34,263 nucleotides of DNA from a virus (IMGVR_UViG_3300032303_000918:1-34263), one strand, 5' to 3'. Positions 1 through 34,263 are shown, counted from the stretch's first letter. Made by a program: numbers and translations. Notes: generated by a model from the sequence alone, not told the origin.

Positions 1-123
1 GTCAGTACGCTCCTCAATTCTTGCAAGTCTCTCTGCAAGCAACCCATCAAACTTGCTTTTCATTACAATCTAGTTAGGGGTAAAAGCCTAACAAAAACAT
101 CTGCCAAAAGAGAAAAAGCACTA
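1..123. repeat. Terminal direct repeat copy 1 (circular-assembly overlap)
   Basis: Bases 1-123 are identical to 34141-34263, and genes read through the junction. Confidence 0.97.
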
Positions 124-1958
124 TTCCCAACATTGAGGCTTATGGTTGCGTTACTTGGGTGAGCTTTAGCAGTAGTTCCAAGAACACCACGCAAAATTGT
201 CATTGATGAGCCATTCCCAGAACCAGTTACAAATACATTTTCAGTACCATTTGTGCTGGTAATCTTTGCATAATAGTTTGATACTGAAAATGAGCTATTG
301 CCAGTAACAGGAATTGATGAGTTTGTTGAGGTAATAGTAGAGGTGCTAGTGGCCTGTAAGTAAGTTCCAATATTGGAAAGGTTAATTTGAGGATTCATAC
401 TATTAACAAAGTTTATTACTTGCCTACCAGTTGAAGTTGTACTAGATGGAGCATTAATAGACCGATAATAGCTACCAACCAATGGTCTAGTTCCAATAGA
501 GATATCTGAAGATATGGCAGTTGTGCCAAGTGTTGAATTAGGATAAACTGCTAATGATGGTGAAGCTGAAAACAATGCTGTATTTTCAAAAATGCCAAGC
601 GTTTTTCCAGAATTGTGTGCAACATTTTGAGAAGTGCCAAGTTGCGCCCTGCCAACCGATATAGTTCTTACTCCATTGACCAAAGAACCAGCATTTAACA
701 CCAATAAATACTCATCATCAACCTTAACATAAGAGCCTACAACTGGTGCTGTATATGGGCTTCCAATAGCATTTAATTTAATATTGCGGGGATATGCTAT
801 TGGGTCGTAATTAGCCCAAATATCTTCTCCTAATGAATACACATTTGATGTACTTGGTGAGGTTGTATAGCGTGATTTTATTAAAACAGAAACATCAGCA
901 ACAATATAGTCTGTATATTGGGCTGGCTCATATCCATCCAATGGCAACAAATCTGCTGGTACAGCAGTTTGTTTTCCCAAATCGTAATTAACTGCTCGCA
1001 AAACAGCTTCTCCACCAACTTGAATTGTTCCACTTATATTGGGAAACTTTATTTTTCTATTTGCTGTTGCAGTTCCTTGAATAGTCGTTCTTTCTCCAAG
1101 TCTGCCAAGCTCAATATAGCCCTTCAATCCTGTATCTATTGCCCCACCGCCATAAGCTGTTGCAATCTTTCCACCTCCCCATGTATCAATTTGAGCGTTT
1201 ACACCTGTTCTTATGTAGCCCTTTCCATTTGAAGTATCAATAGACCCACCAGCGCCAACATCACCAGCGCAAGTAATTATATCACCTCCATCATATCCTT
1301 CATAAGCACTTGTATTAATGCTACCAGCACCAGCACCATCGCCAGAGTTAGAGCCATTCGCACCATTTTGCGTAATACTTCCAGCATTTCCACCCGCTAC
1401 TGGCCTTTCTTCATATATTGGTTCTCCAGTTTCCTCATCATTCCCAGTCAAAACCCGACCAGTAGTCCAATTGCCCCCCACTTGTGAAATATGCCCACCA
1501 GCACCACCAACGGCATCCCCACTTGCTCCGTTTTGTGTGTTAATTGAACCGCCAAGAATCTTGGGGTTTTCGTTAGGCAATAAATAACCAACGCCCAAAT
1601 CTGCCCAATACGCATTACCACCAACAGCTGGCTCAATAGAATCATTTGTAGCCAAACACCTATAAACCTTTCCATTGTGATAGACAATTGAGCCAACTAC
1701 ATACGGATTGCCAGTTGCGTTTGTGTGTCTTGTTGTCCATTGGACTCCAGCCTTAAGCCCTGCCCCAGCAACGGCAGTAGCAATTTTTGTATCAACCTCT
1801 GCGTCTAAAGAGGCTTGGTCTGGCAAATAACCAGTATCAATTTTGCCAAAGCCATTTAGGGGTACTGCTCCAATGCTTTGTGTTGTAATGGTTGTAATTC
1901 CACTACTAACTTGCTCAACTGAAGAAATCTGTACTGAAATATCTACTTCTTGGCTCAT
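63..1958 (-). CDS. Tail fibre / receptor-binding protein with CBM5/12-like and Gly-rich segments
   Basis: Last gene of the tail module. YVVGSIVYHNGKVYRC...YWADLG resembles a carbohydrate-binding module. There is a Gly-rich middle region and two C-terminal R(A/G)xLGT..AH repeats. Confidence 0.7.
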   Translation of the reverse strand: MSQEVDISVQISSVEQVSSGITTITTQSIGAVPLNGFGKIDTGYLPDQASLDAEVDTKIATAVAGAGLKAGVQWTTRHTNATGNPYVVGSIVYHNGKVYRCLATNDSIEPAVGGNAYWADLGVGYLLPNENPKILGGSINTQNGASGDAVGGAGGHISQVGGNWTTGRVLTGNDEETGEPIYEERPVAGGNAGSITQNGANGSNSGDGAGAGSINTSAYEGYDGGDIITCAGDVGAGGSIDTSNGKGYIRTGVNAQIDTWGGGKIATAYGGGAIDTGLKGYIELGRLGERTTIQGTATANRKIKFPNISGTIQVGGEAVLRAVNYDLGKQTAVPADLLPLDGYEPAQYTDYIVADVSVLIKSRYTTSPSTSNVYSLGEDIWANYDPIAYPRNIKLNAIGSPYTAPVVGSYVKVDDEYLLVLNAGSLVNGVRTISVGRAQLGTSQNVAHNSGKTLGIFENTALFSASPSLAVYPNSTLGTTAISSDISIGTRPLVGSYYRSINAPSSTTSTGRQVINFVNSMNPQINLSNIGTYLQATSTSTITSTNSSIPVTGNSSFSVSNYYAKITSTNGTENVFVTGSGNGSSMTILRGVLGTTAKAHPSNATISLNVGNSAFSLLADVFVRLLPLTRL

Positions 1959-2290
1959 ACAGAAGAAACGGCTGGAATTGTGGTAACCTTTCCATAAGCC
2001 AACTTTGAAATATCACCAGAAGCATTATCCTTTAGAAGAACATCGTATACACCGCTAGTTGGTAAAGCTCTGGTTGTTTCACCACCAAGCTCAAGCCTCG
2101 CCGTACCAGCAGAGGCATTGGTTACAATCGTTGTAAAAGTAGCTGAAGTAGACCTAGATGTATATTCAGACTTAATTTGCCCAACAATTGTTTTTCCTGT
2201 TAGATTTACAGGAGTTGTACCTTGTTTAATTGTAAAGTTAAAGGCAAAGTCAGCCCCACCATCTATATTAATATCAAGGTTGGTAGCCAT
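1955..2290 (-). CDS. BppU-N-like baseplate/tail fibre adaptor protein
   Basis: Pattern I.GGADF.F.F...PVNLTG.T..GQIK...L.L....T..LP..GVYDV is typical of this phage family, and the gene lies next to the fibre gene. Confidence 0.6.
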   Translation of the reverse strand: MATNLDINIDGGADFAFNFTIKQGTTPVNLTGKTIVGQIKSEYTSRSTSATFTTIVTNASAGTARLELGGETTRALPTSGVYDVLLKDNASGDISKLAYGKVTTIPAVSSV

Positions 2291-2305
2291 ATCACATAAA
2301 TAGTG

Positions 2306-2575
2306 TCAAACTGCGCCGTTAGTTTGGATTGCTTGCCACTTATCAATTGGGCAACTGGCAACCGCCATTTTTGCTTTAAGCGTCATAAAACAACCGCACT
2401 TTCCGCACCTTTTGCTGGATTGGTTAAAGTGTTCGCAACCTTCACATAGAGCCATTCTTTCTTGGTATTTGTCAGCCTCAATGGTTTTTGCCCCAGAGGA
2501 AGCAAAGGCACTCATATCTTTGACAAATGAAGCAACTTGACCTCCTCCAGTTTTAAGTAAGTTTTTCCAACTCAT
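2306..2575 (-). CDS. Small Cys-rich protein (DUF6171-like)
   Basis: ERMALCEGC...RCGKCGCFM..KAKM..ASCP..KW motif. Confidence 0.65.
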   Translation of the reverse strand: MSWKNLLKTGGGQVASFVKDMSAFASSGAKTIEADKYQERMALCEGCEHFNQSSKRCGKCGCFMTLKAKMAVASCPIDKWQAIQTNGAV

Positions 2576-2578
2576 AAT

Positions 2579-4450
2579 TTATTGTTCCTGTGGTGGGTTT
2601 GGCTCTGATACCTTGGATATAAAAGAAGATGCTGAACAGATTAGCTTTGTTGGAACATCCCTTGGTGGTACATGTATGTATATCTTTACAATCTCAACAT
2701 CTTGAAGTGGTATTTCACGCTTAAATGGCATAGACCTAGCATTCTCTGGTACAAATATCTCATCTTGGGTTGGGTATAAGCTCACACTATCTTGCATATA
2801 TAATTGAGAAGGAAGGTCACTTGGCTTTGTTACGCTCATATTGTTTTGAAGGTTATGCCAAATATGCCCATAAGGGTTTCCATCAAGTGAATTTCGTTTG
2901 AAAAGTGAGTCGTTGTTAAAATTAAAGGTTGCATCGTTTTGGCCTTCTCCTTCGTTAAGATACCCCCCTGTGTGATATACAAAATAGACCTTGGATGCTG
3001 GGTTATTTGCGCCCTCTGCCTGTTGCCATTCCTCCACAAACAATGTGCTTAATTTGTTATCCAATATCTTTTCGGTCAGAATGTGAGTATAGAGCTTTCT
3101 GGTTTTTGTGCTTGGTGGAAGAGTATGTGTAAAATTAAACGCAAACTTGTTCCTTATTCCATCAATCTTGCGTCCGTTATGACCAGCACTTGGTGTAATT
3201 ACTCTTGGTTGTGCGTCATCGCCATATTGAAGGCCAGATGGTGACCAAGCCTCTCTAGCAAAGGCAATTTTAGGCTCGTTATATGTATCAAGGGACTTGC
3301 AAGTTAATGCGCTGGCATCTGCTGTTTGACCAAAGCTTTGCCAATCCCCTGCCCTTATATCATCCTGTGTTGGCATTGTTGCCCCGCCAACAAGCGTAAA
3401 GAATCCATTGTTATTATGTATATACTTCGTGCTAGTCCATCCAGCCCTTCTAATTGTTGCCCCCTTATACAGATTAAGAAGGGCTTTCCCAAGTGGGCTT
3501 GGGTTTGGCAGGGTATCGCTAAAAGAAGTGTATAAGACTATGCCAGAAGGTTGTGCATCAAATCCACCTTCATAGGTTGTTGTTGCGTTAAGCGTTTCAC
3601 CAGAGTCCTTAACATCTATAACAAGAGCAAACTCACTATCAGAACATGTAACATCTGGTGGTAAATAGTATTGGTAACCAGCTATCGTCAGTGTTTCAGT
3701 AAAACATTGTGTCTTGTTAATTATCTTTGTTTCTGTCCAGCTTGCCAAGGTAGGCTTTGGAATTGTTGCACAAAATGGCCCTCTTGGCCCACCATCACCT
3801 CCATTATTAAGGTTAGCTGTTAAAAACTGCTCCTCTCTTGCTTCAGATAAAATTGGTGTGCCATCAGAGTTGTAACCCAAAACCTTTTGTGGAACATAAA
3901 ATACAGCTTCAAAAATTGCCCTATCGCAAGAATGATTACAACAATCATAATAAATACAAAATTCAGCGGTATTCCCCTCGCAAGCCTGTTGATTTGTCCA
4001 ATTTGTCCAATCTTGCGGGGTGCAATTTGGGCAAGCTGAACTAGAGCCACAACAAGGTGGCAAGCCACTAGGTGGGGCTGGAAGGGTTGGATTGTGTCTA
4101 GTATATGACGAAGCAACACCCCCATGACATCCAGTTGAATTAGAAGAACTACACCGAATGTTTACGCTACCAGTAAGACATAGTTTTTTCTCTATGCTTT
4201 TTGTCTCTTGTGTTGTTTTGCATTTAGTTATTGTTCTTGTGCTTGCTGGTACTTTTACCAATCCACCACCAGAGGTATAGCAATTAACTTTTGTTCGCCA
4301 AAAACTTACATATCTACCCTTGGGAGAAACAAGATTTGCAGAAGTATTAAAATGAATCCCGCTAGAATCGGTATAATAGCTCCAGCCTCTTGGTATTCTG
4401 CCCCCTGTTTTGTATGAATAAGGGGTTAAGCTGTTAAATACGCTTAACAT
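2579..4450 (-). CDS. Cys-rich tail/virion protein, function unknown
   Basis: 623-aa ORF in the tail module, translationally coupled to its neighbours, with 17 Cys between residues 57 and 269. Confidence 0.6.
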   Translation of the reverse strand: MLSVFNSLTPYSYKTGGRIPRGWSYYTDSSGIHFNTSANLVSPKGRYVSFWRTKVNCYTSGGGLVKVPASTRTITKCKTTQETKSIEKKLCLTGSVNIRCSSSNSTGCHGGVASSYTRHNPTLPAPPSGLPPCCGSSSACPNCTPQDWTNWTNQQACEGNTAEFCIYYDCCNHSCDRAIFEAVFYVPQKVLGYNSDGTPILSEAREEQFLTANLNNGGDGGPRGPFCATIPKPTLASWTETKIINKTQCFTETLTIAGYQYYLPPDVTCSDSEFALVIDVKDSGETLNATTTYEGGFDAQPSGIVLYTSFSDTLPNPSPLGKALLNLYKGATIRRAGWTSTKYIHNNNGFFTLVGGATMPTQDDIRAGDWQSFGQTADASALTCKSLDTYNEPKIAFAREAWSPSGLQYGDDAQPRVITPSAGHNGRKIDGIRNKFAFNFTHTLPPSTKTRKLYTHILTEKILDNKLSTLFVEEWQQAEGANNPASKVYFVYHTGGYLNEGEGQNDATFNFNNDSLFKRNSLDGNPYGHIWHNLQNNMSVTKPSDLPSQLYMQDSVSLYPTQDEIFVPENARSMPFKREIPLQDVEIVKIYIHVPPRDVPTKLICSASSFISKVSEPNPPQEQ

Positions 4451-5190
4451 TACACAACAATTTCTTTGTATACCCTAAAAGTGAATGTTTCCGTTGTGAA
4501 AGTGCTTGCACTTGCGCCAGAGCTTGAATTGGATGGAAGTACCATTTCAAACTCTCCAGATACATCAATATATTCTGCCTCTGCCTCAAGGTCTGAAGCT
4601 AGTTGGTGTGAATTAAGTGGGGCATAGACATAGTATTTGGCAACATAACCAGTACCATCAAAGATTGTTTCTTGGGCAAATGCGGTTACATCAGATTGGA
4701 GGTATTGAGTCCCATCAGCACTTCTTAAAGCAAACTGAATCATTGATGGCTTTGGCATACAAGTTGCCTGTGAGCTAACTAATGTTATCTCCCAGCTTAA
4801 ATCATCGTTGTACTTGGCAAAGCCCTTTACGGCGGTTGTGCCTGTGCCGATTGGATTGCCAAGCGTTACCGCCAGAGTATCAAGGTTGATTAGTGCCGTT
4901 CTATGGTGAGTGTCGCACCTAACATTGTGAAAGCCAAAGTCAAAACCAACTTCACTAGAAGCACCATTGGCATTCTCTGCGGTAAAGTGAAGCTTGTAGC
5001 AACCCGCCGAAGATGAGCTACCAAACAATGTGCCGTTGGTTGTATCGAAAAAGACTCCCGCTGGCAGGGTGTCGGTATTAGCTAGATTCCACTCCGTAGG
5101 GGTATTTGTAGCTCCAAGCTGGACTACAAAACTTTCTCCTACCGCAAATACATTCTTGAGAATTGTTGGGCTAATTACTGGAACTGGCAT
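4450..5190 (-). CDS. Tail protein with N-terminal Ig-like (He_PIG-type) domain
   Basis: ATNTPTEW...LPAGVFFDTTNGTLFGS...G.Y......AENANG matches the putative Ig domain pattern. Confidence 0.65.
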   Translation of the reverse strand: MPVPVISPTILKNVFAVGESFVVQLGATNTPTEWNLANTDTLPAGVFFDTTNGTLFGSSSSAGCYKLHFTAENANGASSEVGFDFGFHNVRCDTHHRTALINLDTLAVTLGNPIGTGTTAVKGFAKYNDDLSWEITLVSSQATCMPKPSMIQFALRSADGTQYLQSDVTAFAQETIFDGTGYVAKYYVYAPLNSHQLASDLEAEAEYIDVSGEFEMVLPSNSSSGASASTFTTETFTFRVYKEIVV

Positions 5191-5211
5191 ATTGGTTTTC
5201 TTTCTTTGTTA

Positions 5212-7638
5212 TTAGGACTCTGTCAAAATCTCAATTTTCATAGTCTCGCCAGATGGAGTTGTTTCGCCCTCTGCAAGCTCTGGTAAGAGTCTGTATCCAA
5301 GTAGTCCAGTAGGCTTTTCAATATCCTCGCAATCAAAGTATTTTAATACTGCTCTTATGGCAAAGTTGCCATTTGCTGGTTTATTGTTGCCAACACCCTG
5401 CCAGATTCCGTAAACATTCTTGTCACCAAAGATGCTGAATAAGTCTCTTCCAATCCTAACACCAAAAACGCCAATGTTTGGAGTATTCGCAAAAAACAAC
5501 TTCTGCTCAAGAATAGTTGTATTGTAATTTACATTTTCCAGATTTGGGCCAAGACCGCTTAAGCTTGATGGGTTGTACTCACCAGCCTCAACAACTATGA
5601 AACATTGGGCAAGAGCATTGGCGTTATAGCCTTGAGTCTGAACTGAAAACATGGCCTTAAGTAGCCTATTTACCGCAAGAATATCTGTATTACAGGCAAA
5701 GCTCCAAAGTGTGCGAACATAAGCAGAAGGATAATATGAGTTAGTGCCAGTTTTGTTATAGACTTGATACCAGTTAGTCCCATCAGACGCACATAGCTCA
5801 TTGGGTAGAAGCTTTTGTCCTTTAACCCAATGTGCGCTAGGCAAAGTAATTGTAGAAGTTGTTTCGTTTCTAAAGACTCCAATATTGCTCCTTGGATTAG
5901 AAACAATCGTTGGAGTCAATGGAGAAACAACCGCATCATGTATTGCCCGAAGCATAGCAATTGGTTTTGTAATCTTAACTGCCTCTGTGTTCTTAAATCC
6001 TGTACCTGTATTGAAAAGGGCTGTATAATCAAACAAAGTTCCATCAGCTTTTTTATCTGCGACACCATAAACTCCAACTGAAATTGGTGGAATTGCTTGA
6101 AAAGCTGTCTTGGTTGTTCTTACTGCAACTCTTTCAGCCTGTGGCAAAATAGTTTCTAGCTCTGAAACCCTGTCATCAATAGTATCTAAAAACTCTTGTA
6201 AGCCTTGAATGTCATTTGCGTTATGGGTGTGCGCCAAGAAAGCTGAATTTGGGCCAGCCGAAGTTACAACAATTGCAACCTCATCGTTATTAACAGCATC
6301 ATCAAGCCTAATTTCAACCACATTTGCTGAAACAATCTTTGCATTATAGTCATTTCCATTAAGTAAAACTTTTCCGTTAGATTTGTTTTCTCTTAATGTA
6401 ATATGAACTGCATCAGTTTGTAGGTTATGATTAACTTGATAAGTTGTTTGTGGGTTTTGCTGGTCTGGAACAAACAAAGTTCCTACATAGTGTTGTGAGC
6501 CTGTAATTACTTGGTCACGGCTGAATGGGATATAGCTTTTTGGCTCTGGCGGGATAGTCCAATCAATTCTTTGCTGTGTTGTAAGAGCGTTCCAAACCCC
6601 ATCGTTATATACCCTTACATCTTTCCTAAATAGGGTGTATGGCCTATGCACATTTGGCTGGTCTTTATCATCTACAATATCAACCTCAAGCTGAAGCTCT
6701 GCCTCTATGAAGCTCTTGCCCTCATCCTTTGCGCTATTGAGAGCATCCTTAAGTTGTAGCGAGCTTAAGCCCAAAAATAGGCTTATATCGCCCTGTGGCG
6801 CACTTTTTGCAACTGCCTGTAATAATGGTTGGTCACTATAACCCATAGAACCCTTAAACTCAATTTGCGCCCTATATGAGTCTGGATTTGATACAGAGAA
6901 GTTTCCACCAGCTTGGGCAATTGTATTTAAGGCATCTTGAATTTCAGTAACACCATCTTGCGTATTTAATATTGGGCTTTCAGCGTTCCCCCTCTTAAGG
7001 GCAAATGTACCTCTAAACTCCGCTGGAATGTATAGCTCTTGAATTTCGTTTTGCCCAATTCCTGTAACATTATCATAAGCACCATCTCTTACCGCATATA
7101 CTTGTGGCCTTGGGGGTAGCTTAAGAGAAAAAGAATCAGTAAAGGCCAATGGGGTAGTAATAAAACGGATATGCTGAAAGAGTGTCGTTCCAATAGTATA
7201 AATGGATGGCCTAAAGAAGCTTTCTGGAGTCAGCCTTGATTGTGCGATTGTGATTGAATCGTTGGCTTGTGTGCCATTATCAATTTCAACAAGGTATCCA
7301 CCAGACTTGTATGAAACTCTGGCTAGTGGCTTAATCTTCTTAAGCTCTGTTTCAAACACATTTTGGTCTACATCGTATGGCATCGTTGCGGTAGTCTCCC
7401 CATTAAGGGTCAGACTGAAGAACCCGCCAGTTGGCGTAGAATTGGCGTTTGACAAAGAAAGCCTCGCTCCAGCCAAGGTAAGGTCTTGCTCAATGGCAGT
7501 ACCATTAACAATGGCAAATGTACGAAGCTTTAGAAGGATTGTATCACCAGCCGTTAGGCTTGGTAATGTGTATGTACCGCCAGTTAAAGAGGTTTGTAAC
7601 TCCCCATTAGCGATGTTGCAGTACATCAAGCTATTCAT
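5212..7638 (-). CDS. Large tail/baseplate structural protein
   Basis: 808 aa in the tail module, beta-rich, with GGFFSLTLNGETTA.MPYD and HTH..DI.GL motifs seen in phage tail proteins. Confidence 0.6.
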   Translation of the reverse strand: MNSLMYCNIANGELQTSLTGGTYTLPSLTAGDTILLKLRTFAIVNGTAIEQDLTLAGARLSLSNANSTPTGGFFSLTLNGETTATMPYDVDQNVFETELKKIKPLARVSYKSGGYLVEIDNGTQANDSITIAQSRLTPESFFRPSIYTIGTTLFQHIRFITTPLAFTDSFSLKLPPRPQVYAVRDGAYDNVTGIGQNEIQELYIPAEFRGTFALKRGNAESPILNTQDGVTEIQDALNTIAQAGGNFSVSNPDSYRAQIEFKGSMGYSDQPLLQAVAKSAPQGDISLFLGLSSLQLKDALNSAKDEGKSFIEAELQLEVDIVDDKDQPNVHRPYTLFRKDVRVYNDGVWNALTTQQRIDWTIPPEPKSYIPFSRDQVITGSQHYVGTLFVPDQQNPQTTYQVNHNLQTDAVHITLRENKSNGKVLLNGNDYNAKIVSANVVEIRLDDAVNNDEVAIVVTSAGPNSAFLAHTHNANDIQGLQEFLDTIDDRVSELETILPQAERVAVRTTKTAFQAIPPISVGVYGVADKKADGTLFDYTALFNTGTGFKNTEAVKITKPIAMLRAIHDAVVSPLTPTIVSNPRSNIGVFRNETTSTITLPSAHWVKGQKLLPNELCASDGTNWYQVYNKTGTNSYYPSAYVRTLWSFACNTDILAVNRLLKAMFSVQTQGYNANALAQCFIVVEAGEYNPSSLSGLGPNLENVNYNTTILEQKLFFANTPNIGVFGVRIGRDLFSIFGDKNVYGIWQGVGNNKPANGNFAIRAVLKYFDCEDIEKPTGLLGYRLLPELAEGETTPSGETMKIEILTES

Positions 7639-7913
7639 TAACTACCTACTCCTGTCAAAGACTCCCCCTGCTCACAAACAACTAGATAATGTATGCCAAC
7701 ATTCTCCTTCTTTTTGACCATAAATGGCAATCTGTCCCTCCAAATCTTGTCTCCAACGCTTATCTGTTCTGCCAATGCGTCCCATGGCATCATTCCAAAA
7801 ATCCCATTCCTAATGTTTGAGCAGTAGACCTTGTGAACCTTGCCAGAAATCGTTAAGTGACTTCCAGCAAGTTTCGCCAAGCTAACTAGCTCCCCATCAA
7901 ATGATGGTGTCAT
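7638..7913 (-). CDS. Hypothetical protein (tail module)
   Basis: Overlaps neighbouring ORFs in the same orientation. Confidence 0.5.
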   Translation of the reverse strand: MTPSFDGELVSLAKLAGSHLTISGKVHKVYCSNIRNGIFGMMPWDALAEQISVGDKIWRDRLPFMVKKKENVGIHYLVVCEQGESLTGVGS

Positions 7914-8124
7914 CTAGTCCACCAATATAATTTTGTAGCTCTTGAGGTTCTGCTGGTAGTGCGCTCCAAGGGTATCTTGGAGAAATGCGCCCATACCGCA
8001 CATTCTGCTCCCTACGCTTCTTGATGATGGCAAGCCATTCCTTCTTATTAAGCCCTGCTGGTAGGCCATCCATGGCCTTTCGTACAGCTATTAGGCTCTT
8101 AACTGCGCTAATCCAAGAAAACAT
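7897..8124 (-). CDS. Hypothetical protein (tail module)
   Basis: Tightly packed co-oriented ORF. Confidence 0.5.
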   Translation of the reverse strand: MFSWISAVKSLIAVRKAMDGLPAGLNKKEWLAIIKKRREQNVRYGRISPRYPWSALPAEPQELQNYIGGLDDTII

Positions 8125-8126
8125 AA

Positions 8127-9221
8127 CTAGATTGTCAGAAACTTGCCTTTTCTTTTTTCAAGTTGGGCTAGAATATTCATTACTAATTGTGTTGTGTCAT
8201 TTACTATGGTTAGAAGGGAATTAAATATTTGGTCTGCTATTCCGTTTAATAGTCCTGTACTCATTCTTATTGGATTAATAGACCTAGCCTTGGGAAGCTC
8301 TGGTACTAAATATCTGACATTCCAACTTAAGGATTGCTTCTTAAATATTCTGTACGAAGGGGATGGATAAGTAGTATACAACTCTGTGCCAGCATCAATT
8401 GGGGGGCTTACCGCATATATTTCACAAATCAAAAGTCTGTCCCAAGCCTCAAGATTTACCCCCAAAAGAACTTCTGCCAAGCTTCTAGCTGAAGATGATG
8501 GCTTAAATTTTTCGCTAACAATCCTTATCTTGCCCTTACCAAGCTGGCCGTTTGGTGGGATTTTGGGCATAAGGCTAAATACCGCTGTTGTTGCCTCAAC
8601 AAATGGGTTGGCTACTTGTATCTCTGCCTCCGTGTACCACCTATCACAATGAAGTGCTATTGACATAGCAAACAACTTTCTTCCCTCGTCTACATAGGTG
8701 CTGTTTTGTCCTCTAGCTGGAGTTACCCCAAGTGCTAGAAATGCTTCTGGCACTTGTTCGGTATGAATACCCACAGCCTTATTAATCTCATCTGGTAGGC
8801 TTCCATCTGGAAATGAGCTTTCACCTATTGGCCTCCATGTGCCATCTTCAATAATAAGCGTTGGTCTAAACGAAAGTCCTATTTCAACCATTTCTTCTGG
8901 TGTTTTGTTCATCTGCTTCTTGTCTGTCTTTATGTAGTCCTTGGCCTTATCTGAAAGATATTTGAATTTGGTAAATACCTTGCATTCATCTGCGTTACAA
9001 AAGCCTGTGTTAATCTTAACAAATAACTTGTTCTTTTCTGGCGTTGATGGGTCAAATTGTATCTTGTTTCCAGAAAACTTGTTTGGGTCTACAAAGCCAT
9101 GCGTTACTTGAAATGGGTGTTGTGGAGATGGATTTTCAAACTCAAGAGAGGTAACCTTTGAGCCTTCATAAGATTGAACAATCTCATTAAAGACCTCTTT
9201 TCTTATTTTCTTTCTTACCAT
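8127..9221 (-). CDS. Putative tail structural protein
   Basis: 364-aa coupled ORF downstream of the tape measure gene. Confidence 0.5.
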   Translation of the reverse strand: MVRKKIRKEVFNEIVQSYEGSKVTSLEFENPSPQHPFQVTHGFVDPNKFSGNKIQFDPSTPEKNKLFVKINTGFCNADECKVFTKFKYLSDKAKDYIKTDKKQMNKTPEEMVEIGLSFRPTLIIEDGTWRPIGESSFPDGSLPDEINKAVGIHTEQVPEAFLALGVTPARGQNSTYVDEGRKLFAMSIALHCDRWYTEAEIQVANPFVEATTAVFSLMPKIPPNGQLGKGKIRIVSEKFKPSSSARSLAEVLLGVNLEAWDRLLICEIYAVSPPIDAGTELYTTYPSPSYRIFKKQSLSWNVRYLVPELPKARSINPIRMSTGLLNGIADQIFNSLLTIVNDTTQLVMNILAQLEKRKGKFLTI

Positions 9222-9838
9222 TAGATTGCGTAAAAGAAGTGCCTTCTTTTTGCTCCCTGCTCTACCACCCTATACATAAGGGAATGTGTGGTATTTTGAG
9301 TAATTCCTGTGTAGAAGCCCTTTTTGTCCCTATTAACTATTGCAATTGGTATCATTCCCTCTTCTGGTTTTGTCTCAACTGAACCAGCGTAATACATTGT
9401 TCCCAATGTAGTTGAGTATTCTATTTCAGCCGTTTCAATTGGGTAATCTGTTCCACTCTTTTTGACCTTCACTCTAACCACAACATATCCACCATTAGTT
9501 GGGCTTCCGTTTTGGGGTATTTGAAGAAGCGGTACTTTGCCTGTGCTTTCATCCCCTGTAATTGGAATGCTTTTTATTGTGGGTATTTTGCTGTTAATTG
9601 TACCACCAGCGACCTTTACAAATACTCCAGACTTATCATATTTAACAACTGAAACTAACAATGGCCTTGGGTACATGTCCCTTCTGTTATTTACTACAAT
9701 CTGTGAGCCAGAGGAGTTGCTACCACCCCTAACCATATCTGCGCCAATCTTTGTTGGCAATCTGCTCATCTGTCTTGCTAGTTCGTTGAACTTTGCAAGA
9801 ACACTATCCCCCTTTCTAGCTGGGGCTACATCTCCCAT
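9221..9838 (-). CDS. Putative tail structural protein
   Basis: Coupled ORF (TAATG overlaps) in the tail module. Confidence 0.5.
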   Translation of the reverse strand: MGDVAPARKGDSVLAKFNELARQMSRLPTKIGADMVRGGSNSSGSQIVVNNRRDMYPRPLLVSVVKYDKSGVFVKVAGGTINSKIPTIKSIPITGDESTGKVPLLQIPQNGSPTNGGYVVVRVKVKKSGTDYPIETAEIEYSTTLGTMYYAGSVETKPEEGMIPIAIVNRDKKGFYTGITQNTTHSLMYRVVEQGAKRRHFFYAI

Positions 9839-10554
9839 TAGAATGGTGGAAACTGGAAAGTTCCGTTGGGGTGAAGTTCATCTGGGCATTCTTCGTTATC
9901 ATATTGCATAACGGCCTCTTGAACCTCCCAAATGCACCTAGTCCCACCAATCTCCTTCGCCAATGTTCTTAATGAAGGGGGCTGGATAATAAAGTGTGAA
10001 GATAAATCAGTTGGTATGCTTACACCAGCGACTTGGGTTATTTTGCATTTCTTGCCCACACTTCCAAGATTAATTGGGGCTTGGTCATAAATGTATCTAA
10101 CTCTAATCTGAAACCTAGCTAGGTCTTGGTATCTAACCCCATACATTGGGTTGGTAGTAGAGCCACCGCCACCGCTTAAGCCTGTGCTACCACTTTGGCT
10201 GTATGTTTGCGGAAATGTAATAAGATTTGTTGTTGCGTCCACCTCGCCCGAATACTTGTCTACTAGCTCTTTTACCTTCTTTGCTCTCTCAATTGGGTTC
10301 TTGGCAAAATCTCCGTCAATCTCTGTAACACTTTTTCTTATGCTAGTATCAATTGCATAAAACATGCAATTCAGTTTGTATTTGCCACAGCCCAAATCCT
10401 CCATCTGCTTACCGCCTAGAAACATTCCAGAGGGTGGGGATGGTCTTGCGCTAAATGCCTCTTCTGAACTATCACAAAAATACGGAATTGTCATTTGGGC
10501 AAGCCCATTTGCGTCTACGCTCATCTGCTTCCCTGTTATTTGTACTATTGGCAT
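9838..10554 (-). CDS. Putative distal tail/hub protein
   Basis: Immediately follows the tape measure gene; call rests on synteny. Confidence 0.45.
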   Translation of the reverse strand: MPIVQITGKQMSVDANGLAQMTIPYFCDSSEEAFSARPSPPSGMFLGGKQMEDLGCGKYKLNCMFYAIDTSIRKSVTEIDGDFAKNPIERAKKVKELVDKYSGEVDATTNLITFPQTYSQSGSTGLSGGGGSTTNPMYGVRYQDLARFQIRVRYIYDQAPINLGSVGKKCKITQVAGVSIPTDLSSHFIIQPPSLRTLAKEIGGTRCIWEVQEAVMQYDNEECPDELHPNGTFQFPPF

Positions 10555-10556
10555 AA

Positions 10557-11783
10557 CTATGCGAATGTCCCATTTTGGTTTTTAATATCTATTAGCGTTT
10601 TGCTTATCTTATCTATCCTGTCAATGATGGCCTTGTTGCCAGAGTCCTTGCTTGAGCCTCCACTTAAAGCCGTATTCATTCCAAGCGTTCCACCAGTAGG
10701 CTTAACCATTTTAGAAGCCAACCCTTGCGCCCCAGCTAATGGCGAGTCTGTTTGCATCGCCATATCATCAGTTGCATCTAATTGAATGTCTGCGCCAAGA
10801 CCCTTTTTCTTTTTGCTCTTTCCACCAGTAGGCATAGCCCCACTTTTTGCCTCTTGCTTCCCCTGTTTCTCGCCTTTGTAAACAACTTCGCCTGTTTCAT
10901 CATCAACAAAGAAGTCCTTTTCTTTCTTATTCTTTTTACCAGAGCTATCCTTGGCTTTCTTGGATGGTTGTAGAGCTAGACCAACTCCAGCACCAATTAC
11001 TGCGCCAACTGGCCCACCAGCCATAAACCCAGCAATTGCACCAAGAACTGGCATTAATGCGCCAGCATCGTTTAGTGTTTTAACAAGTTGTGCTAAAACT
11101 GCTACCGCTGGTTGAATCGCTACCGCAATTTGACCAAATACAATTAGGGCTTGGTTGCCAAGCTTTGCTATTGCTGAATCAGCTTCATCAAGCGCATTAA
11201 TCGTTTCATCATCCCATGTGGAAAAACCTTCTGCCAACCTGTTAATCTCCTCTGAACCCTGCCTTAACATTCCCATCATTTCCAAACCGCCTCTTCCAAC
11301 TAGCGTCATTGCAGTTGTCATTTCATTTCCCTGTAATGAGCCGTTCTTTAGCGCATCTGCAAAGCTCATCAAAAGGTCTGTGGGTGTCATTTTCTCAACT
11401 TGTGCCATGGTTAGTCCCAAGCTTTGGAAAGCCTCAATAGAAGACTCATTGCCAGCTAGAGCCTTTTGTTGGCTCATTGCCATTTTCTGCAAGCCCTTAC
11501 CAACTGCCTCTGTACTTACGCCAAATTCAGAACCAGCGTTGGCAAGTCTTTGAATTTCTGAAGCTGGGAGGTTAAGCTTATCTGCAAGGTCTTGCAATTT
11601 TGAGCCTTCACTAACCGCTTTCTGCAACCCTGCAACAATTCCACCAACCGCAAAGCCTCCAGCAAGAACACCAGCAAAGCTTTTTCCAAAGCTTGATACT
11701 GATGTTTTTAGCTTTCCCAAGCCAAGCTCAACGGCTTGGGCATTAAAGCCCATGATGAATGTTGCGCTACTCATTTGCGCCAC
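10557..11783 (-). CDS. Tail tape measure protein (short, 408 aa)
   Basis: Ala/Gly-rich helical sequence with LQDLADKL...IQRL..A....GVS.E and AF..LGL motifs and a hydrophobic GGPVGAVIGA segment. Confidence 0.85.
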   Translation of the reverse strand: MAQMSSATFIMGFNAQAVELGLGKLKTSVSSFGKSFAGVLAGGFAVGGIVAGLQKAVSEGSKLQDLADKLNLPASEIQRLANAGSEFGVSTEAVGKGLQKMAMSQQKALAGNESSIEAFQSLGLTMAQVEKMTPTDLLMSFADALKNGSLQGNEMTTAMTLVGRGGLEMMGMLRQGSEEINRLAEGFSTWDDETINALDEADSAIAKLGNQALIVFGQIAVAIQPAVAVLAQLVKTLNDAGALMPVLGAIAGFMAGGPVGAVIGAGVGLALQPSKKAKDSSGKKNKKEKDFFVDDETGEVVYKGEKQGKQEAKSGAMPTGGKSKKKKGLGADIQLDATDDMAMQTDSPLAGAQGLASKMVKPTGGTLGMNTALSGGSSKDSGNKAIIDRIDKISKTLIDIKNQNGTFA

Positions 11784-12613
11784 CCAGCCTTTCTGATAAT
11801 ATATGCATTAACTATTTGCATTTCCTTCATCATGTTCCTTTTCTGAATCTGTACAGCCTCATCTCTTTGAGAGGGAGTCAAGCAAACATCAGCCCATGGA
11901 ACTAGGTTTGAGACTTGATATTGACCAGAAAAACCAGATAGAGAGCCATTAAAAAGAACTCTTGCAGTAGGTTTTGAACTTGTAGAATTTCTTACAATCC
12001 AAGCCTTTATGCCTCTTGTTCCACCAAGAAGCTTGGCGCAACCAGCCCAACCAGCCTTTGCAGTACCAACCCTTTTCTCAATTTTTGTTATATAAGATTT
12101 AAGTTTATTTGGGTTGTCTACTATAAGTAGAGGAAACTGATTTCTTGAAACCCGCATTCTCTTTCCATACCTTGCGCTTCTGTGTTTTGCTCCGTTGTCC
12201 ATTGCTCCAATTGGTGTATCAACATAACCCCTAGCTCTTGCGTTATGTAGAATCTTGTTAGCCTTGCTCCATTGTTTTCTTTTTGAGTAAAACCAAAAAG
12301 CCCTAGATGCTTGCTCTGGTGTTTGGCTTTTGTTGCTACTTGGTGCGCCTTGACTATTGGCTATTGCCTCAAAAGCGTCAGCAGTAGACCTGTAAACCCT
12401 TCTTATATCTGAAGAAACTGCTCCAGTTCCTTTATTTTGTGCTGTTGAGTCATTACCAAATGGCTGTGTTTGATATGCAAGCCTTACCGCAATTAACCTA
12501 GATTCTTTTTTTAATACATCCTTAAATGATTTGCCAGTTAAAAGTACATATCTTCTAACTTCCGCAATCCAAGCCCTGTCATCAACCTTAACTCTTAATC
12601 CCTGTGAGTTCAT
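11771..12613 (-). CDS. Putative neck/tail-completion protein (HK97 gp10-like position and composition)
   Basis: Basic protein with RVGTAKAGW and N.VPW motifs, located upstream of the tape measure gene. Confidence 0.45.
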   Translation of the reverse strand: MNSQGLRVKVDDRAWIAEVRRYVLLTGKSFKDVLKKESRLIAVRLAYQTQPFGNDSTAQNKGTGAVSSDIRRVYRSTADAFEAIANSQGAPSSNKSQTPEQASRAFWFYSKRKQWSKANKILHNARARGYVDTPIGAMDNGAKHRSARYGKRMRVSRNQFPLLIVDNPNKLKSYITKIEKRVGTAKAGWAGCAKLLGGTRGIKAWIVRNSTSSKPTARVLFNGSLSGFSGQYQVSNLVPWADVCLTPSQRDEAVQIQKRNMMKEMQIVNAYIIRKAGWRK

Positions 12614-13175
12614 TTTCTTGTCTCATCTTCGCAACTTTTTCCATTGCAACCTCTTCATTTGGTGAAACAATGTCAATCTTTGCCCCCTTAAGTCTCTGTG
12701 TATTAACAAAATACCAATAGGCCATTCCAACTGGCATATTCCAGACTTCAGACAACTTAAACCCAGCACTTACTAGGCTTGTTGTAATTGTTACAATGTT
12801 TCCAAGGTTATCTATGTTCTGCTCTGTTGCATCTCCATCTTTTTGCCAAATAAGAGGAATGCTATAATGGTCTAAAAGATATAGGTTAAAGTTGTATAGC
12901 TCTTTGTATAAGTTGGGATACGGCATTGCAAAAAGAGATTTGGCTAACTCCCAGCCACTAGGCCAATTGATATTAGGCCAAACGCTTCGACTAATTGAAA
13001 CTGCCCACCTTAAATCTTGCCATCTAACTAAAGCTTGCCCACCTTGAAGCATTGGGCTTCCAGCAGATTCCATTAGGAAAAGATGCCATAAAGAAAAAGG
13101 CTTTAGGCTTAAGCCAAGCACCTTATACGATTTGTTAATAAAGGCTTCTGCAAGCCTTTTATTTTCAATTCGCAT
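12588..13175 (-). CDS. Putative tail assembly chaperone
   Basis: Lies between tube-like genes and the tape measure gene; contains a VWNMPVG.A.W motif. Confidence 0.45.
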   Translation of the reverse strand: MRIENKRLAEAFINKSYKVLGLSLKPFSLWHLFLMESAGSPMLQGGQALVRWQDLRWAVSISRSVWPNINWPSGWELAKSLFAMPYPNLYKELYNFNLYLLDHYSIPLIWQKDGDATEQNIDNLGNIVTITTSLVSAGFKLSEVWNMPVGMAYWYFVNTQRLKGAKIDIVSPNEEVAMEKVAKMRQENELTGIKS

Positions 13176-13489
13176 TATGGAGCTTTGGGATAGTGAACGC
13201 CACGGCCAGAAACTTTCTTAAAGTCTCCAGCGGTAGAAGTAATTGTAACGCTTGTTAGCTTGAATGTCTTGGAAAGAACTTGTGCAGTATTTGTAGTAGG
13301 TTGAAAGCCAGTATCAATCCCCTCAAAAGAAAGCTCATAGGTATCATTGTATCCGTATGCATGTGTTGGCTTTGTTTTTTCTGTATCTGGGTCAATAATC
13401 AATGTGTCCATTTTTCCAGTAATTGTTACAGATGTTAGCTCAACTCCAGAAATTGTTGTTCCACTTGGGATTCCTACATTGTTAGCCAT
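13175..13489 (-). CDS. Putative minimal tail tube protein
   Basis: Thr-rich beta protein with ELSFEG and LTSVTIT..AGDFKKVS.RG; position fits a tube gene. Confidence 0.45.
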   Translation of the reverse strand: MANNVGIPSGTTISGVELTSVTITGKMDTLIIDPDTEKTKPTHAYGYNDTYELSFEGIDTGFQPTTNTAQVLSKTFKLTSVTITSTAGDFKKVSGRGVHYPKAP

Positions 13490-13492
13490 ACA

Positions 13493-13822
13493 TTAGTCCT
13501 GCGGTTCTGCGACAACTTCAACGCCAGCAACATCAAGTTCAGCTTGGAATGCGTAGTTTCTTACAATCTTGTCTGAATACTCTGTTGGAATGCTTGTGCT
13601 TCTTGTTGCTGTAAACTTTAATGGCCTGTCAGCTAATGGCTTGCTTGCGTAAGAAACTGCGATTGCATCAAGTATTGCAAAGAGAACTTTGCGTATATCA
13701 GCATTTGCTCCATTAACCTCCGATTCCGTAAGCTGTGGGAGGCTAGACAATGGAATAGCCAACCATCCACTATCAGCTTCAATTCCATTAATCCATTCAG
13801 TAGGTGTTTTATTAAAGGCCAT
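13493..13822 (-). CDS. Hypothetical virion protein
   Basis: Coupled ORF between two tube-like genes. Confidence 0.5.
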   Translation of the reverse strand: MAFNKTPTEWINGIEADSGWLAIPLSSLPQLTESEVNGANADIRKVLFAILDAIAVSYASKPLADRPLKFTATRSTSIPTEYSDKIVRNYAFQAELDVAGVEVVAEPQD

Positions 13823-14118
13823 TAGCTTCCACCCTCCAAGGTTAGTTTTGTTTCTGATTTTGTGGGAAGGTCAGTATTGGACATTTTTATTTCCCAAGAA
13901 ATAGTAGTTCCACTTCCAATAGTTCCTGTGGTAAGTGTAATCCATGCGGGAGACATCGTAACTTCTTCAGTAGTAGTCTCATTCTTTTGGTACTTTACTT
14001 TGTATACTCCAACATTTCCGTCCTTATCCTGTGCCGTGATTGTCTCCCTGCTAATGTCCTGTGTTTTGGACTTGTAATTATTTCCACCCGCCCCGCCGTA
14101 AGTTGCTTGAATTGGCAT
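13822..14118 (-). CDS. Putative minimal tail tube-like protein
   Basis: Thr-rich with a QDKDGNV hairpin and SNTDLPTKS end; layout resembles 13175-13489. Confidence 0.4.
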   Translation of the reverse strand: MPIQATYGGAGGNNYKSKTQDISRETITAQDKDGNVGVYKVKYQKNETTTEEVTMSPAWITLTTGTIGSGTTISWEIKMSNTDLPTKSETKLTLEGGS

Positions 14119-14130
14119 ACGCTTCTAGCT

Positions 14131-14532
14131 CTATGTCAAATTGCAAAAGGCTTTGATTGTAATTGTGTCTACAAGTGAAATATCCGTAGGTTCGCCACCA
14201 ATTTCACCAATCCGCAAACCCTTACACTCAAGCCCATTTCCTGTAATTCCGTCTGCCATATCTTCATTGGCTTCTGTTAGCTCAATAATTTCAGATACTC
14301 GCTCTTGATGTCTTGTATCTGCGTCCTCTTCACCAATGCTTGAAATAACTGAAATATCTATATTGCACTCATAAAGAGCCATATTTGCCTCATAGGGCTT
14401 GATTTGTGAGCAGTTAACCAGAATGCATGGCATGACAAGCTCTTGTGGTATTCTTGCAATTTTAACATCAATATCAACGGCTGAAGCAATCCAACTGGCA
14501 ATCTGGGTTTCTGATAGTCTTCTTATGTTCAT
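14131..14532 (-). CDS. Putative tail terminator protein
   Basis: Acidic 133-aa protein with a PCILV motif, following the head-tail connector. Confidence 0.5.
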   Translation of the reverse strand: MNIRRLSETQIASWIASAVDIDVKIARIPQELVMPCILVNCSQIKPYEANMALYECNIDISVISSIGEEDADTRHQERVSEIIELTEANEDMADGITGNGLECKGLRIGEIGGEPTDISLVDTITIKAFCNLT

Positions 14533-14840
14533 ACAGCTTTTAGTGTTAAGGTGATTGTGTTGGCATCTTGCCCAATTGAATCAATCTGGTAGTGCTTGCC
14601 CTCGTAAGAAACTTTAACACCCTTCTCAAGAAATCCCTGTGCCGTTAGTGTCTCGCTACGCAGGGTTACAAATGTTCTTAAAACGCTAGTAGTTACAAAG
14701 CCCCTAGAGTCCATGTTGGCATCTCTTACTTCATCAGAAAGAATGCCCCTAATTGAGTTGTTCTTGATAAGGAGGTTAACCCCAGCAAGCTCAACAACCT
14801 CTGCCATCCCATAGGCAATTAATTCGTTGGGAGTGTTCAT
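14529..14840 (-). CDS. Head-tail joining protein (lambda FII-like)
   Basis: ~100-aa beta protein after the capsid gene, ending KG.KV.YEG..YQI.SI..D...ITL.L. Confidence 0.6.
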   Translation of the reverse strand: MNTPNELIAYGMAEVVELAGVNLLIKNNSIRGILSDEVRDANMDSRGFVTTSVLRTFVTLRSETLTAQGFLEKGVKVSYEGKHYQIDSIGQDANTITLTLKAV

Positions 14841-14845
14841 AATAC

Positions 14846-14882
14846 AAAGGGGGTTGCCACCGCTTTAGATGACAACCCCCTT
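14846..14882 (-). terminator. Hairpin / probable intrinsic terminator after major capsid gene
   Basis: Minus strand AAGGGGGTTGTCATC-TAAAGC-GGTGGCAACCCCCTT, ending in a short interrupted U tract. Confidence 0.65.
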
Positions 14883-14903
14883 CATGGGTAGGTTAATTAT
14901 TAA

Positions 14904-15797
14904 TTACGCAGACACCAAACGAACAACCGAATTATCAATGCCCTTGGCGTAACCATACACAACTTCACCATTGAAGAAGTGAGTTCCTTTTGCCGTGTTA
15001 TAGTGACGGCGGTAGCCCAAGGTAACGCCACTCTCATCATCCGTAGCCTGTGAGGTAGCGAGATATTCCGAAGGGGCTTGGGGCTGGAGTCCACGAACCG
15101 CAACAGCCAAGGCCGAAGGATGCACAAGGAAACCAACCAAGTTTTCGCTATTCGTTGGGAGCATGTTCAGTTCATAAACAGGCAAGCCAAAGATGCTGGG
15201 AACAACACCGCTTCCAAGCACATTGCTCTGCAAGGCAAGGTTAGCGATAATGTTAGACTCGCCCAAGAGCTTGTCATAGTAATCAGCATTTAGGAACAAT
15301 GAACATTCCGTAACATCAATATCAGCTTTCACGGCCAGCTTACGCATGGCTTGAATGTCGGCCAATCCAAAGCTTGCAGAAGCCTTGGTAACCTTGTTCG
15401 TTGCACCCCAATTGCTGGCTGTGATTGCCGAAAACACATCCAAGAGCATTGCCTTGGCGAGAGATTTGCCAATCTGGTTGCTCCACTTGTTAATATCGGC
15501 TGTGCTGGACTTGGCTACATCTTGGTCAGTTACGCTAACCGAAGCAACTTTATGCTGGTCAACATTGACGCTGATTGCAGAGAGAGTACCGCCACCAACC
15601 TCATAACCAGTAGAGTAGGAGAAGTTAGAAGCAGAAACATTAGCAACCACAGGGACGCTAACGGATGCCCCACGCTGGGTTGCTTCCGCACTATAAGAAG
15701 TGCTGAAAGCGTTCAGAGGAGCAAGACGAGAAGTTAAAGCTTCAAGTGCGTTTTGAGCAATGAGAGCATCGTTGAGTGAGGAGTTGATGGTTGCCAT
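14904..15797 (-). CDS. Major capsid protein (HK97 fold)
   Basis: 297 aa after the protease/scaffold gene, with G.SVSVP, G.VPSIFGLPVYE, GFLVHPSALAVAVR and E.VYG motifs. Confidence 0.88.
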   Translation of the reverse strand: MATINSSLNDALIAQNALEALTSRLAPLNAFSTSYSAEATQRGASVSVPVVANVSASNFSYSTGYEVGGGTLSAISVNVDQHKVASVSVTDQDVAKSSTADINKWSNQIGKSLAKAMLLDVFSAITASNWGATNKVTKASASFGLADIQAMRKLAVKADIDVTECSLFLNADYYDKLLGESNIIANLALQSNVLGSGVVPSIFGLPVYELNMLPTNSENLVGFLVHPSALAVAVRGLQPQAPSEYLATSQATDDESGVTLGYRRHYNTAKGTHFFNGEVVYGYAKGIDNSVVRLVSA

Positions 15798-15819
15798 ATA
15801 TTTTATTTCCTAATTTGCA

Positions 15820-16122
15820 CTATTTGGTTTTGATGAAAGGAGAGAGTTCTGTGCGGTTCTCTTTCCAGAATTTGGTGCGTTCTGCACCATTCAAACGACT
15901 AAATTTCTCTACAACGGAAACTTCTGGTTCGGGTTCGGGGGTTACTTCAACCTTGCCCTTTGCGTCTTCAAACTGAACTTTGATTGCTCCAAGTTCAGCA
16001 GACAAACCAGCAACGGCATCAGTTTTTGCAAACTGCGCCAAGCTCGCTTCAATCATGGAAAGTTTTTCAACCAAGGGCTTAATAGCCTCATTAACAAAAG
16101 CTGTAATTTCTTCTTTATTCAT
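15820..16122 (-). CDS. Probable internally initiated scaffold protein (100 aa, in frame with the protease)
   Basis: In-frame ATG (MNKEEIT) 14 nt downstream of a TTTGACA motif, analogous to lambda Nu3 inside C. Confidence 0.55.
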   Translation of the reverse strand: MNKEEITAFVNEAIKPLVEKLSMIEASLAQFAKTDAVAGLSAELGAIKVQFEDAKGKVEVTPEPEPEVSVVEKFSRLNGAERTKFWKENRTELSPFIKTK

Positions 16123-16620
16123 ACTATTTTTGGCAATGTCAAATACTTGCGTTGTGGCTGTCTCTGAACCATTACCGCTTTTAATGCTGAACACTCCAGC
16201 GTTAGTGGCTGGGCTAACAACCAAATCAATAGAGAAAAGCTGTTTGAGCCTAGCAAACATTCCTCCGTCTACTTGCTCTTGGTCTGCTTCAAAAGAAATA
16301 GAGAAGCCAATTTGTTCAGCAAGTTTAGAAATAAGCTCTGAAAAGAAGTTGGCTTTTTCTGAAGTCTCAAAAATGTGAAAATCTGCCCTTACCTTACTTT
16401 TCCCAGCCTCTTTGCTATCAATAGTGAAGTTGTCCATGTAGCCGATAATTTCACCAACTGAATCAGAATGGTCAGCCAAGACTTTAATGGGTGCATTGGC
16501 TTTACCAAAAGAGGCAACTTGCTCCAATGTGGTTGCATCAATAAGAAGGTTATGCCCTTGGGCAACTCCTTCTGTAATTACGGAAACTCCGCTAAAGTCA
16601 TATTGGGGTTTGTCAGCCAT
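15820..16620 (-). CDS. Prohead protease with C-terminal scaffold domain
   Basis: Between portal and capsid. ADH, IGFSI and IDLVVSPATN are herpes/HK97-type protease motifs, and the C-terminus is coiled-coil. Start placed at MADKPQ, 13 nt after TTTGACA. Confidence 0.75.
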   Translation of the reverse strand: MADKPQYDFSGVSVITEGVAQGHNLLIDATTLEQVASFGKANAPIKVLADHSDSVGEIIGYMDNFTIDSKEAGKSKVRADFHIFETSEKANFFSELISKLAEQIGFSISFEADQEQVDGGMFARLKQLFSIDLVVSPATNAGVFSIKSGNGSETATTQVFDIAKNSMNKEEITAFVNEAIKPLVEKLSMIEASLAQFAKTDAVAGLSAELGAIKVQFEDAKGKVEVTPEPEPEVSVVEKFSRLNGAERTKFWKENRTELSPFIKTK

Positions 16621-16643
16621 ACAACAAACCACATGTCAAAATG

Positions 16644-18032
16644 TTAACTTGCTGGGATTATTTGCGGTTGGGGTTGGCTTTTATTTGTCTGAATCTGTGA
16701 GACTTCTATTCCGTATTCCCTTGCAATGTCTGCTATGTATTTTGCTTCTATTGCCTTCTGTCTGATAATTTCTTGCCACTCGTCTCCACGCTCCCCCGCT
16801 AGGTCTGCCAAGGAGCGCATGCCCACTAGGTAGTCTTCTCGTTCTGCGGTTGCATCTCTACCTACATCAATGGAAATCTTCTTTGGTGTTTGATATACTG
16901 CCTTGTACCACTCTGGATTCTCTGGCAAGTCTCCACGCTTAATAGCTTTTGCTGTACTCCATCTATAAACTCTTTTGATAAGTCTGTTAATTAGAACATC
17001 TTGAATTTCATCAAACCTTCTTTGAGCCTGTCCAATTACAAATCTTTGGCTTGGGCCAGATAAATCAGCCTTCCAAACAAGTTCGTATGGGATGCCAAGC
17101 GCAAGAGCAATAGAGCGTATATACTGCTCTAGGTGTTGGTCTAATGCAGAATTTGGCCTACTGGATTGGATGGTTTGAAGGTCTTCACCAATTCCAAGGT
17201 TTGCAATTGCTCCACCTCCAAAAATTGTTTCAGCATTAACACCATTCTCAATCTGTTTTGTTTGTGACAAGAAACCACCGCCAGAATCTTTTCTTTTTAC
17301 TACTAGACCGATAACAGACGCAAGCTTTGATGCTTGCATTTCATAAGTCAGAAGTTCATCTCTGTCAAGAATTTGCGTCATGGCACAACCAAGTCTGGAG
17401 ATTGCCCTATATTGGTGCGGTCTATCGTACTCCGCTACAACAATTACATCTTCTGCATTTACTTCTTCATATTTGTCATTGGCAAGTTTGAAGTAATAAG
17501 AAAGCGGTTTTCCAGATGCGTTAACCTTGACACCATCTGTAATCCTTTTGTCTTTTGAAAGTTCTTTTGGTGTTTCGCATTTGTGTGACTCAACAAGCTC
17601 AAGCTGTGGATATCCGCTTTTTGTTGAGTTAAGGACTAGAAAGCATTCCCCATCTCTCAACATTGTTATTGTAACAATTCTCTGCATTTCATTGAAATCA
17701 TGTACTCCAGCAATGTCACAAATTCCAGAGAATGAATCAAAGAACATTTCCGCTTTTTCATTCCATGAGTTATCGGCTGTCCTTGCCTGTACCTTAATTC
17801 CAGAGCCGATTGAGTTTCTTACCATTGTGTCAACTGCTCCACGGACTAGGGGGTTTGATAGGTACATTTTCCTAGCCAAGCCAAGAGTTCTTGTCCTGTC
17901 GTATGGGTTGATGTCGTTTTTATGGTCATCTACTTGCGAGAAAACCCAAGCTCTATGTCTTGGGTTGTGTTGCGTCCATGGGGTCATCTGTGAAAACCCA
18001 AACTTGTTTTTAAGTGACGCAATTAGGTTCAT
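16644..18032 (-). CDS. Portal protein, lambda gpB family
   Basis: ARKMY.SNP.VRGAV...IGSGI, RDGECF, DGVKVN..GKP..Y, R..QYRAIS and ALGIPYE motifs. Confidence 0.92.
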   Translation of the reverse strand: MNLIASLKNKFGFSQMTPWTQHNPRHRAWVFSQVDDHKNDINPYDRTRTLGLARKMYLSNPLVRGAVDTMVRNSIGSGIKVQARTADNSWNEKAEMFFDSFSGICDIAGVHDFNEMQRIVTITMLRDGECFLVLNSTKSGYPQLELVESHKCETPKELSKDKRITDGVKVNASGKPLSYYFKLANDKYEEVNAEDVIVVAEYDRPHQYRAISRLGCAMTQILDRDELLTYEMQASKLASVIGLVVKRKDSGGGFLSQTKQIENGVNAETIFGGGAIANLGIGEDLQTIQSSRPNSALDQHLEQYIRSIALALGIPYELVWKADLSGPSQRFVIGQAQRRFDEIQDVLINRLIKRVYRWSTAKAIKRGDLPENPEWYKAVYQTPKKISIDVGRDATAEREDYLVGMRSLADLAGERGDEWQEIIRQKAIEAKYIADIAREYGIEVSQIQTNKSQPQPQIIPAS

Positions 18033-18343
18033 AGAACGCCAGAGAAAAGGCCATAGGTTAGTTGGCTACTATTGCCAAGAATTGCGCCCTCAATTTCTTC
18101 TTGCTCCAAGTCTTTTGTTTCACGAATTACATTAACCGCCATCTGCACAATATCCAAAGGGTCAAGACCAGAGGTGGTTGAGTATGTAAAAGAAACTCCG
18201 TTGACCGCACTAGATACAAGAGTTTTTCCGTTATTTTGGACAAGCTGAAACTGCTTTAATACAACTGCGTCTAGGGCATTTAGGAAATTGGTTTTAAGCC
18301 TTCCAGATTGCACCCAAAACGCATAGGCAAAAGCTTGGTTCAC
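18029..18343 (-). CDS. Putative head completion protein (gpW-like position)
   Basis: Small ORF directly upstream of portal with an SSAVNGVSFTY hairpin; GTG start. Confidence 0.5.
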   Translation of the reverse strand: MNQAFAYAFWVQSGRLKTNFLNALDAVVLKQFQLVQNNGKTLVSSAVNGVSFTYSTTSGLDPLDIVQMAVNVIRETKDLEQEEIEGAILGNSSQLTYGLFSGVL

Positions 18344-18358
18344 AAGCCTGTGTTGGTG

Positions 18359-18514
18359 TCAAAACCCCTGCTCTGGGGTTTTCTTAAGCCTTGGTCTACC
18401 ACCAAGCTTTCCGTTTAGCCTTGCCTGTTCTGCCTGTAACTGCGTTCTCTTGCGTTGCCGTAATAGCTTGCCAATGTTTAGAACCTCACCGCATTTAGGA
18501 CATTTTCTTTTCAT
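18359..18514 (-). CDS. Small basic CxxC / NGKLGGRP protein, candidate DNA-binding regulator (51 aa)
   Basis: MKRKCPKCGE...QARLNGKLGGRPRLKK, preceded by a promoter containing the island palindrome. Confidence 0.6.
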   Translation of the reverse strand: MKRKCPKCGEVLNIGKLLRQRKRTQLQAEQARLNGKLGGRPRLKKTPEQGF

Positions 18515-18547
18515 AGATTGTTGTACCCAACTATTGGGTTGTGTCAA
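18515..18547 (-). promoter_or_regulatory. Island promoter P4 with operator-like palindrome
   Basis: TTGACA (18542-18547), then AACCCAATAGTTGGGTA (18524-18540). The -10 is weak (TACAAC at 16-nt spacing). Confidence 0.6.
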
Positions 18548-18911
18548 ATAAGTTTATTGTCTCCTTGTTTTTTAACATCTCTGAACGGCTGGGGCATGAC
18601 TTCTTGCAATCAATGCAAGACCTCCTTGAGCCTCTAAAGCAATCCTCTTCAAACTGAAGGTTCTGGTACTTCACAAAATGTTGATTTCTTCCCCTAGTTG
18701 GTTTCACTTTACAGATATTGGATTGCCATATTTTAGACCAATAAGGCTTGCCAGCTATAACCCTTGAGCCAATTGAAAGACCATTTGCTATTGTGCCAAA
18801 CCTTTCAGAATTGTTGGGGTTTAATATTGGGCAGTACCTCATGGAACTTACTGCTATTTTTGTCTTTTGCATGGCTGATAAATATAAACCAGACCAAGCA
18901 TTTTTTGGCAA
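18531..18911 (-). CDS. Hypothetical protein (island)
   Basis: Co-oriented ORF filling the gap; start uncertain. Confidence 0.4.
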   Translation of the reverse strand: MPKNAWSGLYLSAMQKTKIAVSSMRYCPILNPNNSERFGTIANGLSIGSRVIAGKPYWSKIWQSNICKVKPTRGRNQHFVKYQNLQFEEDCFRGSRRSCIDCKKSCPSRSEMLKNKETINLFDTTQ

Positions 18912-18930
18912 ATTGATTTTTGTGTTCGTT

Positions 18931-19143
18931 TTATTCTTTCTCTATTTGGTCAACAATTAGCTTTGCGCCCCTGTCTCTCTCAATAGGCCAAGCAAGTTTG
19001 GTGTCTCCGTTGGGCATTTCTATTTTCAGACCATAAAGCTTTTCATTTTCAAGCTCTACATTGTCCCAGACAACTCCAACAATCCTTCCACCTACTAGGC
19101 TTTTGTACTGGTCAAGCTCTGCTGATTCTTCTTTGGTGTTCAT
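18931..19143 (-). CDS. Hypothetical protein (island)
   Basis: 70-aa acidic ORF with an ACCA-ATG start context. Confidence 0.6.
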   Translation of the reverse strand: MNTKEESAELDQYKSLVGGRIVGVVWDNVELENEKLYGLKIEMPNGDTKLAWPIERDRGAKLIVDQIEKE

Positions 19144-19195
19144 TGGTTTGCTTTAGCCGTTGTCAAAATATCGGAAAGACCCTCGCTTGGTTTGG

Positions 19196-19384
19196 CTATT
19201 TGCCCATGAAGTCCCAATTGGGTTCAGCATTCCCAAGCATTGCCTCTAAAGCAGAGATATAGCCAAGCGTAAAACCAAGTTTTTCACTCTCCCAGCAAGC
19301 CCCCATTTGGTTTGCATTTTCCGTAAGCCTTTCAATCGTTGCCTTTCGTTCAGCAATCTTCTTTTTTATTTGTTGTTTTGTCAT
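19196..19384 (-). CDS. Hypothetical protein, paralogue of 21088-21327
   Basis: Shares MTK..IKK.IA and C..SE.LGFTLG with 21088-21327; AACCAAGAGAG upstream. Confidence 0.7.
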   Translation of the reverse strand: MTKQQIKKKIAERKATIERLTENANQMGACWESEKLGFTLGYISALEAMLGNAEPNWDFMGK

Positions 19385-19402
19385 TGTGCTTTCCTCTCTT
19401 GG

Positions 19403-19921
19403 TTAGTTGCCCAGATGTTTTTCTAGCAACCTATCCAAATAGGTTTTCCGCTTTTGCTTGATGCATCTCTTGTATGTCTCTGGGTGTGCCTCTTGCAGAT
19501 AATCTAGTTCGTTTTTGGTTGTCTCTAGTTCGCCCTTGGGGGTATTCAATTCGTATTGTGCATGGTGGGTTAGCTCATGAACTAGGGCGCACATCATCTG
19601 CACTTCGTTGCCTACCTTCATTCCTCTTGTTGCCTTTGGCGCAATGTTGAGGCTTTTCTTGTCGTACAGATAGAGCCTAGCCCTAGTGCTAATGCATGTG
19701 TTAGGGGCTAGGTACTTCCCGCACTCAACTTCATTTCTGAAGTACCTAGACCGCTTGTAAGTACCAGAGAAAATAAACTCTGTTGTGCTGAAGTCTACCG
19801 AAGCATACCTTTTTTGCATCCAGCTAATTGCCTCCTCAATCATTGCTGGGATTTTCTCAACAAGCCCTCTGGGTACTGAATTGCGAATTGTTACTACTCG
19901 TTTTGTTTCTGTGTTTGTCAT
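19403..19921 (-). CDS. Putative zinc metallopeptidase (HExxH)
   Basis: ALVHELTHHAQY plus a downstream Glu (GELE); AACCAAGAAAG upstream. Confidence 0.6.
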   Translation of the reverse strand: MTNTETKRVVTIRNSVPRGLVEKIPAMIEEAISWMQKRYASVDFSTTEFIFSGTYKRSRYFRNEVECGKYLAPNTCISTRARLYLYDKKSLNIAPKATRGMKVGNEVQMMCALVHELTHHAQYELNTPKGELETTKNELDYLQEAHPETYKRCIKQKRKTYLDRLLEKHLGN

Positions 19922-19946
19922 GTTGGTTGGTCTTTCTTGGTTGGTG

Positions 19947-20270
19947 TTAGCTGTTGTTGGCTATGTGGGCAAATATTGCCTTCACTCCATCTTCAGTCAT
20001 AAAAATCAATCTGCTTTCGTCTTGCAATGGGTCATAGATAAGCCCCTTCTTGCAGAGGCTACCAATCACTCCAGAGGCTTGATGCTTTCCACCACAGATT
20101 TTATGAGCATCTACCAAGTCACATTGGCTGTGGTTATCGGACAACTGGTTTTCAATATTGTCGTAATTCAAGCATGCGCTCAAAACATTGGCCTCTAAAG
20201 AGGTTAGTGAAACATTGGAATCTTGAGCCGTTCCAATTTCGGCTTTGGTCTGTGCTGGGTTCGTTGTCAT
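19947..20270 (-). CDS. Putative winged-helix protein (island)
   Basis: LTSLEANVL...ASGVIGSLCKKGLI...MTEDG is a wHTH-like pattern. Leaderless start MTTNP 6 nt after the -10. Confidence 0.55.
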   Translation of the reverse strand: MTTNPAQTKAEIGTAQDSNVSLTSLEANVLSACLNYDNIENQLSDNHSQCDLVDAHKICGGKHQASGVIGSLCKKGLIYDPLQDESRLIFMTEDGVKAIFAHIANNS

Positions 20271-20305
20271 GTTTAGAAGATAACCCAACTGCTGGGTTTT
20301 GTCAA
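20271..20305 (-). promoter_or_regulatory. Island promoter P3 (sigma70-type, leaderless) with operator-like palindrome
   Basis: TTGACA-17nt-TATCTT-6nt-ATG, with AACCCAGCAGTTGGGTT at 20282-20298 and an upstream A tract. Confidence 0.85.
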
Positions 20306-20362
20306 TAGGGCAAAGCAACTTTTTTTTAGGGTTATTCACAGGGGGTTTCTTTAGGGTTGCGG

Positions 20363-21049
20363 TTAGCTGTAAATTCCCTCAAGCCTTTTGGCGTAGTCCT
20401 CAAAGGCAATATTGTATTTCTTGCTTCCCATTCTTCCGTGATTCTTGGCTAATATTTCGCAGACAATCTGGCTGGCTCTTTCTGATATTGTTTGACCAGA
20501 AATAAGAGAGGCAACAATGTTTTCCGTGAAAGTATTGCCATAAGCTGTAATCTGCCCAAGAGAATCTTGCTTGTAAAAAAACCGCTGGTTGCCTTGGGTA
20601 ACAACGCCAAAATAGCCTGTACAATCTGGTTGGCTTGTCTGCCAAGTTTTACGGCATCCAACAAGTGCCTCAACCACCCAGAACCATTTATTTATTCTAT
20701 CATTCTGAACAACAACCAACGCCTTTGTGGCTTCTTGTTCTTTAAGAATTTTCTCCTCACGGACGGCATTGTTTTTTTCTATTTGTTCAGAGGTTAGCCC
20801 ACTCTTAACGGCCTCCCTCATGCTTGAGTCACCAATCTTTTCTGCACAATCTTGACCAACAAAATGCTTCTCACCATTCGGGGTCATAATTACAACATGA
20901 TGCAGAATGCCCATACCGCAGTTGGCGCAAGTGCCAGTTCCTTTAACTGCGCCTTTCCATGCATTGTTGTATGCGTCTGGGTTGGCCTCTGCCAAAGAAG
21001 CTGGTGGCATGGAGAAGTAACCGATGATGCGAGCGTTGCTTAATTTCAT
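20363..21049 (-). CDS. Hypothetical Zn-binding protein (island)
   Basis: GTCANCG..I.H...HFVGQDCA motif; leaderless start. Confidence 0.65.
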   Translation of the reverse strand: MKLSNARIIGYFSMPPASLAEANPDAYNNAWKGAVKGTGTCANCGMGILHHVVIMTPNGEKHFVGQDCAEKIGDSSMREAVKSGLTSEQIEKNNAVREEKILKEQEATKALVVVQNDRINKWFWVVEALVGCRKTWQTSQPDCTGYFGVVTQGNQRFFYKQDSLGQITAYGNTFTENIVASLISGQTISERASQIVCEILAKNHGRMGSKKYNIAFEDYAKRLEGIYS

Positions 21050-21084
21050 ATTGGCAATTTAACCCCACAGCGGGGTTATGTCAA
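21050..21084 (-). promoter_or_regulatory. Island promoter P2 (sigma70-type, leaderless) with operator-like palindrome
   Basis: TTGACA-17nt-TAAATT-6nt-ATG, with AACCCCGCTGTGGGGTT at 21061-21077. Confidence 0.85.
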
Positions 21085-21087
21085 CGG

Positions 21088-21327
21088 CTATTTCAATCTT
21101 TTTTTAGGGCTGTTAACAAGCCTTCTTTGTAGCTGTTCAGCCTCACCCAAGACCGCATTGAGGGAAGTTCCATCAAGAACCCTGTTGAATGCGTGTAATA
21201 ACCCAAGAGTAAAGCCCAGCGTTTCACTTGTATGGCATCTCTTGCTTTTCTCTGCCTCGCTTTTGTGAAGAGGGAGGTAATACTTTTCTGTATATGCGAT
21301 GGCTTTTTTAATTTCTGTTTTAGTCAT
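21088..21327 (-). CDS. Hypothetical protein, paralogue of 19196-19384
   Basis: Start reassigned to MTKTEIKK, 10 nt after AACCAAGAAAG. Confidence 0.7.
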   Translation of the reverse strand: MTKTEIKKAIAYTEKYYLPLHKSEAEKSKRCHTSETLGFTLGLLHAFNRVLDGTSLNAVLGEAEQLQRRLVNSPKKRLK

Positions 21328-21355
21328 TTGATTTGGTCTTTCTTGGTTTGTGTTT

Positions 21356-21739
21356 TCAATGCCCCTCAAAGATTGCGTTAAACTCCTTGCATGGTTTGCC
21401 GTCATCCAGCTTGTCTACTGCTTCAAGCGTAGCCAATGCCCACTTGAACCTTCTGTAATCATCTGTTTTTATGTCTTTTTTTAGTGCCTTGATAATCTTG
21501 GCAAGCGGTACTAGGGATGGTTCAGCCCCATACATGTCTTCAGTAATTGTCTCGTTGCCATCATACCAGTACACCTTATGGCATGCATCTTTCTTGAAAG
21601 ACTCTTCAGCAAGCTTGGCAATATTGGACTTTCCGCAATCGGAAAGGTCAATAGTTATGTCATTAAAGAAGCTTGTTTTGCGTTTGATTGTACTGGCGTT
21701 GCCAATTCTTCCCACTCGTAGTTTTAGTTCGTATCCCAT
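21356..21739 (-). CDS. Hypothetical protein (island)
   Basis: 127-aa ORF preceded by AACCAAGAAAGGA. Confidence 0.7.
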   Translation of the reverse strand: MGYELKLRVGRIGNASTIKRKTSFFNDITIDLSDCGKSNIAKLAEESFKKDACHKVYWYDGNETITEDMYGAEPSLVPLAKIIKALKKDIKTDDYRRFKWALATLEAVDKLDDGKPCKEFNAIFEGH

Positions 21740-21765
21740 ATTATGTTTCCTTTCTTGGTTGTTGG

Positions 21766-22089
21766 TTATTTTCCGTTTGCAATATCGTCTAGGTATTTCT
21801 GGTCTGCGTCTTTTCTGCTTGGCCTATTGCGCTCAACTTCTTCAGCAAGTTCCAGCTTTTGCGCTTCCGTTAATTCTTTTGATGCGGTCTTGGAGCTTGT
21901 AACTACCTTTGCCTTGATTTTGCCAAAGTGTACTGGCGCATCCCCGCCAACATAATCAGTAATGTAGGCATGGCCTTCCTTTATGTCTTTGGCAATGCTC
22001 TTGGCTTCCTTAAGGCTCTTGGCTTTTACCCTTAAGCAATAATGCACACTTTCCTCTACCCTAATTTCAAATGTCTCTTGGTTTTCCAT
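21766..22089 (-). CDS. Hypothetical protein, DpnD/PcfM-like N-terminus
   Basis: FEIRVEE.V.Y...VKAKS.KEA...A pattern; AACCAAGAAAG upstream. Confidence 0.55.
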   Translation of the reverse strand: MENQETFEIRVEESVHYCLRVKAKSLKEAKSIAKDIKEGHAYITDYVGGDAPVHFGKIKAKVVTSSKTASKELTEAQKLELAEEVERNRPSRKDADQKYLDDIANGK

Positions 22090-22113
22090 GGTCTTTGGTT
22101 CTTTCTTGGTTGG

Positions 22114-22476
22114 TTATTTTGCCAGCTTCTTTGAAGCTCTTTTTTTGGCATCTGCTAAATACTTTTCAATCTTTTCATTCCGTTCCTGTTCCGTCTCACA
22201 CCAATTTTCCTGTTGGGACGCTCCAAACTTTTTGCCGTTCCTAGTTGCTTGCGCCCTGTATGCAATATGTGTCCCAATATGCTTGGGGTCACAGATACAG
22301 CCCCAAGAATTTTCTGGGTCATCAATCTGGGTGCGGGTCACAATAAAGGTTGTGATAATTGCACCAATCTCTCTGCCCCTCTCATCTTGGATGCCAAAGT
22401 TGTGAGTGGTCTTCACAATGTTGGTATCTGTTTCTTCATATTTTACCCAGCCGTCTTTTCTTGTGTTGTTTGTCAT
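22114..22476 (-). CDS. Hypothetical protein (first gene of island)
   Basis: Leaderless start MTNNTR 6 nt after the -10 of P1. Confidence 0.7.
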   Translation of the reverse strand: MTNNTRKDGWVKYEETDTNIVKTTHNFGIQDERGREIGAIITTFIVTRTQIDDPENSWGCICDPKHIGTHIAYRAQATRNGKKFGASQQENWCETEQERNEKIEKYLADAKKRASKKLAK

Positions 22477-22511
22477 GGGTGTAAAGTAACCCAACTATCG
22501 GGTTATGTCAA
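22477..22511 (-). promoter_or_regulatory. Island promoter P1 (sigma70-type, leaderless) with operator-like palindrome
   Basis: TTGACA-17nt-TACTTT-6nt-ATG, with AACCCGATAGTTGGGTT at 22488-22504 and two upstream A7 tracts. Confidence 0.85.
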
Positions 22512-22551
22512 TAGGCAAAATGCACTTTTTTTAACTTTTTTTGACCTCCTG

Positions 22552-22564
22552 TAAGTTCTTGATA
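22552..22564 (-). promoter_or_regulatory. IHF-consensus site upstream of P1
   Basis: TATCAAGAACTTA matches WATCAA-N4-TTR. Confidence 0.45.
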
Positions 22565-22606
22565 TTAGGCTATTTGCCTAGTGTGCTTGGGTCTTTATAG
22601 CCATTT

Positions 22607-22894
22607 TTATCTGCTCAACATGAAATTATTTTTGTATGCCCACGCTGGATTTTGATGAATTTTTGCATGGCATTCCCAGCATGTTCCCAAGAAATATTCC
22701 GCTTCTACAAGCCTCTCTCCAAATCTTCCCCGCTTATGGTGTATCTGGTCTGCATGTTTTATTTTGCAGACTCCGCACAACGGATTTTCTTTTAGAAATT
22801 CTTCCCTTGTCTTTTTGTATTGTCTTAATTGCCCTGCTCTTTTTTTGCTAACCCTCCTAATTGGTTTCGTATTCCTTAATCTGGTATTCAACAT
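22607..22894 (-). CDS. HNH endonuclease
   Basis: CGVC...QIHH..GR...TCWECHAKIH, adjacent to terminase. Start placed at MLNTR. Confidence 0.8.
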   Translation of the reverse strand: MLNTRLRNTKPIRRVSKKRAGQLRQYKKTREEFLKENPLCGVCKIKHADQIHHKRGRFGERLVEAEYFLGTCWECHAKIHQNPAWAYKNNFMLSR

Positions 22895-24641
22895 CTGGTT
22901 CTTTTTTATTGTCGCTGGTGTCAGAAACAACAACCTCTGCCTTGATGAGTTTGCCAAATGCGGAAAAGGCAATAAGCATGGTTTCACAATCCAACAAATG
23001 GTCTGGCCTCCTCGCCACTCTTATCCATTCATAAGAGTCCTTCCCTGTTCTCTTGTTAATCCTGTGCATTTTTTTATGGGACATTAAATGCTCTTTGTAG
23101 TCATGGCTGGTATCGCTAGGTATTTCCCAACCCTGTCCAGAACCCCTGCGAAACCATGCCAGTAGGTCTTGGCAACTAGGCGAGCTAAACAAAATCATCT
23201 TTGCCCCTGCGTCCGTAAGCTGAAAGGAGGAGTGAACGGCTTTTATTCTCCTTCCACCATCCTCAATCAGATAATACTCCCGCCCCTCACCCTTCATGGA
23301 AGTCCAGCCGTACTTGGCGCACACTCTCTGGGTGTCTTGCGTTTCGTATCCGCAATCCATCGCCACAAATCTAAAATCCACATTGAGGCTTTTTAGCTTC
23401 TCTGCCATGTCCTCAATAGTTCTTACCCTTCCTTCATCAATGAGTCTGCTTGCTCCCTCCGCTGAATATGCCCTTACCACATACCAGAGTTCATCAATCT
23501 GCCTATCAATGGCACAGACCCTAATTGCCTCCTTGTCCCAAGCCTGTTTCTTTAAGAAGTTGCCTTCATTTATTATGGTTGAGTCTTCCTCGCTAAATTG
23601 GTCTTCCCATGGAAGCGCAAGCCATCCGTTAACGAAGTTTTGCAACCCCTGTAAAAAGTGTTTCTCCGTAAGAAACTTTGTGGCGCAATCTGAAAATGTA
23701 ATGGATGGGGAGTAAATGGAATTAAGATGGAATGACCTTCTGGCGGGTTCTGCGTTTTCCGCATTGGTGGCAACCCATTCCCCAGCCCTCAACATCTTTG
23801 TCTTGTGTCCATCGTTTATTATCCCCTTGCATGAAATACATTGGTAGCGGGCTGAAGCTTTGACGGCTTTGTAGTCCCATTTGCCGTCTACCTTCTTTGC
23901 CTTTTCGTCCCATTTCACTTGGGTAAAAACTAGCTCTTGCTTGTGGTTGCAATGGGGGCAAGGCACAAAATACTTTTCCTGTGTCCCAGCAAGGTATTGT
24001 TGCCAGACATCTCCATTGAGAAGTGTTGGGGTACTGGTAAGGACATGCTTTCTTCTTGGGAAAGCCTTGGTTCTTTCTAGGGCTAGTGAAAATGCAGAAG
24101 CTTCCTTTGCTGTGGCTGGTGCAAACTTGTCTAGCTCATCACAAAGAACTACCTCTACTGGCCTAGAAGCAACGGACGCTGGTGAGTTACTGCCTATGAG
24201 ATTAAATACGCAGTTCTTAAAATGCATCTCAAGCAGTTTGAACTTGTCTGGGTTCTCTGGCATTTCCACAGCCATAGGCTTACAAGTGCGGAACATTGGC
24301 TGTAATCGGGTTTCACTAAAACTTCTTGCCAGACTTTCCGTTGGCATAACCCAAAGCGTAGGGGAAGGATGCTTTGTAATTCTCCAGCACAGCCATGCCA
24401 TTAGGGTTGTTGTCTTTGCCGTCTGTGAACCCCAAGCCAATACTATTGTCTGGGTTTTCCAATCCTCAAGGGCATCCAGAACCCCCTTAACATAGGGGGT
24501 GTAGTTTGTCCTGTATGCTCCCTTAAGTGGAGTAGACCCAGAAAGCTCTAGGTTCTTTTCGCACCATTCCCAAGCTCGCATCTTGTCTTCTTTTGCCCAT
24601 ATCCCTTTAGAGATAAGCTCAAGCTCATCCCTTTCACTCAT
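22857..24641 (-). CDS. Terminase large subunit, lambda GpA family
   Basis: TPY, GSQTAKTT (Walker A), VVLCDELDK (Walker B), STPT, VPCPHC, FHLNSIYSP, N.WLALPW and DH.LDCE motifs. Confidence 0.95.
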   Translation of the reverse strand: MSERDELELISKGIWAKEDKMRAWEWCEKNLELSGSTPLKGAYRTNYTPYVKGVLDALEDWKTQTIVLAWGSQTAKTTTLMAWLCWRITKHPSPTLWVMPTESLARSFSETRLQPMFRTCKPMAVEMPENPDKFKLLEMHFKNCVFNLIGSNSPASVASRPVEVVLCDELDKFAPATAKEASAFSLALERTKAFPRRKHVLTSTPTLLNGDVWQQYLAGTQEKYFVPCPHCNHKQELVFTQVKWDEKAKKVDGKWDYKAVKASARYQCISCKGIINDGHKTKMLRAGEWVATNAENAEPARRSFHLNSIYSPSITFSDCATKFLTEKHFLQGLQNFVNGWLALPWEDQFSEEDSTIINEGNFLKKQAWDKEAIRVCAIDRQIDELWYVVRAYSAEGASRLIDEGRVRTIEDMAEKLKSLNVDFRFVAMDCGYETQDTQRVCAKYGWTSMKGEGREYYLIEDGGRRIKAVHSSFQLTDAGAKMILFSSPSCQDLLAWFRRGSGQGWEIPSDTSHDYKEHLMSHKKMHRINKRTGKDSYEWIRVARRPDHLLDCETMLIAFSAFGKLIKAEVVVSDTSDNKKEPDVEYQIKEYETN

Positions 24642-25231
24642 ACAATTTCAGAAATGTAGTTAGTAATCCTTTTTGAAACACCCTCTTCCTGTGGGTATTT
24701 CTCCTTCAGCATGACAAGAAACTTAAACCAAATTGCTTTTTGCTCCTCATTTTCAAAGGTGATTGTGTAGCTACATTCGGGCAACTCAACTTGGGGTGCT
24801 TGATTCTCTCCCGCATTTTCTGGTGGCGCAGTTTCCATCATCGCTTGTATCTCTTCCATGGAGAATCCAGAAATTTCCATATCCATTTCACCGCTATCTA
24901 GCTCAATAATTATGTCCTTAAGCTTTGGCATATCAAACTCACCGCTTAATTTATTAAGGGCAATGTTCGCCACCTTCTCTTTTGCCTCTGGTAAGTCTAC
25001 CGCCCAAACTTCTACCTCGCTTTTGCCCATCGCCTTGTAACACCTCAACCGCTGATGCCCACCAATTACCCTTCCTGTTCTTGCGTTCCATGTAATAGGC
25101 GAGAGGTTGCCAAGCTCTGATATACTTTTTGCCAGCCTTCCAAGTGCTTCCCCTGTGATAACTCTGGGGTTGTAGTCTGCCTCTACCAGTTCGTTAATGT
25201 TTTTAGTTTGTAGCTGTGGGTATTGACTCAT
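24638..25231 (-). CDS. ParB/Srx-like N-terminal domain protein
   Basis: YNPR.I...LAKSI.E.G...PI.WN..TG.VIGGHQR...NIALNK.SGEFD. Confidence 0.85.
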   Translation of the reverse strand: MSQYPQLQTKNINELVEADYNPRVITGEALGRLAKSISELGNLSPITWNARTGRVIGGHQRLRCYKAMGKSEVEVWAVDLPEAKEKVANIALNKLSGEFDMPKLKDIIIELDSGEMDMEISGFSMEEIQAMMETAPPENAGENQAPQVELPECSYTITFENEEQKAIWFKFLVMLKEKYPQEEGVSKRITNYISEIV

Positions 25232-25817
25232 TTTCTTGTCCTCTCATTGCGGTAATTATCTGCTCAACTCCGTCTTCTAGTGCAGACTCCGCTAAAGCTG
25301 GGTCTGTTGGGTTGCATCTGGAAGCCATTGCCCTTGGTAATCCCTGCAAAAGTCTTTTGAGTGTTGTGAACTTTTCGTTTATGTACTCAACGCACTCTGC
25401 CCTTCTCCACAGAGTTCCGTTTTGTAACTGCCAATTCGCAACCGCTGTCTCTGCTTCCATCCTTGCTTGCATGAGATTGCGCCAGTTTGAGGTAGCGTCT
25501 TTAGCGTCCCTAACATTCTGCGCCCTAACCGCCCTAACAATTATGGAGTAAGCAACCAGTTCTGCTTTCTTTGCCCTCGCCAAGACACCCCATGGCGTAT
25601 CTTTTTGTACATCTTCATCCGTGATGGGTGTGGTTTGTGTTTCGTTGCTTGTCTGAAAACTGCCCGAAGACCCACCGCCCCTACTGCTACTAATGTTTTT
25701 CTGATACCAACTAACCGCACTCTCCACAGAATCCAACGGCATACCAAGCTTGCATAGCTGGGACACCCTGCCTTTGGAGAGGTTTAGCTTGGTTACTAGC
25801 TCTGCTTGTGTTGTCAC
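25203..25817 (-). CDS. Terminase small subunit (Nu1-like)
   Basis: N-terminal HTH TQAEL...LNLSKGRVSQL...GMP and C-terminal L..LP..MA; upstream of GpA. Confidence 0.75.
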   Translation of the reverse strand: MTTQAELVTKLNLSKGRVSQLCKLGMPLDSVESAVSWYQKNISSSRGGGSSGSFQTSNETQTTPITDEDVQKDTPWGVLARAKKAELVAYSIIVRAVRAQNVRDAKDATSNWRNLMQARMEAETAVANWQLQNGTLWRRAECVEYINEKFTTLKRLLQGLPRAMASRCNPTDPALAESALEDGVEQIITAMRGQENESIPTATN

Positions 25818-25862
25818 AGGGGGTTTACACTAGGGCTATTGGGTAAACATGCACAAAAATGA

Positions 25863-25907
25863 CGAGGGACGCTCCCACCGCACCTTTTGACACCAATAAA
25901 AGATTCC
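25863..25907 (-). other. Putative cos site (cosQ/cosN-like)
   Basis: Minus strand GGAATCTTT...AGGTGCGGTGGGAGCGTCCCTCG resembles lambda GGGTCCTTT...AGGTTACGGGGCGGCGACCTCG and lies just upstream of the small terminase gene. Confidence 0.5.
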
Positions 25908-26206
25908 TTAAATTTCCAGCCAAAGTTCCAAATTCCAGCCCAGAGGCATTTCCAGCCCAGCCAAGCCACCCTGTCTGGGTTTTTGATGGTAGCTAGGGAG
26001 GGTCTAGTAGATTCCATTCTCTCGCCTCTCTTGCTCCACATTGTCTGCAAATAAAAGAAATGAAACATCATGCTTAACATCATGCTCATGGTCACATGTA
26101 CCCTGCTGGGTGGTGGTGGGTGGTGTGGTGGTGGTGGGCATGGCCTTCCTTCTCTCTCTCTCTGCCCTTTCAGCGTACCTATATATTTGATTCTCTTGGG
26201 CAAGGC

Positions 26207-26728
26207 TCATACATACAACTCCCGCTTCATCCAGTTAAAGATGCCCAGACATATCTTTGCATACTGCTCTTTGTCTGCCTTGTCATAGCCCTCAATAACC
26301 CCACCAAACCTTAATGCCCAATCGCTAACTCTTTTAGTTGGTGTTGGCTTTTCCTTTGGTGTTGTCTCCTCGCTATCTGTTGCTCTGCTTGTAGGGATAA
26401 GCTCTAGCTGTAACAACCCTGTCCTAATGTGTCTTGGGTTGCTGTCATAGGTAAGCTCTAGCTGTTCTAACTTAATATATTTGTCAGACCATTTCACAGC
26501 CAACTCATGGCCTAAATGCTGGTCTTTCCAGATATTCCAGTTGGAAGCTCCAACCCTGTTTCTGAAGTCCTTTAGCAAACTACCGCATAATGTGGCTTTG
26601 TGAAGTGCTTCAAATGTTACTGAAGTTGACTTTCCCGCCAACTCTTGAGCCTCGTTATGTAGGTTGATTGCATTTTTAATTTCTGCTTGGCTAATAGCCT
26701 GTACCGCAGTTCTTGGCTTTCTTTGCAT
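26207..26728 (-). CDS. DUF3102-like protein
   Basis: A..CG.LL...R..VG..NW..W...HL.......KYIKL pattern. Confidence 0.5.
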   Translation of the reverse strand: MQRKPRTAVQAISQAEIKNAINLHNEAQELAGKSTSVTFEALHKATLCGSLLKDFRNRVGASNWNIWKDQHLGHELAVKWSDKYIKLEQLELTYDSNPRHIRTGLLQLELIPTSRATDSEETTPKEKPTPTKRVSDWALRFGGVIEGYDKADKEQYAKICLGIFNWMKRELYV

Positions 26729-27054
26729 CGTGTCCTTGTCTTTCTTGAGCGCATTGTGTTGTTTCTGATTGGTACGCTATGTCCGAAGGTGCGCTCAAAC
26801 CCTCTTACAAGTGCGTTTATATTTTGTCTGGTTACTCCGTATCTGCTACCGATTGACTCGTTTGTGCGTTTTCCCAACTTCTGAAATAAAACCATAAGCA
26901 CTACTTCAGACCTCATGCCTATGCCGTCCGTTGTCTCGCCTTTTGCTATCCATGAAAATAGATTAACCAGATTGCCAGATGCGTTCTTTTCGTCCGTAAC
27001 GATTGGCTCAATGTCCTCCATAGGATGATGATGGTAAGATGGCTCTATGTGCAT
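26617..27054 (-). CDS. Sigma70 region-4-like HTH protein, candidate late regulator
   Basis: RTNESIGSRYGVTRQNINAL resembles region 4.2 (TLEEVG..F.VTRERI); located just before cos and the late genes. Confidence 0.55.
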   Translation of the reverse strand: MHIEPSYHHHPMEDIEPIVTDEKNASGNLVNLFSWIAKGETTDGIGMRSEVVLMVLFQKLGKRTNESIGSRYGVTRQNINALVRGFERTFGHSVPIRNNTMRSRKTRTRCKESQELRYRLLAKQKLKMQSTYITRLKSWRESQLQ

Positions 27055-27056
27055 GG

Positions 27057-27497
27057 TTAGTTTCTTGGATTTGATTGCGCCCATTTAGACCAAGCTAGGC
27101 AAAGTTCTCTAATGTCATTTTCTGTTGCGTTTTCATGGTTTTTTATATCAATAGTTCCAACTGGCATTATTTTAACCCATCGCTCAAAACGAACAACCCT
27201 CCCAGCCCCATCCCAATCAATTCTAACAACTACAAAATCAGCATTAAGAACCAGCTTCTCTAGGGTTTGCCTTTGTCCGTTAGACATCATTGCCCCAGCA
27301 TATTTGTTCTCAAACAGGAGGAATTTGCCATTTACCTCAACCAATCCGTCTATGTCTGTGGGTAATATGCTTTCCCTAATGAATGCGCCCTTAAGCCAAC
27401 CCCAGCTTTTAAGCCTAATTTCATGCAGATACCTAGAAATGTCCTTTATGCCAGCGCACTCATAAAGCTCATCTGCCATTGTCTGAACATTAATCAT
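27057..27497 (-). CDS. PD-(D/E)XK nuclease-like protein
   Basis: PTDIDG...FLLFENK....MSNGQR..LE.L. Confidence 0.6.
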   Translation of the reverse strand: MINVQTMADELYECAGIKDISRYLHEIRLKSWGWLKGAFIRESILPTDIDGLVEVNGKFLLFENKYAGAMMSNGQRQTLEKLVLNADFVVVRIDWDGAGRVVRFERWVKIMPVGTIDIKNHENATENDIRELCLAWSKWAQSNPRN

Positions 27498-27898
27498 AGG
27501 GCAAATGACACTCTTTTGTGTGTCTTGGGCTTATTGTATTTAGAAACCCAACCACACCTTCTGGCGTATTTAACAGAATCGTAGGATATGTTAAACTTCT
27601 TGGCTATTTGACGAATTGTTAAGCCCTCTTCATAGAGCTTTTTGAACACATCCCAGCGTTCTTTTATTACCTCAACTTCCCTAGACTTCAGCCACAGCTT
27701 TGATACATCCCCATTAATTAGGGGCATTTCATGCGTTTTAAGTGAGAATGTTAGCTTTGACTCGTTAGCTACCTTCTTGGCTTCATTAAGCTCTACAAAT
27801 GCCTTTGTAAGCAATTCTTGATGGCTTTTAAGGACTAGCTCAATGGAATTAAGCCTTTCCCCAAAGTATTTATTAATTGTGTCTTGCCTAGACTCCAT
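27494..27898 (-). CDS. HTH DNA-binding protein
   Basis: LYEEGLTIRQIAKKFNISYDSVKYA. Confidence 0.7.
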   Translation of the reverse strand: MESRQDTINKYFGERLNSIELVLKSHQELLTKAFVELNEAKKVANESKLTFSLKTHEMPLINGDVSKLWLKSREVEVIKERWDVFKKLYEEGLTIRQIAKKFNISYDSVKYARRCGWVSKYNKPKTHKRVSFAL

Positions 27899-28637
27899 TG
27901 GTTACGCTTTCTGGAGTTGGAAAACCAGCCTCTTTCCAAGCTTCATAGCTCTTAAAGCCCATCATTTTGTATAATGGCGGTGAGTAGTTAGGAGAAACTT
28001 GCTCTTTCTTTTTAGGCTTTGCCTCTGTTGCTTTGGCTATGTTCCTTCTTTGACAATTCCTCGCCACAGCCTTCCAATCAGCAATTTTTGTCTTACCACC
28101 AACTAACCAGCCAACGGACTCATAATAGTCATAAGCAGACCTAGCTAGGTCTTTGTCCCATTTAAGTTCTAACGCATAATCAAACCAATCCTTCTGTGTA
28201 GGTATATTATTATTAACTTTAACTATAACATCTAACTCTAACTCTCCCCGTTTCTTTTGCGTTTCTTGAGCGTTTCTAAAGCGTTTCAGCCTCTCCCAGC
28301 CCTGTTTCCGCACCTCACCTTCCCTTAAAAGCCTTCTTGAGTACATAACCCCATTCTCTTCACTAAATACGCCAAGTAGGGAAAGCTCCTTTAGAAGCTC
28401 TTGGGTCTTGTCTATTGGTATTCCAGCTATTCTTGATATTTCTTCAGCCCCAATGGGCTTTGCGCCAAGGCACAGATACCCAAAGCGGTCTGCCTTTGCC
28501 ATTAGGCACAACATATCAATCCAAAGACCCCTAGCCTCTAGGGTGCAACACCTTAATCTTTCATCGCTCAACCAATCAGACGGAAAGAACCTAATGTAGA
28601 AAAGCTTGGCTTTTGAGGCTTCCACTATGCCCCCCAA
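27888..28637 (-). CDS. Replication initiator / replisome organiser (YdaU/DUF1376-like N-terminus)
   Basis: FFPSDWLSD..LR.C...ARGLWIDMLCLM, YSRRL, and C-terminal YDYYESVGW......DWKA.ARN. Confidence 0.75.
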   Translation of the reverse strand: MGGIVEASKAKLFYIRFFPSDWLSDERLRCCTLEARGLWIDMLCLMAKADRFGYLCLGAKPIGAEEISRIAGIPIDKTQELLKELSLLGVFSEENGVMYSRRLLREGEVRKQGWERLKRFRNAQETQKKRGELELDVIVKVNNNIPTQKDWFDYALELKWDKDLARSAYDYYESVGWLVGGKTKIADWKAVARNCQRRNIAKATEAKPKKKEQVSPNYSPPLYKMMGFKSYEAWKEAGFPTPESVTNGV

Positions 28638-28822
28638 TCTTTTGAAAGCCTGTCTTCAGCTTGCTCTACTTCGTTTCTCCACTTTGTAAGAGCTTCAACT
28701 TTGCGCCTTAACTCAATATTCTCTTCAAACAGCTTCTCATTTGATTGGCGCATCTGCTTCAAACCAGAGTAAAGAATCTGCTCTGTTGGGGTCAGCTTTG
28801 TCTCATTGATGCTGGAGAACAT
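28625..28822 (-). CDS. Hypothetical coiled-coil protein
   Basis: Coupled small ORF with a heptad pattern. Confidence 0.55.
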   Translation of the reverse strand: MFSSINETKLTPTEQILYSGLKQMRQSNEKLFEENIELRRKVEALTKWRNEVEQAEDRLSKDWGA

Positions 28823-29286
28823 TACTCAATCTCCACAACGGCATACTTGCCTAGCTTTGCCATTTCTTTGTCAGCAATTGCCTTTGAGGAAAAGTAAAGG
28901 TCTATGATTGGTAGCTTAAGACGCTTCCCATTCTCTGCCTTTCTGGAGCTAACTGCGCTTCCAGTATCATTAGCTACAAATACCTTATCTTTTATCTTAA
29001 TCTTACTGCCGTAAGAAATGATTCTTGTATCAACCGCACAACTCCTACCAGATACAAGCTTTGCTCCGCTTGATGATTTGCCCTTTGAAGTCCAATAATC
29101 TTCACAGGGTTTTGACCAATAAGCGGTCAATCTTACTTTTAATTTCCTTACTGGCTTTCTAATATTTATTACCCCCTTCCCGCCATCTATAAAAAGATTA
29201 GCAGGGGTAACTTCGCTTGCAACCATAGAAGCAAAAGCAAGGCAAGAGGCTAACTTACTTGCCATTTGAATATCTCCCTTCTGCAA
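28822..29286 (-). CDS. 3D-domain (MltA-like) protein
   Basis: TAY, AVD.RII.YGS, DTGSAV and IDLY carry the three conserved Asp; hydrophobic N-terminus. Confidence 0.85.
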   Translation of the reverse strand: MQKGDIQMASKLASCLAFASMVASEVTPANLFIDGGKGVINIRKPVRKLKVRLTAYWSKPCEDYWTSKGKSSSGAKLVSGRSCAVDTRIISYGSKIKIKDKVFVANDTGSAVSSRKAENGKRLKLPIIDLYFSSKAIADKEMAKLGKYAVVEIE

Positions 29287-29575
29287 ACCCAGAAGAAATT
29301 GTTCCCCTGCTTATGCGCTTATCCCTGTCTATTTGTCTGATTAGGAAGTTGCTGTTAAAGCGCATTCCAATAGCCCCCAACAACTTGTCAGAGTTATTAA
29401 GTACCTTCATTATTGAGTCCATGCCTCCATTGTTGTTAATCTCTCGTTTTATTGAGTTTGCTGAACACCCCTTGCCGTGTGGACGCTTCATAATTCCGTA
29501 ATCAATTACGGCCTGTCCTAAAAAAGATACTAGAAGCATTTTATGGGCTAGGTCTGTGTCTGCCTTATCACTCAT
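29255..29575 (-). CDS. Hypothetical protein
   Basis: L...L.QAV.DY motif common in phage proteins. Confidence 0.55.
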   Translation of the reverse strand: MSDKADTDLAHKMLLVSFLGQAVIDYGIMKRPHGKGCSANSIKREINNNGGMDSIMKVLNNSDKLLGAIGMRFNSNFLIRQIDRDKRISRGTISSGFAEGRYSNGK

Positions 29576-29581
29576 TGAGTG

Positions 29582-30334
29582 TTAAAAAGGTATCTGGTCT
29601 TCTTCTTTGCCAGACTTCACCACTTCCACATTTTCCCATTGGGCATTACCGCTGGTTTCAGCAAACCAATCATCCAAAGCTTTCCGTAGCCCCATTGAAT
29701 CTGGGTATTTAGGGTTGGGTTGGTACTCTTCAAAATACCAAGTAATCTGCTTGGGGCTTAACTCTCCCAAGGTCTTCCCCTTGTTCTTTCCGATTGGAAT
29801 AACTGCGCTTTTCCAATCGGTTCTCTCGCCCTGTACATGAGCTACAACCGCAACCCGCTTCTCTTCATACTTGTGGGTATTTAGCTCCTGTTCAAAACCT
29901 CCCGCTGGTACTTCGTCTGCTGGAGTTGTGGAAATGGTGGGGTCAATTAGCAAAAGACAATGGGCAAATGCCGTCTTACATGCCTTGCTGGTTGCCCTTG
30001 TCTGCGCCATGGAGCGTCTAGCGTATTCGGGCTTCTTTGCCCAATTTGGCTCATCATCACCGCAAAAGCCTTCAGCCGTTGCGATAACAACACCATTATC
30101 AATCCGCTTTACCTCTCCAATAGCCCTAAAACCGCCCTCAATCTTCTGGACATCCCTAGCACTAGCAACGCAACCATGCGCCACAGCAAGAGATAACCAG
30201 CCGTCATTCTTTAGGTATTGCTCCTTACCCAGCTTAATTGTTCTGGCCTTTACTATTTGTGCCGTTGCGCTCGCAACTTCGTTTGCCCTGCTGATTTGCC
30301 AACTTGGGCTTTGTACTGCTAGTTCGTCACTCAT
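29582..30334 (-). CDS. Putative ssDNA-annealing/recombination protein with GKxKG domain and SSB-like tail
   Basis: SMAQTRA.SKA and TTPADEV; IPIGKNKGKTLGEL...ITW; ends EEDQIPF. Confidence 0.55.
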   Translation of the reverse strand: MSDELAVQSPSWQISRANEVASATAQIVKARTIKLGKEQYLKNDGWLSLAVAHGCVASARDVQKIEGGFRAIGEVKRIDNGVVIATAEGFCGDDEPNWAKKPEYARRSMAQTRATSKACKTAFAHCLLLIDPTISTTPADEVPAGGFEQELNTHKYEEKRVAVVAHVQGERTDWKSAVIPIGKNKGKTLGELSPKQITWYFEEYQPNPKYPDSMGLRKALDDWFAETSGNAQWENVEVVKSGKEEDQIPF

Positions 30335-30506
30335 CTTGACCCTCTCTTTCTTGTTCTTGGTTTGGTGTTTCGTTTTGCATAAAAGCCAATCTGTGGGCTT
30401 CTAGCTCTGTTCTTGCCTGTGGGCTTCCAACATCAAATAGGAGCAACACCCTTTCTGCGTTGCATCGCCTAGCCGTCTCCTTCGCCATTAAAAAAAGTGA
30501 ACTCAT
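30327..30506 (-). CDS. Possible small hypothetical protein (59 aa)
   Basis: Own translation MSSLFLMAKE...EGQDE; overlaps both neighbours (ATGA coupling at its start). Confidence 0.35.
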   Translation of the reverse strand: MSSLFLMAKETARRCNAERVLLLFDVGSPQARTELEAHRLAFMQNETPNQEQEREGQDE

Positions 30507-30871
30507 TTGCTTGGGTTCGCCTTAAAGCTTCTGATTGCCATTTCTCGCTCAAATGCCTCAATGCATCTGGAAACTTCCTCTTTGTTGATGCACTTGGTTG
30601 TAAAATGCCAAACCCTCCAACCAGCCTCACAAGCCCTTCTGCCCTTTTCTGCATCCTTCTGAAACCCGATTGGCCTTACATGTCTCCCCCGCATTCCAAA
30701 CACCCCGCCGTCAATTTCAACGGCCAACTTGTAAGCTGGTAAGGCAAAATCGAACCTAAATTTCCTGTCTTCTAGGAAGCGGTACTCTGCCACCAAATTT
30801 ACCCCAGCCTGTTCCTTCCAAATCTCCAAAAACCTCCGCACAGGAGTTTGCGTTGTTTTATTTTTGGGCAT
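30503..30871 (-). CDS. DUF559/Vsr-like endonuclease
   Basis: EYRF...RKFRFDFA....KLAVEIDGG.......H......D.EK......GWRV. Confidence 0.85.
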   Translation of the reverse strand: MPKNKTTQTPVRRFLEIWKEQAGVNLVAEYRFLEDRKFRFDFALPAYKLAVEIDGGVFGMRGRHVRPIGFQKDAEKGRRACEAGWRVWHFTTKCINKEEVSRCIEAFEREMAIRSFKANPSK

Positions 30872-31058
30872 CTTGCCCCCGATTCTTCAACAAAAAGGCA
30901 ACCGCCTCTGTAAGCTGTTCTAATGTTCTATTAATTCTGTTAATCTGCTGTGCTACATCAGCATTTGGCTTGGAGTTTATGTAATAAGATTCTCCAAAAA
31001 TCTTGGTATCAAAGCCCTCTGCCTCCAAGTCCCTAACGCTAGAGTTATTCATGCCCAT
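30858..31058 (-). CDS. Hypothetical protein
   Basis: Coupled small ORF. Confidence 0.5.
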   Translation of the reverse strand: MGMNNSSVRDLEAEGFDTKIFGESYYINSKPNADVAQQINRINRTLEQLTEAVAFLLKNRGQDAQK

Positions 31059-31203
31059 CTAGCTTGCTGGCAAGCCACTCCACAAGGGGCATTAAGAGTC
31101 TAGTTAAGCCACCAATCAGCAAAACCCAGAAACTAACCCAGCCGAAGAAAAACAAATGCTCTAATAATCGTGTACTAAATATTGTATCAAGTGCGGTTTT
31201 CAT
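31045..31203 (-). CDS. Small membrane protein (52 aa)
   Basis: Own translation MKTALDTIFSTRLLEHLFFFGWVSFWVLLIGGLTRLLMPLVEWLASKLDGHE; follows a promoter-like site. Confidence 0.5.
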   Translation of the reverse strand: MKTALDTIFSTRLLEHLFFFGWVSFWVLLIGGLTRLLMPLVEWLASKLDGHE

Positions 31204-31239
31204 TCCGCAGGTATTAGAAAACTACGCTAAATCGGTCAA
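31204..31239 (-). promoter_or_regulatory. Possible promoter of the replication operon
   Basis: TTGACC-17nt-TAATAC-7nt-ATG with A-rich upstream DNA. The -10 is imperfect and the island palindrome is absent. Confidence 0.45.
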
Positions 31240-31608
31240 GCGTTTTTTATTATTTTTGTTAAAAATTTTTCTTTCAGATTGAGCTTGCAATTCATTTTTA
31301 AGCCTCATAGCTTCTTTGCCCCCAAATTCTGCTCTTTCCTGTGGCGTTGCATCTTTAAGGAGCTTATAGTGCATAACCTTTCTTACAATCGCATATTTGG
31401 TATTTACGATTCTACGATATTGCCTTTCTAAAAGTAACCCACGGCCACGCAAAACCCCAATGTGCTTTGTTGCCTGTGGACGCTTTACCGCCAACTGCTC
31501 TGCAACCTCTTCAGAAGTAAGCCAACCTTTGGCGGGGGTTTCAGCCTCTCCGTTAAGGGCTACAATTAGCTCTTTTGCCCAGCTACTATCTACGCTTCTT
31601 GAAAGCAT
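31222..31608 (-). CDS. Putative winged-HTH protein
   Basis: GWLTSEEVAEQLAV.R........L...GLL. Confidence 0.55.
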   Translation of the reverse strand: MLSRSVDSSWAKELIVALNGEAETPAKGWLTSEEVAEQLAVKRPQATKHIGVLRGRGLLLERQYRRIVNTKYAIVRKVMHYKLLKDATPQERAEFGGKEAMRLKNELQAQSERKIFNKNNKKRLTDLA

Positions 31609-31732
31609 TTTTCTTTTTCCTGTTGGTCTTAAATTGCTTGGTTGCCAGCTTCACCCTGCAATTGTTGCAAATATCCATTTGGTTGAAATTAAGAACCCCA
31701 CACTCGTAGCAGTAGTTTTGGCTATGGTTCAT
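31586..31732 (-). CDS. Small Zn-ribbon protein (48 aa)
   Basis: CYECG...ICNNC; start placed at MNHSQ. Confidence 0.4.
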   Translation of the reverse strand: MNHSQNYCYECGVLNFNQMDICNNCRVKLATKQFKTNRKKKNAFKKRR

Positions 31733-31847
31733 ACTTCTCCCAACAACCCATTGTAGGAACTTCTGGATACTTCGTTTCTTCTTCTGTGTACGGCTTTGTT
31801 TCAGAACAGCTAAAAAGCACAAATTGGAGAAACAGCAAGAGCCTCAT
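31722..31847 (-). CDS. Small putative lipoprotein (41 aa)
   Basis: Own translation MRLLLFLQFVLFSCSETKPYTEEETKYPEVPTMGCWEKYEP; LFSC lipobox-like motif and ATGA overlap with the upstream stop. Confidence 0.5.
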   Translation of the reverse strand: MRLLLFLQFVLFSCSETKPYTEEETKYPEVPTMGCWEKYEP

Positions 31848-32584
31848 ACTGGTAGTCTCCACTCCCCAGCCGTTGGTGTTGCCAGCCATGAAACGCACCC
31901 CTTGGAACTATACTCTCCCCAAACAAAGCCATGCCCCCAGCGCAAGGTTGCTCTGCGTTGTCTGGCATAGGACATAGCCCCAATATCCGCAATAGTGCCA
32001 GAGCAGATTCCAACAGGACTATTTAGGACTCTTCCTCTTTGTACTTCTGGCCTGTGAAGATGAGCCATCACAACTGGCATGCCCAAGGACTCCACAGAAT
32101 CCCTAACCGCATTTTCAGAGTGTGCGTAGCCATGAAGGAATGCAGTTTTACCAAGTACCACTATCCCCTTCTCAATATCGTAAGGGAAAACCCTGCAATG
32201 CATCTTCTTTGTAGCCTTCTCTATTTCCTCAACCCCCTTTTCAGCGCAAAAGGAAATAACCGCAGAAGAGGAGGAAAGAAGAGAATAAAGCCTGTGTTCA
32301 TGGTTGCCCAAAAGGTAGATAGTAGGCTGAAGCTCATTTAAGAACCCAATCCCAGCCTCAAAATCATCTGCCAAGTCAGAGGAGTAATCCCCCGATGTTG
32401 GGTCTTTAATAGCTCCACCCCGCAAGCTGGTGCAATCTATTGCATCCCCAAGGTGAATTACTTCAGTTGGTGCATACCTCTTTTTGAAGGAAATTACCGC
32501 TTCCCTAGCGGTTTGGCTTATGTGACTTCCATGGGAGCAACCCACAGCAAGAAACTTCGTCCATTTATTTACTATGTTTGCCAT
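31844..32584 (-). CDS. Calcineurin-like metallophosphoesterase
   Basis: GCSHG, HLGD..D, LGNHE, FLHG and AHLH motifs. Confidence 0.85.
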   Translation of the reverse strand: MANIVNKWTKFLAVGCSHGSHISQTAREAVISFKKRYAPTEVIHLGDAIDCTSLRGGAIKDPTSGDYSSDLADDFEAGIGFLNELQPTIYLLGNHEHRLYSLLSSSSAVISFCAEKGVEEIEKATKKMHCRVFPYDIEKGIVVLGKTAFLHGYAHSENAVRDSVESLGMPVVMAHLHRPEVQRGRVLNSPVGICSGTIADIGAMSYARQRRATLRWGHGFVWGEYSSKGCVSWLATPTAGEWRLPV

Positions 32585-32879
32585 TTAGAATTTCTAGTAT
32601 CTGCCTACAAGAGTCCCTTGCTTTGTATGCAACTACGCTGTCATCTGAAGTCCCCTCCTCCGCAAGAATGCCCACAATATCAAGCTGGTTTTTGAGGGTA
32701 GTTACATAAACAACCAAGTCAGCCACCTCATCCAGCACCTCACCAATTAGCCTTTTCTCCCATAGATTGCCTCCATGTTGCTTTGCCCCAGCGGTATATT
32801 TTGCCGTTATTTTGTCGTTAATGTATAACAAGACACCATCTAAATGATATTGTTGAGAGGGTGTCATCTGCTTTTCCAA
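32565..32879 (-). CDS. Possible MazG-like (all-alpha) NTP pyrophosphatase
   Basis: KY..G...HGG.L......E..DEVADLVVY. Confidence 0.45.
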   Translation of the reverse strand: MEKQMTPSQQYHLDGVLLYINDKITAKYTAGAKQHGGNLWEKRLIGEVLDEVADLVVYVTTLKNQLDIVGILAEEGTSDDSVVAYKARDSCRQILEILNGKHSK

Positions 32880-33379
32880 CTTGAGAAGAATGAAGTCTTT
32901 TTTGTTTCAATGTTCTCCGCAAAAGCCTGTACTACCTTTGTAGTTCCCTTCGCTGGGATGTCTGAAAACTTTTTGTATCTAGCGTCTTGAAGGTGTCCAG
33001 ATTCCCACTCAATGGGATTTATTTTCAGAGCATGCCCAATTGCATCACCAATCCTGTAAGCCCCATCGTTGTCCCAATCAGACTCGTAGAAGCCTTTGTT
33101 CTTTGGATTCTCACGCAAAGCAACCCAATCAAACGCTAGGCCATAATTGTGATAAGACTGACCTCCCCTAGCCTTTGTAACGATGCGCCCCGCTTTTGTC
33201 CTACCCTGTGCAAATAGCTCATCCTGTTCAGCGCAACTTCTGTAACCACAATAAATAAGTGGATAAACAGATATTTCATGCATCTTGTGCAACCACTCCC
33301 TAGCTCTTTTTTGAAAGTCAGCTTCTAGGGTTAGTAGTTTGTTATCGCAAATCTCTGATGCTCTTACTAAAGAAATCAT
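32864..33379 (-). CDS. Endolysin, peptidase M15 (L-Ala-D-Glu peptidase type)
   Basis: GYRS.AEQDELFAQGRT..G.IVT.ARGGQSYHNYGLAFD...ESGHLQ. Confidence 0.93.
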   Translation of the reverse strand: MISLVRASEICDNKLLTLEADFQKRAREWLHKMHEISVYPLIYCGYRSCAEQDELFAQGRTKAGRIVTKARGGQSYHNYGLAFDWVALRENPKNKGFYESDWDNDGAYRIGDAIGHALKINPIEWESGHLQDARYKKFSDIPAKGTTKVVQAFAENIETKKTSFFSSWKSR

Positions 33380-33396
33380 CTTTAGTGTGCTTGTGT

Positions 33397-33684
33397 CTAG
33401 TGCCTAGACCATTCCACCGCTTCTTTGTATTGGTCTTTCTCTGCAATTACATTGTTGAGAGTTTGAAGTGATTTTGCGTATTGCTTGCGAAACTCTTTGT
33501 TTGGAGTCCCAACCCTGCCCTCTAACTCATCCCATTCCGTCTGAAGCTCTGCAATTGAACCAACTTCAGTAGCAGAACCAACCCGCATATCTACCGAAGC
33601 ACAACCAATAAGAAATAGAACACTAATTGCGAGAAATCCACCAGCTATCAATGTCACGGCTACGCCTCTTGCGCTCGTATTCAA
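33397..33684 (-). CDS. Lipoprotein, probable o-spanin
   Basis: Hydrophobic stretch with LIGC lipobox and a coiled-coil body. Overlaps the upstream TM gene in another frame; exact start uncertain. Confidence 0.6.
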   Translation of the reverse strand: MNTSARGVAVTLIAGGFLAISVLFLIGCASVDMRVGSATEVGSIAELQTEWDELEGRVGTPNKEFRKQYAKSLQTLNNVIAEKDQYKEAVEWSRH

Positions 33685-33787
33685 TGTGTTCCTTGTTGAT
33701 TTGATGGCTACTTTTAGCTCTGTTTTTTACCCACCAGAACAAAATGGAAAGAGCTAGGCCAATTGCCGTAACTATTCCTGTGAGCAT
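33623..33787 (-). CDS. Single-TM protein, probable i-spanin (54 aa)
   Basis: Own translation MLTGIVTAIGLALSILFWWVKNRAKSSHQINKEHIEYERKRRSRDIDSWWISRN; TAATG coupling to the holin. Confidence 0.55.
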   Translation of the reverse strand: MLTGIVTAIGLALSILFWWVKNRAKSSHQINKEHIEYERKRRSRDIDSWWISRN

Positions 33788-33954
33788 TATTTGGTAGCAT
33801 CCTTTGCCAAGATAAGCCCAACGCCAGCCGTGATTGCGCTGATAATTGGCGCAAGTTCTGGCACTTGACCAGTTTTCAAGAAGCTCAAAGCCCCAGAGGC
33901 AACAGCAATAAGAATAGACAATACACCAGTAATGGTTGTTTTAATGTTGTTCAT
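33787..33954 (-). CDS. Small two-TM holin (55 aa)
   Basis: Own translation MNNIKTTITGVLSILIAVASGALSFLKTGQVPELAPIISAITAGVGLILAKDATK, in the lysis cassette. Confidence 0.7.
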   Translation of the reverse strand: MNNIKTTITGVLSILIAVASGALSFLKTGQVPELAPIISAITAGVGLILAKDATK

Positions 33955-33969
33955 ACCAACCCAACCAAG

Positions 33970-34203
33970 TCAATTATGCCCAAAGAGTCTTGTCCTAGCG
34001 TAGTCCCAAATTACCGCACAACTAGCCCCAACCAAAGTAGCAATTACCATGAGCTTTGCTTTGTATTGCTCAAGCACAGATACCCTTCTATTCAATTCAG
34101 CAAAGTTAGATAAATGAGCTTCAAGAAGCTTAATTGCATGGTCAGTACGCTCCTCAATTCTTGCAAGTCTCTCTGCAAGCAACCCATCAAACTTGCTTTT
34201 CAT
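33970..34203 (-). CDS. XhlA-like coiled-coil + C-terminal TM protein (holin-associated)
   Basis: ERLARIEER...RVSVLEQ followed by a TM helix; first gene of the lysis cassette. Confidence 0.65.
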   Translation of the reverse strand: MKSKFDGLLAERLARIEERTDHAIKLLEAHLSNFAELNRRVSVLEQYKAKLMVIATLVGASCAVIWDYARTRLFGHN

Positions 34204-34263
34204 TACAATCTAGTTAGGGGTAAAAGCCTAACAAAAACATCTGCCAAAAGAGAAAAAGCACTA
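34141..34263. repeat. Terminal direct repeat copy 2 (circular-assembly overlap)
   Basis: Identical to bases 1-123. Confidence 0.97.

What the first reader, a model, noticed from the sequence alone, without database searches (positions are those of the whole stretch)
18359..22564. Operator-controlled gene island inside the head module, ending in a tiny CxxC/NGKLGGRP protein: candidate anti-defence regulon with a new repressor type
Seen: about 11 small genes interrupt the normally contiguous terminase-gpW-portal block. Three promoters share the geometry TTGACA-17-TAnnnT-6-ATG (22477-22511, 21050-21084, 20271-20305). Each has the palindrome AACCC-N7-GGGTT filling the spacer (22488-22504, 21061-21077, 20282-20298). 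A fourth near-copy (18524-18540) precedes the last gene, a 51-aa basic protein with CPKC and ARLNGKLGGRP. Known: anti-CRISPR operons use strong promoters shut off by Aca repressors encoded at the operon end, which bind inverted repeats in the promoter, and some lie among head genes. Inference: this is an early host-takeover or anti-defence regulon, repressed and autoregulated by a non-HTH mini-repressor.
Basis: partly seen in the sequence, partly recalled or inferred. Interest (0 to 1): 0.85.

Follow-up and report, generated by a model that had tools for sequence, protein, structure and literature searches.

The report
Portable helix-GGRP mini-repressor and operator
Four promoters in a gene-swapping island of this phage carry one palindrome that travels with a 51-residue protein's short helix-GGRP motif across unrelated phages and bacterial toxin-antitoxin operons, so the protein is likely an undescribed kind of tiny repressor that shuts the island off, while an anti-defence role for the island remains untested.

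Summary
In detail: three TTGACA-17-TAnnnT-6-ATG promoters and a weaker fourth carry AACCC-N7-GGGT(T), and the island splits a terminase-portal block that is contiguous in relatives. The 51-aa protein belongs to a large unnamed family (1,075 clusters) defined by a ~25-residue helix-NGKxGGRP module. That module and the palindrome travel together in three unrelated settings. (1) Phage minis: an operator-promoter lies upstream in 19 of 26 loci, downstream in 1 of 24. (2) DUF4160-DUF2442 toxin-antitoxin operons: operator present in 9 of 11 antitoxins with the module, 1 of 100 without. (3) DUF1376-type replication proteins: 70 half-sites just after the module against 9 before. Searches by promoter DNA alone also recover the protein. 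The wHTH rival is absent from a sibling island that keeps the operators. Siblings shuffle the cargo at repeated promoters and leaders. Binding and repression are inferred, not measured. Anti-defence support is thin: one related operon starts with ardC, no Acr was found, and the island's genes have no named family. Verdict: an Aca-like switch built on a likely new DNA-reading module that weakly resembles the Gin/Hin invertase arm.

The parts
22477..22511 (-). Promoter P1: TTGACA-17-TACTTT-6-ATG with operator 22488-22504; first promoter of the island, predicted leaderless
   Evidence: second-best site in the genome for a matrix trained only on toxin-antitoxin operators (21.3)
21050..21084 (-). 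Promoter P2: TTGACA-17-TAAATT-6-ATG with operator 21061-21077 (arms AACCCC/GGGGTT; the most divergent copy)
   Evidence: not among the top 40 sites of the TA-trained matrix; absent from sibling L001
20271..20305 (-). Promoter P3: TTGACA-17-TATCTT-6-ATG with operator 20282-20298
   Evidence: best site in the genome for the TA-trained matrix (21.7); drives a different first gene in L001, L350 and L369
18515..18547 (-). P4: TTGACA plus operator 18524-18540 directly before the 51-aa gene; weak -10 box
   Evidence: identical in five sibling loci; matrix score 15.9, rank 5
18359..18514 (-). 51-aa CxxC + helix-NGKLGGRP protein, predicted repressor; last gene of the island and only copy of the module in the genome
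   Evidence: co-occurrence
22114..22476 (-). Cargo gene, 120 aa, no family; replaced in sibling L001
21766..22089 (-). Cargo gene, 107 aa, no family; kept in siblings
21356..21739 (-). Cargo gene, 127 aa, no family; 67-89% identical in siblings
21088..21327 (-). Cargo gene, 79 aa, weakly similar to the 62-aa gene (42-44% over 64 columns); absent from L001
20363..21049 (-). Cargo gene, 228 aa, with Cys/His motif; unnamed viral look-alikes only; absent from L001 and L350
19947..20270 (-).
   Evidence: phrog_25342 of unknown function; moved in L001, missing from L350 and between P3 and P4 in L369; skipped by a contig joint 19942-20258
19403..19921 (-). Cargo gene, 172 aa, predicted zincin-like metalloprotease (HELTHH)
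   Evidence: 57 homologues; H115, E116, H119 invariant in 53 rows; model pLDDT 94; only weak fold matches, best Wss1 and SPRTN, E 0.11-0.2
19196..19384 (-). Cargo gene, 62 aa, no family
18931..19143 (-). Cargo gene, 70 aa, no family
18531..18911 (-). Doubtful ORF (113-126 aa) ending inside the P4 operator
   Evidence: split by a frameshift in L369
19919..22119 (-). Four copies of an intergenic leader with core ACCAAGAAAG (19919-19950, 21325-21356, 21737-21767, 22095-22119); likely cassette junctions
   Evidence: repeat families D3-D5; 4 of the 5 genome copies are in the island; sibling breakpoints fall at 19931-19949, 21352, 21750, 22083-22115; loose contig ends cluster at 19904-19944

Best explanation
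The island is a run of swappable small genes behind four host-type promoters that share one palindrome, and its last gene encodes a 51-residue protein that likely binds this palindrome with its helix-NGKxGGRP module and is predicted to shut all four promoters, its own included. Steps: (shown) the palindrome fills the -35/-10 spacer; the module and the palindrome co-occur across unrelated phages, toxin-antitoxin operons and replication genes; the cargo is exchanged at promoter and leader repeats. (Inferred) host sigma70 RNA polymerase fires the promoters on DNA entry and makes leaderless transcripts; the mini-protein accumulates, two copies each lay a basic helix and GGRP arm on one WAACCYAA half-site, probably in the minor groove as the Gin/Hin arm does, and block polymerase; the N-terminal part (CxxC here, DUF2442 or a plain helix elsewhere) would serve to pair the subunits and set the spacing. 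The result would be a burst-then-off pulse of accessory proteins that likely act on the host, some possibly against its defences.
For: Forward, operator defined from the window alone: 10 of 46 de-duplicated viral genes with a standalone or terminal module have it 60-210 nt upstream, against 31 of 1,817 background windows. Forward, matrix trained only on 38 TA operators: operator with a -35-like box within 4 kb upstream in 19 of 26 loci, downstream in 1 of 24, and in 1 of 11 and 1 of 13 replication-gene controls. Reverse, DNA pattern from the window: 9 of 23 non-sibling metagenome lineages encode the module on the fetched DNA; 8 of 10 where the site runs into a TA start of a -10 box, 1 of 13 otherwise (lineages grouped by eye). 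Reverse in viral contigs: 9 of 14 lineages not used to make the pattern. Independent DUF2442 sample: operator in 9 of 11 with the tail, 1 of 100 without; inside the one subgroup that holds all 11 tails, 0 of 6 tail-less members have it. The TA-trained matrix ranks P3, P1 and P4 first, second and fifth in this genome. Replication proteins: 70 half-sites in 200 nt after the module, 9 before, 10 in shuffles, n = 23. A DUF4160/DUF2442 pair represses its own promoter in reporter assays (PMC8198452, passages; I did not check whether that antitoxin has the tail). Model: helix 25-36 followed by an extended arm; nearest non-zinc natural PDB sequence is Gin 122-149 (E 0.095-0.19), and the Gin core is AAACC-GA-GGTTT, read by the arm in the minor groove (PMC3985619, passages and Table 1).
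Against: No binding, repression, start-site or timing data. The loose palindrome in a sigma70 spacer is not diagnostic: only 1 of 9 non-self lineages found with it encodes the module within 6 kb. Some module genes show no operator-promoter nearby: L002, L003, L036, L040, the microvirus PQ006318.1, 6 of 26, 2 of 11. All DUF2442 tails may share one origin, so that contrast is not 111 independent events. P2 scores poorly and P4 lacks a good -10 box. The Gin similarity is below significance, and the half-site spacing differs (2 bp against 8-11 between AACC and GGTT). Another HTH protein (27494-27898) was not excluded by experiment.
Confidence: 0.82

Rival explanations
1. The palindrome is read by another protein: the 107-aa 'wHTH', the HTH protein at 27494-27898, or a host regulator. 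The mini-protein would be a passenger.
For: Both genes exist; similar palindromic spacers occur in phages with no module nearby (8 of 9 lineages).
Against: The 107-aa gene is missing from the L350 island, which keeps three operator-promoters, and is skipped in another contig; island genes have no homologue in the other fetched loci (509 searched). A host factor would not explain why the site follows the tail within one antitoxin family or sits inside replication genes.
Confidence: 0.07
2. The protein binds the palindrome but activates, or only tunes, the promoters (as MerR-type proteins do from the spacer), instead of repressing them.
For: The site lies wholly in the spacer; P4 and many TA promoters have weak -35 or -10 boxes. 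MerR precedent is recalled.
Against: P1-P3 have a consensus -35 and optimal 17-bp spacing, which need no activator; the tail sits on antitoxins, which as a class repress their operon (PMC8198452, passages); the protein has no room for an effector or polymerase-contact domain.
Confidence: 0.06
3. The repeats are PeSL-like recombination cassettes only; the palindrome is kept by copying of the promoter or as a DNA hairpin, with no protein reader.
For: Siblings swap cargo at these repeats, as PeSLs do in T4-type phages (PMC4122927, abstract). P1 and P3 are 71% alike over 84 nt.
Against: It does not explain single-copy operators that follow the module in unrelated phages and bacteria. Arms are kept while the centre varies in sequence and length. 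Shuffling and repression are compatible, and I accept the shuffling.
Confidence: 0.04
4. On the cargo, separately: the island is specifically an anti-CRISPR or anti-restriction regulon, which would make the protein a true new Aca.
For: Layout matches acr-aca operons, including one regulator for several operons (10.64898/2026.07.27.740549, abstract, introduction, section 21). In MW202801.1 the operator-promoter drives ardC, two small genes and a module fusion as last gene. A methyltransferase sits in the L206 operon. The island has a predicted zincin protease.
Against: No Acr or other named anti-defence hit in the island. 1 of 35 scanned loci has a known anti-defence gene. The same operator also controls an integrase operon (L106), module-only units and TA pairs. 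No dedicated Acr library was available.
Confidence: 0.35

Closest known systems
Anti-CRISPR-associated (Aca) repressors, Aca1-13 (HTH) and Aca14 (RHH); 10.64898/2026.07.27.740549
   Same: Small regulator encoded with strong early-type promoters, inverted repeat in the promoter, one regulator predicted to control several neighbouring operons of small unknown genes.
   Different: No HTH or RHH; no acr gene found with it; the module is also used by antitoxins and replication proteins. The main text of that preprint has no 'GGRP', 'AT-hook' or 'AACCC'; its supplements were closed.
DhiTA-type toxin-antitoxin pairs, DUF4160 (PF13711) + DUF2442 (PF10387); PMC8198452
   Same: A subgroup of DUF2442 antitoxins ends in the same helix-NGKxGGRP module and has the same palindrome before the -10 box, including plasmids of Synechococcus elongatus PCC 7942 and Cupriavidus necator H16.
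   Different: The phage protein has no DUF2442 domain and no toxin partner; TA operators mostly have 7-10 bp between the 5-bp arms, phage ones mostly 6-8. The passages I read name no operator or DNA-binding motif.
Helix E / GGRP arm of the Gin and Hin serine invertases (PDB 4m6f, 3uj3; PMC3985619)
   Same: Basic helix ending in a GGRP arm; target half-site AAACC/GGTTT, like WAACC here.
   Different: Sequence match is below significance (E 0.095-0.19); no catalytic or HTH domain; half-sites are 2 bp apart in gix and 8-11 bp apart here. Homology or convergence is undecided.
DUF1376 (PF07120)-type phage replication proteins
   Same: Carry the module right after DUF1376 (for L045; two annotated Vibrio phages) and have clusters of the same half-site in their own gene.
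   Different: Module is internal; sites are many and intragenic. That they are origin iterons is inferred from the lambda O layout (recalled).
PeSL cassettes of T4-type phages (PMC4122927 abstract; PMC2839356 listing only)
   Same: Repeated early-promoter elements that mark the exchange points of small unknown genes.
   Different: PeSLs are promoter-terminator composites; here no terminator-like site was found at the repeats, the promoter holds an operator, and a second leader repeat also marks junctions.

Membership tests
Aca | Co-encoded with a known acr gene | tested here: inconclusive
   No Acr hit in Pfam, PHROGs or NCBIfam for island or related cargo; no dedicated Acr library available
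Aca | HTH or RHH DNA-binding domain | tested here: not met
   No HTH or RHH family among the Pfam matches shown for 60 family members (25 of 37 families listed) or for the protein itself; the model has a Cys knuckle, two helices and an extended arm
Aca | Inverted repeat in the operon promoter that tracks the regulator | tested here: met
Aca | Binds the repeat and represses | not testable with these tools
   needs EMSA and reporter assays
DUF2442 antitoxin (DhiA type) | PF10387 domain and adjacent DUF4160 toxin | tested here: not met
   No such domain in the 51-aa protein or the island
DUF2442 antitoxin (DhiA type) | Shared C-terminal module and operator (subgroup only) | tested here: met
Serine invertase (Gin/Hin) | Catalytic resolvase domain and C-terminal HTH | tested here: not met
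   51 aa, no Pfam match
Serine invertase (Gin/Hin) | Homologous helix E/GGRP arm | tested here: inconclusive
   E 0.19 for the family profile, 0.095 for P0012; fold searches gave nothing usable
Zinc ribbon or Rad50-type zinc hook | Four zinc ligands, within one chain or across a dimer | tested here: inconclusive
   One CxxC only in this protein; sub-threshold matches to several zinc families; 107 of 150 top relatives have a Cys pair, the rest none
PeSL | Repeat marks gene-exchange points | tested here: met
PeSL | Terminator stem-loop joined to the promoter | tested here: not met
   No minus-strand terminator-like site in 17800-23200

The most novel reading that the evidence does not exclude
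A 25-residue helix-GGRP arm, the piece that guides Gin/Hin invertases to AAACC, works on its own as a portable sequence-specific DNA reader. Phages use it as a free mini-repressor that marks unexplored anti-defence islands, and because host DUF4160-DUF2442 toxin-antitoxin operons use the same operator, the phage protein could silence those host operons (or the host antitoxin could silence the phage island).
Probability: 0.2. Interest if true: 0.92.

Novelty: new variant of a known kind. Interest (0 to 1): 0.8.

Why it matters
It defines, from sequence alone, a protein motif and its DNA site for a family of more than 1,000 clusters that has no Pfam, PHROG or NCBIfam model. If binding is confirmed, it is one of the smallest sequence-specific repressors known, neither HTH nor RHH, and it would explain three separate unknowns at once: how a subgroup of DUF2442 antitoxins autoregulates, what DUF1376-type replication proteins recognise, and how these phage islands are switched off. 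Like Aca genes, it offers a guilt-by-association marker for finding host-interaction and anti-defence genes in uncultured phages. It is directly testable: the protein is 51 aa, the promoters are sigma70-type, and tail-bearing operons exist in S. elongatus PCC 7942 and C. necator H16.

Tried and rejected
Dimer plus zinc prediction gave no answer (score 0.08); it counts neither way. Fold searches with the mini-protein model found nothing usable. Word-index homologue search found only 2 near-identical proteins; the Atlas gave unnamed viral clusters for the 51-aa and 228-aa proteins. The wide structural search for the 172-aa protein could not be run, so its fold rests on the motif and weak Foldseek rows. 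The strict window operator (up to 1 mismatch) is too narrow for TA variants: 2 of 11 with tail against 8 of 100 without; the matrix replaced it. One search recovered only 72 of the loci by HMM, so, with all coordinates, is the count I use. In one search the centre of the pattern came from forward hits, so three lineages (the large MKCPxC clade, L164/178/188, L165/182) are circular and not counted. Three freshwater RNA runs hold pieces of related phages as contigs, including island pieces, but cannot show timing, strand or level. No clear link between spacer length and N-terminal module was seen by eye; not tested formally. Matrix hits at 3485, 10134 and 19427 lack a -35 box and are taken as chance or unexplained. 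No integrase or CI-like hit among the window ORFs scanned; host not determined. Searches of earlier scan findings gave nothing on this family. Literature searches that found no description of the motif or operator: (0 papers with phage + repressor + KGGRP); the library lacks most subscription journals and bioRxiv supplements, so absence from print is not proven.


Full report
OBSERVATION. The window is a 34,263-nt phage record with direct terminal repeats; all long genes lie on the minus strand. Between a gpA-type terminase with an overlapping HNH gene and a lambda-type portal lie eleven small ORFs. In four portal relatives the terminase and portal matches are 538-574 nt apart, against about 5,000 here, so the island is an insertion. 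AACCC-N7-GGGTT is exact three times and one base off once, at the coordinates given; 300 shuffles never gave more than one exact copy. The pattern TTGACA-17-TAnnnT occurs only three times in the genome, each time with the palindrome in the spacer and ATG 6 nt after the -10 box, which is the geometry of a leaderless transcript (inference). The fourth site, before the 51-aa gene, has the -35 box and the palindrome but a poor -10 box.

THE PROTEIN FAMILY. The 51-aa protein has no Pfam, PHROG, NCBIfam or PADLOC match. A five-sequence profile finds 1,075 clusters at E up to 0.001 among 1.84 billion representatives. Of the 150 best, 107 have a Cys pair and the rest start with a plain helix. The constant part is about 25 residues, G-x3-S-x2-K-x2-A-[AS]-R-x-N-G-K-x-G-G-R-P (the last ten positions were partly fixed by the search patterns). 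A codon-pattern scan of viral contigs returned 120 loci (of about 600 estimated): 57 replication-type proteins with the module inside, 53 with it at or near the C-terminus, 10 others. The same scan in bacterial genomes returned 120 loci (of about 1,200), mostly with the module as a C-terminal tail; 11 of 16 such proteins tested are DUF2442, and 8 of 10 upstream partners tested are DUF4160. AlphaFold2 gives a Cys knuckle, helices 14-17 and 25-36 and an extended arm (pLDDT 80).

MODULE AND PALINDROME TRAVEL TOGETHER. Forward test with the operator defined from the window alone: 10 of 46 de-duplicated viral genes (from 59 loci) have it 60-210 nt upstream, against 31 of 1,817 background windows, and in those ten it follows a TTGAC-like box in register. 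In 41 de-duplicated DUF4160-DUF2442 operons with the tail, 23 have it with up to one mismatch (background 26 of 1,872) and 36 with up to two (295 of 1,872), typically just before the -10 box and start codon. I trained a half-site matrix (WAACCYAA) on 38 of these TA operators only and applied it to data it had not seen. First, DUF2442 genes drawn by family search from four bacterial groups (116 loci, 5 dropped for short flanks): 9 of 11 with the tail have an operator, 1 of 100 without; among those with a toxin motif upstream, 9 of 9 against 1 of 45. A tree of 46 of these (all 11 tails, 35 chosen tail-less) puts every tail in one 17-row group of moderate support, so the tail may have one origin; but the 6 tail-less members of that group all lack the operator. 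Second, viral genes with at least 2.5 kb upstream: 20 of 26 have a site within 4 kb, 19 with a -35-like box, against 1 of 24 downstream and 1 of 11 or 1 of 13 around replication genes. Third, this genome: P3, P1 and P4 rank 1, 2 and 5; P2 is not in the top 40. Two named plasmids, of S. elongatus PCC 7942 and C. necator H16, also fit.

Reverse tests. A window-derived 18-base pattern in metagenomes gave 41 loci: 9 siblings of this phage and 32 others in 23 lineages (grouped by eye). Nine lineages encode the module on the fetched DNA: 8 of the 10 in which the site runs into the TA of a -10 box, 1 of the other 13. A viral scan with a centre taken from forward hits gave 62 loci; leaving out three circular lineages, 9 of 14 encode the module within 2.2 kb (one as an insertion variant), three negatives lack a -10 box and two end within about 500 nt. 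The usual layout is operator-promoter, zero to seven small genes, module gene last, in several cases beside terminase genes. Against: the loose palindrome alone is weak evidence, since only 1 of 9 non-self lineages found with it has the module within 6 kb; and L002, L003, L036, L040 and a microvirus carry the module with no operator-promoter found.

REPLICATION PROTEINS. In 23 de-duplicated replication-type genes the DNA right after the module holds 70 half-sites in 200 nt, against 9 before it and 10 in shuffles; ACC-N3-9-GGTT occurs after it in 18 and before it in 5. One was confirmed as DUF1376. By analogy with lambda O (recalled) these would be origin repeats read by the same module. This is a third context, unrelated to promoters.

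HOW IT MAY BIND. The best natural non-zinc PDB sequence match is Gin invertase 122-149, the end of helix E and the GGRP arm, at E 0.095-0.19, which is below significance. PMC3985619 (passages and Table 1) gives the Gin core as AAACC-GA-GGTTT and states that the arm from helix E selects sequence through the minor groove. The shared motif and shared half-site make minor-groove reading the most likely mode; homology is not shown. Pairing through the single CxxC is a guess.

THE wHTH RIVAL. The 107-aa gene sits behind P1 in L001, is missing from the L350 island that keeps three operator-promoters, and is missing between P3 and P4 in L369; a contig from a freshwater run joins 19942 to 20258 and skips it. 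No island gene has a homologue outside siblings among 509 loci. The 51-aa gene and P4 are present in every sibling locus that reaches that end.

THE CARGO. Siblings at 91-98% identity in the flanks carry different genes in different orders, with breakpoints at the promoters and at a repeated leader with core ACCAAGAAAG, as PeSL cassettes do in T4-type phages (PMC4122927, abstract). No island gene has a named family. The 172-aa gene has an invariant HExxH motif and a confident model whose best, weak, matches are Wss1 and SPRTN. Among 35 loci whose cargo I scanned, named hits were ArdC (MW202801.1: operator-promoter, ardC, two small genes, module fusion), a methyltransferase, cell-wall hydrolases and an integrase; no Acr. 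So host interaction is plausible and anti-defence is possible but not shown.

COMPARISON AND NOVELTY. It works like an acr-aca switch (10.64898/2026.07.27.740549: abstract, introduction, section 21 and term search read; supplements closed) but fails Aca membership on fold and has no known acr partner. A DUF4160/DUF2442 pair is known to autorepress (PMC8198452, passages), with no operator or binding motif named in what I read. Ten literature searches found no description of this module-operator pair, within the limits of the library. The regulatory logic is known; the DNA-reading module, its site and its reuse in three systems appear undescribed.

VERDICT. Observation confirmed. Mini-repressor reading 0.82, on comparative evidence only. 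Anti-defence role of the cargo about 0.35. New variant of a known kind; interest 0.8.

Noticed in passing
L225-L344, L386-L509, L510:596-1168, L511:479-1171: A subgroup of DUF4160-DUF2442 toxin-antitoxin operons across Pseudomonadota, Cyanobacteriota and Acidobacteriota has a conserved operator WAACCYAA-N-TTRGGTTW before a leaderless start; 106 plasmid records match the tail region.
   Followed up: yes
L045-L160 (replication-type loci): The low-complexity linker of DUF1376-type proteins (KPSGF, KPTGF, TQSVNLANP) is the translation of repeated AACCC/GGGTT sites, probably origin repeats.
   Followed up: partly
L224:3068-5090 (MW202801.1): Operator-promoter, ardC, two small genes, then a module fusion as last gene.
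   Followed up: partly
L223:1930-2229 (PQ006318.1): A microvirus encodes a CxxC + NGKKGGRP protein between capsid-region and pilot genes, with no operator found in the genome.
   Followed up: partly
L162-L222 (e.g. L217:7001-7251 and 10268): A large clade of ~30-kb phages has the mini gene on its own operator-promoter before a RecT/Bet gene and a second operator-promoter about 3.2 kb downstream before small genes.
   Followed up: partly
L106:5982-8025: Operator-promoter drives an operon with an integrase that ends in an RHH-looking protein (by eye) carrying the module, so two DNA-binding parts in one chain.
   Followed up: no
L380, L382, L229, L060, L374: A subfamily has a full CxxH-x-CxxC zinc site before the module instead of a single CxxC.
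   Followed up: no
L010-L025: Several unrelated phages have TTGACA-N-AACCC-N7-GGGT-TATAAT promoters with no module within 6 kb; their reader, if any, is unknown.
   Followed up: no
window 22607-22987: HNH endonuclease gene overlapping the terminase end, between terminase and island.
   Followed up: no
window 3485-3506, 10134-10153, 19427-19446: Operator-like palindromes without a -35 box; the last lies about 40 nt before the 62-aa gene.
   Followed up: partly
window 27888-28637: A replication-like gene (unknown PHROGs 28809, 15768) that lacks the module, so this phage's own replication gene is not of the module-bearing type.
   Followed up: no
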